Shown piece after piece: positions 1 through 48,023 of a stretch of 48,023 nt of DNA (positions are counted from its first letter, which is position 1; each line of letters opens with the position of its first letter). Under the pieces are notes generated by a model. The model made no database searches. It worked only from the letters and a program-made list of their open reading frames with translations, and had not been told where the DNA came from. Source of the stretch: Parcubacteria group bacterium Gr01-1014_20 (GTDB lineage: Bacteria; Patescibacteriota; Minisyncoccia; UBA6257; 2-01-FULL-56-20). A program made the translations under genes and the position numbers. The stretch spans positions 1-48,023 of the forward strand of contig VMFW01000004.1 of the NCBI GenBank assembly GCA_007376265.1, given 5' to 3'.

Positions 1-100
1 TTTGATCCACCAGGAGCTCCCCAAAGGTTAGTGGTTCAAAACATCCATCAGACATTTGCATCCAATCTCTTTTTAAGTCGGAAGCAGTCTTGGTTGCCAT
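1..100 (-). CDS. hypothetical protein, N-terminal part only (continues past window start)
   Basis: ATG at complement 98-100 with an AGGGGG SD 6 nt upstream. Reads MATKTASDLKRDWMQMSDGCFEPLTFGELLVDQ. Starts 12 nt after the stop of the 57-aa ORF on the same strand. Confidence 0.4.
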   Translation of the reverse strand, partial: MATKTASDLKRDWMQMSDGCFEPLTFGELLVDQ

Positions 101-112
101 TACTTACCCCCT

Positions 113-286
113 TCAGGAGAACCAAATAAGAGCGGATATGCCTCCAGTTAAGGAGGTGATCGTATAGTGAACTAGTTTCTTCGACACTGGGATAGTCGAA
201 AGATCGATTCCCATTGCTCGGTCCACAGTTGCTCCCACAACGCTCCCAATGAGGATGACCAAGAGAGCTAACATGCCAGTGAACAT
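113..286 (-). CDS. small membrane protein, 57 aa (below ORF-track cutoff)
   Basis: GAAAGGAG SD before the ATG at complement 284-286. Translation MFTGMLALLVILIGSVVGATVDRAMGIDLSTIPVSKKLVHYTITSLTGGISALIWFS has two hydrophobic segments. Confidence 0.5.
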   Translation of the reverse strand: MFTGMLALLVILIGSVVGATVDRAMGIDLSTIPVSKKLVHYTITSLTGGISALIWFS

Positions 287-340
287 TCCAAGCTCCTTTC
301 GTTGTTGAATTTTCCGATTAGTAGTGTATCATTAAACAAC

Positions 341-793
341 ATGTTTGTCAACCAAACCCACAACCTCAAAGACTTAATAAAAGAGGTTCTAGAAAAAGGC
401 TATTTAATGAGTTTAGCCGTTCAGGACGACGGCGGAGTTTGGGTGAGCGATGTGATCTATATTCATGACGAGGATCTAAACATCTATTGGATGTCTGATC
501 CTGACGTCAGGCACTCCAAGGCCATAGGAAGAACTAGCCCGGTAGCAGCCTCAATAACCATTAGCGACAGGGGAGAAAATAATTTAGGTCTCCAATTCGA
601 AGGCGTAGCCGAAAAAATAGCCGGTGCTCGCCACGATCTTGCCACTAAGCATTACCTGAAACGAAACAAGCCCATCCCCAATGAAAGCGACGATGTGCTC
701 GAAGGTGATTCGTGGTACGTCATCCATCCCAGAAAAATTGAGCTCATCAACGAAAAGTTGTTTGGATTCAAAAAGCAAAAGTTTGAACTATAA
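341..793 (+). CDS. pyridoxamine 5'-phosphate oxidase-like FMN-binding split-barrel protein (general stress protein 26-like)
   Basis: ORF 302..793, with the first ATG at 341 (MFVNQTHNLKDLIKEVL). The pattern LMSLAVQDDGGVWVSDVIYIHDEDLNIYWMSDPDVRHSKAI resembles the PNPOx-like fold. The family call is by eye only. Confidence 0.6.
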   Translation: MFVNQTHNLKDLIKEVLEKGYLMSLAVQDDGGVWVSDVIYIHDEDLNIYWMSDPDVRHSKAIGRTSPVAASITISDRGENNLGLQFEGVAEKIAGARHDLATKHYLKRNKPIPNESDDVLEGDSWYVIHPRKIELINEKLFGFKKQKFEL

Positions 794-818
794 AAAACCG
801 CCACAACGTGTGTGGCGG
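792..818 (-). terminator. intrinsic terminator hairpin for the minus-strand small-gene operon
   Basis: ccgccaca (798-805) pairs with tgtggcgg (811-818). The A6 run at 792-797 gives a U-tract on the minus strand. It sits between convergent genes. Confidence 0.6.
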
Positions 819-835
819 GTGGTGGTAGTCATCGA

Positions 836-1021
836 TTACAACCTAAGTTCTCCATCTCTTGCAAACTCAATTTTGAGCGTCACAGGGAGCGCTTCTGGTC
901 GAATCACTTCATAGCGCCAGCACACCCCGCCCCCGTTCGGGTAGCTCCACAAAGCAAGCTTGCGGACAGCACCTTCTCTCTCGAGTTTCTCAAAAATATC
1001 AAGCAGGCTGATAGAGCTCAT
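836..1021 (-). CDS. hypothetical small protein, 61 aa
   Basis: ORF-track entry. GGAGGGGGAG SD lies directly upstream. Its ATG overlaps the stop of the upstream 42-aa ORF (ATGA), indicating coupling. Confidence 0.6.
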   Translation of the reverse strand: MSSISLLDIFEKLEREGAVRKLALWSYPNGGGVCWRYEVIRPEALPVTLKIEFARDGELRL

Positions 1022-1146
1022 CTCCCCCTCCTTCTTCTACTTCCTCCATTCAACAGCCCTAGTACCACTCCCAAAAAAAATCCAAAGCCGGGTTCGTTCA
1101 TGGCGAGTCCTATGAAAAACCCGACGAAGAACCATCCTAAGCTCAT
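1018..1146 (-). CDS. glycine-rich membrane peptide, 42 aa (below ORF-track cutoff)
   Basis: GGAGGGGAAG SD, then ATG at complement 1144-1146. Translation is MSLGWFFVGFFIGLAMNEPGFGFFLGVVLGLLNGGSRRRRGR. The stop overlaps the next start. Confidence 0.45.
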   Translation of the reverse strand: MSLGWFFVGFFIGLAMNEPGFGFFLGVVLGLLNGGSRRRRGR

Positions 1147-1178
1147 CTTCCCCTCCGAGTCAAAATTCTCGACTTACG

Positions 1179-1373
1179 TTAGTAGAAGTTGCGCCGGTCG
1201 CGAACGAACGGCCAGAATCTTCCGTGATTCAAGTAGTTCAGCAGTGAGGCTTCGAGCGCTAGAACAACAATAGCGACACTTACTGCTAGGACAAGTGACG
1301 TCCCCTCAAATAAGAGTATCGCGCAGCACAAACCAGCAAGAAGAAACGTGATCAGGAACTCAAACCCATTCAT
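1179..1373 (-). CDS. small two-TM membrane protein, 64 aa
   Basis: Internal ATG of ORF 1179..1517, preceded by a GAGGAGG SD (ccagaggaggtctatATG). Translation is MNGFEFLITFLLAGLCCAILLFEGTSLVLAVSVAIVVLALEASLLNYLNHGRFWPFVRDRRNFY. Confidence 0.55.
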   Translation of the reverse strand: MNGFEFLITFLLAGLCCAILLFEGTSLVLAVSVAIVVLALEASLLNYLNHGRFWPFVRDRRNFY

Positions 1374-1416
1374 ATAGACCTCCTCTGGCGTTAAAGAGCA
1401 GCAACCCTTTATTAGG

Positions 1417-1445
1417 AGCATAACATATATATAGATAAATGTCAA
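1417..1445 (-). promoter_or_regulatory. sigma70-like promoter for the three small minus-strand genes
   Basis: On the minus strand: TTGACA (1445-1440), 17 nt, TATGCT (1422-1417). Confidence 0.5.
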
Positions 1446-1481
1446 TAAACTACGGAAAGCAAAGCTTTTGGGCTCAAAAAG

Positions 1482-1490
1482 TGCTAAAAT
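1482..1490 (+). promoter_or_regulatory. extended -10 element (TGcTAAAAT) placed 6 nt before the ATG at 1497; leaderless-type arrangement
   Basis: gTGcTAAAATaggcggATG, with no convincing SD between the -10 and the start codon. Confidence 0.45.
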
Positions 1491-1496
1491 AGGCGG

Positions 1497-2324
1497 ATGA
1501 AACCTGGGGAAGGCCAATCGGGGTTCGAAACTTCGAAGGATGTCTTTTCAGCGGAAAATGTCAGTGGCCAAATTGCGGCCGCTTTTAATTCACCCGAAAA
1601 GAAGGCCGTCTATCTAGCTAAAAAAGCCTTCCTTGAAAAATATCCCACTGAAACCCAAGCCATAGAAACGGTTTTCGGCATTATTCCGACCCTTAGGAAT
1701 TCAGAAGGTCTGAAAACCATGGATGCTAAAAAAGATGGCTGGAAAAAAGTTAAACAAACCTTAAAGAACGTCACAGAGTACAACTTTTTGCTCACTGATC
1801 TGATCCACAACAACATTGAAAATCGTGAGTTTCTAGAAGGGTTATGGAAAACCCTGAGCACATTGGCAAGGGATGTTAATCAGGAAAAACAGTTTGACCA
1901 GCTAAGACGAGGAATCTTGAGCCAGGTCGCCGCCTGGCGAGTTTTGGAGGAAAATGGATCCAATCCAAAACTATCTCATCCGGGCGAAGACGCTTTTGAT
2001 TCGATTGACCTCTGGACGGAAAAAGGCGAAGCCGTTCAAGTTAAAGGCGCTCCAATTCACGGAGTGGCCCTAATCGAAACCGATACCGTGGCTTTTCCAG
2101 GAGTTACTTTCGAAGGAAAAGGGGGCGGCAATCACTATCATCTTAATAGCCATCTTTTTTTGGAGGCGCAGCGTTTTAAAGCCAAAATGAGTCGTTACGG
2201 AGAGCTTCATAATGAAGATACGAAAGGGCTGTTTTTAGTTGTTCCGTATGAAGATATCGATTTTACAACCGGCGAACCTAATCGGCGCGTGGTCGATGAG
2301 GTAAAAAAGTCACTACCCGTCTAA
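1497..2324 (+). CDS. hypothetical protein with possible PD-(D/E)xK nuclease-like motif
   Basis: 275-aa ORF. The segment VLEENG...HPGEDAFDSIDLWTEKGEAVQVKG fits an E...D...(E/Q)xK restriction-endonuclease-fold pattern. The function is unverified. Confidence 0.65.
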   Translation: MKPGEGQSGFETSKDVFSAENVSGQIAAAFNSPEKKAVYLAKKAFLEKYPTETQAIETVFGIIPTLRNSEGLKTMDAKKDGWKKVKQTLKNVTEYNFLLTDLIHNNIENREFLEGLWKTLSTLARDVNQEKQFDQLRRGILSQVAAWRVLEENGSNPKLSHPGEDAFDSIDLWTEKGEAVQVKGAPIHGVALIETDTVAFPGVTFEGKGGGNHYHLNSHLFLEAQRFKAKMSRYGELHNEDTKGLFLVVPYEDIDFTTGEPNRRVVDEVKKSLPV

Positions 2325-2338
2325 TCTTCGTACCTAAA

Positions 2339-3625
2339 ATGGGGAAAATTTTAAATTTTGAGAAACTCGCAGTTACTACTTTAAGAAAAAAAGCGCTTGC
2401 AATCGCCGAAGCCGGTTTTGATGCCATCGACACCAAGCGGGTGGTTGAACAAAACGTGCGTCTCAGCGGCAATAGTCTTTTAATTAAAAATGAGGTTGTT
2501 AATTTAGATAAAACCAGAAGAATTAGGCTGGTCGGTTTCGGGAAGTGCGCCATCGATGCGGCCAAAACTCTTGAGAGTATCCTTGGGCATCGTTTAAGTG
2601 GAGGTATCATCCTAGATGTTCGCGATGGCCAACTCAAAAAAGTCGAAGTTATTCACGGCGACCACCCCTTACCGACCGAAAGAAACGCCGACGCGACGAA
2701 AAAAATTATTGAATTCCTAAAGGATTCAAATGAGGACGACCTGATTATTTTTATTGTTTCGGGGGGAGGCACCACTCTCCTTTGCCAACCAGATAAAATG
2801 ACTTGTCAGGAGGAAGCCGACATCGTTCGATGCCTCTTTTCGGCTGGCGCTTCGATCGAAAAAATGAACATCCTTCGCAAGCATCTTTCTTACGCAAGAG
2901 GCGGCTTTTTGGCTAAGTATGCCTATCCAGCTAAAACCGTCGCACTCATCTTTTCAGATGTCCCCGGCGATAATCTCAACCTCATTGCCTCGGGGGCAAC
3001 CATTAAAGATACATCCACTATTGAGGACGCCAAAAAAATTATTGCTGAATTCAAGCTAAATGAAACCTGCGGTTTTAAGGAAGATAATTTGATCGAAACC
3101 CCAAAGGAGGAAAAATATTTCGAAAACTCGAAGAACATCATTCTAGTTTCAAACGAAGTCGCCCTTCGGGCAATGGCCGAAAAAGCTCGGGAACTTGGAC
3201 TAAAAGCCACTATTCGTGACGCCCACCTCGCGGGCGAAGCCATAGCGGTGGGGAGGGATATAGTTGAAAAGTTAGCCCACTCACCAAAAAAAACCGCTTT
3301 TCTTTATGGTGGAGAGACAGCGGTCACAAAAATTGGCAAAGGAAAGGGCGGGCGCAACTTGGAATTGGCCCTCTCTGCGCTCCGCTTTATCAAGCCAGAA
3401 CAAATCATCGTTACAATCGCCTCGGATGGTCAGGATAATTCCGATTTTGCGGGTGGAATTTGTGATATAATTACCCGGGAAAAGGCCACTTCGGCCGGTT
3501 TAGTTTTTCAAAAATATCTTGGCGATAACGAATCGTATGCTTTTTTTGAAAAAACCGGCCAATATCTTAAAACTGGGCACACCGGATCGAATGTTTCTGA
3601 CCTGATCATTGCTATAAATCAGTAA
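2339..3625 (+). CDS. glycerate 2-kinase (MOFRL family, GckA/TtuD-type)
   Basis: 428 aa. N-terminal segment LVGFGKCAIDAA, plus IVSGGGTTLL and C-terminal GGETAVTKIGKGKGGRNLELALSA, which are typical of DUF4147+MOFRL glycerate kinases. Confidence 0.85.
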   Translation: MGKILNFEKLAVTTLRKKALAIAEAGFDAIDTKRVVEQNVRLSGNSLLIKNEVVNLDKTRRIRLVGFGKCAIDAAKTLESILGHRLSGGIILDVRDGQLKKVEVIHGDHPLPTERNADATKKIIEFLKDSNEDDLIIFIVSGGGTTLLCQPDKMTCQEEADIVRCLFSAGASIEKMNILRKHLSYARGGFLAKYAYPAKTVALIFSDVPGDNLNLIASGATIKDTSTIEDAKKIIAEFKLNETCGFKEDNLIETPKEEKYFENSKNIILVSNEVALRAMAEKARELGLKATIRDAHLAGEAIAVGRDIVEKLAHSPKKTAFLYGGETAVTKIGKGKGGRNLELALSALRFIKPEQIIVTIASDGQDNSDFAGGICDIITREKATSAGLVFQKYLGDNESYAFFEKTGQYLKTGHTGSNVSDLIIAINQ

Positions 3626-3647
3626 AACAAACGTAAAAAGTAAAATT

Positions 3648-6062
3648 ATGTCCAAAAAACTCGTCGTGTCGATGGATTCAGTTGGTATCAAAGACGTTGC
3701 GCAAGTTGGTGGGAAAAATGCGTCACTCGGCGAAATGCTTCGAACCCTGAAACCTAAAGGGATTAATGTCCCAGGTGGTTTTATTGTCACCGCTACTGCT
3801 TACCAACATTTCCTGAAAACCACCGGTCTTCAAAAATTTATCAAAGATTCCCTAAGAGGTCTCAACACCAAAGATTTAAAAAACTTATCCAGCCGCGGTA
3901 AACTCGTCCGCGACATGATCAAAGAAAAAAACTTCCCCGCTGATCTTAGGCGTGAAATAATAAAATTCTATAAACAAATGGAACGTCAGTACGGCGTAAA
4001 TGTTGATGTCGCCGTCCGCTCTTCCGCCACCGCCGAAGATTTACCCGGCGCCTCTTTCGCCGGCGAACATGAAACCTATCTCGGCATCCGCGGCACCGAT
4101 GAACTCATGAAAGCGGTCCGCGCCGCTATGGCTTCGCTTTTCACCGACCGAGCTATTTCTTACCGCGTCGACAAAGGTTTTGATCATTTTAAAATCTCCC
4201 TTTCGGTTGGTGTTCAAAAAATGGTTCGATCGGATCTGGGCGCTTCAGGTGTGATGTTTACTCTCGACACCGAATCTGGCTTTAAAGACGTTGTCTTGAT
4301 CAATGCCGTCTGGGGTTTAGGCGAAATGATTGTCCAGGGCAAAGTTACACCAGACGAATTTCTTGTTTGGAAAAAAAACCCTACCCTCCCAATCATCAGT
4401 CGGAAACTTCAGGTGAAGGACGAAAAAATGATCTACGCCAAACACACCACTGGCGTCAAAGCCACTAAAGTCATCACCTGCACCCCCAAAGAAAAACACT
4501 CTTTTGTGATTTCAGATAAAGAAGTTCAGAAACTCGCCGAGTGGGCTGTCATGATTGAAGACCATTACACCAAAAAGGCCAAAAAGTGGACCCCAATGGA
4601 TATGGAATGGGCCAAAGATGGTAAAACCGGCGAACTCTTTATTGTTCAAGCCCGCCCCGAAACCATCCACGCCTTAAGAGATTATTCCAAAGTCCGCGAA
4701 TACATCCGCCTCGGTAATGGCAAAGAAATCGTTCGAGGCGCCTCCGTAGGCTCTCAAATCGCTACCGGCAAAGCCAGAATTATTATGGACGTTAAAGGCG
4801 TCGGCTCGTTTAAGGAGGGCGAAGTTTTAGTGACCGATATGACCGATCCCGATTGGGAGCCGATTATGAAAATTGCCTCCGCTATTGTGACCGACAAAGG
4901 CGGGCGCACCTCGCACGCCGCCATCGTTTCGCGCGAGCTTGGCATCGCTTGCATCGTCGGCTCTGGTGACGCCACTAAAAAAATCAAAACGGGTGAGGAA
5001 ATTACGATAGATACCACTGGCTCCGAGGGTATCGTTTTTAATGGAGCCCTGAAATTCAAAGTGGTTGAACACAACATCAAAAAACTTCCGAAACCGAAAA
5101 CCAAGATTATGGTCAACATCGCCACACCCGACACCGCTTTCGAAAAATCTTTCCTACCAGCCAAAGGCGTAGGACTAGCCAGAGAAGAATTCATCATCGC
5201 TTCCACTATCGGTATCCACCCGCTCGCGCTTTTAAATTATTCTAAAATGAAAGGCGTCGTCCGAAACGAAATCGATCGACGAACTTATGGCTGGAAAAAC
5301 AAATCCCAGTTTTATGTTGATAATTTAGCTTATGGCATCGCCAAAATCTGCGTTGCCTTCCATCCCTACCCCGTCCTCGTTCGATTCTCCGATTTCAAAA
5401 CCAACGAATATCGCGCGTTGATCGGCGGCCAACTCTATGAACCCCTTGAAGAGAACCCAATGATCGGTTGGCGGGGCGCTTCTCGTTATTACGACCCAAA
5501 GTTCAAGGAAGCCTTCAAGCTTGAATGTTTGGCGCTAAAAAAAGTTCGCCAGGAATTTGGCCTCGAAAACGCCCATCCCATGGTTCCTTTCTGTCGCACC
5601 AAAGAGGAGGGTGTGAAAATTCAGGAAATTATGGCGCAAGTCGGGCTCGTCACTAAATATGTAAAATCCAAAAAACCAGCCAACACTCCAATTTTCGTGA
5701 TGTGTGAGATTCCAGCGAATGTCTTGTTGGCCGATGACTTCCTTTCCATTTTCGACGGCATGTCCATTGGATCGAATGACCTAGCCCAACTCACTCTTGG
5801 TCTTGATCGCGACGCCGGCGCACTTACTCACATTGCCAACGAAAACGATCCATCCGTAAAAAAACTCATTTCCGAAATCATTCATAAATGCAAAGCAAAA
5901 AAGAAATACATCGGCATCTGCGGTCAGGCTCCGTCCGATCATCCAGATTTCGCCAAATTCTTAGTTAAAGAAGGTATCGAAAGCATCTCCCTTAACCCCG
6001 ACACCGTCGTCTCCGCTACGATTGCGGTTGCAGAGACAGAGAAAAAGCTTCACAAAAAATAA
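3648..6062 (+). CDS. ppsA: phosphoenolpyruvate synthase (pyruvate, water dikinase)
   Basis: 804 aa. Motifs: VGGKNASLGEM ATP-grasp N-terminus, phosphohistidine swivel GGRTSHAAIVSRELGIACIVG, and a C-terminal PEP-utilising TIM barrel (GSNDLAQLTLGLDRD). Confidence 0.95.
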   Translation: MSKKLVVSMDSVGIKDVAQVGGKNASLGEMLRTLKPKGINVPGGFIVTATAYQHFLKTTGLQKFIKDSLRGLNTKDLKNLSSRGKLVRDMIKEKNFPADLRREIIKFYKQMERQYGVNVDVAVRSSATAEDLPGASFAGEHETYLGIRGTDELMKAVRAAMASLFTDRAISYRVDKGFDHFKISLSVGVQKMVRSDLGASGVMFTLDTESGFKDVVLINAVWGLGEMIVQGKVTPDEFLVWKKNPTLPIISRKLQVKDEKMIYAKHTTGVKATKVITCTPKEKHSFVISDKEVQKLAEWAVMIEDHYTKKAKKWTPMDMEWAKDGKTGELFIVQARPETIHALRDYSKVREYIRLGNGKEIVRGASVGSQIATGKARIIMDVKGVGSFKEGEVLVTDMTDPDWEPIMKIASAIVTDKGGRTSHAAIVSRELGIACIVGSGDATKKIKTGEEITIDTTGSEGIVFNGALKFKVVEHNIKKLPKPKTKIMVNIATPDTAFEKSFLPAKGVGLAREEFIIASTIGIHPLALLNYSKMKGVVRNEIDRRTYGWKNKSQFYVDNLAYGIAKICVAFHPYPVLVRFSDFKTNEYRALIGGQLYEPLEENPMIGWRGASRYYDPKFKEAFKLECLALKKVRQEFGLENAHPMVPFCRTKEEGVKIQEIMAQVGLVTKYVKSKKPANTPIFVMCEIPANVLLADDFLSIFDGMSIGSNDLAQLTLGLDRDAGALTHIANENDPSVKKLISEIIHKCKAKKKYIGICGQAPSDHPDFAKFLVKEGIESISLNPDTVVSATIAVAETEKKLHKK

Positions 6063-6077
6063 TCAGCAAATCTGTAA

Positions 6078-6112
6078 AAAATATAAAGGTTTAAAAACCT
6101 TTATATTTTTTT
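6078..6112 (+). terminator. intrinsic terminator after ppsA
   Basis: aaatataaaggtt pairs with aacctttatattt, followed by a T-run. Confidence 0.8.
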
Positions 6113-6155
6113 ATCTTATTGACCTCCTGACCCCCACTCCGGCAGATGGTGAGGG

Positions 6156-6185
6156 TTGACAAAAACATAAATTATTCCATACAAT
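6156..6185 (+). promoter_or_regulatory. sigma70-like promoter for the 153-aa orphan gene
   Basis: TTGACA (6156-6161), 18 nt, TACAAT (6180-6185). Confidence 0.55.
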
Positions 6186-6264
6186 ACCACCAGTAGAAGA
6201 TCGCCAACTGTTCTACAAAAAACCCAAACCGGCCATAGCAAGCCGATCCGAAAGGAGAATTGCG

Positions 6265-6726
6265 ATGTTTAAGAAGTTGACAATCATTTGCAGCGCTGAA
6301 TTCAGACGCGAAATGGAGGACTGGGCTGGACTTCGATCTAGCAAAGGACTTGCCGCCGCATTAGGACTACCATCCTTCGCCTTAACTTGCTGGCTTAGCG
6401 ATCCAGGTCCAAACTCCAGCCTACCTGAGGTATACGAACCCCTTCGAGCATTCCTGTGTCGACAAAATCATGAGTTCGAAATGATGCAGGATGCGCTCAG
6501 GAGATCGGCGCGAGTCGAAGGCTTCCTCTGCCGCTTTCATCCGTCAGATGCCATTCAGATGGATATGCATTTTTTCCGCAGTGGTCAGAAAGACGATTTT
6601 CATCACTGGCACGCAGGGTTCCTCGAATCAGGGAGGTTGGTATCGGCTGGGGTTAAACTTCTGGGATCGGTTCCTTATCAAGAAACCGAAGCAACTCAAT
6701 CAAATCCACCCCAGCAGTCAACCTAA
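6265..6726 (+). CDS. hypothetical protein (orphan, 153 aa)
   Basis: GAAAGGAG SD 7 nt before the ATG. Its own promoter and terminator are present. Codons are visibly more G/C-rich than in neighbouring genes. No motif was recognised. Confidence 0.6.
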   Translation: MFKKLTIICSAEFRREMEDWAGLRSSKGLAAALGLPSFALTCWLSDPGPNSSLPEVYEPLRAFLCRQNHEFEMMQDALRRSARVEGFLCRFHPSDAIQMDMHFFRSGQKDDFHHWHAGFLESGRLVSAGVKLLGSVPYQETEATQSNPPQQST

Positions 6727-6748
6727 TCGTCGACAAAGAGAGAAACAC

Positions 6749-6788
6749 AAACCCCGCCACCTGCACCACAGCGGGGTTTCTTCTTTTA
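6749..6788 (+). terminator. intrinsic terminator
   Basis: aaaccccgc (6749-6757) pairs with gcggggttt (6771-6779), followed by cttctttt. Confidence 0.7.
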
Positions 6789-6867
6789 AAAATCCACTAT
6801 TCTGCCTATAATTATTCGTATACCTGCCTGTTGGTAGGCAGATTCGATCAAAAATTTAATCTATCTA

Positions 6868-7401
6868 ATGAAAAACTTCACGTCGAAATTCATGGATATC
6901 ATGATCGGCATCGTGCTTGGTCTTGGATTCCAATGGTGGCCTGATCTTAAAGAGTCCTGGCAATACATTGCTTTTATCTTTGTCTACTTATCAATTATCG
7001 ACTACTGGGTAGACACCTCAGCGGCCAACAAAAAGTATCCTCCAAAAAAAGAGCTGGACCTAATCATTGATGTTGCAATTATGTTTACTCTATTTCTCTT
7101 AATCTATTCTTCTCTACAAACCATATCTTATTTGCTTATCACTTTTATCGTCTTTAGAATTTTTGACTCCTTCTGGATCGTAAGACGACTTCGTGAACAT
7201 GGAACAGAACTCTCAAACAGACGCATTTTCCATACTTGGCTAAAATCCAACATCATAGACGTTATCACCGCCCTCATCCTTATTGTTTTATCTTACAATA
7301 ATTTCATACCTCCCCTCACAGCACTTATTGCCTTCATTCTATTCAGAATAACGTTAAGGATAGTAGCAAGCGTTTATTATAAAAAAGTTTATTTTGCCTA
7401 A
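6868..7401 (+). CDS. hypothetical multi-pass membrane protein (177 aa)
   Basis: About five hydrophobic segments. There is no SD. TTTAAT lies 7 nt before the ATG, suggesting a leaderless-type start. Confidence 0.7.
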   Translation: MKNFTSKFMDIMIGIVLGLGFQWWPDLKESWQYIAFIFVYLSIIDYWVDTSAANKKYPPKKELDLIIDVAIMFTLFLLIYSSLQTISYLLITFIVFRIFDSFWIVRRLREHGTELSNRRIFHTWLKSNIIDVITALILIVLSYNNFIPPLTALIAFILFRITLRIVASVYYKKVYFA

Positions 7402-7410
7402 ACCAAAAAA

Positions 7411-7773
7411 ATGAAAACTCAATTTTACTCCATCAAACCGTGGGAAAAGAAATATCTCCAAAATAAAATCCAAACCCTTGGCTTGCCCATTGAAACCGAG
7501 TTTATCGTCGACCAACTCGACAAAGACCATATCCCCCCATATACTAGCGTCGAAATAATTTCCGTTTTTGTGGGTTCCGTAGTTGATCAAGATGTAATAA
7601 ATTCATTCCCCAACCTCAAGCTTATTACCACTCGCTCCACCGGCTACAACCACCTTGATGTCGTGAGCGCCAAAGAAAAAAATATCCCCGTCGCCCACGT
7701 TCCCACCTACGGCGAAAACACCGTTGCCATCGCTGATACCGAAAAACGCCTGAAAAAATCACCGGCTTTCTAA
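7411..7773 (+). pseudogene. truncated N-terminal remnant of a D-isomer-specific 2-hydroxyacid dehydrogenase
   Basis: Residues 1-106 align with the N-terminus of the intact paralog at 11289 (LITTRSTGYNHLDV...VPTYGENTVA versus LIATRSTGFDHIDL...VPGYGDNTVA). After about nt 7728 the sequence diverges (IADTEKRLKKSPAF) and stops. The NAD-binding and catalytic domains are absent. Confidence 0.7.
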
Positions 7774-7788
7774 AGTTTTAATAAGATC

Positions 7789-10305
7789 ATGAGAATCGAA
7801 GAGCCGCCAATCTCAGGAGTTTCGGGGGAATCAGATGAAGATCTGTCTTTTTTAGAAAAAGGCGAAGGAAAACTCGAATCACAAAGAGGAAATGGAGCCG
7901 TCAGGAAAGTTTCACCGATAGATTCCCGGAGATATAGAATTCAGGATCTCGCCTCTCGATCAACCCAGCAAGAAGCCGGAAAGCTAATAAATTTTTATGG
8001 GCGTTTTCAGCCCGAGATCACAAACCCCACCGAACTAACCGAAGCCAACTATATTTCTGCGTTGAGGGGCGTAGCTTCCGAAAGCTCAGAAGTAAAACCA
8101 GATTATTTTGAAAAAATTTTTGGATTTCTGAGCGGAGCCGTTGCCGGTGAGGTTTTAGATGCCAAATTTACCGAGCCGCCTAGCCCAAGGGAGCTTTACC
8201 AGATGATGTCCTTGGTTTACGCGAGAGTTGCGGCTCTAGCGCTTTACGAGAAACAAACCTCCCAAGCTTTTGCCGAAATCGAAAATTTCAACAGTTTCCT
8301 AGATCTACAAGTCACCGAAAAAACCAAAAGTAAAGAAGCTAATTTTATTGGAACCTTAAAATATGACCTCCTGCAACTTAAGGAAAGTATCACTACCGAA
8401 AAGGACGTGATGGTCGAAGATCTGCCAGCGAGTGCCGATGAGTTTAGTATTTTTAGCTTAAAACACAACCGATCACGGAAAATACCGGCTTTTAAAACCT
8501 TACTCCAGGAGAGACTCCGGTGGCACGCCGCGTTAAACCTTGCCCTTAATATCTCCGAAACTGTGATAGAAGGCGATCAAGATCAGGGAGAACTATGGGT
8601 TCAAAGCGGTCCCTCGGTAGATAGCTTGTCTAAAATTATCTCAACCAACTATAAAGACAGCCTTGATTTGTATCAGACCGTCGAAAAAAATGACACACCC
8701 GTCTACTGGGAGGCCAAAGAAAGACTCGACGGCCTCGAGTCCTTCCGAAACGTGGTTTTTGGTCGAGATGGACTTTTCTTTTTCACCGCCCTCAAAGCGG
8801 CCGATTTTGGTCATGGCCAACAAGACCTAAAGTATATTGTCGTCACTCGAAATATCCTGAGCTTGGATGAGGGTGGTGACGCAAAAAGAATTAAAGAAAA
8901 AGTTACCAGATATTTAAAAGAAAACGGAGTTACTCTAGATTTTACATTTATTGATACCGGTTTCATTGGAAGCATTCCCGAATTCGCAATTTCCTGTCTT
9001 GCAGAGGAGGGGGACACCAAACTGTCCGAGGACGAAATAGATCAAAAAATAACCCTCCTTTCCTCGAATCGTCTTGGTCGTCGTGAGTTATCAAGGAGGG
9101 GGACATCCGAGCGTCGTAGCGCTCAACGATCTGCGGTTGGCGGCATCGAGGATCGTCCCCAGGCTATCAATTCACCTTCGCGTCTCTGTCTAGACGAGAA
9201 GGGACGCTTAGTTCCAGAGAAGGTGCCAAATTCGATTTCCGCTCAGCTTCAGGCTTGGGTCGTTGAGCACACGGTGATGCGTAATTTTTCGCCAAGAGTA
9301 GATGCCAAAAAAAAGATTCCGACAGAAAAGCCAGACCCACTTGAGGGTTACACCTACGTGGAAGATTTTCGAGGACCCAGTATTAGCACCCATCCGATTG
9401 AGTTAAGAATTAACGAAGCCGGAGAAAAATTTTTAATCAAATCCGGTCCCGACCACACTGTGAGAGCCGAGCTTGTGAGTGCTAAACTATTTGAGAGACT
9501 TCACCTTAAAACCTTACATCGGGGGGAGGAAAAATCTCCAGAAGTTGCAGAAACAAAGTTGATAGAAACTGATAGTGGGCCGAAAATCCTCATCCGCTTC
9601 ATTGAAGATATGCAACCATGCACCCTGAAGCTGCCAGAATCGCCGATTGTGAAGAAAAAAGTCCAACTCGGTTTTGTAATCGACGCTCTTCTTGGTCAAT
9701 ACGATCGCACTCCGTGGAACATTATGGTCGGAGGGAATAATAGGGTCGCTTTTATTGATCACGGCGGAAGTCTGTTCTCGAGGGCTCGGGGTGGTTTTAA
9801 GGGCTTCCCGGCTAACTTATCAATTGGTGAAATCAAAGCCATGATGGACAACCCTCAGTTCCCAGGGACGCCGGTCAACGAAGCCTATGCAGGAATTTTT
9901 GACGTAAAAACCGATTCGTTGAGATTGGATTCCTTGAAAATAAAAGATGCAGATTCTCGAGATGCCATAAGTATCGGTTACGAGTTTCTGCTCAATCTTC
10001 GGGACGAAGAGATAGAAGAGGTTGTCGATTCAGCTGGGTTTTTAGATGGCCGGCGATCAATCCGATCTTTAGAGAGCAAGATAAAATCACTAGAGAAAGA
10101 GCTGGAGCATATCGCCCCAGGAAGTCGTGACTACAGGATGACCAAGGAGGCCATTATGACCTTCAAAGCCATGATTAAAGCTGGAGGGGAGGCTAACTAC
10201 CTCAAAAAAGCCATCGCCAGTAGAAAGAAGAGCTTGCAAGATCTTTTTGCTACGGTTCTCAGGGGGTTTGGGAGAGGAAGTGGTCACTTTTCTGACTGGC
10301 CATAA
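7789..10305 (+). CDS. large hypothetical protein (838 aa) with C-terminal PI3K/PI4K-like atypical kinase core
   Basis: GFVIDALLGQYDRTPWNIMVGGNNRVAFIDHGGS (about nt 9682-9772) matches a DRxxxN catalytic loop plus an ID(F/H)G metal-binding loop. Upstream, FLIKSG...RAELVSAKLF fits the Lys/Glu pair. The N-terminus is acidic and disordered, and no signal peptide is present. Confidence 0.75.
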   Translation: MRIEEPPISGVSGESDEDLSFLEKGEGKLESQRGNGAVRKVSPIDSRRYRIQDLASRSTQQEAGKLINFYGRFQPEITNPTELTEANYISALRGVASESSEVKPDYFEKIFGFLSGAVAGEVLDAKFTEPPSPRELYQMMSLVYARVAALALYEKQTSQAFAEIENFNSFLDLQVTEKTKSKEANFIGTLKYDLLQLKESITTEKDVMVEDLPASADEFSIFSLKHNRSRKIPAFKTLLQERLRWHAALNLALNISETVIEGDQDQGELWVQSGPSVDSLSKIISTNYKDSLDLYQTVEKNDTPVYWEAKERLDGLESFRNVVFGRDGLFFFTALKAADFGHGQQDLKYIVVTRNILSLDEGGDAKRIKEKVTRYLKENGVTLDFTFIDTGFIGSIPEFAISCLAEEGDTKLSEDEIDQKITLLSSNRLGRRELSRRGTSERRSAQRSAVGGIEDRPQAINSPSRLCLDEKGRLVPEKVPNSISAQLQAWVVEHTVMRNFSPRVDAKKKIPTEKPDPLEGYTYVEDFRGPSISTHPIELRINEAGEKFLIKSGPDHTVRAELVSAKLFERLHLKTLHRGEEKSPEVAETKLIETDSGPKILIRFIEDMQPCTLKLPESPIVKKKVQLGFVIDALLGQYDRTPWNIMVGGNNRVAFIDHGGSLFSRARGGFKGFPANLSIGEIKAMMDNPQFPGTPVNEAYAGIFDVKTDSLRLDSLKIKDADSRDAISIGYEFLLNLRDEEIEEVVDSAGFLDGRRSIRSLESKIKSLEKELEHIAPGSRDYRMTKEAIMTFKAMIKAGGEANYLKKAIASRKKSLQDLFATVLRGFGRGSGHFSDWP

Positions 10306-10340
10306 AAATAATGGAAGACCTTTTTACTAAGTGAGTAAGC

Positions 10341-10369
10341 TTGACAAATAGCTAAATATAAGGTATAAT
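10341..10369 (+). promoter_or_regulatory. perfect consensus sigma70 promoter
   Basis: TTGACA (10341-10346), 17 nt, TATAAT (10364-10369). Confidence 0.8.
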
Positions 10370-10476
10370 ACAAGCAGAAGTTTGAAATGTAATCGTTGGC
10401 AGTTTTTGGCGAGTTTTTAGCTCCTCAAAGACTGTCAACGAATAAGCAGTAAAAACACCAAGAAAAGGAGAAAGCC

Positions 10477-11196
10477 GTGAAGAAAATTTCTGCCATCGTC
10501 GCCATCCTGGTTACTTTATTCGCGTTCAGCGCGAGCGCCAACAGCCAGCAAATCTCAACCGCGATCAATGTGTTTGACAAGTACATTGCCTCGCCGGGGT
10601 TCGTACCTCACGACGGCACAGTCGTTCAGACCGACGTCGTTCTTTCGGCAACCAACGGGTTCTCTTTGGAGGTCTGGGGGTCGTCGGGAACCGATTTCAA
10701 ACCCAATTTTGGGCGCGAGATCGATGTGACAGTCGCCTGGTCAAACGCACATGTTGGATTGGCTTTATCAATTTTCGATCTGAACAACGTGCTCAGTGCG
10801 AAGACGACCGACATTGTTCAGCCTTCCATCGAGCTTCACCAGTTCGTCACTGCCGGCAGTCACAGTTTTACTGCCTACGCGCGCGCTGAATACAACGCCT
10901 GCACACGCAGTTTTGTCCTCAACTCCGCCGCGAATGGCATCGTTGGCCTGAAGCACAATTGGCAAGTAAGCTCGGTCTTCTCCACGAGTCAAAAATTGCA
11001 AGTTCTCTATAATGATGGAATTTTTGGCAGCCAGAGTGGATTTATCACTCGGTTCGATCTGGGGGTTTCGGCTAAAGTATCCGAGGCCGTCAGTCTGAAT
11101 GGGATGGTGAAAAATTCCATTCCGTCGCGATCGTTGACTGATCGCAGAGAGATTACCGCTTTTGGCTTCGGTGTTTCATCGAATTTCCCGCTCTAA
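10477..11196 (+). CDS. secreted beta-rich protein, Gcw_chp/porin-like outer-membrane beta-barrel candidate
   Basis: GTG start with an AAAGGAG SD. Signal peptide MKKISAIVAILVTLFAFSASA. An alternating beta pattern is present. ISTAINVFDKYI...GFSLEVWGSSGTDF...GREIDVTVAW parallels Gcw_chp family N-termini. Aromatic residues lie near the C-terminus (SSNFPL). Confidence 0.7.
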   Translation: MKKISAIVAILVTLFAFSASANSQQISTAINVFDKYIASPGFVPHDGTVVQTDVVLSATNGFSLEVWGSSGTDFKPNFGREIDVTVAWSNAHVGLALSIFDLNNVLSAKTTDIVQPSIELHQFVTAGSHSFTAYARAEYNACTRSFVLNSAANGIVGLKHNWQVSSVFSTSQKLQVLYNDGIFGSQSGFITRFDLGVSAKVSEAVSLNGMVKNSIPSRSLTDRREITAFGFGVSSNFPL

Positions 11197-11213
11197 TGAG
11201 CGGCGAGTTCTCC

Positions 11214-11247
11214 GGGTCCGCATCGTTCAGGTGCGGACCCTTTTTTT
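11214..11247 (+). terminator. intrinsic terminator
   Basis: gggtccgca pairs with tgcggaccc, followed by T7. Confidence 0.85.
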
Positions 11248-11288
11248 CAAAATTTTTCATTTTAGATTATAATTACTCGTATAAATCC

Positions 11289-12296
11289 ATGAAAATCGCT
11301 TTTTACGAAATTGAGGGTTGGGAGGAAAAAATCATTCAGGAAAATTTTCCTAAGGACGAGGTTTTTATCAGTCACGAAAAAGTTGGCCCCCTAAATCTCC
11401 CAAACCAAAATAATTTCGAAGTTGTTTCTATTTTTGTAAACTCCAAAATCGATAAGAAAGTTTTAGATTCTTTCCCAAAAGTCAGGCTAATCGCCACCCG
11501 GTCCACCGGTTTTGATCATATTGACCTTGAAGCCTGTAAGGCGAGAGACATTAAGATAGCCTATGTTCCAGGTTACGGAGATAACACAGTGGCCGAGTTT
11601 ACCTTTGGCTTGCTTTTGAACCTAACCCGCAAAATATACGAGTCTATTGGTCAGATGAAAGAAACCGGATCTTTCTCCCTTCTTGGTATGCGGGGGACTG
11701 ATCTAAAGGGGAAAACCATGGGCGTGATTGGAACTGGCAGGATCGGTAAAGAAGTCATCAAAATTGCCAAAGGTTTTGGGTTAGGGATTGTTGCTTTCGA
11801 TCCTAAGCCAGATATTAATTTTGCCGCCGAGAATAAAGTTCGCTATTTGAGTCTAGACGAGCTCCTGGGGAGTTCCGACATTATCACCATCCATTGCCCG
11901 TATAACGCAAGCACCCACTATTTAATTAATCAAAAAAATATCTCTAAGATCAAACGAGGCGCCTACCTCATAAATACCGCGCGAGGCGGCATCGTTGAAA
12001 CTGAGGCTCTAATAGAGGCTCTTTCGAAGGGGATTCTAGCCGGTGCGGCTCTAGATGTGCTCGAAGAAGAAGGGGACACCAAAGACGAGTTGAACCTATT
12101 GAGAGGTGGCCATCCCAGAGAAGCAGCGCTGAAAACCATGCTTGAGAACCATATTTTAATGAAAATGGTGAACGTCCTCATCACTCCCCACAATGCTTTC
12201 AACTCTAATGAAGCCCTTTTGAGAATTTTAAGCCACACGCTTGAAAACATTCACTGCTTTGAAGAGGGCATAGAAAGAAATTTGGTTAAAATATGA
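11289..12296 (+). CDS. D-isomer-specific 2-hydroxyacid dehydrogenase (D-lactate/glycerate dehydrogenase-like)
   Basis: Start moved to the ATG at 11289 (MKIAFYEIEGW), because the track start at 11196 lies in the upstream terminator. Rossmann motif GVIGTGRIGKEV, then NTARGGIVE and TPHNAF catalytic His region. Confidence 0.85.
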   Translation: MKIAFYEIEGWEEKIIQENFPKDEVFISHEKVGPLNLPNQNNFEVVSIFVNSKIDKKVLDSFPKVRLIATRSTGFDHIDLEACKARDIKIAYVPGYGDNTVAEFTFGLLLNLTRKIYESIGQMKETGSFSLLGMRGTDLKGKTMGVIGTGRIGKEVIKIAKGFGLGIVAFDPKPDINFAAENKVRYLSLDELLGSSDIITIHCPYNASTHYLINQKNISKIKRGAYLINTARGGIVETEALIEALSKGILAGAALDVLEEEGDTKDELNLLRGGHPREAALKTMLENHILMKMVNVLITPHNAFNSNEALLRILSHTLENIHCFEEGIERNLVKI

Positions 12297-13501
12297 TTGC
12301 AAAAAAAGTCAGTATTCGCTCCATTTTCGATTCACGAGATGGCGAAACGATTGAAATTGAAATCAGAGACCAATTTGGCCAATCATCCATCGCTTCAGTC
12401 CCGTCTGGAAAAAGTCGAGGTGCAAACGAGGCTTCAGTTATTAGTTTTTCGACTGCAAAAAGAATTCTAGCCGGCCCATTTGGCCGCGAAATCAGTCGCC
12501 GAAACTTTAAAACAATCACTAGTTTCGATAAATTCCTCCTATCGTATGACCCCACTCCCCGGAAAGTAAAAATTGGTGGAAACCTAGCTCTTGGTCTCTC
12601 GATTGCCTTTACTAGGGGCCTTGCTGAAAAAAATAAGCAGAAGGTCTGGCAACTACTCAAGGCTGAGTTTTTTAAAAAAGATAAGTCTAGCCCGAAAACT
12701 CCGTATATATTTTCAAATCTAATTAATGGCGGTGAGCACGCCAACAACAACCTCGCTTTTCAAGAGTATATGGTAGTTTTGTTGCCTTCCGCCAATCCAG
12801 AAAAAGCCATCTCCAACCTCATTAATCTATACCAAGATCTAGGAACCGTCCTCACTAAAAGAATTAAGACCAAAAATCTTGCCCTCGGTGATGAAGGCGG
12901 CTATTCATTAAATTTTAAAAATAGTCTTGAGCCAATCTCTGTTCTCGAGATGATGATCCGTAAAGAAAAATATCGAGGGAAGTTTCTGATGGCACTTGAT
13001 TCGGCGGCCACTAGTTTCAAAACTAATCACGGTTATGATTTCGATGGGCACGAGCTAGGCCGCAACCAACTAAAGGAAAAATATTTAGAAATTTTCAAAA
13101 ACCACAAACTACTGTTTTCAATTGAAGATCCTTTCCAAGAAAAAGATTACGCTGGGTTCAAAAATCTTTTGGCCTCTTCCAGAAACAGGATGGTGGTAGG
13201 GGATGACCTCACCACGACTAACCCCCGATACATAGAAAAATTTGCCAAGGCTCGGTTTATTAACAGTTGTATTATTAAGCCAAACCAAATTGGCACCGTT
13301 TCAGAATCCTGTGCCGCAATCATCGTCGCGCGAAAAAACAACGTCAAAACTATTATTTCACATAGATCGGGAGAGACCGAGGATGTTTTTATCATTCACC
13401 TTGCCAAAGCTAGTAACGCTTTTGGTCTTAAGATTGGAGCGCCAATCAAGGAGAGAATGATAAAATTTAACGAACTTATACGTTTATATGCCAAAAAATA
13501 G
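12293..13501 (+). CDS. eno: enolase (phosphopyruvate hydratase), short divergent form
   Basis: 402 aa. Motifs: SGKSRGANEA, SIEDPF, VGDDLTTTN, IKPNQIGTVSE, SHRSGETED. ATGA overlap with the upstream dehydrogenase. Confidence 0.9.
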   Translation: MIAKKVSIRSIFDSRDGETIEIEIRDQFGQSSIASVPSGKSRGANEASVISFSTAKRILAGPFGREISRRNFKTITSFDKFLLSYDPTPRKVKIGGNLALGLSIAFTRGLAEKNKQKVWQLLKAEFFKKDKSSPKTPYIFSNLINGGEHANNNLAFQEYMVVLLPSANPEKAISNLINLYQDLGTVLTKRIKTKNLALGDEGGYSLNFKNSLEPISVLEMMIRKEKYRGKFLMALDSAATSFKTNHGYDFDGHELGRNQLKEKYLEIFKNHKLLFSIEDPFQEKDYAGFKNLLASSRNRMVVGDDLTTTNPRYIEKFAKARFINSCIIKPNQIGTVSESCAAIIVARKNNVKTIISHRSGETEDVFIIHLAKASNAFGLKIGAPIKERMIKFNELIRLYAKK

Positions 13502-13526
13502 TTTTGGAAAAACAACCAGTTCATAC

Positions 13527-13946
13527 ATGTCAAATTTACCAAAAGCCATCCATCTTCCTCTTGGTCGGTTTTCGCTATTTCTGATTTACTTCTGGTTCGG
13601 ATTTTTAAAAATTATTTCACTTAGCCCAGCCAGCCCTCTTGTAAGCACATTGCTCGAAAAAACCCTGCCCTTCCTACCAGTTAGCGGCTACATATTTGGT
13701 CTGGGAATTTTCGAGATGTTAATTGGTTTCTTATTTATTCTTCCCAAGATGGAACGACTTGCTATTTGCTTGTTCTTTGTCCACATGGGAATGACCACCT
13801 TACCGTTAATTTTCCTGCCAGCCGTCGTTTGGCAAACCACTTTTGTGCCAACACTCGAGGGGCAGTATATCATCAAAAATCTCGCTCTCGTTACCATTGT
13901 TTTTACGCTCTGGGCCAAACTCCCCCAAAGAAAAATAAGAATCTAG
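13527..13946 (+). CDS. DoxX/DUF417-like membrane protein
   Basis: ATG at 13527 avoids overlap with eno. Four hydrophobic helices are present. The family assignment is tentative. Confidence 0.55.
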   Translation: MSNLPKAIHLPLGRFSLFLIYFWFGFLKIISLSPASPLVSTLLEKTLPFLPVSGYIFGLGIFEMLIGFLFILPKMERLAICLFFVHMGMTTLPLIFLPAVVWQTTFVPTLEGQYIIKNLALVTIVFTLWAKLPQRKIRI

Positions 13947-13949
13947 CTA

Positions 13950-14159
13950 ATGCGTCCATCTTTTAAACTACCATTCTCCCTACTCACGGGTTTTCTTCTC
14001 TCCTTCGTGATCTATCAGTTCTTGTTTGAGAAAAAATGCACTTCCGGGCCGGCTCTCTTTCCCATTCATTGTACGTTTTTAGAAATCACCCTAATGCCCA
14101 GCCTGACAGTTGTCATCGCTATAATAATTTATTTATTAATTCCAAAAAATGACGATTAG
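13950..14159 (+). CDS. small two-TM membrane protein (69 aa)
   Basis: ORF-track entry with two hydrophobic segments. It overlaps the next gene by 11 nt. Confidence 0.45.
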   Translation: MRPSFKLPFSLLTGFLLSFVIYQFLFEKKCTSGPALFPIHCTFLEITLMPSLTVVIAIIIYLLIPKNDD

Positions 14160-14772
14160 TGAAAAACTTCAATTAACGTCGGAAGAAAAAAGGATTTTTG
14201 GAAAGCTAAATAGTCCGATGAAAATCCAAGACTATTTAGAAACGATCCCCATTAATTTTGAAAAGAGAGGCGAAACCTGTATGTCTCCCCGCCTCGTGGT
14301 TCGAGGACAAAAAGCCCATTGTTTTGAGGGGGCGCTTTTCGCGGCAGCGGCGCTCCTGTTTCACGGACAAAACCCCCTCCTTCTCGATCTAAAAACAATT
14401 GACGGAGACTTTGATCACGTTGTAGCATTGTTTCGTAAAGGAAAATTCTGGGGCTCCATCAGTAAGACTAATCATGCGGTCTTAAGATATCGGGAACCAG
14501 TTTACAAGTCCGTCCGAGAATTAGCCATGTCCTTTTTTCACGAGTATTTTCTAAACAACGGAAAAAAAACTATGCGCAGCTTTTCAAATGCTTTCAACCT
14601 AAACAGGTATCAAATAAAAGATTGGGTTATCTCTGAAAAACCTCTCTGGTTTATAGATAAGGATCTGGACATTTCTCCCCACCACCCCATCTTTCCTGGG
14701 AGAAAGACTATCGAGCTCAGGAAGGCCGATCCCGTCGAAATTAGGGCCGGAAAACTCACCACCTGGTCATAG
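14149..14772 (+). CDS. hypothetical protein, possible transglutaminase-like cysteine-peptidase fold
   Basis: A Cys...His arrangement (GQKAHCFEGALFAAAALL ... DFDHVVALF ... GSISKTN) is reminiscent of the papain/transglutaminase-like core. This is not verified. Confidence 0.6.
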   Translation: MTISEKLQLTSEEKRIFGKLNSPMKIQDYLETIPINFEKRGETCMSPRLVVRGQKAHCFEGALFAAAALLFHGQNPLLLDLKTIDGDFDHVVALFRKGKFWGSISKTNHAVLRYREPVYKSVRELAMSFFHEYFLNNGKKTMRSFSNAFNLNRYQIKDWVISEKPLWFIDKDLDISPHHPIFPGRKTIELRKADPVEIRAGKLTTWS

Positions 14773-14807
14773 TCAGTAACAAAAAAGACCCAAAAACGTA
14801 CCAATCC

Positions 14808-15356
14808 ATGAAGCTTTTTGAAGGTCAGGAGTTTAATAACTTAGCCCGGAAAATGAAAAAGGGTGATTCCGGGGCGGCCGAAAAACTTTACGAAAAACTT
14901 TTTCACAAAGTCTATGGCTTCTGTATGAATAGGGTTTCATCGAAAACCATCGCCGAAGATATCACTCAGGACATTTTCGTGAAGCTCGTTGAAAAAATCA
15001 GTTTTTTCGACGAGTCAAAGGGGAATTTTCTAGTCTGGTTTTGGCAAGTGGCCAGAAACACCGTGACCGACCATTATCGGAAAGGGAAAGATGTTGCCTT
15101 CTCGGACGTAAGCGAAGAGGCGCTCGAAGAGAAATCACCTATCAGTACGCATGAAAAACTAGATTACAAAATAGAGCTGGAAAAAATAGGATTTTTTATT
15201 AACTCAATGAAACCCGAAGATCAAGAACTTTTCAATCTGCATTTCGTTGCGGGTCTAAGTTATCGTGAAATTGCCGCTGTTCTTGGGCGAAGCGAAGGAT
15301 CTCTTCGAGTCGCCATCAGCCGACTAAAATCAAAAGTAAAAAGAAAATTCGCATAA
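14808..15356 (+). CDS. ECF-family RNA polymerase sigma factor (sigma-70 regions 2 and 4)
   Basis: Region 2 is AEDITQDIFVKLVEK...WFWQVARNTVTDHYRK. The region 4 HTH is LSYREIAAVLGRSEGSLRVAISRLKSKV. Confidence 0.9.
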   Translation: MKLFEGQEFNNLARKMKKGDSGAAEKLYEKLFHKVYGFCMNRVSSKTIAEDITQDIFVKLVEKISFFDESKGNFLVWFWQVARNTVTDHYRKGKDVAFSDVSEEALEEKSPISTHEKLDYKIELEKIGFFINSMKPEDQELFNLHFVAGLSYREIAAVLGRSEGSLRVAISRLKSKVKRKFA

Positions 15357-15358
15357 AC

Positions 15359-16159
15359 ATGAATTTAAAAAATATTTACAAGCCTAGCCCAGAATTTAAA
15401 ACTGAAACCAAGAACTTATTTTTAGCCAAGTTTGGCGAGAAATTTGGAAGTTATCAGAGGACCAACTTTGCCTTCAAGTACTTTATAAGGGGGATTGGCG
15501 TTGGCGTCTCTTTCGCGTTTATTTTAAGCGTGACTGCCATTTACGCTGACGGACGTAACGTTGGTCCAGAAAACATCCTCTATGGTTTTAAAAGATCGCA
15601 AGAAGCCGTTAGTATTACTTTTTCTAGTGATGAGGAAAAACCTGAAGCCCATGTTAGATTAGCCGAAAGACGCCTAAACGAGATCAAGGGGGTTCAAAAC
15701 AAAGATCCTAAAAGTCCTCTGATTGTGAGCTTAAAAAACGATCTAGCTCGAGAGATCAAAAGTTCAGTCAAGACCGTAAAGTCTAAGAAAGAGTCTAAGT
15801 TGGTTGGGGAAGGCCGGGTGCTCCCAGGGGTGGATAAGAGTTTGCCGACTGGAGTTGGGACAGAAACTTCCGAAGTGAATGAGTTGGGAGTTGACATGCC
15901 TCCTGCGAGAAGTAGTCAAAATTTACAGGCCACAAACGTAAGGGCAATCGATAAAAAAAGTTCCAGGCTGTGTCGATCGTGGGATCAAATTATCGGTGAT
16001 GACGGGGAGCTTATCTTCGAAGTAGTTAATAAAGACAGAGAACTCCGGGCTTGGTTTGAAGAAAACTGTTCCTCTAGTCTTCGCGAATCATCCGGAGAAG
16101 AAAGTCATATCGGAACCCCGCAAAAAGATTCAGAAAAGAGCCCTGGAAGCGATGATTAA
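15359..16159 (+). CDS. putative membrane-anchored anti-sigma factor (DUF5667-like)
   Basis: Starts 2 nt after the sigma gene. It has a single TM (GIGVGVSFAFILSVTAIYA) and an extracytoplasmic helical segment AHVRLAERRLNEIK. Confidence 0.6.
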   Translation: MNLKNIYKPSPEFKTETKNLFLAKFGEKFGSYQRTNFAFKYFIRGIGVGVSFAFILSVTAIYADGRNVGPENILYGFKRSQEAVSITFSSDEEKPEAHVRLAERRLNEIKGVQNKDPKSPLIVSLKNDLAREIKSSVKTVKSKKESKLVGEGRVLPGVDKSLPTGVGTETSEVNELGVDMPPARSSQNLQATNVRAIDKKSSRLCRSWDQIIGDDGELIFEVVNKDRELRAWFEENCSSSLRESSGEESHIGTPQKDSEKSPGSDD

Positions 16160-16232
16160 TTGAATCTTGTCTCGATACTAAAATTAGTATACAATCGAAC
16201 CTTATAGTCGATTATTAAATTTATCAATAAAG

Positions 16233-16754
16233 ATGAACAAAGAAAAAATCATAGCTGTGTTTGTTATATTAGTAATTTTAGTTGTCCTATTCTACGTTTT
16301 TTCAAAGAGAAACTCGCCCCCAGGGAAACTAATTCAGAACCTCGTAAATCCGTTAACCGAGGAGGAAGGAGAGTTGGGCAGTCAAATCCTCCCAGGTGAC
16401 GAAAAACTAATCAAAAAAGACATATCGGTTGGCTCTGGGGCCGAGGCTAAGCTTGGTGACACGGTCACCGTAAACTACCTCGGCACGCTCGAAAATGGAA
16501 CTAAGTTTGATAGTTCCTATGATAGAAAACAACCATTTAGCTTTGTTATCGGCAATGGCGAAGTTATTCGGGGATGGGACATCGGTGTTTTGGGGATGAA
16601 AGTAGGTGGCAAAAGAGAGTTAGTTATACCACCAGAATTGGCATATGGGGAAGCAGACAAGGGCGCCATCCCTCCCAACTCAACCCTCAAATTCACCATA
16701 GAACTCTTGCAGACCAAAAACGTTGACAATCAAATCCTGAATCTTAATCCGTAA
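16233..16754 (+). CDS. FKBP-type peptidyl-prolyl cis-trans isomerase, membrane-anchored
   Basis: N-terminal TM. FKBP core: GDTVTVNYLGTLENGTKFDSSYDRKQPFSFVIGNGEVIRGWDIGVLGMKVGGKRELVIPPELAYG. Confidence 0.9.
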   Translation: MNKEKIIAVFVILVILVVLFYVFSKRNSPPGKLIQNLVNPLTEEEGELGSQILPGDEKLIKKDISVGSGAEAKLGDTVTVNYLGTLENGTKFDSSYDRKQPFSFVIGNGEVIRGWDIGVLGMKVGGKRELVIPPELAYGEADKGAIPPNSTLKFTIELLQTKNVDNQILNLNP

Positions 16755-16756
16755 AG

Positions 16757-16784
16757 AAAAAACCGCCTTCAGGCGGTTTTTTTT
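16757..16784 (+). terminator. intrinsic terminator
   Basis: aaaaaaccgcc ttca ggcggtttttttt. Confidence 0.85.
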
Positions 16785-16811
16785 GACACCCCATCAAGAA
16801 AACTCTAAACT
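16783..16811 (+). promoter_or_regulatory. sigma70-like promoter upstream of uvrB
   Basis: TTGACA (16783-16788), 17 nt, TAAACT (16806-16811). Confidence 0.5.
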
Positions 16812-16873
16812 TAACTCGTCAGTGACCCCCTATAGTCCTCGGACTCGGGGAAATTTTGCCATAGCCATAAATA

Positions 16874-18865
16874 ATGAATAGTAAACCTTTTAAAATCCAC
16901 GCTCCGCACAAGCCAGCCGGGGACCAACCCAAGGCGATTCAACAACTCGTCCAAGGCCTGCATGATGGTTATTCACACCAAACCCTGCTCGGCGTAACCG
17001 GTTCTGGAAAAACTTTTACGATTGCGAATGTTGTGGAGGCGATTCAAAAGCCGACACTTGTTATCGCTCACAATAAAACCCTTGCGGCCCAGCTCTGTAA
17101 CGAGTTTCGAGAGCTTTTCCCGGAAAATTCCGTCAACTACTTCGTTTCCTACTACGACTACTATCAGCCCGAGGCCTACATGCCTACCAGTGACACGTAT
17201 ATCGACAAAGAGGCCATGATTAACGATGAGATCGATAAACTTCGTCATTCGGCCACTACCGCCCTTTTAACCCGCAAAGACACGATTGTAGTGGCTTCCG
17301 TCTCCTGTATCTATGGTTTGGGAGCCCCCGAGGTCTACGAGGCGAATATTTTTAAGCTTTCAAAAGGCGTGAAAATAGATCGCAAAGAATTTGTGAGAAA
17401 ACTGATCGAGCTTCAATTTTCACGAACCACTTCCGACTTAAAACGGGGTACCTTTCGTTTAAAGGGAGATCACTGGGAAATTATGCCAGTCGACCGCGAG
17501 ATTATTTATGATTTTGAGATTAAAGGAGGCAAGATAGACTCAATTTACGAATTTGAGCCAGCGGAGGGTTTTATCCCCGGAAAAACCCCGGAGGTTCCAG
17601 AAGTTATCTTTGCTCCCGCCAAACACTTCATTACTCCCAAAGAAGATCGAGAACGAGCGGTGAAAGCCATTCGAATTGAACTCAAAGAGCGTCTAAGGTA
17701 TTTCGAAAAAAACGGCAAACTGCTCGAAGCTGAACGTCTTGAAAGGCGCACCAAGTTTGATTTAGCCATGATGAAAGAAGTCGGTTACTGTCACGGGATT
17801 GAAAACTATTCCAGACATTTATCAGGACGCAACGCCGGAGATCCGCCCGAAACCCTCTTGGATTATTTCCGAGGTGATTTTTTGACGGTTATCGATGAAT
17901 CTCATGTCACGATCCCACAGTTAAACGGCATGTATCACGGTGATGCTTCGAGAAAGCAAACGCTTATCGAGTATGGCTTCCGTCTGCCCTCCGCCGCCGA
18001 CAACCGTCCGCTCAAATTCTCTGAATTTGAAAAAAGGATTGGCAAAGTGATTTTTACCTCCGCTACACCAAGTGATTTTGAAAAAAAGAAATCACAGCAA
18101 ATCGTGGAACAGGTTATTCGCCCAACCGGCTTAGTTGATCCTAAAATCACCATCCGCCCAGCCCGAGGCCAAGTGCAGGATCTTATCCCCGAGATCGAGA
18201 AACGTGTCGGCGTCAAATCTAGCGGAAAAGAAAGGGTTTTGGTTACGACATTAACCAAAAAGATGGCCGAAGACCTAAGTTCTTATCTGCAGGAAAAAAA
18301 GCTAAAAGTCCAATATCTTCATAGTGACGTGGCTACTCTCGATCGTATCAGGATTTTAACCGCTCTTAGGAAAGGGGAGTTTGATGTGCTTGTTGGGGTA
18401 AACCTTCTAAGAGAAGGCTTAGATTTACCCGAAGTGACACTCGTGGCCATTTTAGATGCGGACAAAGAAGGATTTTTGCGAAGTGAAACCTCTCTCATCC
18501 AAACCATTGGCCGGGCGGCTCGTAACGCGGACGGGGAAGTATTAATGTACGCCGACAACATCACCGGCTCGATTAAACGTGCTGTAGGTGAAACCGAGCG
18601 GCGTCGCAAACTTCAACTTGAATACAATCAAAAACATGAAATCACGCCTAAAACCATTATCAAAGCCATTAGGGACATCCTTCCGGATGTAGATGCTTTA
18701 TTAAAACTTGAAATTAGACCCGTAAAATCAAAGGTCGGACTAGAGAGACTTACCAAGCAGAAGGAAAAAGAAATGAGAGAGGCCGCTAAAAATTTAAACT
18801 TTGAACTCGCCGCCCTCCTGCGAGATGAAATCAGGGAGTTGTCTAAAAAAATTAAAGCATCTTAA
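16874..18865 (+). CDS. uvrB: excinuclease ABC subunit B
   Basis: 663 aa. Motifs: GVTGSGKTF Walker A, DESH box, helicase motifs, and C-terminal UVR domain (FELAALLRDEIRELSKK). Confidence 0.97.
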   Translation: MNSKPFKIHAPHKPAGDQPKAIQQLVQGLHDGYSHQTLLGVTGSGKTFTIANVVEAIQKPTLVIAHNKTLAAQLCNEFRELFPENSVNYFVSYYDYYQPEAYMPTSDTYIDKEAMINDEIDKLRHSATTALLTRKDTIVVASVSCIYGLGAPEVYEANIFKLSKGVKIDRKEFVRKLIELQFSRTTSDLKRGTFRLKGDHWEIMPVDREIIYDFEIKGGKIDSIYEFEPAEGFIPGKTPEVPEVIFAPAKHFITPKEDRERAVKAIRIELKERLRYFEKNGKLLEAERLERRTKFDLAMMKEVGYCHGIENYSRHLSGRNAGDPPETLLDYFRGDFLTVIDESHVTIPQLNGMYHGDASRKQTLIEYGFRLPSAADNRPLKFSEFEKRIGKVIFTSATPSDFEKKKSQQIVEQVIRPTGLVDPKITIRPARGQVQDLIPEIEKRVGVKSSGKERVLVTTLTKKMAEDLSSYLQEKKLKVQYLHSDVATLDRIRILTALRKGEFDVLVGVNLLREGLDLPEVTLVAILDADKEGFLRSETSLIQTIGRAARNADGEVLMYADNITGSIKRAVGETERRRKLQLEYNQKHEITPKTIIKAIRDILPDVDALLKLEIRPVKSKVGLERLTKQKEKEMREAAKNLNFELAALLRDEIRELSKKIKAS

Positions 18866-18875
18866 AAAACGAAAA

Positions 18876-18903
18876 GGCTCGACCAGATTTATCCAGTCGA
18901 GCC
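18876..18903 (-). terminator. hairpin between convergent uvrB and the 79-aa gene
   Basis: ggctcgac (18876-18883) pairs with gtcgagcc (18896-18903). The short U-tract is present only on the minus strand. Confidence 0.5.
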
Positions 18904-18925
18904 CAAGTAAGTTGCACGATGGTGG

Positions 18926-19165
18926 TTATACCTTAACCACAGGCCGCATCTGACTCATAAGTCCGTCAGCTTCTCTTCGACAACGACGACCGTAGGCCAG
19001 GACGGCCAGCGCAGCAAAGATGAAAATTGCGCCAAGCCACCAGATTTCACGAGCTATGACGGCGCCCGCACCGAAAGCTAAAAGACAAGCTAACGGAGGC
19101 GCAAGATCGGAATCCGATCTTGCGTTGTCCAACTTCTCTTCTAGCTCGAGTGACCTTCCGTTCAT
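18926..19165 (-). CDS. small membrane protein (79 aa)
   Basis: Internal ATG preceded by GGAGGTGAGGAG. Translation starts MNGRSLELEEKLDNARSDSDLAPPLACLLAFGAGAVIAREIWWLGAIFIFAALAVLAY. G/C-rich codons. Confidence 0.55.
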   Translation of the reverse strand: MNGRSLELEEKLDNARSDSDLAPPLACLLAFGAGAVIAREIWWLGAIFIFAALAVLAYGRRCRREADGLMSQMRPVVKV

Positions 19166-19287
19166 CTCCTCACCTCCTATCGGTTTGCAGTGTGGGTTTG
19201 TCATAAGTCTGATAACAGTGATTAATACTCACCAACTGCCCGAATTATAACAAAACCAATAAATTTGTCAAGGACCCAAAAATATCC

Positions 19288-19322
19288 TAATTCCTAATTC
19301 ATTATTCATAATTCAATACTCA
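19288..19322 (+). repeat. five tandem heptads (TAATTCC TAATTCA TTATTCA TAATTCA ATACTCA) ending 6 nt before the uvrA ATG
   Basis: Read directly from the sequence. A 14-nt identical core, TAATTCATTATTCA, recurs at 44084-44097 upstream of nfo. Confidence 0.75.
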
Positions 19323-19328
19323 ACCTAC

Positions 19329-21911
19329 ATGCAAGACAAAATAATTATTAAGGGCGCCAGAGAACACAATTTAAAAAATATTTCGCTCGAACTCCCCCGA
19401 GACAAAATGATTGTTTTCACCGGACTTTCTGGTTCCGGCAAGTCGAGCCTGGCTTTTGATACTATTTTTGCCGAAGGCCAAAGACGCTATATTGAATCTC
19501 TTTCGGCTTATGCCAGACAGTTTTTGGGCAAGCTCGACAAACCCGACGTCGATGAAATTGAAGGCCTTTCCCCAGCCATCTCGATCGACCAAAAGAGCCA
19601 CTCGGCAAATCCCAGGTCAACCGTCGCCACCATCACCGAAATTTATGACTATCTGCGCGTTCTCTATGCCCGTGTTGGGGTTCCACACTGTCCCAGGTGC
19701 GGTAAAGAGATTCGCAAAATGACCAAAGAGCAAATTGTGGACGCGGTGATCGAATTTAACAAAACTAGTAAATCCAAAAAGAATACAGAAATGATTGTCC
19801 TTGCGACTACCGTGAGAGGACGAAAGGGCGAGTATTACCAGATGCTCTACGACTTTCTAAACGCTGGTTTCTCGGAAGTTAAAGTTGATGAACAGTTCCA
19901 CTCCCTAAGGAATCGAATAGAAATGAGTCGTTATAAAGCTCACACCATCCAACTGGTTATTGACAGAATTCCGGCCGCAACCGATTGGAAAAATAAAGAC
20001 AACCGACTTCGCCTTGCCGAAGCCATTGAGCACGCCCTAAGGTATGGCGCTGAAACTGTGGATATCTCAGTAGGGGATAAGTCGCTTGCGCTTTCATCAA
20101 AGTTCGCCTGTCCCGATGACAATTTCTCATTCCCCGAAATAGAGCCGAGACTCTTCTCGTTTAACAGTCCCTACGGCGCCTGTGAAGAGTGTCACGGCTT
20201 AGGCACCGAAAGTGTCTGGTCTGACAAACCCTGCTCCAAGTGCTTAGGCAAACGCCTCAAAGAAGAAGCCTTAAGCGTTTTAATCAAAGGTAAAAATATT
20301 GTGAATATGACAGCGATGTCGATTATCGATGCTCACGAATTTGCCTCGAAAATCCAAAAAACTGAAACCAAGAAATTTATGGAGGTGGCCGAACTACCAC
20401 TTAAAGAAATCAAAAATCGCCTAAAGTTTATGCTCGATGTCGGTCTTGATTATTTAACTCTTGATCGCAAAGCCGGTACGCTTTCTGGCGGTGAAGCTCA
20501 ACGAATTCGCTTGGCCTCCCAGATTGGGTCACGACTAGTTGGCACTTTGTATATTCTTGATGAACCTACTATTGGACTTCATCAGAGGGATAACGACAAA
20601 CTGATCCTCACTCTCCACGAGCTGAAAGACTTAGGTAATACCATTATTGTGGTTGAGCACGACGAAGACACCATTCGAGAGTCCGACTACTTAGTCGATA
20701 TTGGCCCAGGCGCCGGCATTCACGGCGGTGAAATTATTGCTCAAGGGCCGATTTCAGAACTCTTACCCTTTTCCACCGAAAGTCGATCCTCCTCCGGAGG
20801 AAAAAGTAAATCTTCGGGGGCAAAAGATAAATTTCCAGACTCCCTAACCCTCCAATATCTTCGAGGCAAAAAATTCATTGAAGTTCCGGAAGAACGCCGC
20901 AAGGTCTCAAAAGATAAGCCCCATCTTAAAATTCGTGGAGCTTATGCTAATAACCTTCAAAATCTAGACATTGATATTCCACTTAGCCGTTTCGTTTGCG
21001 TTACTGGCGTCTCCGGTTCTGGTAAAAGCTCTCTCGTCTACGACGTGATCTATAAAGCTCTTTCGAGTCGCTACGGAGGCACGCATTACCGCGAATTTGG
21101 CTGTAAATCTGTCGCCGGCACAGAATATCTAACTCGACTGATTAACATTGATCAGTCACCAATCGGCCGTACCCCTCGTTCTAATCCCGCTACTTACGTA
21201 GGCGCTTGGACTTTTATTCGCGATCTTTTTGCGTCGACCGAAGACGCCCGTGTTCGCGGCTATAAAATTGGGCGCTTTAGCTTCAACCGTCCGGGTGGTC
21301 GCTGTGAAAACTGTGAGGGTCACGGCACGATCGCCATCGAAATGCATTTCTTGCCTACAGTGTACGTTAAGTGTGACGTATGTAAGGGAAAAAGATTCGA
21401 CCGAGAAACCCTTGAGGTTGAGTATAAGAGCAAAAACATTCACGACATCCTAGAGATGACTATCGAAGAGGCCAATGAGTTTTTCGAAGACATTCCCTGG
21501 CTCCACGATCGCTTAAAGATTTTAGACGAAGTTGGTTTGGGGTACTTAACCCTCGGCCAATCGGCAACCACTCTTTCAGGAGGTGAAGCTCAACGCGTCA
21601 AGCTTTCCGCCGAGTTGGGCAAGCGTGACACCATGAAAACCTTGTATTTACTTGACGAACCTACGACTGGCCTTCACTTCGCGGACGTTCACAAACTCCT
21701 AGAAGTCCTCCAAAGATTAGTCAGTAAAGGCAATACTGTTGTTGTGATTGAACACAATCTGGACGTCATCAAAACCGCTGATTGGGTCATTGATCTAGGT
21801 CCCGAAGGGGGAGTCAAAGGTGGCAAGGTTGTCGCAGAAGGCACTCCGGAGGAGATTGCTAGAAAGAAGGGGAGCTTCACGGGCGAATACCTCCGCAAGG
21901 TGCTCGCTTAA
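19329..21911 (+). CDS. uvrA: excinuclease ABC subunit A, lacking the insertion domain
   Basis: 860 aa. Two ABC modules are present ([30 protein letters not shown] twice). The zinc module reads CEECHGLG-9 [11 protein letters not shown]. Confidence 0.97.
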
Positions 21912-21987
21912 TAAAATCGGCCTCGTACTAAACTTCGACCTTGATTCACTGACGAGCAATTAAAGCCGTCTAAGTTTTAATAAAAGG

Positions 21988-22016
21988 TTTTTAATTAAGT
22001 TACTTTTTGCTAGAAT
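21988..22016 (+). promoter_or_regulatory. extended -10 promoter for the GHP-repeat peptide gene
   Basis: TGcTAGAAT (22008-22016) with a weak -35, TTTTTA, 17 nt upstream. Confidence 0.5.
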
Positions 22017-22065
22017 AGAATCAGCTCTTCACCCTCTAGCCCTCACCTAAGGAGGTGACAACAGA

Positions 22066-22248
22066 ATGCATTGGAAAATCCTAATGCTGACTCTCGCAGC
22101 ACTGGGCTATGTCCTCTTGGGTCACCCCAACGGTGAACTCAAAGGACATCCAAACGACCGCTACTCGGTAACAGGTCATCCCGTCGGCGATGGCCATCCC
22201 AATGGAACCTTCACCTCGGCCGGCCATCCAACAGGCGATCGGCGGTAA
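22066..22248 (+). CDS. small exported or membrane-anchored peptide with five GHP repeats (60 aa)
   Basis: An 11-nt SD, TAAGGAGGTGA, lies 7 nt before the ATG. After a hydrophobic N-terminus come GHPNGELK GHPNDRYSVT GHPVGD GHPNGTFTSA GHPTGDRR. The repeats use different synonymous codons. Its own terminator is present. Confidence 0.65.
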   Translation: MHWKILMLTLAALGYVLLGHPNGELKGHPNDRYSVTGHPVGDGHPNGTFTSAGHPTGDRR

Positions 22249-22275
22249 CTTGAATTTTCGCCAAAAACGTCCACG

Positions 22276-22307
22276 AGCCCCAGGGTTGTGATACTTTGGG
22301 GCTTTTG
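22276..22307 (+). terminator. intrinsic terminator
   Basis: agcccca pairs with tggggct, followed by TTTT. Confidence 0.75.
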
Positions 22308-22536
22308 ATTATTAAAAAACAAGGGTACCAATCATTTAAGATCGATACCCCGCCTCACGGAGAGACTCACCTGGCCTTTTCGCCGGCCACACTGGTAATT
22401 TAATTAATTCTCGGACTCCCCGCAAGTGATTTCTGTGTATAAGTCTTCAGTTCGGGCTTTCCCTTGACTAACCCAGCTGATTTAAGTTAAGTTGTCGAGA
22501 GTAAGTTCACATGTAACCGCTAACAAAGGAGAAAAA

Positions 22537-23187
22537 ATGAAGCGGTGGAGTTCGATTGCTGTATTTTTTTCACTCATCCTCTTAATCAGCCTGTCGATTC
22601 CCGGATGCGGTGACAAAAAAGGAGCCAATCCCGTTGTTCAGGATTGTGGCGAATGGTTCAGTTGGTTTGGCAACGAAGGTGGGCTCTACCTCGGGGTTTA
22701 TGTGGGAGAAATCTGCCCACTCCCTTGGAGTTGCGTATGGGGAGATACTCTTAGTGTTGACACTCTGGTCGTTTGCGAAGATCCCTACGCTCTAGAACTT
22801 GGCATCGAAGTGGATAGCGTCGATGGCAGTAAGCTTGAGATCAATAAAGTGGAGTGTATTGATCCAGACAGCGGCTACTTCGAGAGGACCTACACAGGAG
22901 TTTTTACTTTCAATCGTGATTGCGTAGCCGACTTCGCGGTCAAATTCACGAGTAGAGGCACCTCCAAAAATCCCACTCGGGAAAGTTGGTCCGTGATTGA
23001 GGAGTACCGCCTCAACTTTAGGCAAAATGTCCACTGCAACATTTCCAGCGGAGTTAATGAATATCTTACCGAGTTCACTCGGTTAGACGATGCGGAATGC
23101 GAGTATAATCCAAAAATGACCGCGGTCGGGAAAACCTTCCGGCGAATCCTCTTTGAGAAGGTCGTCGCCCTAGCTCGAAAACAATAA
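22537..23187 (+). CDS. Cys-rich lipoprotein (216 aa)
   Basis: AAAGGAG SD, then ATG at 22537. Signal peptide with a lipobox-like LSIPGC. At least eight further Cys residues are spread through the mature part. Confidence 0.75.
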   Translation: MKRWSSIAVFFSLILLISLSIPGCGDKKGANPVVQDCGEWFSWFGNEGGLYLGVYVGEICPLPWSCVWGDTLSVDTLVVCEDPYALELGIEVDSVDGSKLEINKVECIDPDSGYFERTYTGVFTFNRDCVADFAVKFTSRGTSKNPTRESWSVIEEYRLNFRQNVHCNISSGVNEYLTEFTRLDDAECEYNPKMTAVGKTFRRILFEKVVALARKQ

Positions 23188-23206
23188 ATTGACGCTTGTC
23201 AGAATC

Positions 23207-23234
23207 AAAAGCCCCTCGTTCTCTAGGGGCTTTT
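23207..23234 (+). terminator. intrinsic terminator
   Basis: aaaagcccct pairs with aggggctttt. Confidence 0.75.
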
Positions 23235-23243
23235 CTACTGCCA

Positions 23244-23271
23244 TTGACATTCCGAGGACAGTTTGTAGACT
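23244..23271 (+). promoter_or_regulatory. sigma70-like promoter for the Cys-rich peptide gene
   Basis: TTGACA (23244-23249), 16 nt, TAGACT (23266-23271). Confidence 0.5.
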
Positions 23272-23316
23272 AACCGTAACGGGAAAAAAGGTCGGTATTT
23301 GCTTAGATTTAAATAT

Positions 23317-23523
23317 ATGACCAAGAAAATAATTTTAGCCGCTTCCATCTTGGCAGCTGTGGTGATGCTTCTGGGTACATTCTTTGTGCTCTCCTCGCAA
23401 GCCGAGGCCGCGACAAGGACGGATGGAACTACAGGCTGTGTTGACCGTGGTTGGAAGTGCGATATTGGTGTGGACGGCGATGTCTCCTGTGGCCCAATTC
23501 TGGCCTGCTCTTACGAAAACTAG
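23317..23523 (+). CDS. secreted Cys-rich peptide precursor (68 aa; about 37-aa mature part with 4 Cys)
   Basis: MTKKIILAASILAAVVMLLGTFFVLSSQAEA signal peptide, then ATRTDGTTGCVDRGWKCDIGVDGDVSCGPILACSYEN. An alternative TTG start lies at 23299. A strong terminator follows. Confidence 0.6.
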   Translation: MTKKIILAASILAAVVMLLGTFFVLSSQAEAATRTDGTTGCVDRGWKCDIGVDGDVSCGPILACSYEN

Positions 23524-23552
23524 ATAGAGAGTGTTTTCCATAATCGTGTTTT

Positions 23553-23595
23553 TCAAACGCCCCTTACTATAAAAATAAGGGGCGTTTGACTTTTA
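23553..23595 (+). terminator. intrinsic terminator (14-bp stem)
   Basis: tcaaacgcccctta pairs with taaggggcgtttga, followed by cttttat. Confidence 0.85.
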
Positions 23596-23683
23596 TCGAA
23601 AAAAGGGTATGCTTAAAGCAGTCAAACGGGAAAACCGATTTACAAACAAACGCAAGTAAACGCGTTTCAAAAGGAGCTTGAAG

Positions 23684-25351
23684 ATGTCTAAGATGCTAAG
23701 GCTTGGAGTTGTAATCGCCTTAGCGACGATTACAGCGTTTCTTACCGGCAATGCCGAAAATCTACGAACCAGCATTATGTCGGAAGAAAAGGAACCTTTA
23801 TTTCGAATTCCGAACGATGCGCAAACTGGAACCGACTCAACGCGGTTTCTTGAACTCTCGGCCGTTATCTATACCCTAGACTCGAACTACTGGGACTATA
23901 TCCGTGGAACGAGCGCTATGGAGCGATTTGTAAGTCGCATTGCCGATCACCAACAGAAGCACGCCGCTGAGTGGCTTTTAGCGTTAAGAGGTATTGAGTG
24001 GGCCAAAGATAGCACTCATTGCCTTGGCAACCCTTGGCAATTTGAAGTCGACGCTCGCTGGGCATACTTTATCCGATTTGGCCCACCCTCGGCTTACTGG
24101 TCACCAATGTACGAGGTTACAGTTCCAGGTGGTCGAATCGATACCACTCAGACATTCTTTAACTGGTGGGACACGAGAGACACTGGACTTGCCGCTCAAG
24201 TGTTCAAAGCCGAATGGTATCCACCCGAATCATCCTCGGTGTTCCCAAGGGTCGAAGCCATCGTCGGCGACACGATCAAGTCAAAGTTCGGAAAGGCTCT
24301 CTATCCCGAGTTAGACATCGTTTCCTTTCCAAACGAGGACAGCACCTTTGATGTCGGAATCTCCTCGAGCATCACAGGGAATAAACTCACAAAGGAAACG
24401 CTTCTCGATCGGCGGAAGCTTGAAGTTGAGCTACAGGTTTTTAATGCTGACTCGCTGGTTTTTGCAAGTCATCAGACTCAAAAACTCGGGCTTGCTGGAC
24501 TCATCCTCTCGGTCACCAAAAACGACGAAGATCTGGCCTTCACTTATCACTTTTCGGTTCCGAACCTTCCAGAGGGAAAGTATAGGGCCAAACTAACGGT
24601 TGAAGGAGACCGAAATAACGCTGGTAAAATCACCGAGAAATTCATTCTGCCTTCCATTCTCACGACAAAAGGTATGAGCGACATCCTTCTCGTTGACGCC
24701 TTTCCCGTCGTCGGTGAGGATATTTCGTCAGGGATCAAACGCCTTGATCAAAACCTTTACTGGAGGGGATCCAATGCTTTCAATACGGGCGACACTCTTT
24801 CGCCATACATTGAAATTATGATCCCAAAAGTAAGGATCAAGGGCCCCCCCAGAGACTCAAGTTACTGGTGGTCTTACCTTGAAGACAGCTCCTCGGTAGA
24901 GTATTTCCCGGGACCCGCCCAGGATCCCAATGCGTGGTCCTACACCATCTCGGTTTTCCTGAAGCCCATCCGCAAAAATCGAGAACCGATTTACTCGGCT
25001 GAAAATCGTGAGGGGTTTGTTTCCGGTGATAGTCTCGGTAAACCTGTCCTAAAATGGGGCGGCATTGATCTTAGAGAAAAGCACAAACAGCTTCAGCGTG
25101 AAATGGGTAGGATGGGAGCTTCTCTTCAAACCAACGACCTGGAGCTGCTTTTCGCAAGAGCGAGCCAACTCCCGGGACAGTTCGGCTCTTTTGAGTCTTC
25201 CTTTGAAGTCAAAAGAGTAGCGCCCGGTGACTACTGGATGATCATCGCGGTCGAAGCCACAGACCTGTATGAAAATGAGTGGTCCGGAAACTCCATGAAG
25301 CGGGTTAGGATCAACGAGATCAAATTCCCGACTTTCGGAAGTCGCTTTTAG
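23684..25351 (+). CDS. secreted protein with GWxTD-like N-terminal domain (555 aa)
   Basis: AAGGAG SD 7 nt before the ATG at 23684. A signal peptide is present. EVDARWAYFIRFGPPS resembles the TDRGRxYIxYGPP core of GWxTD repeats. The family call is tentative. Confidence 0.75.
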   Translation: MSKMLRLGVVIALATITAFLTGNAENLRTSIMSEEKEPLFRIPNDAQTGTDSTRFLELSAVIYTLDSNYWDYIRGTSAMERFVSRIADHQQKHAAEWLLALRGIEWAKDSTHCLGNPWQFEVDARWAYFIRFGPPSAYWSPMYEVTVPGGRIDTTQTFFNWWDTRDTGLAAQVFKAEWYPPESSSVFPRVEAIVGDTIKSKFGKALYPELDIVSFPNEDSTFDVGISSSITGNKLTKETLLDRRKLEVELQVFNADSLVFASHQTQKLGLAGLILSVTKNDEDLAFTYHFSVPNLPEGKYRAKLTVEGDRNNAGKITEKFILPSILTTKGMSDILLVDAFPVVGEDISSGIKRLDQNLYWRGSNAFNTGDTLSPYIEIMIPKVRIKGPPRDSSYWWSYLEDSSSVEYFPGPAQDPNAWSYTISVFLKPIRKNREPIYSAENREGFVSGDSLGKPVLKWGGIDLREKHKQLQREMGRMGASLQTNDLELLFARASQLPGQFGSFESSFEVKRVAPGDYWMIIAVEATDLYENEWSGNSMKRVRINEIKFPTFGSRF

Positions 25352-25374
25352 GTCATCGCTATTTTGAACTAACG

Positions 25375-25408
25375 CCGCCGAAGACTTTTTTGTCTTCGGC
25401 GGTTTTTC
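25375..25408 (+). terminator. intrinsic terminator
   Basis: ccgccgaagac tttttt gtcttcggcgg, followed by TTTTT. Confidence 0.85.
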
Positions 25409-25414
25409 TTTGTG

Positions 25415-25443
25415 TTGACAAAGGCAGCTAGTGAAGCTATCTT
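25415..25443 (+). promoter_or_regulatory. sigma70-like promoter for csrA
   Basis: TTGACA (25415-25420), 17 nt, TATCTT (25438-25443). Confidence 0.5.
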
Positions 25444-25491
25444 AATTCAAGAATCTCAATTCAAACTAGGAAACCCAAGCCAGGAGGGCCA

Positions 25492-25680
25492 GTGCTTATT
25501 CTCACTCGAAAGCCCGGTGAATCGATAATCATCGATGGTGTCACGAAGGTTGTCGTTCTCGGCTTTCAAGGTAGTCAGGTCAAGCTCGGCATAGATTCTC
25601 CTCGGGACATTGAAGTTCACCGCGAAGAGGTTTATCTTAAGATTCAGAAACAAAATAAAGAACCTCATGCCCAGCACTAA
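25492..25680 (+). CDS. csrA: carbon storage regulator CsrA (RNA-binding translational regulator)
   Basis: GTG start after a GGAGGG SD. MLILTRKPGESIIIDG...VVLGFQGSQVKLGIDSPRDIEVHREEVYLKIQ matches the CsrA fold signature. Confidence 0.9.
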   Translation: MLILTRKPGESIIIDGVTKVVVLGFQGSQVKLGIDSPRDIEVHREEVYLKIQKQNKEPHAQH

Positions 25681-25696
25681 GTTGCTGGGCTTTTTT
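25669..25696 (+). terminator. intrinsic terminator overlapping the csrA stop
   Basis: gcccagca pairs with tgctgggc, followed by T6. Confidence 0.85.
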
Positions 25697-25722
25697 GACC
25701 TTTTAAAAATGTTTAGTATAAT
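25695..25722 (+). promoter_or_regulatory. sigma70-like promoter for the NTPase-CYTH gene
   Basis: TTGACC (25695-25700), 16 nt, TATAAT (25717-25722). Confidence 0.7.
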
Positions 25723-25753
25723 TCCGACGGAAACTTAAAACAAAGGAGAACCT

Positions 25754-26914
25754 GTGTCGATAAGCAAACCCCCTGTTCCGAAGGTAGTTTTGACTGGTGG
25801 TCCCTGTTCGGGGAAATCGAAAGGGCTAGCCATGCTCGTTCGAAAGCTGGGCGAGATGGGTTACACCGTTATGCTTGTTCCAGAAGTTGCCTCTGATCTT
25901 TTTGGGCGAGGAGTTAAGCTGAGTGAGGTTTTGAGAGACTCTCGAACTTGGGCTGAGTTTCAAAGGATCATTTTGAAAGCCCAGTTTAATTCCGAAAAAG
26001 TATCAAAACAGTTAATCGATATTCATCCAGGCGACCGTAAGGTTATTATCTGTGATCGAGGCGCCATGGACGGTATGGCCTACGTTGACCCAGATCTATT
26101 CAAAAAGATCGCCGCCAAAGCCGGCATTCCCTCCATCTCTCAAGTTCGTGATCGTTATCATGGCGTCATTCATCTGGTCACTGCGGCAATCGGGGCGGAA
26201 GAGTTCTACAATCTCAATAACCCTAGTCGCCACGAAACGATCGAAGAAGCCGCCGAGCTTGATGGTCGAACTCTAGCGGCCTGGACTGGTCATGAACATC
26301 TCTTTATTGTCGGCAATCGTGACAACGGAACCAAGGTCCTTTTTCGGAAGAAGATGACCAATCTTCTGTCGGCCGTTTGTAAAATTCTCGGTATTCCCGT
26401 GCCAATAGAAATTGAAAAAAAATACCTGCTTTCACTAGATGCGACTCCTCCATTCGGGTCGGTGGCTTTTGATATCACCCAGACTTACCTGAATAGGCTG
26501 AGTCTAGACATCGAAAGGCGAGTTCGTCGACGTGTGCCTGTTGATCACAACTCCACCGAGGGAACCCTCTATTTTTATACCGAAAAGGAGTTGGTTGATA
26601 AAAATAGTCGCAAAGAACGCTACGAAGATGAGAAGATGATCAGCGAGGATGCCTACCTCAATCTCCTTATAGAAAAAGATCCCGTCCTTACAGATGTCAT
26701 CAAGCGGCGTTTCTGTTTTCCCTGGGAAAATCAGTACTTCCAGCTCGACATCATCTCGGAACCATTGCCAGTCGCCCTCCTCGAAATCGAACTCACCGAC
26801 AAACGTAGGATTCCTAGCTTACCCCCATTTCTTCCAATCCTTCGAGAAGTAACCGAGGATAAAAGATTCTCGAATCACGGTATTGCATCGGGAATCTGTC
26901 CTGGCTACAAATAA
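25754..26914 (+). CDS. P-loop NTPase (AAA_28/NadR-like) fused to CYTH triphosphate-tunnel domain
   Basis: GTG start with an AAAGGAG SD. N-terminal Walker A is GGPCSGKS, with VIICDRGAMDG as Walker B. The C-terminal half begins with the ExExK signature (IEIEKKYLL) and also carries ERRVRRR, LLEIELT and EVTEDKRFSN. Confidence 0.85.
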   Translation: MSISKPPVPKVVLTGGPCSGKSKGLAMLVRKLGEMGYTVMLVPEVASDLFGRGVKLSEVLRDSRTWAEFQRIILKAQFNSEKVSKQLIDIHPGDRKVIICDRGAMDGMAYVDPDLFKKIAAKAGIPSISQVRDRYHGVIHLVTAAIGAEEFYNLNNPSRHETIEEAAELDGRTLAAWTGHEHLFIVGNRDNGTKVLFRKKMTNLLSAVCKILGIPVPIEIEKKYLLSLDATPPFGSVAFDITQTYLNRLSLDIERRVRRRVPVDHNSTEGTLYFYTEKELVDKNSRKERYEDEKMISEDAYLNLLIEKDPVLTDVIKRRFCFPWENQYFQLDIISEPLPVALLEIELTDKRRIPSLPPFLPILREVTEDKRFSNHGIASGICPGYK

Positions 26915-26917
26915 AAC

Positions 26918-26955
26918 AAAGCCCCACGTATTTTTTGTGGGGCTTTCTTCTTTTT
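26918..26955. terminator. bidirectional intrinsic terminator
   Basis: gccccac (26921-26927) pairs with gtggggc (26937-26943). The stem is flanked by A-rich and T-rich tracts. Confidence 0.7.
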
Positions 26956-27205
26956 AAATTCCGCGCCGATCGGCAAGAATTTTTTCTCGCAGTGCATAGC
27001 TTTGGGGAGTTATGCTTGCCACTGGCTCAGTAGGGGCTTGTCCGCTCGCTTTTTTCACCTGAAACCAGGGTAGTTGGATAATTCTCCCGCTGAAAAAATC
27101 ACGCCAATTCCCATTTTCGTCAATTCGATACAGCGACGTACAAACCTCCTTGTTTCTAGGTTAAACTTCTGCGATAATAGTGCCACAATTTAGTGAAATG
27201 TGCAA

Positions 27206-28462
27206 ATGAAACCCAGCTATCAAAACCTACCTTCCACACCTGGCGTTTATATTATGAAGGGCGCTAAGGGAGAAATTTTATACATCGGCAAGGCTGTCAA
27301 TCTAAAACGAAGGGTTTCAAGCTATTTTCTCCGAGCGCACGACTATCGACTTGAAAAGCTCGTGAGTTTGATTAAGGAAATTGATCACCTGAAAACTGAC
27401 AGCGGCCTCGAAGCCCTCATTCTAGAATCCGAATTGATAAAAAAGCATCAGCCACCTTTTAATGTTCTCGAAAAAGACGACAAGAGCTTTCTTTACGTCG
27501 CCATTACAAAAGAGAAATTTCCCCGCGTACTCCTAGTTCGTGGTAAAGACAGGGCACAAGGTGAGATTCATTCAAACCCAAAGTTTAAAACCCCTAAGCT
27601 TTACTACGGCCCGTTCACTTCCGCCGTTTCTCTCCGCGAAGCCTTAAAAATCATTCGGCGAATTTTCCCCTACAGCGTACACGAACCAGGTAAAATTTAC
27701 CCGAGGCCATGTTTCGACTATTCGATTGGCCAGTGCCCGGGGGTTTGCGCAAATTTAATCACTAAAAAAGACTACGCCAAAACCATCCGAAACATTCGTC
27801 TTTTTTTTACCGGCAAAAAACTTCAAATTCTTAAATCCCTTGAAAAGGAAATGAAGCAGGCGAGTAAAGCTTTAGAATTCGAAAAGGCGGGAAAAATTCG
27901 CCACCAGATGTTTGCCCTCAAGCACATCCAAGACGTTGCCTTCATTGCTGAGGATTCTCACTTAAAACCCATAACCCATAACCCAGGACTCAACTTTCGC
28001 ATTGAAGGCTACGACATCTCAAACACCTCCGGCACCTCCGCTACCGGCTCAATGGTTGTCTTTTCCGCCAAGGGAGGATATGTCTCCGGTGGAGAAAGCT
28101 TTAAACCCGATAAAAATCAGTATCGAAAATTTAGAATTCGTTCGATAAAAAGCCCAGACGATACAGGTATGTTACGAGAAGTTCTTTCCCGGCGTTTGGA
28201 GCATCGAGACTGGACTTTTCCTAATTTAATTTTAATAGATGGTGGTAGGGGACAGATCAATGCCGCTAAATCAGTCCTAGCGGAAGCCAGGATCAAGATT
28301 CCGGTCGTCGGTATTGTCAAGGGCCCGGAACGTAAACGCAACGACATCATCGGCATCCTCCCGAAAGGTGTAGAAAAAAAGACGTTAATCCAGGTTCGCG
28401 ACGAAGCCCATCGATTTGCGATTAGTTACCACAAGAAACTTCGAGGCGTCATTACTCGGTAA
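27206..28462 (+). CDS. uvrC: excinuclease ABC subunit C, minimal form without C-terminal (HhH)2 domain
   Basis: GIY-YIG motifs are present (GVYIMKGAKGEILYIGKA, LKRRVSSY), followed by a UVR domain (ALEFEKAGKIRHQMFALKHI) and an Endo V-like domain (IEGYDISNTSG...RDEAHRFAISYHKK). The protein ends right after this. An alternative GTG start lies at 27200. Confidence 0.93.
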   Translation: MKPSYQNLPSTPGVYIMKGAKGEILYIGKAVNLKRRVSSYFLRAHDYRLEKLVSLIKEIDHLKTDSGLEALILESELIKKHQPPFNVLEKDDKSFLYVAITKEKFPRVLLVRGKDRAQGEIHSNPKFKTPKLYYGPFTSAVSLREALKIIRRIFPYSVHEPGKIYPRPCFDYSIGQCPGVCANLITKKDYAKTIRNIRLFFTGKKLQILKSLEKEMKQASKALEFEKAGKIRHQMFALKHIQDVAFIAEDSHLKPITHNPGLNFRIEGYDISNTSGTSATGSMVVFSAKGGYVSGGESFKPDKNQYRKFRIRSIKSPDDTGMLREVLSRRLEHRDWTFPNLILIDGGRGQINAAKSVLAEARIKIPVVGIVKGPERKRNDIIGILPKGVEKKTLIQVRDEAHRFAISYHKKLRGVITR

Positions 28463-28490
28463 TTTTTGAAAAACATGATATAATACCGAG

Positions 28491-28979
28491 ATGGAGAATA
28501 AACCTCACGAAAAAACCAGCCCTAAGGATGTTTTTACACACCTTCTCGCTATCATCACCCTCTACACAAGCGCTGGTACCTTTATTAACCTACTTTTCAA
28601 GTACATCAACCTCGGTTTTCCGGATGCGCTCGACTTTCGAGATTATTGGAGTCGGACGGCAGAATTTTCTAGCATCCGTTTCGCCATTGCCACCCTCGTT
28701 ATTGTTTTCCCAGTATATTTGATTACCACGAGGTTTCTGTCCAAAAGTTACGACCGAACCCCCGAAAAAAGAAATCTAAGAATTCGGAAATGGTTAATCT
28801 ATCTCACACTTTTTCTAACAGCCGTCACCATCATCGGTGACTTAGTCGCATTGGTTAATAATCTTTTAGGAGGGGATCTAACTATTCGCTTTATCCTCAA
28901 AGTCCTCACTGTTCTCTTCGTCGCCGGATCAGTGTTTTTCTACTACTACGAAGACCTAAAAAAACACAAAACAGAATGA
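28491..28979 (+). CDS. DUF5671-like membrane protein
   Basis: SPKDVFTHLLAIITLYTSAGTFINLLFKYINLGFPDAL followed by four TM helices. The family is common in CPR genomes (recalled, not searched). Confidence 0.7.
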   Translation: MENKPHEKTSPKDVFTHLLAIITLYTSAGTFINLLFKYINLGFPDALDFRDYWSRTAEFSSIRFAIATLVIVFPVYLITTRFLSKSYDRTPEKRNLRIRKWLIYLTLFLTAVTIIGDLVALVNNLLGGDLTIRFILKVLTVLFVAGSVFFYYYEDLKKHKTE

Positions 28980-29458
28980 AGTATTTCATTTATGCCGTAA
29001 TCACAATCGTTGGCATCGCGGTTATCGCCGGGTTTTTTATTGTGGGCTCGCCTGGGTTACAAAGACTAAGACGTTTAGACGAAACGAGAATCAGCGATCT
29101 CCAATCAATTCAAAGCGAAGTTATTTTTTACTGGCAGAGCAAAGAAAAACTCCCTGCCAAACTCGAGGATCTAACCGACCAAGTCCGGGGTTATAAAGCT
29201 CCCAGCGATCCGGAGACCAACTTGTCGTATGAGTACGAAATAAAGGGAGAAAAAACCTTTGCGCTCTGCGCCAATTTTTCCCTGAGTTTAGGTCCAGAAG
29301 GAAACAACGCTGCCATACCAATCCCAGCCAGAGGATATTCAAAGCCCGGTTTTGCTGAAGTGAATTGGAACTGGGAACACACCGAAGGACGATCCTGTTT
29401 TGAAAGAACCATTGATGCCGACTACTTCCCGCTTATCAAAGATCAAAAAACCCCGTAA
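28976..29458 (+). CDS. membrane-anchored pilin-like/pseudopilin-like protein
   Basis: ATGA overlap with the upstream gene. An N-terminal TM is followed by RRLDETRISDLQSIQSEVIFYWQSKEKLPAKLEDL, which resembles the pilin-like RDxxRxxDL...YP..L helix. Confidence 0.55.
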   Translation: MKYFIYAVITIVGIAVIAGFFIVGSPGLQRLRRLDETRISDLQSIQSEVIFYWQSKEKLPAKLEDLTDQVRGYKAPSDPETNLSYEYEIKGEKTFALCANFSLSLGPEGNNAAIPIPARGYSKPGFAEVNWNWEHTEGRSCFERTIDADYFPLIKDQKTP

Positions 29459-29460
29459 CA

Positions 29461-29489
29461 AAAAAGCCACGGTTCAAAACGTGGCTTTT
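29461..29489. terminator. bidirectional intrinsic terminator
   Basis: aaaaagccacg gttcaaaa cgtggctttt. Confidence 0.8.
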
Positions 29490-29494
29490 AAAAT

Positions 29495-29764
29495 CTACTC
29501 TCGACGCCCAGTCCTTCCTCTTCCCGCCGAAAGCGCAGTGAGTATTCGTCGGCGAGCCGCCAGATCCTTTAGGGTCTCCTTTGGCTCTTTCCCCCACGGT
29601 TTGGCCGCTGCGATTCGACACAAATCCCCACCGGAAGCTTCTCGGATAATGGCGTTCATTTCGTCGAATGCCGCCGACCTAGTACTTTCCGTGGAGCCAC
29701 TCTTTAAAACAGAGTAACTATCAACAAAGCGCCTCACGAGATCGACTTGATTAGTTGGACCCAA
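29495..29764 (-). CDS. hypothetical protein (89 aa), G/C-rich
   Basis: TTG start 5 nt after an AAGGAGG SD, with a terminator downstream. No motif was recognised. The C-terminus is Arg-rich. Confidence 0.5.
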   Translation of the reverse strand: MGPTNQVDLVRRFVDSYSVLKSGSTESTRSAAFDEMNAIIREASGGDLCRIAAAKPWGKEPKETLKDLAARRRILTALSAGRGRTGRRE

Positions 29765-29815
29765 AACACCCTCCTTCTTGTTAAATGACCGCTCCCTTTA
29801 TATCATAAAACCGAA

Positions 29816-30379
29816 ATGATTTTCAAATCGTTCCACGCAAGCACTATTAAGGTTTTAAAAAACGGCGGAGTTGGAGTTATTCCAACCGACACCATCTATG
29901 GCATTGTCGGCTCAGCGTTCAACAAAAAAACCGTCGAGCGTATTTACAAACTCCGTCAACGTAACCTCAAAAAACCGATGATAGTTTTATTTGGCCAAAT
30001 TTCCGATCTCAAAAAATTCGGCATTCCACTAAAAACTAAGAACTATAACCTAGAATCTGAAACTTGGCCTTCAAAAACAAGCATAGTTTTTTCGGCACCA
30101 GGCGCCAAGTTCCGCTACCTTCATCGCGGCGGGAAAACCCTTGCCTTCCGCCTACCGAAGCTCAAAAAGCTTCGCGAGTTTTTGAAAAAGACCGGTCCTC
30201 TCGTTGCCCCAAGCGCTAACCGACAAGGGGAACCAACCGCCAAAACTATCAGGCAAGCTCAAAAATATTTTGGTAGCCAAGTCAATTTCTACATAGATGT
30301 CGGAAAGTTGAGTTCGAAACCCTCACGACTAATTAGAATCACTCGCTCGGGATCGAGAGTTGAGTATCCCCGAAAATAA
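29816..30379 (+). CDS. tsaC: L-threonylcarbamoyladenylate synthase (YrdC/TsaC family)
   Basis: GGVGVIPTDTIYGIVGSAFNKKTVERIYKLRQRNLKKPMIVL and LVAPSANRQGEP motifs. Confidence 0.85.
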   Translation: MIFKSFHASTIKVLKNGGVGVIPTDTIYGIVGSAFNKKTVERIYKLRQRNLKKPMIVLFGQISDLKKFGIPLKTKNYNLESETWPSKTSIVFSAPGAKFRYLHRGGKTLAFRLPKLKKLREFLKKTGPLVAPSANRQGEPTAKTIRQAQKYFGSQVNFYIDVGKLSSKPSRLIRITRSGSRVEYPRK

Positions 30380-30382
30380 AAA

Positions 30383-30404
30383 AAGGACCACGAAAGTGGT
30401 CCTT
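30383..30404 (-). terminator. hairpin terminator (GAAA tetraloop) between convergent genes
   Basis: aaggaccac gaaa gtggtcctt. A long T-run follows on the minus strand. Confidence 0.75.
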
Positions 30405-30419
30405 AAAAAAAAGTATCGG

Positions 30420-31595
30420 TTACACATCGACAAAGGTTGGCAGTTCGTGCTTTATTTCGCAAAAAGCGAAAGCGGCTGTCAGGCTTCCTCCCATTGCTCC
30501 CAAGGCAAGCTTTTTAGGAGGGCTCGTCACGGGTTGAAGCTTAAATCCATTTTTAGCTAAGGCTAAGGGAACGGAAGCCGAGGTTGTATTGGCAAATTCT
30601 CCCCCAGCATCCAACACTTCTCCCGTGAATCCCTTCGTTCGCCACACCTCAACAATTGGCCTGACTAATTGAGCCAGGTTCGCTTCATGAAAACTCACAA
30701 GATCCAGGTCGGCATAACCCCAGCCAGTTTGTTCTAAAACATCGTCCATCATTTGCCCACCGACTGTTGAGAGAACCAAATCCTTAACTAGTGGCCCGTT
30801 CATTCCCAGCTTATCGAGTTGCTCGATAATATCGTCACCGGAGGAAATCGGATTTTTGGAGCCACCCTTGGGGGTTAGTATCGCTTCCCAGTGTTGACCG
30901 TCCATGTAGGAGAAAAATCGCTTGCTCCCAAACCAATCCTGCTCATCGGGAACGGCCACGCACAGAGTTGCTGTTCCAGCATCACCCAAAACGGTCGCAA
31001 AAGCTCTATCCTTCCAGTTGATTGTAGTGCTCATTGCGTCCGCTCCAACGAGGAGAACGCAACGACACAAACCAGACCGGATAAGCGCGTACACAAAGGA
31101 GAGTGACTCGACCCAAGTACAGCAGGCGAGAGAACTATCCAGCCCAAAAACACAATTAGCTCTTCCGTTTCTTTGGGTAGGTATTTTGAGGCGATATTGG
31201 AGAAGATTCGCGTCTGGCGGACTGTTTTTATATGACGGGGTGACAGTTCCAAAAACAATCCCGTCAATTTGCGCAACATCCAAGTTCAGGCCCGCAATCA
31301 GGTTTTTAGAAGCCCTCTCGGCTAGATCAATCGTCCCTTCGCCCGGGCTGGCAAAACGTCGGCTTTTAAAGCCGATAAATCTTTGAATCCACCGGTCGCT
31401 AGTCTTGAATTGGGCTTTCTCGTCATCCGTAAGACCCCCACCCGTAAGCCTCATTCTCCGTTCTTCAGCCTCTGCCATTGCCGTCTGTAGCATTCTCGCT
31501 ACGTCATCATTTGAAAAAACGTTTTTTGGCGCATAAGCCGCGATTCCAGCTACTCTCATACCCTGCATTTGTCCTCCGGCGCTTATGGTTTCCAA
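30420..31595 (-). CDS. 3-oxoacyl-ACP synthase III (FabH/KAS III)-like thiolase-fold condensing enzyme
   Basis: Cys-His-Asn triad contexts: SSLACCTWVESL, FHEANLAQL, FANTTSASVPLAL. An N-terminal insertion of about 30 aa precedes SDRWIQRFIGFKSRR. The start is uncertain (TTG at 31595 or ATG at 31568/31559). Confidence 0.85.
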   Translation of the reverse strand: METISAGGQMQGMRVAGIAAYAPKNVFSNDDVARMLQTAMAEAEERRMRLTGGGLTDDEKAQFKTSDRWIQRFIGFKSRRFASPGEGTIDLAERASKNLIAGLNLDVAQIDGIVFGTVTPSYKNSPPDANLLQYRLKIPTQRNGRANCVFGLDSSLACCTWVESLSFVYALIRSGLCRCVLLVGADAMSTTINWKDRAFATVLGDAGTATLCVAVPDEQDWFGSKRFFSYMDGQHWEAILTPKGGSKNPISSGDDIIEQLDKLGMNGPLVKDLVLSTVGGQMMDDVLEQTGWGYADLDLVSFHEANLAQLVRPIVEVWRTKGFTGEVLDAGGEFANTTSASVPLALAKNGFKLQPVTSPPKKLALGAMGGSLTAAFAFCEIKHELPTFVDV

Positions 31596-31678
31596 GTCTC
31601 CCCGTGTAGTAGAGCTAAATGAAGTTTATTACGCTTTAAGAATGTGTCAAACAAAACTTTCTGATATAATTTAGAGCA

Positions 31679-33334
31679 ATGCTAGTAGATGAAATAAAAA
31701 AAATCGTTAAGGGCGATGTCCTGGTAGATGAAAAAACCCTAGGGGAGTACAGCGAAGACGCGAGTATCTTCAAAATTAAACCGGAAGTGGTAGTTTTTCC
31801 AAAAAACACGGAAGACATTAAAAACCTTGTTAAGTTTGTAGCCTCAAAAAAGAAAAAGGACAAGCATATTTCCATTTCACCTCGCTCGGCCGGTACCGAC
31901 ATGACGGGCGGATCACTTACAGAATCTATCGTGCTTGGATTCACGCGGTATCTAAACCACGTCAAAGAAATAAAACGCGAAGGAAGCGGTGGTTATGCCT
32001 TAACCGAGCCAGGAGTCTTCTATCGTGATTTTGAACTTGAAACCCTAAAAAAGGGCTTGATCTACCCACCCTACCCAGCTTCGCGGGAGCTTTGCGCGAT
32101 GGGTGGGATCGTAGCTAATAATTCCGCGGGTGAAAAGTCTCTTTCCCTCGGAGAAGCAAAAGACTACATTCTTGGATTAAAAGTCGTTCTCGGAGATGGT
32201 AATGAGTATACTTTCGGGCCCCTCAAAGAGGCAGAACTAAAGAAAAAAATAAAACTGAAAACTTTCGAGGGGAAAATCCACAAGCAACTCTTTGCTCTCA
32301 TAAAAAAGAACGAAAAAATTATTCAAACCTCCGAACCAAAAGTCTCAAAGAATTCCTCGGGATATTTTTTGTGGAATGTCTGGAAAGGCGGCGTTTTTGA
32401 CATTAACCAGTTACTCGTGGGTTCGCAAGGCACGCTTGGCATTATCACCGAAGCTAAATTAAGGCTCACTAAAGTCGAACCTCATTCCCGCATGGTTGTG
32501 GTTTTTCTGAAGGATTTAAAACCGCTTGGCGATATCGTCAACACTATTTTAGAGTTCAAACCCGAAACCTTAGAGTGCTACGACAACAAAACTCTTATGC
32601 TTGCATTTAAATTTCTACCAAGTCTCATTAAATCTTTATTAGCTAAACGGCAAAATTTATTCAAGCTATTTTTTCAATTTCTGCCGGATTTTTGGGTTCT
32701 CTTAACCTCCGGCTTTTCAAAACTGGTTTTACTTGCGGAATTCTCCGGCGAGAATGAAAACCAGGTTATTAATTCATCGAAACTTTTATTAAGTAAGATA
32801 AAAAGCCAAGGATTCGAAGCGCGACGAACCAAAAGCAAGGACGAGGGAGAAAAATACTGGACGATTCGCCGAGAAAGTTTTAATTTACTTCGAAAAAAAG
32901 TGAAGAACCGCCACACCGCCCCGTTCATTGACGATGTCATCGTAAACCCTAAAGACATGCCCGAGTTTCTACCGCGCCTAAATGCCCTCGTTGAAAAATA
33001 TAAAGAGCTAAACTACACCATCGCTGGTCATGCCGGGGACGGTAATTTTCACATTATTCCGTTGGCGGATTTCAAAAACCCCGAACTAAAAAAAGTCATT
33101 CAAAAACTTTCAGGAGAAGTTTACGATCTAGTCAGGGAATTCGGTGGCTCGATTACTGCCGAGCACAACGACGGCCTAGTCAGAACACCGTATCTTTCAA
33201 AAATGTATTCGCCTAAAATGATCAAGCTTTTTGAAGAAGTTAAGAAAATATTCGACCCCCAAAGTATCTTTAACCCCGGAAAAAAAGTCAACGGAAACTT
33301 AAAATATGGACTTGACCACCTAAAGAAGGAATAA
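31679..33334 (+). CDS. FAD-linked oxidase (GlcD/D-lactate dehydrogenase-like, PCMH-type FAD binding)
   Basis: VVFPKNTEDIKNLVKF, PRSAGTDMTGGSL, and a C-terminal FAD-oxidase_C region (GHAGDGNFHI, GGSITAEHNDGL). Confidence 0.85.
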   Translation: MLVDEIKKIVKGDVLVDEKTLGEYSEDASIFKIKPEVVVFPKNTEDIKNLVKFVASKKKKDKHISISPRSAGTDMTGGSLTESIVLGFTRYLNHVKEIKREGSGGYALTEPGVFYRDFELETLKKGLIYPPYPASRELCAMGGIVANNSAGEKSLSLGEAKDYILGLKVVLGDGNEYTFGPLKEAELKKKIKLKTFEGKIHKQLFALIKKNEKIIQTSEPKVSKNSSGYFLWNVWKGGVFDINQLLVGSQGTLGIITEAKLRLTKVEPHSRMVVVFLKDLKPLGDIVNTILEFKPETLECYDNKTLMLAFKFLPSLIKSLLAKRQNLFKLFFQFLPDFWVLLTSGFSKLVLLAEFSGENENQVINSSKLLLSKIKSQGFEARRTKSKDEGEKYWTIRRESFNLLRKKVKNRHTAPFIDDVIVNPKDMPEFLPRLNALVEKYKELNYTIAGHAGDGNFHIIPLADFKNPELKKVIQKLSGEVYDLVREFGGSITAEHNDGLVRTPYLSKMYSPKMIKLFEEVKKIFDPQSIFNPGKKVNGNLKYGLDHLKKE

Positions 33335-33345
33335 TATAAAGCCCA

Positions 33346-33374
33346 TTGACAATCTCAAAACTGAAACTTAAAAT
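33346..33374 (+). promoter_or_regulatory. near-consensus sigma70 promoter
   Basis: TTGACA (33346-33351), 17 nt, TAAAAT (33369-33374). Confidence 0.7.
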
Positions 33375-33398
33375 TACAGGAGACTAAGCAGTCCGTTT

Positions 33399-33418
33399 GC
33401 TCCCCGAGGGGAGTTTTT
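33399..33418 (+). terminator. short terminator-like hairpin within the leader (possible attenuator)
   Basis: gctccc cgag gggag followed by TTTTT. It lies about 25 nt downstream of the -10 and 44 nt before the ATG at 33462. Confidence 0.35.
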
Positions 33419-33461
33419 AATCTGAAAGGTCGAGGATCATTAAACAAATCATTACATTCTT

Positions 33462-33923
33462 ATGACGAAAAATTCTCTAATTATCGGTGGTATCGTTGTC
33501 GTAGTGCTTGTAGTCGTTTTCTTTGCAATGGGAGGATATTCTACTTCTGACAATACCGATGGGGATAGCATGGAATCCAAAAGCGAAGTTTCCGTTACCC
33601 TGAGCACGCAAAACGCCTCCGGTATTTCCGGCACTGCCACCATAAGCGATGTTGACGGTAAGGCCAAGGTTGTCCTAAGTCTTACGGGGGCGCCAGCTGA
33701 AATCAGCGAACCAGCGCACATCCACATCGGTTCTTGCGCGGAAATTGGCGCGGTTAAGTATCCGTTAATCTCAGTTCTGGGCGGAGTTTCAGAAACCATA
33801 CTTGAGGTTTCGACCGAAACCCTTCTTGGCTCTCTCCCCTTAGCGATTAATGTTCACAAATCAGCTGAAGAAGTCAGTGTTTACGTTGCTTGTGGTGACC
33901 TCTTAGCTTCATTGGCGGAGTAA
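33462..33923 (+). CDS. membrane-anchored CHRD-like domain protein
   Basis: An N-terminal TM, then GTATISDVDGKAKVVLSLTG...PAHIHIGSC...AINVHKS...VACGDL. The HIHxG pattern suggests CHRD. This is tentative. Confidence 0.6.
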   Translation: MTKNSLIIGGIVVVVLVVVFFAMGGYSTSDNTDGDSMESKSEVSVTLSTQNASGISGTATISDVDGKAKVVLSLTGAPAEISEPAHIHIGSCAEIGAVKYPLISVLGGVSETILEVSTETLLGSLPLAINVHKSAEEVSVYVACGDLLASLAE

Positions 33924-33950
33924 GCTAAACTCAAAACTATTTTGTTCTGT

Positions 33951-33988
33951 AAAACCCTAAACCCCGCTCAAGCGGGGTTTAGGGTTTT
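33951..33988 (+). terminator. strong intrinsic terminator (17-bp stem)
   Basis: aaaaccctaaaccccgc tcaa gcggggtttagggtttt. Confidence 0.9.
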
Positions 33989-34016
33989 AATAATTTCAGG
34001 CTACAATATTCTAGTC

Positions 34017-34727
34017 ATGAAAACCCACAGATTCATAACTAGTTTTATAAAAGAAGGTTCTACGATTAAAATCGTCAACCTCGAAATTTTCCATCAGTTA
34101 AAAAAGGTTCTAAAAATAAAGCCGGGTGAGAGCGTAATTCTAAGCGAGGGCAACGGAACTGACTTCTTATCGAAACTCACAATTTTTGGCAAAGATTTCG
34201 TAGAATTTGAGGTTTTAGAAGAAAGGGATAATCAAAACGAACCCCGGCGTAAAATTTTTCTCTTCGCGGCTATCCTGAAAAGAGAAAATTTTGAATTTAT
34301 CATCCAGAAGGGGACAGAGACTGGGGTTGAAGAATTTTTCCCGATCATTACCGAAAGAACGGTTAAATTTGCTCTCAAACTAGATCGACTCCGTAAAATC
34401 GCCAAAGAAGCCGCCGAACAGTCCGAGCGCAGTCGGGTTCCGAAGGTTCACCCTCCCCTTAGCTTTGGAGACGCTCTTGAAAAATCAAAGGAAATCAGCA
34501 CGCCCTTGGTGCTCGAGAGGGGTGGAAAGTTTCTTTTTGAATCCGCTCCTGACTTAAAAGGACTTGAATCCCTCAGTCTTCTAATCGGACCCGAGGGTGG
34601 TTGGACAACCCGCGAGCTTCAAGAGTTTGAAAAAAATCATTACCCCTTAATCGATCTAGGTTCTCGAACTCTTCGAGCCGAGACTTCAGCTATTGTGGCT
34701 TCTTGGTACCTTGCCTCCTTCCAATAA
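34017..34727 (+). CDS. rsmE: 16S rRNA (uracil1498-N3)-methyltransferase
   Basis: Start moved to the ATG at 34017 (MKTHRFI), because the track start lies in the terminator. C-terminal SPOUT motifs: LLIGPEGGWTTRE and LGSRTLRAETSAIVA. Confidence 0.88.
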   Translation: MKTHRFITSFIKEGSTIKIVNLEIFHQLKKVLKIKPGESVILSEGNGTDFLSKLTIFGKDFVEFEVLEERDNQNEPRRKIFLFAAILKRENFEFIIQKGTETGVEEFFPIITERTVKFALKLDRLRKIAKEAAEQSERSRVPKVHPPLSFGDALEKSKEISTPLVLERGGKFLFESAPDLKGLESLSLLIGPEGGWTTRELQEFEKNHYPLIDLGSRTLRAETSAIVASWYLASFQ

Positions 34728-35761
34728 TGACATCGGAAAAAATTCTTCAGCGCTATAGCTATCAGTTTCCGGAAAACTTAATCGCAAAGGAACCCGCCTC
34801 ACCCCGAGATAGTGCCAATCTTTTGGTTTACTCGCAAAAAACAAAAAAAGTTTCTTGGACTAAATTTATAAAGTTAGTTGATTACTTACTCCCCGGAACC
34901 GTTCTAGTTTTTAACAAAACTAAAGTTATCCCTGCTCGGCTTAAAGTCAGAAAAGAAACTGGCGGCGGAGTTCGGCTTCTCTACATCGGAAAAAACAAAA
35001 AGTTCATCAAGGTTCTCGCGGATCGAAAGCTAGCCATCGGTTCAAGGCTTGAGATAAATAAAAAGCTCAAACTCTATGTTTCTAAACGAGAGGATCGAAT
35101 TTATTTCCTAAAACCTCTTTTTTCAATCAATCGAATTCTTGATATTCTAACGACCCATGGGCAAACTCCCATTCCGCCGTACATAAAGCACTCGCCACTC
35201 AAGGAAAGCGAATTAAGAGAAAAATACCAAACTATCTTTGCCTCCGAACCAGGATCGGTAGCGGCTCCTACCGCCGCCCTCCATTTCACGAAAAGACTTT
35301 TTAAAAAGCTAAAATCAGCCAAAATTTCGATAAAATTTATCACCTTACACGTAAATCTCGGAACGTTTAGTCCGATAACTAGTCAAAACCTAGAAACCAG
35401 CCGTCTCCACGAGGAGCAGTACGAAATCGATAAAAAAACGGCCCAAATTTTAAACAAATCCAAGCAATCCAGACTTCCTATTATTGCTGTTGGCACCACC
35501 ACTCTCCGAGCACTCGAATCAGCCGTCGACAAACAAGGTAGACTACGGAAGCTTTCAGGGATGACTGATCTTTTTATTCAGGAGGGTTATCATTTCAAAT
35601 TTATAAATGGCCTCATCACCAATTTCCACGTGCCAAAATCTAGCTTGCTCATGCTTGTCTCGGCGCTTATTGGACGAAAGAAAACTATTGAGTTGTATCA
35701 AAAAGCGATTCAGAAAAAATTCCGTTTTTTCTCTTTCGGCGACGGAATGTTGATAAATTAA
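34727..35761 (+). CDS. queA: S-adenosylmethionine:tRNA ribosyltransferase-isomerase
   Basis: ATG at 34727 overlaps the rsmE stop (TAATG). Motifs: YQFPENLIAKEPASPRDSANLLV, IPPYI, GSVAAPTAALHFT, AVGTTTLRALES, NFHVPKSSLLMLVSA. Confidence 0.93.
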   Translation: MTSEKILQRYSYQFPENLIAKEPASPRDSANLLVYSQKTKKVSWTKFIKLVDYLLPGTVLVFNKTKVIPARLKVRKETGGGVRLLYIGKNKKFIKVLADRKLAIGSRLEINKKLKLYVSKREDRIYFLKPLFSINRILDILTTHGQTPIPPYIKHSPLKESELREKYQTIFASEPGSVAAPTAALHFTKRLFKKLKSAKISIKFITLHVNLGTFSPITSQNLETSRLHEEQYEIDKKTAQILNKSKQSRLPIIAVGTTTLRALESAVDKQGRLRKLSGMTDLFIQEGYHFKFINGLITNFHVPKSSLLMLVSALIGRKKTIELYQKAIQKKFRFFSFGDGMLIN

Positions 35762-35832
35762 TCGCCAGGGTGATTAATTTATCAATCCCGAGCGAGCACG
35801 CGAGGGGCCGCAAAATAAAGCTCTGGGCTGAG

Positions 35833-35927
35833 GAAAATAAAAATAGCCGACCAAGATTTACTTGATCGGCTAGCTCCCCCACAGCACCATTGTGCTGCTC
35901 CGTCCTGCTCCGGCCACCATCCTAGAC
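35833..35927 (-). ncRNA. candidate small RNA of about 95 nt, GGA-rich, of unknown class
   Basis: On the minus strand: TTGGTT (35962-35957), 17 nt, TATAGT (35939-35934), then about 55 nt containing five GGA motifs, a CAGCAC-AAUG-GUGCUG hairpin, and an intrinsic terminator (agccgatcaag pairing with cttggtcggct, followed by atttttatttt). No plausible ORF is present. Confidence 0.35.
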
Positions 35928-35984
35928 CCCACAACTATAATCCAAATCTTTCGAAAAACCAAATAAGTCTGTGGATAAAAAAAC

Positions 35985-36006
35985 AGGCACCCAAATTTGG
36001 GTGCCT
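35985..36006 (-). terminator. palindromic hairpin terminator
   Basis: aggcacccaaa/tttgggtgcct is a perfect palindrome. A T7 run follows on the minus strand. Confidence 0.7.
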
Positions 36007-36028
36007 AAAAATCTGAGCCGCTGGGCGG

Positions 36029-36172
36029 CTACGGAGCAACAGTCAGGGTCTGGAAGATCAGGGTAGCCTTCTCTAAGAAAGCTAGCAGGAAGGTTTGCAG
36101 GGCGTGAAGGACATCGGGCATAAACACGCCCAACACAACCACCACGGCGGCAAATCCGATCGCGCTTCCCAT
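36029..36172 (-). CDS. possible small membrane protein (47 aa), low confidence
   Basis: MGSAIGFAAVVVVLGVFMPDVLHALQTFLLAFLEKATLIFQTLTVAP ends 22 nt before the 35985-36006 terminator. No SD was found. Confidence 0.3.
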   Translation of the reverse strand: MGSAIGFAAVVVVLGVFMPDVLHALQTFLLAFLEKATLIFQTLTVAP

Positions 36173-36245
36173 GTTTTAAATATGGCAGGCAAGGGGATTA
36201 GTTTGCATGGTGTCGACGACACCATGAGCCGCTATGTGTGGCCGG

Positions 36246-36297
36246 TTCCCTCCTGCTCAAAAGCTAGTTCTTAGACCAACCTCTGAGCAGGAGGGAA
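36246..36297. repeat. 14-bp perfect inverted repeat with 24-nt loop
   Basis: ttccctcctgctca (36246-36259) pairs with tgagcaggagggaa (36284-36297). Confidence 0.7.
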
Positions 36298-36430
36298 AGC
36301 TACTTTTCAAGTTACAACAAAAGTATACCACATAAAATCAATTAATGCAAGGGCACGAGGCTTGCTTCCGAGCCTGAGTCCTGGTAACCTCCCTAAATAG
36401 CAAATTTAAAAATCAAACCAGGAGGGTTTT

Positions 36431-36877
36431 GTGAATCCGTACCTTACAAAAAGAAACAGGAAAGCCATGGCTGAAGCAAGAACTTTTGCCGAGCTAGGAT
36501 GTATCGCCTTTGAGGTTCTGCAAAGAATGGATGAGAAAGTCGTGCCAAGATCAATCGGCCAAGTTTGCGGTCCGATCACGACCGGCGGTCGGAGTTCGAT
36601 CGTCGTCAACCTACGTGAATTTTCACGTTATATCGAACTCCTCCAGTCCAAAGGTTTGGCAATCTTCGACCAAGTTCCTTTTGAGAAACATCTCTTTAGG
36701 ATTCGGGGGGTCAATTATCAATCCGACAGCACCCTACTCGAAGATTTCTATGGGCCCATTTTTGAGTCAGGTATAGTAAAAATCCTCTATTTCATCCCCG
36801 GCTGGTCTAGCTCAAACGGGGCCATGTGGGAACATCGCCAAGCCGTAAGACTGAACCTCACGATCGACTATCTCTAG
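36431..36877 (+). CDS. DUF4406/nucleoside 2-deoxyribosyltransferase-like protein
   Basis: GTG start 4 nt after an AGGAGGG SD. The CGPITTGGRSS and FIPGWSSSNGAMWEHRQAVRL motifs resemble the DUF4406 pattern (GPMTG ... GW..S.GA..E). This is tentative. Confidence 0.65.
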   Translation: MNPYLTKRNRKAMAEARTFAELGCIAFEVLQRMDEKVVPRSIGQVCGPITTGGRSSIVVNLREFSRYIELLQSKGLAIFDQVPFEKHLFRIRGVNYQSDSTLLEDFYGPIFESGIVKILYFIPGWSSSNGAMWEHRQAVRLNLTIDYL

Positions 36878-37017
36878 ATATTTCTCGTTAACCCACAACC
36901 AAACACCACTAAGCCTCAATCTCGGGGCTTTTTTGACATGAAAAAAACACGATGGTAACCTGACTTCGTGCAACTTGAAAACTTAAAATTAAAAACCATT
37001 TCGCAAAGGAGAGAAGT

Positions 37018-38532
37018 ATGGGTACAAAATGGGTTCCTCTTGAAGAAAGGCTAACAGAGGGACTGACATTTGACGATGTTTTTGTGATCCCACACCGGTC
37101 AAGAGTTCATCCTCGAGAAGTTGACATTACAACCGAACTTTGCCGAGGCATCAGAATTGCCACCCCGTTTGTTTCCTCTCCGATGGACACCGTGACCGAG
37201 GAAAAAATGGTTATCGCTATCGAGCTTTTTGGTGGTGCCGGAGTACTTCATAAAGGAATGAGGGGATCCCGATTGAAAGAAGCCTTGACCACGATCAAAC
37301 GCTTTATGGCCGGGCAAATTAAAAATCCTATCAAGGCTACGCCCAACCAGACATTGCGAGCTGTGAAAGCCATGAATTCACTCTACACCGGCTTCCCGGT
37401 TGTGAGTTTTGAAGATGGCGATAAGCCAAAACTTTTAGGTATCATCACGCGGCGGGATATGGACGGAAAAGAGCCGGGGAGTCTGGTTCGTGACTCGATG
37501 ACTCCTCGAGAACGACTAGTGGTGGCCGATCCGAGCATTAGTTTCGACGGTGCTCTGAACTTAATGCGATTGCACAAAGTTGAAAAACTTCCGTTGGTTG
37601 ATTCCAACGATTATCTCGTTGGTTTAGTCACTCGTCGAGATCTTGATCGCCGACTGAAGCATCCAAAAGCCACCGTCGACAGTCAGGGAAGGTTGCTTGT
37701 CGGCGTCGCAGTGAGCGGTGCTAATCCTGAATCAGCTGTCGAACACGTAAAAGAACTCATTCCACTGGGCCTCGATTTTGTGGTGGTGGATTCTGCTCAC
37801 GGAGGCAATTCAGCTATCATCGCCTCAACTCTTTCTCTAAAAAACACCTTCAGCGACTTACCGGTTATCGCCGGAAACGTGGCTGATCGGTCAAGTGCTG
37901 AGGGTCTAGTCGAGGCTGGTTGCGACGCTCTTCGCGTTGGCGTCGGTCCGGGCTCTATCTGTTCCACTCGTATTGTGACTGGAATTGGCGTGCCACAAAT
38001 CACGGCTGTCGCTGAATGTCGAGGCATCGTTGAATCTTTAGGTAGTTCGGTTCCCATCATTGCGGATGGCGGCATCAGTCAAAGCGGGCAAGTGATCAAA
38101 GCTTTAGCTGCTGGTGCCTCAACTGTTATGCTCGGTAACCTCCTCGCCAGTACCATTGAATCGCCAGGAGAGGTAATTACTCGCGGCAACCAAAAGTTTA
38201 AGAAGCATCGCGGCATGGGTTCGGCGGAAGCTATAAAAAAGTACGGCGGTGACCGTTATTTCCAAGATGGAGACGGAGAAAGCGAGGCGGTGATTGTTCC
38301 AGAAGGTGTGAGCGGAACCGTGCCGCTCCGAGGAACTGTCTCGGAGCTTCTTGCGTTTTTCTCCGTAGCGCTTCGAAACGGCATGGGCTACAACGGTGCC
38401 AAAACCATTCCCGATCTATGGGAGGCACGAATAGTGAAAGTAACCGCGGCTGGACTCCGAGAAGCCGCCCCTCACGACCTAACTAGCATCGAGAGTGAAA
38501 CTTCCACGAGCAAACAGGAAATAGGAGGGTAG
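37018..38532 (+). CDS. guaB: IMP dehydrogenase with CBS pair
   Basis: LTFDDVFVIP, a CBS insert, catalytic GVGPGSICSTRIVTGIGVPQ, and IADGGISQSGQVIKALAAGASTVMLG. Confidence 0.95.
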   Translation: MGTKWVPLEERLTEGLTFDDVFVIPHRSRVHPREVDITTELCRGIRIATPFVSSPMDTVTEEKMVIAIELFGGAGVLHKGMRGSRLKEALTTIKRFMAGQIKNPIKATPNQTLRAVKAMNSLYTGFPVVSFEDGDKPKLLGIITRRDMDGKEPGSLVRDSMTPRERLVVADPSISFDGALNLMRLHKVEKLPLVDSNDYLVGLVTRRDLDRRLKHPKATVDSQGRLLVGVAVSGANPESAVEHVKELIPLGLDFVVVDSAHGGNSAIIASTLSLKNTFSDLPVIAGNVADRSSAEGLVEAGCDALRVGVGPGSICSTRIVTGIGVPQITAVAECRGIVESLGSSVPIIADGGISQSGQVIKALAAGASTVMLGNLLASTIESPGEVITRGNQKFKKHRGMGSAEAIKKYGGDRYFQDGDGESEAVIVPEGVSGTVPLRGTVSELLAFFSVALRNGMGYNGAKTIPDLWEARIVKVTAAGLREAAPHDLTSIESETSTSKQEIGG

Positions 38533-39849
38533 ATGTTAAAAGAAATACCCGTCGTCGACTTAATTGTCGGTCTCCAGTGGGGAGATGAAGGCAAGGGAGC
38601 GGTCGCCGATCGTTTAAGCGCCAATCCGAAATACAAAATAGTCATCCGACCAGCCGGGGGTAACAACGCTGGCCACACTGTTTTTATCGGGAACAAACGT
38701 TTTGCCCTTCACCACATTCCAGCTGGCATTCTCCATGGCAAAATCGCTATTTTAGGAAGCGGCATGTGTATCAATCCGCTGGCGCTCATGGAAGAAATTA
38801 ACGATCTCGAAAAAGCCGGCATTCCTACCGCGAGCCTTTACATTTCCGATCGAGCTAGCCTCCTGATGCCTTGGCATATTGAGGAAGATCTGCTCCAGGA
38901 AAAAGCCCGCGGCAAAGATAAAATCGGCACCACATGCAAGGGTATCGGTCCTTGCTATCGAGATCACATTGATCGCGTTGGTCTTCGACTAAGCGATTTC
39001 GCCGATTCCGAAGAACGTTGGCGAGTTAAATTAAAATCAAAACTCGGTGAGGTTCTGGAGAGGCTCGAGCGTCTCTATCCAAGCTTCGTTCCAGCTGAGT
39101 TCTTCGCTCGATTTCCGTTCGAAAACCTCGAAGCGATCCGTCGGTTGCTAGCCTCTAAAGTTGTCGATTTACCCGAATTTTTACGAGAGCGTCGCCATCA
39201 AGGAGGCGGTATTCTAATCGAAGGCGCTCAAGGGGCGATGCTCGACATTCGTCACGGCACCTATCCTTTTGTCACGTCCTCCCACCCGACAGCCATCGGC
39301 TGTTTGGATGGAATGGGCATCGGTCCGGGAGACGTTACAGACGTCATTGGAGTTCTCAAGGCCTACGTCACCCGAGTCGGAGAAGGCCCTTTCCCAACTC
39401 GAATGGATCGAACCACCGAAGCTCTGATTCGAGCTCTTGGGAAAGAACAGGGAACGACCACCGGCCGTGATCGCAACTGTGGTTGGCTCGATTTTGTCCA
39501 GTTACGATATGCGGCCAAGCTGAATTCTGTAACCGGCATCATTGTCACCAAGTTTGATTTCTTTCACGAGCTCTCCACCCTTAGGGTTTGTCACTCTTAC
39601 CAGCGGAATGGAGAAGAAATAAAATACTTACCAGCCGACATGGTCGGTTGCGAAGCCAACTTTACTGACGTTGAAGTCTGGGTCGAACCCGTTAAAAACA
39701 GCACTCAAGTCATGGATCTTCCAGCCGCCTGTCGGAATTACTTGTGGAAAATCTCCAATACCCTGGAGGTCCCGATTGTCGGTCTCTCTTTGGGCCCCGA
39801 GAGAAGTGATGCGATCGAACTATCGCCAACCGAAACGGTAATTTACTAG
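38533..39849 (+). CDS. purA: adenylosuccinate synthetase
   Basis: GLQWGDEGKGAVAD P-loop, GGNNAGHTV, TTCKGIGPCY, EGAQGAMLDIRHGTYPFVTSS, GTTTGRDRNCGWLD. Confidence 0.95.
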   Translation: MLKEIPVVDLIVGLQWGDEGKGAVADRLSANPKYKIVIRPAGGNNAGHTVFIGNKRFALHHIPAGILHGKIAILGSGMCINPLALMEEINDLEKAGIPTASLYISDRASLLMPWHIEEDLLQEKARGKDKIGTTCKGIGPCYRDHIDRVGLRLSDFADSEERWRVKLKSKLGEVLERLERLYPSFVPAEFFARFPFENLEAIRRLLASKVVDLPEFLRERRHQGGGILIEGAQGAMLDIRHGTYPFVTSSHPTAIGCLDGMGIGPGDVTDVIGVLKAYVTRVGEGPFPTRMDRTTEALIRALGKEQGTTTGRDRNCGWLDFVQLRYAAKLNSVTGIIVTKFDFFHELSTLRVCHSYQRNGEEIKYLPADMVGCEANFTDVEVWVEPVKNSTQVMDLPAACRNYLWKISNTLEVPIVGLSLGPERSDAIELSPTETVIY

Positions 39850-39858
39850 AACGATTTA

Positions 39859-39888
39859 GGGCGTTGCAGATACTGCAGCGCCTTTTTA
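39859..39888 (+). terminator. intrinsic terminator
   Basis: ggcgttgcag ata ctgcagcgcc, followed by TTTTT. Confidence 0.85.
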
Positions 39889-39911
39889 TTTATAAAAGGT
39901 GTTAAATTTAA

Positions 39912-40991
39912 ATGATGAGAATCACAGGACATCTTGATATGGATGCTTTCTTTGCGGCCGTGGAAGAACGCGATCGACCGCGCCTCAAGGGCCGGCCCAT
40001 CGTGGTTGGCTCTGATCCCGAAGATGGAAGGGGGCGGGGAGTGGTTTCAACCGCTAACTATAAGGCCAGAGAGTACGGCATCCATTCCGCCATGCCAATT
40101 AGTAAGGCCTGGGAACTTTCCGAAAAGGCCAAAAAAGACGGTAACCCACCGGCGGTTTTTATCAGTGGTAGTCATCGCCGCTACTCTGAAGTCTCTAAAA
40201 AAATCTTTCAAATCGTCGCAAAACACGTTCAAGCCTTTGAGCAGACAAGTGTTGACGAAGGCTACCTAGATTTAAGTTTCACAAGCAGTTATAAAAAAGC
40301 TGAAACGCTAGCTAAAAAAATTCAAAAAGAAATTAGACTTAAAGAAAAGTTAACCTGCTCCATCGGCATCGGACCCAATAAACTTATCGCCAAAATCGCT
40401 TCCGATATTCAAAAACCCAACGGCCTAATTGTTCTAAACGAGGAAGACGCGGAAAATTTTATCGAGCCTCTCTCCATTCGCAATATTCCCGGCATTGGTC
40501 CAAAAACCGAAATTCTCTTAAACAAAGAAGGAATTAAAACTGTCAAGGATTTGAAAAAGTTTTCCGCAGAAAAACTGAGAACGTTGCTCGGCAAGTGGGG
40601 GACTATTTTATACGCAAAAGCGCGAGGCCAAGACGATTCGCCAGTCGCCAACTATTACGTTGAAGCGAAATCTATCGGCGAGCAAGAAACATTTAATCGA
40701 GACTCGTCTGATCTTAACTTTATTACCGATCGTGTTAAAACGCTTTGTGGAAGTGTTTTTAATAGTTTCAAAAAAGATGGTTTTAAATCCTTCAAAATCG
40801 TCGTCGTGACAGTTCGCTTTTCTAATTTCGAAACTAAAAATCGAAGTCGCACCCTAGCTGAGCCTGCCAATAGCTTAGAGAACCTGGAATTTGAGGCCCT
40901 GAAACTGCTTTACCCGTTTTTTGATAGGCGGGAAAACCCCCAAAAGCGTCTAATCCGCCTAGTTGGAATAAGAATCGAGAAGTTAAAGTGA
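39912..40991 (+). CDS. dinB: DNA polymerase IV (Y-family)
   Basis: HLDMDAFFAAVEERDRPRLKGRPIVVG, SVDEGYLD, SIGIGPNKLIAKIASD, IPGIGPKT. Confidence 0.93.
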   Translation: MMRITGHLDMDAFFAAVEERDRPRLKGRPIVVGSDPEDGRGRGVVSTANYKAREYGIHSAMPISKAWELSEKAKKDGNPPAVFISGSHRRYSEVSKKIFQIVAKHVQAFEQTSVDEGYLDLSFTSSYKKAETLAKKIQKEIRLKEKLTCSIGIGPNKLIAKIASDIQKPNGLIVLNEEDAENFIEPLSIRNIPGIGPKTEILLNKEGIKTVKDLKKFSAEKLRTLLGKWGTILYAKARGQDDSPVANYYVEAKSIGEQETFNRDSSDLNFITDRVKTLCGSVFNSFKKDGFKSFKIVVVTVRFSNFETKNRSRTLAEPANSLENLEFEALKLLYPFFDRRENPQKRLIRLVGIRIEKLK

Positions 40992-41064
40992 AAATATGGT
41001 TATGGTATAATTGTAAACGTAGCCTTTTTACAAAGGTCGGAGCTTGTTTGAATAAAATTAAAAA

Positions 41065-41280
41065 ATGAAGAGTTTGCACATGATAACCTGGATACTTCTT
41101 ATAGTTGGAGGTGTCAACTGGTTATTGGTCTTTTTCGGCTGGGAGTTGGGCACAGCCATCTTTGGGAGCATGGATCATATGGTTTCAAAGGTAATCTACC
41201 TATTGGTCGGTTTGTCAGCCCTATACGAGATCTTTACGCACAAAAAGAACTGTAAAATGTGCGGTAGCGCCGGTATGTAA
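41065..41280 (+). CDS. DUF378-family small membrane protein
   Basis: ITWILLIVGGVNWLLVFFGWELG...VIYLLVGLSALYEIF is typical of DUF378. The tail ends in CKMCGS. Confidence 0.75.
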   Translation: MKSLHMITWILLIVGGVNWLLVFFGWELGTAIFGSMDHMVSKVIYLLVGLSALYEIFTHKKNCKMCGSAGM

Positions 41281-41302
41281 GCCAGCATAGAATTCAAAGT
41301 TT

Positions 41303-41332
41303 AAAAACGGTCCCGCTGGGTGGGCCGTTTTT
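41303..41332 (+). terminator. intrinsic terminator
   Basis: aaaaacggtccc pairs with gggccgttttt. Confidence 0.7.
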
Positions 41333-41369
41333 AGTTTGAGGAGATTAAGATATAGTTAAATTGAGAAAA

Positions 41370-42335
41370 ATGAAAAAAATCACCCTTCTAGCCATAGCCC
41401 TAATACTTATTTTTGGTTTCTTCTTTGGAGAACAGATCTTAAAATTTGTCGCCGAAAAACTTCCAAGCGAGAGCTTTATTAAGAGCAAAATTTCCGAACT
41501 TTACGATCAAAAGATAAGAAAACCGGCTCTGAACGCCATCAATAGTAAAATCGATTCGATCGTTGAAAAAACCGCAGAAAGTTTAGCCACAGAGGCAAAA
41601 AGTGTGGTGGGAAAAATTATTGCGCCCCCACCACTCAGAAGAGATACCGAAGAAAATTCTTCAGTTTTAACTAAGTCGGGGGTTTTTACCTGGACCAATG
41701 TCGAAAGGATTCAAGTTTCCCAACTCCCAGTCCTCAAGCCTAGTTACCTACTCGATAAAGTAGCCGAAGCGCGGTTGAACGATATGTTTAAAAATCAATA
41801 TTTCGAGCATAACTCGCCAACCGGTGAAAGCGCGTCGACCGAAGCCAAAAAGATCAGCTATGAGTACGTTTTAATCGGTGAAAATATTGCTCTTGGAAAT
41901 TTTGAAGGGGATCAAAAACTCGTTGAGGCTTGGATGAATAGCCCGGGTCACCGAGCTAATATCCTGAATTCAAAATATACAGAACTTGGTGTTGCAGTGG
42001 GTCGAGGACTTTTTGACGAACGAAACCAGTGGATCGGAGTCCAAATTTTCGCCAAACCAAAATCTGACTGCCCCGTGATTAACGAATCCCTAAAGATAAG
42101 CATCGAAACTAACAGAATCGCTATTTCCTCCCTCGAACTGAAAGCCGAGGAAATCAAAAAAGAGCTTGAAGGTTCAGATCCGAAAACGAAGGAGGAGGTC
42201 GCAGTTTACAATGCCAAGGTTTCCGAGTACAACTCTCTTGCCGATCAAATAAATAAACTCATTCAAGAAACTAAAGCACTCATCAGTGAACATAACAGCC
42301 AAGCTAGCCAGTTCAATCTTTGTGCGCAATCTTAA
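41370..42335 (+). CDS. secreted CAP/SCP (PR-1-like, YkwD-like) domain protein with C-terminal coiled coil
   Basis: ATG at 41370, then a signal/TM segment. Motifs FEHNSPTGES, GENIALG and WMNSPGHRANILNSKYTELGVAV are present. Confidence 0.8.
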   Translation: MKKITLLAIALILIFGFFFGEQILKFVAEKLPSESFIKSKISELYDQKIRKPALNAINSKIDSIVEKTAESLATEAKSVVGKIIAPPPLRRDTEENSSVLTKSGVFTWTNVERIQVSQLPVLKPSYLLDKVAEARLNDMFKNQYFEHNSPTGESASTEAKKISYEYVLIGENIALGNFEGDQKLVEAWMNSPGHRANILNSKYTELGVAVGRGLFDERNQWIGVQIFAKPKSDCPVINESLKISIETNRIAISSLELKAEEIKKELEGSDPKTKEEVAVYNAKVSEYNSLADQINKLIQETKALISEHNSQASQFNLCAQS

Positions 42336-42356
42336 AAACTGATGTATAATAGAGCG

Positions 42357-42521
42357 ATGGAACATTATATTTGTCGGGGGGGGTGCGAGGGGGTTTCGGA
42401 GAAACCTGGCACTTGCAACGCCGAAGGCTGCCCTAACTATCAGAAACCGTTAGAGAAATGTGCCTGCGAGGATCAAAAACACGGTGATACCCCTAAGGAG
42501 AGCGAGGAGAAAAAGGAGTAA
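42357..42521 (+). CDS. small Cys-rich (zinc-ribbon-like) protein, 54 aa (below ORF-track cutoff)
   Basis: MEHYICRGGCEGVSEKPGTCNAEGCPNYQKPLEKCACEDQKHGDTPKESEEKKE. TATAAT (42345-42350) lies exactly 6 nt before the ATG and there is no SD, suggesting a leaderless start. Confidence 0.55.
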   Translation: MEHYICRGGCEGVSEKPGTCNAEGCPNYQKPLEKCACEDQKHGDTPKESEEKKE

Positions 42522-42529
42522 AAACCCGG

Positions 42530-42850
42530 ATGGCTAGTTTCGAAGATTTCAGTAAGCTCGATCTACGCGTGGGGAAGGTTTTAGAGGCCGAAAAAATTGA
42601 AGGATCAGAAAAACTCCTAAAACTACAGGTCAGTATTGGCGAGGAAACCCGCCAGATTTTAGCCGGTATCGCCAAATCTTATCCCCCAGAGAATTTGATT
42701 GGGAAATTCATTGTCGTTATCGCTAATCTTGATCCAAGAAAAATGATGGGGCTCGAAAGTCAAGGCATGTTACTCGCCGCGGATGCGGATGAAGGACCCG
42801 TTCTCCTCGTTCCGGACTCGGAGGTTTTTCCTGGCGCAAGGATTAAGTAA
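42530..42850 (+). CDS. csaA: tRNA-binding domain protein (CsaA/Trbp111-like)
   Basis: FSKLDLRVGKVLEAEKIEGSEKLLKLQVSIGEE...IVVIANLDPRKMMGLESQGMLLAA. Confidence 0.85.
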   Translation: MASFEDFSKLDLRVGKVLEAEKIEGSEKLLKLQVSIGEETRQILAGIAKSYPPENLIGKFIVVIANLDPRKMMGLESQGMLLAADADEGPVLLVPDSEVFPGARIK

Positions 42851-42854
42851 GAGC

Positions 42855-43556
42855 ATGTTCGAGCTAAAACAATATAAAGAATTATCCACCTCTGCCACCG
42901 CCTTGATCATCGCCAACTTTGTGCCGCTTGTTGGTGTCATTTTCTTTGGTTGGAGTTTATTCCTAATCTTGTTCCTCTATTGGGCTGAGAGTGCCGTTAT
43001 TGGTTTTTTCAACGTCCTCAAAATGCTAACGGCCGCCAACACCTTGAAACCAAACCAAGAAGACAGTGCAGGAATAATGCTTAAAAATGCTCGACGGATA
43101 CCGCTATTCCTTCTAAAAACATTCCTAATTGGTTTTTTCATTTTCCACTATGGCGTATTTATGCTTGTTCACCTCTCTTTCATCATCGTCCTCTTTAGCC
43201 CCTGGAGTCCATTCGCGGTTCTATCCAGTCAAGCCACAGGATTTGAGGTCACTCTGCCCAACTTAATTTTTCAAATTCTTTACCCTATCCTTTTTCTGTT
43301 TGTGAGTCACGGCATCTCTTACTACGTGAATTTTCGTAAACGCGGAGAATATTTAATTGCCAATCTGCCGACATTATTCGGTGAACCGTACGCGCGAATA
43401 ATTCTGATGCACCTAGTGATTATTTTAAGTGGTTTCGCCATCACCTTTGTCGGTGGGGGAATGATTCCTTTGATGACTATGGTTATTCTAAAAACCATTT
43501 TCGATCTCAAGGCACACGCAAAAGAACGTACCCGATTTACTCCCCAAACTAATTGA
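42855..43556 (+). CDS. multi-pass membrane protein (DUF6498-like)
   Basis: ATG at 42855 follows the csaA stop, whereas the track start at 42783 would overlap csaA. NFVPLVGVIFFGWSLFLILFLYWAESAVIGFFNVLKM. Confidence 0.7.
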   Translation: MFELKQYKELSTSATALIIANFVPLVGVIFFGWSLFLILFLYWAESAVIGFFNVLKMLTAANTLKPNQEDSAGIMLKNARRIPLFLLKTFLIGFFIFHYGVFMLVHLSFIIVLFSPWSPFAVLSSQATGFEVTLPNLIFQILYPILFLFVSHGISYYVNFRKRGEYLIANLPTLFGEPYARIILMHLVIILSGFAITFVGGGMIPLMTMVILKTIFDLKAHAKERTRFTPQTN

Positions 43557-43579
43557 CAAAATAAACAAAATTGGTAAAA
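43552..43579 (+). promoter_or_regulatory. strong sigma70 promoter with extended -10
   Basis: TTGACA (43552-43557), 16 nt, TGgTAAAAT (43571-43579). Confidence 0.7.
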
Positions 43580-43612
43580 TAGGCGAAGTCATTTTCAGCC
43601 GAGGGAGGAGAT

Positions 43613-43996
43613 GTGGAGAAAAACAAGGGCATTCTTGGTCGCAAAATCTTGTTTATATTTCTGGTCCTTTGCGTAGCTTGGGTAGTGATTGGCACTTGGA
43701 TAGTTCCTAGAACTCTCGAACACGACAAGCTTTTCCCTCCAGACGGGGTAATCATAGCTCTTGCCATCCTTATGATCCCACTCTTCTACGTGCTCCTGGT
43801 TTTAGCTCCTAGGGTCACGAGAGTGTCTGATGCCTACGCTAGAAAAGATGAGCGGGGGCTGGCCGTCGGTTTCTTTACCTGTCCAACCTGTCATAAACGC
43901 TTTTGTGGCCCTGGCGCCTGTCTAGACTGTCCTAATCTACCGGATCTCGTATACCGGGAAGAGGTTTGGCAAGAAAACACCAAAACCCAACCCTAA
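43613..43996 (+). CDS. membrane protein with C-terminal CxxC...CxxC zinc-ribbon
   Basis: GTG start just after GGGAGGAG. Two TM helices, then FTCPTCHKRFCGPGACLDCPN. Confidence 0.6.
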   Translation: MEKNKGILGRKILFIFLVLCVAWVVIGTWIVPRTLEHDKLFPPDGVIIALAILMIPLFYVLLVLAPRVTRVSDAYARKDERGLAVGFFTCPTCHKRFCGPGACLDCPNLPDLVYREEVWQENTKTQP

Positions 43997-44030
43997 GCCG
44001 CGCTTTAATAAATCGCGGCTTTTCTATTTT
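43995..44030 (+). terminator. intrinsic terminator
   Basis: aagccgcg pairs with cgcggctt, followed by a T-rich tract. Confidence 0.75.
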
Positions 44031-44083
44031 TTAAGGAAATGGGTAAAATAGTTAGGTTCATTAGAGTCCGTATTTCGTAGCCG

Positions 44084-44104
44084 TAATTCATTATTCACAC
44101 TTCA
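44084..44104 (+). repeat. three heptads (TAATTCA TTATTCA CACTTCA) abutting the nfo ATG
   Basis: The first 14 nt are identical to 19295-19308 upstream of uvrA. Confidence 0.7.
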
Positions 44105-44949
44105 TGATTCCAATTCTAGGCGCCCATGTTTCAGCCTCGGGTGGACTTTACAGGGCGTTTGAAAGTGCTAAGAAAATTGGTGCCGAAGCCATTCAGATTT
44201 TCGGTTCCTCTCCCCAGCAATGGTCCGTTCGGTTTCCAAGCGAAGAAGATATCAAAAAGTTTAAATCAGCCCACAAAGAATCAGGAAATATTCCAGTTTT
44301 CCTCCACGCTTCATATCTCGCAAATTTGGCCAGTCCAAACGAAATCACTCGCGCCAACGCCCTCCAAAGTCTTACGGGTCATTTGAAGATCGCCGATTCC
44401 ATTGACGCTCAAGGCTTAGTTTTCCACATTGGTTCTGGCAAGGATCAATCTAAAGAAGACGCCCTGAAACTTGTCGTCGAAGGTTGCCAAAAAATCTTAA
44501 AAAATGTTCCAGGAAAAACCCAACTCATTTTAGAAAACTCCTCGGCCGGCGGAGCCAAGCTCGGCGCCACCCCTCAAGAAATCGGCCAGATTTTGAAAAA
44601 AATTAACTCACCTCGCGCTAAGGTTTGTTTCGACACCGCCCACGCCTTTGAGGCTGGCATGATTGAATATGATTCCTTGGCAAAAATAAAGACGGTGTTT
44701 GATGAGTGGGGTAGGGAAGTGGGTCTCGCGAATATCGTCGCGATTCATGCGAACGATTCTAAAACCCTTTTTGCTTCCCATAATGATCGCCACGAGAATC
44801 TGGGCCAAGGTCACATAGGGATCAAAGGTTTCCAAAATTTAGCCAAAGAAAAACGACTCCACAATAAAGTTTGGCTCCTCGAGGTTCCTGGTTTTGACGG
44901 TTTGGGTCCAGACAAGAAAAACATCGAAATTTTAAAGTCATGCTTTTAA
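44104..44949 (+). CDS. nfo: endonuclease IV (deoxyribonuclease IV)
   Basis: IPILGAHVSASGG, FLHASYLANLAS, VFHIGS, ILENSSAGG, CFDTAHAFEAG, HANDSK. Confidence 0.93.
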   Translation: MIPILGAHVSASGGLYRAFESAKKIGAEAIQIFGSSPQQWSVRFPSEEDIKKFKSAHKESGNIPVFLHASYLANLASPNEITRANALQSLTGHLKIADSIDAQGLVFHIGSGKDQSKEDALKLVVEGCQKILKNVPGKTQLILENSSAGGAKLGATPQEIGQILKKINSPRAKVCFDTAHAFEAGMIEYDSLAKIKTVFDEWGREVGLANIVAIHANDSKTLFASHNDRHENLGQGHIGIKGFQNLAKEKRLHNKVWLLEVPGFDGLGPDKKNIEILKSCF

Positions 44950-44991
44950 CCCGAGTTTACTTTGCTGTGTACAAGTCGATTTTCTATTTTT

Positions 44992-45010
44992 AAGTTTAAA
45001 TTTTAAACTT
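44992..45010. promoter_or_regulatory. 19-bp perfect palindrome (candidate operator) 5 nt upstream of the sod start
   Basis: AAGTTTAAA-T-TTTAAACTT. Confidence 0.5.
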
Positions 45011-45015
45011 AGCTC

Positions 45016-45657
45016 ATGACCCCCCACACCTTACCAAAACTCTCGTACGCCTACAGCGCCCTTGAGCCCTACATAGACGCGGAAACAATGGAAATTCACC
45101 ATGCTAAACACCACCAGGCCTACATTAATAATTTGAATGCCGCAATCGAAAAACATCCGGATTTCGGAGACACCACAACCGAAACTCTATTAAGAAGTTT
45201 GGGTAGTCTCCCGGAGGACATTCGAGATGTTGTTCGAAACAACGGGGGCGGGCATTTTAATCACACGTTTTTCTGGAAAATTATGGCGCCGCCAAAAGAA
45301 AGTTCCTGGCCCGAAGGAATCCTAACCGACGCTATATCGAAAAATTTCAAAACCCTAGATAATTTTAAGCAACTTTTTACTAAAGCCGCACTCGGTCGTT
45401 TTGGCAGTGGTTGGGCCTGGGTGAGCGTTACAAGTCTTGGCGGACTAGAAATTCACTCCACCCCCAATCAAGATAACCCCATTACCGAAGGGTTGATTCC
45501 TATCCTTGGCCTAGATGTCTGGGAGCATGCCTATTATTTAAAGTATCAAAATCGCCGGCCAGAATACATCGAAAATTGGTGGCACGTAGTTGACTGGTCT
45601 CAAGTCTCCGAAAGTTATTCCAAGGCCATTGAATCGATTCGACCACACTCGGCTTGA
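45016..45657 (+). CDS. Fe/Mn-family superoxide dismutase
   Basis: LPKLSYAYSALEPYIDAETMEIHHAKHHQAYINNLN and GLDVWEHAYYLKYQNRRPEYI. Confidence 0.95.
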   Translation: MTPHTLPKLSYAYSALEPYIDAETMEIHHAKHHQAYINNLNAAIEKHPDFGDTTTETLLRSLGSLPEDIRDVVRNNGGGHFNHTFFWKIMAPPKESSWPEGILTDAISKNFKTLDNFKQLFTKAALGRFGSGWAWVSVTSLGGLEIHSTPNQDNPITEGLIPILGLDVWEHAYYLKYQNRRPEYIENWWHVVDWSQVSESYSKAIESIRPHSA

Positions 45658-45679
45658 TCTCTCATTCGAGGGAAATCTA

Positions 45680-45706
45680 AAAAACATCCCGCCGGGGATG
45701 TTTTTT
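45680..45706. terminator. bidirectional intrinsic terminator
   Basis: aaaaacatccc gccg gggatgtttttt. Confidence 0.85.
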
Positions 45707-46145
45707 ATTCAAGAACAACGATCTTCGTCTGGCTAATACCAAATTTTTTTGCCTCTTGCTTAGAGGCCATCCAAATGTCTAGATTGTTGGTTTTCCGAGA
45801 ATGCATGCGGTCCTCAACCACAAAAACTCTTTCTCCGAAATATTCAGGAATTAAAACCTTCGTTCCAAAAGGAAAAAGATTGGTAGCCACCACACCCTCT
45901 CTTACCGTACTACCAGAAGCGGTAATAAATGGGGTATCATCGGTTTCTTCTGGGGTGCTTGAATAAGCCGTAACCCAAATTTCTAGGGTCTTTCTTACAA
46001 CGTAGGGGGCTACTCGAGCCGTAGATTCTCGGTTCTCATTTAGGTTCGGAATAGCACTAATCGAGCTACCAGTAGCCGATCCCAAATTTGAAACCAGAGT
46101 AAACGCTAAAAGTAAGTATTTTCCAAACATATCGCTTTTTTCCAA
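45705..46145 (-). CDS. secreted 3D-domain protein (MltA/YabE C-terminal-like, cell-wall associated)
   Basis: Signal peptide, then WVTAYSSTPEETDDTPFITASGSTVREGVVATNLFPFGTKVLIPEYFGERVFVVEDRMHSRKTNNLDIWM. TTG start lies 10 nt after a GAGGAGG SD. An alternative ATG lies at 46130. Confidence 0.8.
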   Translation of the reverse strand: MEKSDMFGKYLLLAFTLVSNLGSATGSSISAIPNLNENRESTARVAPYVVRKTLEIWVTAYSSTPEETDDTPFITASGSTVREGVVATNLFPFGTKVLIPEYFGERVFVVEDRMHSRKTNNLDIWMASKQEAKKFGISQTKIVVLE

Positions 46146-46195
46146 TAAAAAAGCCCCTCCTCGGGGTTTAACACTTCTCTATTAGGTTAGCCTAC

Positions 46196-46224
46196 ATACT
46201 ACTCCTCCCGCCGAAAAAAGTCAA
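46196..46224 (-). promoter_or_regulatory. sigma70-like promoter for the 3D-domain gene
   Basis: On the minus strand: TTGACT (46224-46219), 17 nt, TAGTAT (46201-46196). Confidence 0.55.
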
Positions 46225-46242
46225 CCCTTAGCAAAATAGAAC

Positions 46243-46443
46243 TAAAAAAGCCCTACTGGGCTCTATTCTGACTCAAAACCATGGCTTCTAACCATGGCTT
46301 GAGCGCTTTGGCTGTTTTTTGGTGGGACTTTCCGCTTGTCTTAATAAGGTTTGATCCTCGGTGATAAGCCCTCAGGCTTGCACGATTCGGATCAATATTT
46401 TAAAGATTTATTTGATCGGAAGTACCCTCCCGCAGACAAAGCT
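46243..46443 (-). ncRNA. candidate structured RNA of about 200 nt, of unknown class
   Basis: On the minus strand: TTGACT (46477-46472), 16 nt, GATAAT (46455-46450) with an upstream T-rich tract. No canonical ORF of meaningful length is present. A 12-bp hairpin is built from the CCATGG direct repeat. The region ends with a gagccc agta gggctt hairpin followed by T6. Confidence 0.3.
46277..46300. repeat. 11-nt direct repeat AACCATGGCTT x2 (period 13), each containing palindromic CCATGG
   Basis: 46277-46287 and 46290-46300, read directly. The two copies can pair as a hairpin. The minus-strand version has G-U where the plus strand has A-C. Confidence 0.75.
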
Positions 46444-46513
46444 AATCTAATTATCATTCGACTCCGAACGAAGTCAATAAAAAAAGTGGAAAACTCGTTG
46501 AAAACTAACTTCT

Positions 46514-46542
46514 TTGACATGGAGGCCCAATAAAACTACTAT
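46514..46542 (+). promoter_or_regulatory. sigma70-like promoter for the FAD oxidoreductase gene, overlapped by an 8-bp inverted repeat
   Basis: TTGACA (46514-46519), 17 nt, TACTAT (46537-46542). The gcccaata/tattgggc inverted repeat spans the -10. Confidence 0.65.
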
Positions 46543-46570
46543 TGGGCTAGCAAATTTAAAAGGAGGCAAA

Positions 46571-47713
46571 GTGGCCAACAAGAGAAAGGTTGTTATTATT
46601 GGGGCTGGAATTGTGGGTCTAGCCACAGCGCTCAAGGTTGGGCAAAGGCTCGACAATGCTGAAATAACGGTGCTTGAGAGAAATCATGAGGTTCTAAGCG
46701 AAACCAGCCGCTACAATAGCGGCGTCATTCATTCTGGTATTCATCAAAAGTCCAATCTGCTTAAATCCAGACTAGCCCCACGAGGCGGTCAGGAGCTTAT
46801 CCGCTTTTGTGAAGAAAACGACGTTCGATTTCGCCGAACCGGCATGCTCATCGCGGCCGCCTCAAGGGATCTAGCCGGCTTAACGAGAGAATTATCCTCG
46901 CTTTATCGATTGCGGAAAAATAGCCGAAGGCTGAATCTGAAACTACACGTCCTCAGTCGATATGGAATAGAGAAAATAGAACCCAACATCCGTGCCTTGC
47001 TTGGCATCTACTTATCCGAGGTTTGGGTCGTCGACCAGCTATCACTTGGTGCCGCCCTTCTAAAAGCCTGTCAAAACGCCGGTATTTCCATTGTTTTCGA
47101 GGCCAACGTTCAGAACATCGTTCGGTGTCGTAATCTGTACGAGATTTACACAAAGTCGAGCAAGTCGGGCGCGATTAAGGTTTTCGAGGGCTCGATTGTC
47201 GTAAACGCCGCCGGCGTGAACTCCGACACTATTGCGTCGGCCGCTGGGTTTCCGCGCTACAAAATTTATCCTTGCCGCGGCGAGTACTACGAAGTTATCG
47301 GGGAAAAAAGCAGCTTGGTCTCAAACACCCTAATTTACCCGGCTCTTCCGCCGGGCCACCCAGTCAAAGGCATTCACCTAACTAAAACCGCAGCCGGTCG
47401 TTTGCTAATTGGTCCAAACGCCAAATCCTGGGAATCAAAATTCGATAACTTCCGAATTCAAACTCCGCCCGCCGAGTTTCTTGACGGCGCGAAAAGGTTT
47501 CTTCCCGAGCTCACTGAATCAGATCTAAAATGGGCCTACTCCGGACTAAGGGCTAAAACCAATCCCGGCGTCGGAGAAGACGATTTCGTCATTCGATTTG
47601 AGGCCCACCATCCGCACTTTATCAATCTCGTTGGCATCGAATCTCCCGGACTCACCGCTTCCTTCGCCATTGGCGATTATGTTGTCTCTGGTTTTAGTTC
47701 GCATGGATTTTAA
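46571..47713 (+). CDS. FAD-dependent oxidoreductase (DAO family; L-2-hydroxyglutarate oxidase LhgO-like)
   Basis: GTG at 46571, 4 nt after an AAGGAGG SD. KVVIIGAGIVGLATA dinucleotide fold. C-terminal segment GIESPGLTAS. The track start at 46514 lies in the promoter. Confidence 0.85.
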   Translation: MANKRKVVIIGAGIVGLATALKVGQRLDNAEITVLERNHEVLSETSRYNSGVIHSGIHQKSNLLKSRLAPRGGQELIRFCEENDVRFRRTGMLIAAASRDLAGLTRELSSLYRLRKNSRRLNLKLHVLSRYGIEKIEPNIRALLGIYLSEVWVVDQLSLGAALLKACQNAGISIVFEANVQNIVRCRNLYEIYTKSSKSGAIKVFEGSIVVNAAGVNSDTIASAAGFPRYKIYPCRGEYYEVIGEKSSLVSNTLIYPALPPGHPVKGIHLTKTAAGRLLIGPNAKSWESKFDNFRIQTPPAEFLDGAKRFLPELTESDLKWAYSGLRAKTNPGVGEDDFVIRFEAHHPHFINLVGIESPGLTASFAIGDYVVSGFSSHGF

Positions 47714-47731
47714 TCCAGTTCAATAGTTTTG

Positions 47732-47758
47732 AACGGCTCCCAAAAAGAGCCGTTTTTC
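47732..47758 (+). terminator. intrinsic terminator
   Basis: aacggctc ccaaaaa gagccgtt, followed by TTT. Confidence 0.85.
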
Positions 47759-47793
47759 TATTTTTATAAAATCAGTGTTAGAATTCGAAAAAC

Positions 47794-48023
47794 ATGAAGG
47801 TCTACGACATTAGTCGCCCGATCGCTAAGGGCGAACCGATTTACCCAGGTAACTGGCCGATTGATTTGGTGAGAATTAAAAAATACGAAAAAGATGGTTC
47901 CACGCTCTCTGGCGTTAATCTTGGCCTTCACACCGCCTCGCACCTAGATCTCCCACCCCACTACTCTAAAAGCGCGCTCTCGGCTGAAAAAATTAATCTA
48001 GAAAAATGCTTTGGTTGGGCGAG
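47794..48023 (+). CDS. cyclase-family protein/arylformamidase-like, N-terminal part (runs off window end)
   Basis: MKVYDISRPIAKGEPIYPGNWPIDLVRI...GLHTASHLDLPPHY resembles the kynurenine formamidase/cyclase HxDxPxH motif. Confidence 0.7.
   Translation, partial: MKVYDISRPIAKGEPIYPGNWPIDLVRIKKYEKDGSTLSGVNLGLHTASHLDLPPHYSKSALSAEKINLEKCFGWA

Follow-up and report, generated by a model that had tools for sequence, protein, structure and literature searches.

An uncatalogued kinase domain at the C-terminus of a Patescibacteria protein, with relatives in phage and giant bacterial proteins

The last third of an 838-residue Patescibacteria (CPR) protein is a genuine kinase domain with all of its catalytic residues, and belongs to an uncatalogued family that resembles both PI3K and the HipA/CtkA kinases. 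The gene lies at positions 7789..10305 (+) of the window, by which we mean the whole 48,023-nucleotide stretch of DNA that was analysed. Our overall reading, held as probable and with moderate confidence, is that the protein carries an active-looking atypical kinase, that this kinase is a mobile cassette serving in CPR as the C-terminal domain of a scaffold, and that the present copy was truncated by rearrangement; as part of the same joint reading, the family is placed, in structural terms, between two groups: the catalytic domains of PI3K/PI4K and the bacterial Ser/Thr kinases of the HipA/CtkA type. The family is large, an exhaustive search for the module having recovered 787 related clusters at 50% identity, and no curated library consulted (Pfam, NCBIfam, PHROGs, PADLOC) has a model of it. 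It joins three settings, namely virion proteins injected by phages, giant multi-enzyme proteins of bacteria, and a scaffold specific to CPR. Should the kinase prove active, knowing its substrate would reveal what phages phosphorylate on entry, and the domain would add to the short list of enzymatic "signalling or conflict" functions that can be recognised in the reduced genomes of CPR.

Fold and catalytic residues of the kinase module

The open reading frame has exactly the length and coordinates given in the original prediction, which was made from the sequence alone, and the motifs listed there lie where they were claimed to lie: FLIKSG at residues 548-553, RAELVSAKLF at 559-568, LLGQYDRTPWN at 634-644 and AFIDHGGS at 654-661, with VVFGRDG (322-328) and FIDTGFIGSIP (387-397) in the segment further upstream. 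The encoded multidomain protein belongs to a Patescibacteria-restricted family (19 + 6 homologs, 29-45% identity). It opens with an acidic N-terminus (aa 1-57; 7789..7959, +) that corresponds to a linker in the full-length homologs; pLDDT in the full-length model falls below 50 over the first 49 residues, consistent with the disorder that had been proposed, and inspection of the sequence found no hydrophobic signal-like stretch, in agreement with the proposed absence of a signal peptide. There follows a helical scaffold domain (aa ~58-300; 7960..8688, +), which starts with the conserved motif NFYGRF, consists mostly of long helices (pLDDT 73-94), is kept in homolog groups A and B, and has no Pfam match. 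A central alpha/beta module, termed RDG (aa ~301-505; 8689..9303, +), has 36 invariant columns. The kinase module (aa 510-828; 9316..10272, +), delimited with an AF2 model and Foldseek, comprises an N-lobe, a catalytic core and a C-terminal helical bundle closing with a GGEAxYLKxAxxxR helix.

The AF2 model of residues 510-838 (pLDDT 93, pTM 0.92) has the bilobal kinase fold of the protein-kinase-like (PKL) superfamily, with its elements in the order beta1-beta2-beta3, helix C, beta4-5, hinge, helix E, catalytic loop and DFG-like loop. A Foldseek search of the PDB with this model returned 183 matches at E<=1e-3; of these 50 were listed, and every one of the 50 is a kinase. PI3K and VPS34 predominate among those listed (E ~2e-5 to 2e-4, query TM-scores 0.36-0.40; for example, PI3K-alpha 9b4s at E=2.2e-5 and VPS34 at ~1e-4), the smallest E-value among them is that of the N-acetylhexosamine kinase NahK (4ocv, 1.6e-5), and the top TM-scores are those of Helicobacter pylori CtkA (3akl_C, E=6.2e-5). 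The TM-scores are modest, reaching 0.54 at most. The full-length AF2 model (pLDDT 67.6), which is independent of the first, gave weak kinase matches only, and its central module is of low confidence. Structure prediction and fold searching, which the original prediction had proposed as a check, thus returned a kinase fold, and the high-confidence model together with motif conservation in 179 related domains bears out its assignment of the C-terminal third as a protein-kinase-like catalytic domain.

Residue conservation was counted by aligning the protein to these 179 domains, with denominators that are the aligned relatives in each column. The beta3 ATP-binding lysine, K551 of FLIKSG (9439..9441, +), lies at the end of model strand E38-42 and is K in 152/154 relatives; the helix-C glutamate, E561 of RAELV (9469..9471, +), falls within model helix H46-67 and is E or D in 154/157. 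The catalytic loop D639-R-T-P-W-N644 (9703..9720, +), the equivalent of DRHxxN, retains its Asp in 152/166 and its Asn in 164/167, and the DFG-equivalent Mg-binding loop I656-D657-H-G659 (9754..9765, +), which aligns with the IDFG of PI3K-alpha, retains D in 167/170 and G in 157/162. The full PKL catalytic set (beta3 Lys, helix-C Glu, catalytic Asp, Asn and DFG Asp) is therefore present, and because K551, E561, D639, N644 and D657 occupy columns that are 92-99% conserved among the relatives, and follow the secondary-structure order of the model, both the kinase call and the earlier motif assignments are right. A set of 48 distant relatives shows no variation at the K, E, D, N, D and G positions. 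Additionally, a basic, glycine-rich loop specific to the family, R665-A-R-G-G-F-K671 (9781..9801, +), stands at the activation-loop position; in its RAxGGxK columns R is found in 136/162 relatives, A in 146/161, G in 153/161 and K in 126/157. The loop is a candidate substrate- or phosphate-binding element. The catalytic signature of the family is clear and testable: K...E...D-x4/7-N...IDNGG-x3-RAxGGxK. Two departures from the usual kinase pattern count against the reading favoured here. The catalytic Asp is replaced by Asn in 13 of the 166 relatives, one of them being the CPR protein P0025, and judging from this substitution some lineages may be pseudokinases or catalyse other chemistry. The nucleotide-binding glycine-rich loop, GGSTGA in the distant relatives, is degenerate in this protein and the CPR clade, where it reads S/G-I-S/G-T-H-P (SISTHP instead of GGSTGA).

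The proposed likeness to PI3/PI4-kinases stands in part. The spacing and chemistry of the two loops are broadly alike (LLGQYDRTPWNIMV...AFIDHG vs ...HIDFG): D-R-T-P-W-N and I-D-H-G are 12 residues apart, compared with ~12-13 in the DRHxxN-IDFG pattern of PI3K/PI4K; five residues (D, R, N, D and G) coincide; and the family profile aligned to the DRHxxN...IDFG stretch of PI3K-alpha (GDRHNSN). PI3K and VPS34 are also among the top structural matches. However, the His of DRH is replaced by Thr and the Phe of IDFG by His (Asn in most homologs), the PIK helical accessory domain is absent, and the relatives of the CPR kinase are prokaryotic and viral, not eukaryotic. Membership in PF00454, which the original prediction had singled out for checking, failed at the family threshold: the match, the sole one of the protein itself to any kinase family, covers residues 624-664 and profile positions 133-174 of 241, spans the catalytic loop, and scores 15.5 bits (E=0.016) vs a gathering cutoff of 27.1. 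A single-protein sequence search of the PDB gave no significant match, nor did the family profiles A2 and A4 against the PDB (A4, E>=0.057); NCBIfam, PHROGs and PADLOC matched neither the protein nor its relatives.

CtkA (JHP0940, PDB 3AKL), an ICE-encoded Ser/Thr kinase and T4SS effector of H. pylori (PMC7366825), shares with the CPR domain a compact bacterial kinase-like fold (TM 0.46 query-normalised, 0.54 target-normalised). The two have no detectable sequence similarity, with 14% identity in the structural alignment, and CtkA is a ~280-aa single-domain protein carried on an ICE, whereas the CPR kinase forms the C-terminal domain in a chromosomally encoded protein of 838 aa and has a long helical C-terminal extension. 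The HipA families resemble the module in the style of their catalytic loop (GNxD...N), and they are the only kinase families in Pfam that several distant relatives reach: HipA_C (PF07804) and HipA_2 (PF20613) are matched by 6 and 5 of 48, with best E-values of 1e-5 and 4.7e-6. These matches are all below curated cutoffs, however (for example, P0093 at 16.1 vs 30.5 bits), and the protein itself matches neither family. It also lacks a hipB-like antitoxin neighbour, has a different domain architecture, and its homologs reside in housekeeping neighbourhoods.

Settings of the module in phages, giant proteins and Patescibacteria

Across its relatives, the module is placed internally or terminally in proteins of up to 6,637 aa. 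The nearer relatives lie within giant proteins of 2,000-6,600 aa, while distant relatives combine the module, by fusion, with MuF, portal and ADP-ribosyltransferase (ART) domains of phages; co-occurring domains among 48 distant relatives include Phage_Mu_F in 12 and ADPrib_exo_Tox in 7, as well as portal domains. The module also occurs in 20 cultured phages, among them Pseudomonas phage Jeremy, where it is part of an ART protein of 1,213 aa. In BFVD, the top structural matches are likewise portal and ART fusions of phages, and some phage and archaeal-virus structural matches bear the automatic name "PI3K/PI4K catalytic domain-containing". The phage link is limited to these distant relatives: scanning viral contigs and running tblastn against phage genomes, with the CPR-type module as query, recovered no member of the close CPR clade. 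With sequence relatives that are bacterial and phage-borne, and a closest solved structure that is the bacterial CtkA, the term "eukaryote-like", which the original prediction used of the fold, is not supported as to origin, and the kinase is instead a bacterial and phage conflict-type module.

This distribution recalls the polyvalent proteins and MuF polymorphic toxins (PMC5512222, PMC5576092), in that distant relatives of the module reside in proteins with MuF, portal and ART domains and, in the giant relative P0035, with a 2H-SAK domain. The CPR protein differs in being chromosomal, in a housekeeping context, and without a MuF or portal domain. A kinase family of polyvalent proteins described by Iyer et al. 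2017, found in Verrucomicrobia and Bacteroidetes, has a His...Asp insert and has lost its C-lobe (PMC5512222); equation of the module with that family was rejected as unproven because its signature, compared by description, is unlike NWD...DN/IDNGG.

Eleven genome loci of the close family were recovered, all in CPR metagenome-assembled genomes (MAGs), and the close family is confined to Patescibacteria. Within it, the kinase is an interchangeable C-terminal domain of a ~1,050-aa scaffold, whose most conserved part is the central RDG module (FGRDG...IDTGFxGSIPE). In full, the RDG motif string reads VVFGRDG...KYxVVT...YLxxNGV...FIDTGFxGSIPEF...IExRP...QLxAWxVEHxxxRNFxP. In sister group B, a second RDG copy replaces the kinase as the C-terminal domain (hhalign 89.9%, E=1.7e-6), and the alternative C-terminal domains diverge directly after the invariant VEHxxxRNFxP, following a conserved N-terminal portion of ~500-900 aa. 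Polymorphic toxin systems combine a conserved N-terminal region and a variable C-terminal domain with a cognate immunity gene downstream; in the CPR genes, variable C-terminal domains come after a conserved junction, and no downstream gene is conserved. The central segment had been thought loosely reminiscent of HAD-like hydrolases, a comparison that did not survive: no HAD family was matched at E<=10, and the motif V-V-F-G-R-D-G departs from HAD motif I, DxDx(T/V), having Gly at the position of the nucleophilic Asp. The RDG module has no Pfam match, its profiles A5 and A6 matched nothing in the PDB, and a profile search for further relatives returned just one family member that was already known. 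Duplicated as it is in the sister group, it constitutes a second target for structure determination.

Genomic setting and truncation of the copy

The 48-kb surroundings are of a housekeeping character, encoding PEP synthase, enolase, UvrA/B/C, IMPDH, PurA, QueA and an ECF sigma factor, and in the window neither an integrase nor a transposase was seen among the scanned ORFs; tRNAs and a break in GC content are likewise absent. The claim that the gene sits in an island is therefore not borne out, and the only irregularity is what looks like the scar of a local rearrangement. Repeats that might flank an insertion were looked for between ~7.4 and 11.3 kb, and those found were all short and at chance level. 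Immediately upstream, a 120-aa remnant of a D-2-hydroxyacid dehydrogenase paralog (7411..7773, +), covering positions 12-99 of 134 of Pfam 2-Hacid_dh, ends 16 nt before the kinase gene. Its identity to the N-terminus of the intact copy at ~11289..12296 is 40%, and the similarity stops after ...GENTVA, at about nt 7728. Similarity of the kinase protein to full-length homologs starts only at nt ~7945-7980, equivalent to homolog residues ~305-330, such that the ~270-300-aa N-terminal domain present in 11 of 11 full-length group-A homologs is missing here. The missing domain and the adjoining dehydrogenase fragment together look like a rearrangement scar.

No obvious Shine-Dalgarno sequence and no clear promoter were found in the 5' region of the gene. 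The downstream neighbour encodes an unrelated 239-aa secreted protein with its own promoter-like site; considered as a conserved partner, it was rejected, being unrelated to the neighbour in locus L001. More generally, the homolog loci share no conserved neighbourhood (neighbours include SecA, Obg, ROK and enolase), and searches of the surroundings found no secretion-system or immunity gene near the ORF and no phage genes near the CPR protein.

Proposed mechanism and alternative readings

According to the reading we favour, K551 and E561 would position ATP, D657 and N644 would hold Mg2+, D639 would serve as the base for gamma-phosphate transfer, and the RAxGGxK loop after the DxG motif would contact the substrate, for which the likeliest candidate, by analogy with CtkA, HipA and T7 kinase, would be a Ser/Thr residue in some conserved cellular protein. 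The ~300-aa module is envisaged as a mobile cassette: its carriers in tailed phages would be polyvalent proteins that are loaded into the virion and then injected, elsewhere among bacteria it would reside inside giant multi-enzyme proteins, and in Patescibacteria it would have become a swappable C-terminal domain of a cytoplasmic scaffold made up of the N-terminal domain, the helical domain and the RDG module. The copy studied here would have lost its N-terminal domain in a rearrangement that also truncated the adjoining dehydrogenase paralog.

That the motif resemblance arose by chance, with no kinase domain present, is so improbable as to be negligible; the subthreshold PF00454 score and the non-significant sequence-only PDB searches would fit such a reading, but it is refuted by the high-confidence AF2 model, the Foldseek matches, and the near-invariance of the catalytic residues in 179 domains. 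TM-scores of 0.54 or less, combined with a lowest E-value for a sugar kinase, make a small-molecule substrate possible. The domain could be a lipid or small-molecule kinase, either of phosphoinositide type or acting on sugars or antibiotics in the manner of NahK and APH, perhaps working with the RDG module on one metabolite; we regard this as a real but minor possibility. The NahK match, the many PI3K/VPS34 lipid-kinase matches and the single kinase-family match to PF00454 point in this direction, the conserved basic RAxGGxK loop could serve to bind a phosphorylated head group, there is a weak Pfam APH match in one distant relative, and an inositol-monophosphatase family gene adjoins the gene for P0025. 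However, the TM-scores to NahK (0.27-0.32) are below those to the protein kinase CtkA, the accessory helical domain of PI3K is lacking, and relatives in phage virion proteins are fused to protein-modifying ART toxins. Moreover, phosphoinositide synthesis is not known from bacteria of this group.

The favoured reading places the scaffold in the cytoplasm, and two further alternatives concern where, and whether, the protein works. The scaffold might be a polymorphic carrier with an exchangeable C-terminal cassette (kinase or second RDG), the kinase versions being secreted or delivered by contact to act on the host cell of an episymbiont. The conserved N-terminal region with C-terminal domains that diverge after VEHxxxRNFxP, the occurrence of the same cassette in injected phage proteins, and the T4SS effector status of the closest solved structure are compatible with such a role, but the absence of a signal peptide, of a secretion-system or immunity gene nearby and of a conserved neighbourhood argues against it, as does an alternative C-terminal domain that duplicates an internal module and contains no recognisable toxin. 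We thus consider delivery to a host decidedly unlikely; if true, it would define a novel effector class in CPR, based on a module that also occurs in injected phage polyvalent proteins. A shade less doubtful, though still improbable, is that the copy in the window is a non-functional remnant, truncated at its 5' end after a deletion and merely still open. The loss of a domain common to all full-length group-A homologs, the dehydrogenase fragment just upstream and the lack of a clear ribosome-binding site or promoter are what such a remnant would leave, and by these signs the truncated copy may be a decaying gene. Yet the reading frame runs through 838 codons without interruption, the RDG module and the kinase keep every one of their invariant residues, and in many other proteins the module stands alone or is differently fused.

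The kinase fold and its catalytic residues

The open reading frame at 7789..10305 on the plus strand comprises 838 codons, and all motifs on which the original prediction of a PI3K/PI4K-type kinase core was built were recovered within it: FLIKSG (aa 548-553), RAELVSAKLF (aa 559-568), LLGQYDRTPWN (aa 634-644) and AFIDHGGS (aa 654-661), together with the more central VVFGRDG (aa 322-328) and FIDTGFIGSIP (aa 387-397). The protein had no match in NCBIfam or, as a single sequence, in the PDB. The sole Pfam match is PF00454 (PI3_PI4_kinase; E=0.016), in which aa 624-664 align with profile positions 133-174, coinciding exactly with the motif stretch; its score of 15.5 bits lies below the cutoff of 27.1, and membership of this family was not upheld.

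While the full-length AlphaFold model is mediocre (pLDDT 67.6), kinase-fold proteins account for 50 of the 50 PDB matches listed for it by Foldseek. A dedicated model of the kinase module (aa 510-838), built on an alignment of 35 sequences that included short stand-alone relatives, reached a pLDDT of 93 and a pTM of 0.92. Its elements follow the canonical order of beta1-beta2-beta3, helix C, beta4-beta5, helix E, catalytic loop, beta-hairpin and D657, with K551 ending beta3, E561 in helix C and D639...N644 forming the catalytic loop. For this model Foldseek returned 183 PDB matches at E<=1e-3; every one of the 50 listed is a kinase, examples being N-acetylhexosamine kinase (1.6e-5), PI3K-alpha (2.2e-5) and many VPS34, PI3K-delta, PknB and Rio2 entries. 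The closest solved structure among the matches listed, with the top TM-scores of 0.46 and 0.54, is Helicobacter pylori CtkA, an ICE-encoded Ser/Thr kinase reported to be an effector of the Tfs3 T4SS (PMC7366825). The family profile found nothing significant among PDB sequences (E~0.06-0.13), its alignment being limited to a 25-residue PI3K-alpha stretch, the same resemblance that had been spotted initially.

Conservation was counted across 179 domain instances, with the aligned instances in each column as denominators. Lys occupies the K551 column in 152/154, Asn the N644 column in 164/167, Gly the G659 column in 157/162, and Asp the D639 and D657 columns in 152/166 and 167/170, respectively; the E561 column has Glu or Asp in 154/157. 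The DxG motif is followed by an R-A-x-G-G-x-K loop specific to the family. Among 48 distant relatives, full invariance is limited to these six columns, with a glycine loop, GGSTGA, coming close to it. The motif residues are kept among homologs, in agreement with the catalytic assignment. Domain model, Foldseek matches and residue conservation together bear out a kinase with a PI3K-like catalytic loop, and both the fold and the catalytic-residue assignment stand as computationally established. Asn stands in for the catalytic Asp in 13 of the 166 aligned domains, P0025 among them; this protein and its relatives form a divergent CPR sub-branch with the substitution (NYNRRPHN). At locus L013 the gene of this sub-branch (8001..9674) is flanked on one side by the ribosomal-protein operon and an IS1595 transposase, and on the other by a gene of the inositol-monophosphatase family.

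A scaffold family of CPR bacteria with relatives in phages and giant proteins

A word-indexed search recovered 19 homologs, and six more came from searching with just the domain; all are unnamed. A one-genome-per-species scan located 11 family loci, 11/11 in MAGs of Patescibacteria (CPR), assigned to Yanofskybacteria, Paceibacter, Lloydbacteria and several labelled Saccharibacteria. As aligned, the scaffold spans ~1,020-1,100 aa and proceeds from an N-terminal domain of ~300 aa through a helical region opening with NFYGRF to a strongly conserved central (RDG) module, VVFGRDG...KYxVVT...YLxQNGV...FIDTGFxGSIPEF...IExRP...QLxAWxVEHxxxRNFxP, with 36 invariant columns. The RDG module matched no Pfam, NCBIfam or PADLOC family and no PDB sequence, and the HAD-like nature suspected for it could not be demonstrated. 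Directly after the invariant VEHxxxRNFxP motif the family divides into two C-terminal forms: group A, including the present protein, carries the kinase candidate, and group B carries another domain, with MVPHE at its end. Profile-profile comparison (hhalign 89.9%, E=1.7e-6, 189 columns) identifies the group B domain as a diverged duplicate of the central module. In this sister group (homologs P0010-P0018; loci L004, L007, L009 and L011), the second RDG module standing in place of the kinase reads LFLARDG...DVGxYGAIH...HFxEDTFSG...MVPHE.

An exhaustive C-terminal profile search of 1.84 billion representative proteins yielded 787 clusters at E<=1e-3 and 95 at E<=1e-10, and no model of the kinase module was found in Pfam, NCBIfam, PHROGs or PADLOC. 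The only kinase families reached by the 48 distant relatives are HipA_C and HipA_2, both sub-threshold, and the domains co-occurring with them include Phage_Mu_F (12/48), ADPrib_exo_Tox (7/48) and, in several, portal domains. By tblastn, the module is present in 20 cultured phages (of Gordonia, Pseudomonas, Aeromonas, Escherichia and others). The copy in Pseudomonas phage Jeremy occupies the middle of a 1,213-aa annotated ADP-ribosyltransferase whose ART domain is C-terminal. Among viral structures, the best matches comprise a phage portal fusion (3.6e-9), the Mycobacterium phage Onyinye ART protein, a protein from Gordonia phage GodonK and proteins of tailed viruses that bear the automatic name 'PI3K/PI4K catalytic domain-containing'. 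Nearer relatives are modules within proteins of 2,300-6,600 aa, one of which has a 2H-SAK domain, and in a neighbour-joining tree the RDG-scaffold kinase modules form a single clade with giant-protein modules as nearest outgroups. One such relative outside the window, the 4,246-aa multi-enzyme fusion P0055, has a kinase module that again weakly matches PF00454, beside UDP-glucose dehydrogenase, PRPP-synthetase-like, glycogen-phosphorylase-like, HD, PHP, GT2 and HEAT domains. A eukaryote-like origin is not borne out; this is an uncurated kinase family common to phages, giant proteins and CPR, and the architecture is new. The relatives' fusions correspond to the 'polyvalent proteins' described for phages and conjugative elements (PMC5512222). 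The module was not equated with the polyvalent-protein kinase family of that study, since the signature stated there differs when compared by description.

Proposed mechanism and substrate

In the proposed mechanism, K551 and E561 would bind ATP, N644 and D657 would bind Mg2+, and D639 would serve as catalytic base, while the conserved basic, Gly-rich R665-K671 loop, at the activation-loop position, probably contacts the substrate. A Ser/Thr residue of a broadly conserved target protein is the favoured substrate: CtkA and HipA offer analogies, relatives are fused to ART toxins that modify proteins, and the loop on the substrate side is conserved in hosts that differ widely. A small molecule or lipid is a serious rival, for which the Foldseek matches to NahK and PI3K and the inositol-monophosphatase-family gene adjoining P0025 both speak. 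A role as an effector is a possible but unlikely reading.

Genomic setting and an apparent truncation junction

The 48-kb window is ordinary chromosome, encoding a glycerate-kinase-like protein, PEP synthase, enolase, an ECF sigma factor, FKBP, UvrA/B/C, IMPDH, PurA, DinB, QueA and endonuclease IV. The ORFs scanned included no genes of mobile elements, and no tRNA, Rfam match or compositional break was found in the window, so the placement of the gene in an island does not hold. Homologs elsewhere also neighbour housekeeping genes (SecA, Obg, DEAD helicase, ROK), and no neighbour gene is conserved across the homolog loci.

The 838-aa protein is without the N-terminal ~270-300 residues present in all full-length homologs, and nothing similar to the missing domain occurs anywhere in the window. 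Only 16 nt upstream, a plus-strand D-2-hydroxyacid dehydrogenase fragment (7411..7773, 120 aa) holds just the first ~106 dehydrogenase residues, the N-terminal part of the catalytic domain; it shares 40% identity with an intact paralog at ~11289..12296, and the resemblance breaks off at ~nt 7728. The two genes appear to have been cut short at a single junction, and the boundary between 7411..7773 and 7789 has the look of a scar that they share, left by deletion or recombination. There is no clear ribosome-binding site upstream of the kinase gene; its shortened frame is unbroken and keeps every invariant residue.

Just past its stop, a perfect sigma-70 consensus (TTGACA, 17 nt, TATAAT; 12/12) at 10341..10369 on the plus strand precedes an ORF at 10477..11196, and this consensus suggests that the latter is a separate transcription unit; the encoded 239-aa protein matches nothing in Pfam and begins with what resembles a signal peptide. 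The intact dehydrogenase paralog, downstream of the kinase gene, was delimited mechanically as 11196..12296 (plus strand, 366 aa), and with its first 31 codons it reaches back into the end of the 10477..11196 ORF region. Its start was probably called too early, as 2-hydroxyacid dehydrogenase similarity begins at M32 (nt ~11289, MKIAFYEIEGW...). Elsewhere, uvrB (16874..18865), uvrA (19329..21911) and uvrC (27200..28462) lie within ~12 kb, and nearly all substantial ORFs of the window are on the plus strand.

What the first reader, a model, noticed from the sequence alone, without database searches (positions are those of the whole stretch)
21988..22307. GHP-repeat mini-protein with an 11-nt perfect SD folded into a hairpin
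The 60-aa product has a hydrophobic N-terminus followed by five Gly-His-Pro units (GHPNG, GHPND, GHPVG, GHPNG, GHPTG) at irregular spacing. The repeats use different synonymous codons (ggt cac ccc / gga cat cca / ggc cat ccc ...), which argues for selection at the peptide level. The SD TAAGGAGGTGA is complementary to an 11-nt stretch of the canonical 16S 3' end. It can also pair with an upstream TCACCT, forming a stem at 22043-22048/22053-22058 with an AAGG loop that places a GGA motif at the loop-stem junction. The gene is monocistronic with its own extended -10 promoter and terminator. Possible roles are a His-rich metal-binding surface peptide, a precursor for modification, or a CsrA-controlled message.
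Basis: partly seen in the sequence, partly recalled or inferred. Interest (0 to 1): 0.6.

Follow-up and report, generated by a model that had tools for sequence, protein, structure and literature searches.

The report
Orphan His-Pro repeat membrane mini-protein
A real but tiny and nearly family-less gene in an ultra-small groundwater bacterium encodes a membrane-targeted peptide with a floppy tail of Gly-His-Pro units, probably a surface metal binder, and its textbook ribosome-binding site is odd because this organism's ribosomal RNA lacks the matching sequence.

Summary
The 60-aa ORF (22066-22248, +) with five GHP units is real. Two congeners carry it at the same place after uvrA. Synonymous sites are saturated (pS 0.76-0.96) while pN is 0.18-0.27, and repeat number varies (4-6). 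An exhaustive profile search of 1.84 billion proteins found only these two orthologues plus one 71-aa look-alike in a Woesearchaeota (DPANN) MAG. There is no Pfam or NCBIfam match. AlphaFold gives an N-terminal helix (2-17) and a disordered tail. The extended -10 box and the strong terminator are conserved.

The proposed SD hairpin is not conserved and folds no better than shuffled sequence in context.

The main correction concerns the "perfect SD". It matches the canonical 16S tail, but this genome's 16S ends GGAACAAUUAAACU, with no CCUCC. The same holds in all 23 order relatives I read, and this loss is known for some Parcubacteria. Yet AAGGAGGTGA is invariant in the three orthologues, and AAGGAGG is enriched before starts genome-wide. 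I cannot explain that.

Best guess (about 0.4): an exported or membrane-anchored, disordered multi-His peptide that binds metal ions. CsrA control is possible (csrA lies 3.2 kb downstream) but unsupported. A RiPP precursor is unlikely.

The parts
19329..21911 (+). uvrA (860 aa), the conserved left flank of the variable island that holds the GHP gene
   Evidence: ORF list. Orthologous uvrA lies next to the GHP gene in G005 and G001. uvrA without a GHP gene is seen in G004, G002 and G006.
21912..22000 (+). Conserved intergenic block after the uvrA stop. It includes a short GACG..CGTC hairpin followed by GTTTTA. It is single-copy in the genome.
   Evidence: Alignment A2. blastn-short against the whole genome finds only itself.
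22008..22016 (+). Extended -10 promoter-like box, TGCTAGAAT
   Evidence: 11 TGNTANAAT sites in the window against 5.9 expected, and 4 of 100 shuffles reach 11. The aligned positions read TGCTAAAAT in G005 and TGATATACT in G001. No -35/-10 pair was found by the consensus scan.
22043..22058 (+). Proposed hairpin, TCACCT / AAGG loop / AGGTGA
   Evidence: Present as sequence. Not conserved, and not more stable than shuffles in its context.
22048..22058 (+). SD-like motif TAAGGAGGTGA. Positions 22049-22058 (AAGGAGGTGA) are invariant in all three orthologues.
   Evidence: Alignment A2 shows invariant columns 141-150. The motif is complementary to the Rfam consensus 16S tail but not to the genome's own 16S.
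22066..22248 (+). GHP-repeat mini-protein gene (60 aa plus stop)
   Evidence: pS 0.76-0.96 against pN 0.18-0.27 in three pairwise comparisons.
22069..22116 (+). Codons 2-17: hydrophobic helix, either a signal peptide or an N-terminal membrane anchor
   Evidence: AlphaFold2 predicts helix 2-17, with pLDDT 79 for the first block of 10 residues. Kyte-Doolittle means reach 2.05.
22120..22233 (+). Codons 19-56: the five GHPxG units, predicted disordered
   Evidence: pLDDT about 48-52. Unit number is 4 in G001, 5 here, 6 in G005, and 5 GHP/DHP plus 1 GHS in the archaeal look-alike.
22275..22304 (+). Intrinsic terminator (12-bp stem, then a run of U)
   Evidence: Hairpins at the same place in G005 (-23.1 kcal/mol, z -3.9) and G001 (-14.6 kcal/mol, z -2.55).
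22537..23187 (+). Context: predicted lipoprotein (216 aa from the ATG), preceded by AAAGGAGA. It belongs to the same variable island.
   Evidence: An orthologue is present in G005. No Pfam family reaches its cut-off.
23317..23523 (+). Context: small Cys-rich secreted peptide, with a conserved upstream motif ACGGGAAAAAAGGTCGRTAT
23684..25351 (+). Context: about 555-aa secreted protein of no known family, preceded by a conserved AAAAGGAGC
25492..25680 (+). csrA (62 aa), on the right side of the island
   Evidence: PF02599 at 71.4 bits against a cut-off of 27. ORF.

Best explanation
Window 22066-22248 is a genuine, independently transcribed gene. It has an extended -10 box, a leader of about 42 nt, the ORF, and an intrinsic terminator. 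It encodes a 60-aa peptide. An N-terminal hydrophobic helix (residues 2-17) takes the peptide into or across the membrane. The remaining roughly 40 residues are a disordered tail carrying five Gly-His-Pro-x-Gly(-Asp/Glu) units.

The gene is an accessory gene of a hypervariable island of surface and secreted proteins. The island lies between uvrA and csrA in a roughly 0.9-Mb groundwater Parcubacteria-type CPR bacterium.

Inferred mechanism: the tail is exposed outside the cell. Its regularly spaced imidazoles, each followed by a proline that limits coordination to a discrete site and often by an acidic residue, bind divalent transition-metal ions (Cu, Ni or Zn). This would serve capture or buffering at the cell surface.

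What is shown: the gene is real, it is under peptide-level selection, its architecture is helix plus disordered repeats, and its terminator and promoter box are conserved.

What is inferred: export or topology, and metal binding.

Separately, the AAGGAGGTGA motif is under selection, since it is invariant across saturated divergence. It cannot work through classical SD/anti-SD pairing, because the organism's 16S tail lacks CCUCC. What reads the motif is unknown.
For: Gene reality. Orthologues lie at the same position after uvrA in 2 of 6 other congeners (G005 E 7e-18, G001 E 3.7e-13, ORFs). In the three pairwise comparisons pS is 0.77/0.76/0.96 and pN is 0.18/0.27/0.24. GHP codons differ within and between species. 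26 columns are invariant, including every G-H-P of the four shared units.

Rarity by chance: 1 of 10,515 frames has more than two GHP.

Architecture: helix 2-17, and the rest has pLDDT of about 50.

Independent transcription: terminators in all three species, and a TGNTANAAT-type box in all three.

Surface context: the neighbours are a lipoprotein, a Cys-rich signal-peptide protein and a large secreted protein.

A look-alike with the same architecture (short N-terminus with a basic residue, about 14 hydrophobic residues, then repeated D/GHPxG) exists in a Woesearchaeota MAG. It scores profile E 2e-4 against 1.84e9 proteins and BLASTP 51% identity over 39 residues. This suggests that the helix-plus-repeat design is what is selected.

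Metal binding itself rests only on general coordination chemistry of His/Pro/Gly repeats, which is recalled and not tested here.
Against: There is no direct evidence for metal binding. His content is only 5 of 60 residues, far below classical His-rich metal-storage proteins. There are no Cys or Met. No metal transporter or metal regulator is adjacent. No family, structure or literature match gives a function. Export is inferred from hydrophobicity alone, because no signal-peptide predictor was available. The gene is missing from 3 of 6 uvrA loci examined in the genus, so it is dispensable. The similarity to the archaeal protein is low-complexity and could be convergent.
Confidence: 0.4

Rival explanations
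1. A surface-exposed disordered repeat peptide whose role has nothing to do with metals. Examples would be contact with the host cell, a pH-responsive tether (His titrates near neutral pH), or a decoy in the interaction of this episymbiont-type organism with hosts or phages.
For: It lies in a hypervariable island of secreted proteins that differs between congeners. Repeat number varies from 4 to 6. The gene is present or absent within one genus. A look-alike occurs in another ultra-small lineage, a DPANN archaeon. A remnant of a foreign-type uvrA 3' end beside the gene in G005 suggests that the island moves by recombination.
Against: The strict invariance of G, H and P in every shared unit points to a chemical role for the imidazole rather than to a generic spacer. 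No binding partner is known.
Confidence: 0.25
2. The message is controlled by CsrA. The CsrA dimer would bind the GGA in the SD-like motif, and perhaps the conserved UGGAAA at codons 3-4, and block or modulate initiation. This concerns regulation only and is compatible with any function of the peptide.
For: csrA is intact 3.2 kb downstream. It is present in all 3 genomes that carry the GHP gene, and in 7 of 41 relatives overall. With no anti-SD in the 16S, some other reader of the conserved AAGGAGGTGA is needed. In G005 the local fold puts AAGGAGG in a 7-nt loop. TTGGAAA at 22071-22077 is invariant.
Against: Every SD-like motif contains GGA, so the motif is not specific evidence. The hairpin that would present the GGA differs in register in each species and is not better than shuffles. 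FliW, the usual partner of CsrA in Bacillus-type systems, was not found. G002 and G004 have csrA but no GHP gene. G017 has csrA but few AAGGAGG (12 per 100 kb), and G026 lacks csrA yet has 38 per 200 kb. The sharp -12..-10 positioning of AGGAG looks ribosome-geometric rather than repressor-like.
Confidence: 0.15
3. A precursor of a ribosomally made, post-translationally modified peptide, with repeated GHPxG core units.
For: It is a small ORF with repeated short units and variable unit number.
Against: The N-terminus is a hydrophobic export-type helix, not a typical leader. No modifying enzyme, protease or transporter is a shared neighbour in the three bacterial loci or the archaeal locus. No cleavage motif flanks the units.
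Confidence: 0.07
4. A regulatory leader peptide (a His-codon-sensing attenuator) for the downstream lipoprotein gene, or not a protein-coding gene at all.
For: Five His codons are followed, 27 nt after the stop, by a terminator.
Against: The His codons are dispersed rather than consecutive. The downstream lipoprotein gene is absent in G001, while the ORF and terminator are kept. Purifying selection acts along the whole peptide. The archaeal look-alike sits next to a convergently oriented ribosomal-protein gene.
Confidence: 0.03

Closest known systems
Hypothetical protein C4573_02110 of a Candidatus Woesearchaeota MAG (P0009, 71 aa; locus L070 6001-6216)
   Same: It has the same design: a short N-terminus with a Lys, about 14 hydrophobic residues, then immediately D/GHPNG and five more GH(P/S)xGD units. 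It has its own upstream GAGGTGA and a T-rich end. BLASTP gives 51% identity over 39 residues.
   Different: It is in another domain of life, with archaeal ribosomal-protein neighbours. It carries LTLE spacers between units. The similarity is low-complexity, so homology and convergence cannot be told apart. Its function is also unknown.
His/Pro/Gly tandem repeats of prion proteins (mammalian octarepeat, avian hexarepeat). Recalled from the literature, not tested here.
   Same: Short tandem units built from His, Pro, Gly and Asn, in a disordered segment that follows a signal peptide. There each His anchors one Cu(II) and Pro acts as a break point for coordination.
   Different: There is no sequence homology. 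Those proteins are eukaryotic, the unit sequence differs, and they carry a folded C-terminal domain. Metal binding of the GHP peptide is untested.
Small His-rich metal-binding proteins of bacteria (Hpn-type nickel storage proteins). Recalled.
   Same: Small and without a stable fold, with His as the presumed ligand.
   Different: Those proteins are cytoplasmic, far richer in His and often in Cys, and have no export helix. The GHP peptide has 8% His and a strictly periodic G-H-P.
Classical strong Shine-Dalgarno sites (AAGGAGGTGA type) pairing with the 16S 3' tail
   Same: The sequence is identical to the complement of the Rfam consensus tail. The spacing is canonical: the motif ends 7 nt before the ATG.
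   Different: The organism's 16S tail has AAUUAAA where ACCUCCU should be, so the defining base pairing is impossible. Loss of the anti-SD in a Parcubacteria subgroup that also lacks uL1 is described in Tsurumaki et al. 2022 (PMC9297842, passages read). uL1 was not found here.
CsrA-controlled leaders (for example the flagellin message of Bacillus). Recalled.
   Same: A GGA lies within the ribosome-binding region, and a csrA gene is in the genome.
   Different: No FliW was found. No conserved GGA-presenting hairpin exists. No binding was tested.

Membership tests
Classical SD/anti-SD initiation site | Base complementarity to the 3' tail of the organism's own 16S rRNA | tested here: not met
   The own 16S ends ...GCGUGGAACAAUUAAACU against the consensus GGAUcACCUCCUUu. 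None of the 23 relatives' tails read contains CCTCC. No other CCUCC candidate lies in or near the rRNA operon except one closed hairpin.
Classical SD/anti-SD initiation site | Purine-rich GGAGG core 5-13 nt upstream of the start codon, conserved in orthologues | tested here: met
   GGAGG lies at 22051-22055 and the ATG at 22066. AAGGAGGTGA is invariant in 3 of 3 orthologues.
CsrA-regulated leader | csrA gene present in the genome | tested here: met
   PF02599 at 71.4 bits, window 25492-25680
CsrA-regulated leader | GGA presented in the loop of a conserved hairpin, usually with two or more sites | tested here: inconclusive
   The hairpins differ in register, with z from -0.5 to -1.9. The 52-nt leader gives z +0.43. 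A second conserved GGA (TTGGAAA, 22071-22077) exists but lies within codons.
CsrA-regulated leader | Direct binding of CsrA to the leader RNA | not testable with these tools
   Needs a gel shift or footprint.
Sec-type exported or N-terminally anchored small protein | Short basic N-region, a hydrophobic stretch of 10 or more residues, then a polar region | tested here: met
   K4, then ILMLTLAALGYVLL, then GHPNG. Helix 2-17. Hydropathy. The cleavage site was not tested, as no predictor was available.
His-rich metal-binding peptides | Measured binding of metal ions by the His residues | not testable with these tools
   Only the sequence pattern is available: 5 His in 60 aa, each in G-H-P.
His-rich metal-binding peptides | Homology to a described family (Pfam, NCBIfam) | tested here: not met
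   0 families at E up to 1 in Pfam and in NCBIfam. The Atlas gave no usable hit.
RiPP precursor | Co-located modifying enzyme, protease or exporter conserved across loci | tested here: not met
   The neighbours in G000, G005, G001 and the archaeal locus share no enzyme.
Intrinsic (Rho-independent) terminator | Stable GC-rich hairpin followed by a U-run, just after the stop | tested here: met
   -21.4 kcal/mol, z -4.78. Also present in both orthologues.

The most novel reading that the evidence does not exclude
In a Parcubacteria lineage whose 16S rRNA has lost the anti-SD, a canonical SD-like motif is still kept under selection at canonical spacing. This holds upstream of this gene (AAGGAGGTGA, invariant in three species) and of roughly a hundred others. 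In this genome 111 of 273 AAGGAGG copies sit 3-14 nt before a start. The motif would therefore be read by something other than the 16S tail: a protein such as CsrA, or an unknown RNA. That would be a non-canonical initiation or control mechanism. The GHP peptide itself would be the founding member of a metal-binding surface-peptide family shared between CPR bacteria and DPANN archaea.
Probability: 0.2. Interest if true: 0.75.

Novelty: new variant of a known kind. Interest (0 to 1): 0.45.

Why it matters
Small proteins of CPR bacteria are almost entirely uncharacterised. This one is clearly under selection and has a simple, testable chemistry. It also has a counterpart in DPANN archaea, the other great group of ultra-small symbionts. 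The second reason is that the locus is a clean, conserved example of a paradox: a perfect canonical ribosome-binding site in an organism whose ribosome lacks the sequence that reads it. If the genome-wide signal holds up, it makes directly testable the question of how translation starts in anti-SD-less bacteria, and what GGAGG motifs do there.

Tried and rejected
1. Wider homologues.
- The search for homologous proteins with the single protein gave 1 hit, P0001.
- With alignment A3 it gave 3 hits among 357 candidates.
- The exhaustive profile search gave 10 hits at E up to 0.001. Seven of them (P0003-P0008, P0010) were read and rejected: WD40-type or other repeats that share only GH/HPNG words.
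- The order-wide genome search covered 401 genomes. Only G000 was convincing. I opened 7 of the 20 weak-hit loci, plus two weak loci, and none had a frame with 2 or more GHP or 3 or more HP. The other 13 were not opened.
- tblastn against phages and against plasmids gave no match.
- The ESM Atlas gave no usable hit.

2. Literature. 'Gly-His-Pro' plus 'repeat' returned 3 unrelated papers, seen as a listing only.

3. Expression. No RNA holder is listed. The only listed runs are DNA runs of one groundwater-metagenome study, one of which may be the source sample.

4. Hairpin as a conserved element: rejected.

5. A relocated anti-SD. I looked for CCTCC or CTCCTT in and around the rRNA operon and at all 273 CCTCCTT sites. 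No candidate stood out. A 13-nt match to the canonical tail at window 148-160 lies inside a minus-strand ORF (113-286) and was judged to be coding chance.

6. The conserved block after uvrA as a repeated mobile element: it is single-copy.

7. RNAalifold on the three terminators mis-registered G001, so they were folded singly instead.

8. Complex prediction and fold search were not used. The model is a helix plus a disordered tail, so neither would be informative.

Full report
THE OBSERVATION

The ORF at 22066-22248 (+) encodes exactly the 60-aa product described. It has a hydrophobic N-terminus and five GHP units written with different synonymous codons. Five GHP cannot be chance. The expectation is 0.0034 per 58 positions. 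Among 10,515 stop-to-stop frames of 40 aa or more in the genome, this is the only one with more than two.

TAAGGAGGTGA sits at 22048-22058, ending 7 nt before the ATG. TCACCT 22043-22048 can pair with AGGTGA 22053-22058. TGCTAGAAT lies at 22008-22016. A 12-bp terminator with a U-run lies at 22275-22304 (-21.4 kcal/mol, z -4.78, 0 of 200 shuffles).

THE ORGANISM

The window is contig 9 of a 912,976-bp, 20-contig genome that is 99% complete, with GC 46%. No uL1 was found. The only public runs holding the stretch are DNA runs of a groundwater metagenome.

Small size, missing uL1 and the 16S feature described below fit the Parcubacteria subgroup of Tsurumaki et al. 2022 (PMC9297842; I read the passages returned, not the whole paper).

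IS IT A GENE?

Yes. A six-frame search of 40 relatives found the protein in two of six other congeners. G005 has a 67-71-aa form with six GHP. G001 has a 51-aa form with four GHP, ended by TAG. In both it lies directly after uvrA, as it does here.

Between the three species synonymous sites are saturated (pS 0.77, 0.76, 0.96), while pN is 0.18-0.27. Every G, H and P of the four shared units is invariant, as is DRYSV.

The -10-like box, the AAGGAGGTGA motif, the start codon and a terminator hairpin are all present at matching positions in the three species. So the gene is a self-contained transcription unit.

WHERE IT SITS

In this window the order is:
- uvrA
- GHP gene
- lipoprotein
- Cys-rich secreted peptide
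- a secreted protein of about 555 aa
- csrA (25492-25680)
- a 386-aa ORF
- then an ORF (27200-28462) whose N-terminus resembles the ORFs next to csrA/uvrA in G004 and G002, which I read as uvrC by eye; no family search was run.

Congeners differ at this locus:
- G004 has uvrA, a 43-aa ORF, csrA and the ORF I read as uvrC.
- G002 has another small Cys-rich ORF.
- G006 lacks both the GHP gene and the lipoprotein.
- G003 gave no uvrA match.

The GHP gene is therefore an accessory gene of a hypervariable island of surface proteins. In G005 the spacer before the gene holds a 23-codon remnant of a uvrA 3' end ([23 protein letters not shown]). By my count, this remnant matches this window's uvrA end at 20 of 22 residues and G005's own at 15 of 22. 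That hints that the island moves between congeners by recombination.

HOW WIDE IS THE FAMILY?

Very narrow.
- Pfam and NCBIfam give nothing.
- The Atlas gives nothing usable.
- Phages and plasmids give nothing.
- 401 genomes of the order give only weak noise apart from G000 (7 of the 20 weak loci were opened).
- An HMM of the three orthologues, run against all 1.84 billion cluster representatives, gave 10 hits at E up to 0.001. These were the two orthologues, seven unrelated repeat proteins (read), and one real look-alike, P0009 (E 2e-4).

P0009 is a 71-aa hypothetical protein of a Woesearchaeota MAG. It has the same design: MKW, then about 14 hydrophobic residues, then DHPNG and five more GH(P/S)xGD units. 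Archaeal ribosomal-protein genes flank it, and it has its own upstream GAGGTGA and a T-rich end. BLASTP to the window protein gives 51% identity over 39 residues.

Homology by transfer and convergence cannot be separated at this length and complexity. Either way, the combination of helix and G-H-P periodicity recurs in the two great groups of ultra-small organisms.

STRUCTURE AND LIKELY MECHANISM

AlphaFold2 on the four-sequence alignment gives a helix for residues 2-17 (pLDDT 79 for the first block of 10 residues, 68 for the second) and no structure for the rest (pLDDT about 50).

The N-terminus has the shape of an export signal or N-in anchor: K4, then 14 hydrophobic residues. By inspection only, a signal-peptidase-type site (small residue at -1, L or A at -3) precedes the first His in all three bacterial sequences. 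I could not test cleavage.

The tail is a string of G-H-P-x-G units, often followed by Asp or Glu. His followed by Pro, in a Gly-rich disordered chain, is the pattern of discrete His-anchored metal sites known from prion-type repeats (recalled, not tested).

My best explanation is therefore an extracytoplasmic multi-His metal-binding peptide, at about 0.4. A non-metal surface or host-contact role (0.25) is the main rival. A RiPP precursor (0.07) lacks any shared enzyme neighbour. An attenuator leader, or a non-gene (0.03), is contradicted.

THE 'PERFECT SD'

The genome's single 16S gene ends ...GCGUGGAACAAUUAAACU. Infernal aligns AACAAUUAAACU to the consensus AUcACCUCCUUu.

I read the tail in 23 genomes of the order, including G005 and G003 of the same genus. 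All have AAUUAA-type tails and none has CCUCC. The 11-nt match is thus to a textbook 16S, not to this organism's.

Loss of the anti-SD in part of the Parcubacteria is in print (PMC9297842). More generally it is reported in tiny genomes (PMC7782861, passages).

THE SD-LIKE MOTIF IS STILL SELECTED

What I did not see in those passages is the other half of the story.
- AAGGAGGTGA is the longest invariant run of the leader across three species whose silent sites are saturated.
- AAAGGAG is likewise kept before the orthologous lipoprotein and 555-aa genes.
- Genome-wide, AGGAG occurs before 69 of 692 long ORFs against about 20 expected. 45 of the motif starts fall at -12 to -10.
- AAGGAGG is the most abundant of the 35 permutations of its letters: 273 copies, while the others range from 88 to 214.
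- 41% of AAGGAGG copies lie 3-14 nt before a start with an ORF of 60 aa or more. The other permutations give 9-34%, most of them 13-22%.
- The site logo is AAAAAGGAGG, with no preference further 3'.
- The motif favours genes with long upstream gaps (26%) over operon-internal genes (10%).
- Many other genes have a TGNTANAAT box 7-9 nt before the ATG, which suggests leaderless messages.
- In 200 kb of G026 and 100 kb of G017, the signal is weaker or rests on few sites.

I found no alternative CCUCC partner in or near the rRNA operon. What reads the motif is unexplained.

CsrA AND THE HAIRPIN

The hairpin is real as sequence but is not a conserved element.
- Alone it gives -7.2 kcal/mol, z -1.9.
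- In the 52-nt leader the best fold uses another partner, with z +0.43.
- In G005 and G001 the upstream arm differs and the local folds are ordinary.

csrA is present and intact. It is found in 7 of 41 relatives, including all three GHP carriers. FliW was not found.

CsrA is a candidate reader of the GGA-containing motif, but nothing specific supports it. csrA presence does not track AAGGAGG abundance in the two other genomes sampled. I give it 0.15, as a regulatory layer that excludes none of the functional readings.

VERDICT

The finding is a real, conserved, nearly family-less small gene of a known general kind: an exported low-complexity His-repeat peptide. Its function is untested. The hairpin and the classical-SD reading are rejected.

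The most interesting residue is the conserved canonical SD-like motif in an anti-SD-less lineage. This deserves a dedicated, phylogenetically controlled analysis. Supplements of the two papers were not read and may contain SD-usage data that bear on its novelty.

Noticed in passing
G000 contig C14:88184-89687 (-), = L019 1501-3004; relatives L021-L049: The 16S rRNA 3' tail reads GGAACAAUUAAACU instead of the consensus GGAUcACCUCCUUu. The same AAUUAA-type tail is present in all 23 genomes of the order whose tail I read. uL1 was not found in this genome. This matches the published anti-SD-less, uL1-less Parcubacteria subgroup.
   Followed up: yes
whole genome G000; examples in the window upstream of 6265, 10477, 22537, 23684, 25754 and 37018: Despite the missing anti-SD, an AAAAAGGAGG motif is enriched at canonical spacing. 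111 of 273 AAGGAGG copies lie 3-14 nt before a start. AGGAG peaks at -12..-10. 26% of genes with long upstream gaps carry a GGAG or GAGG core, against 10% of operon-internal genes. What reads the motif is unknown.
   Followed up: partly
window 1482-1490, 28476-28484, 31662-31670 (and 3463, 13458, 41003, 43572): TGNTANAAT extended -10 boxes lie 7-9 nt before ATG start codons. -10-like 5-mers are the most enriched words at -20..-4 genome-wide. This suggests that many messages are leaderless.
   Followed up: partly
L002 1729-1800 (-) in G005, between uvrA and the GHP gene: A 23-codon remnant of a uvrA 3' end ([23 protein letters not shown]) sits between the true uvrA stop and the GHP gene. It is closer to this window's uvrA end than to G005's own. 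A shorter, degraded remnant is visible in G001. This suggests that the island was exchanged by recombination.
   Followed up: partly
window 23317-23523; L002 270-488 (-); L003 1163-1381; L009 2213-2413: A family of 66-74-aa Cys-rich peptides with a signal peptide occurs in four congeners. Each is preceded about 30 nt upstream by a conserved ACGGGAAAAAAGGTCGRTAT-like motif rather than by an SD-like motif.
   Followed up: no
window 25492-25680; relatives G001, G002, G004, G005, G017, G040: CsrA is patchily present (7 of 41 relatives) in an order without flagella-type FliW (not found in G000). In G004 it lies directly between uvrA and the ORF I read as uvrC. G040 has two copies 400 bp apart.
   Followed up: partly
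window 148-160 (+), inside the minus-strand ORF 113-286: A 13-nt exact match to the complement of the canonical 16S tail (TAAGGAGGTGATC), flanked by a CCTCC that could pair with it. It lies in the coding sequence of a 57-aa membrane-protein ORF on the other strand, and I judged it coincidental.
   Followed up: partly
window, all ORFs of 100 aa or more: Nearly all long ORFs of the 48-kb window are on the + strand. The plausible exceptions are 30420-31595 and a few that overlap + strand ORFs.
   Followed up: no
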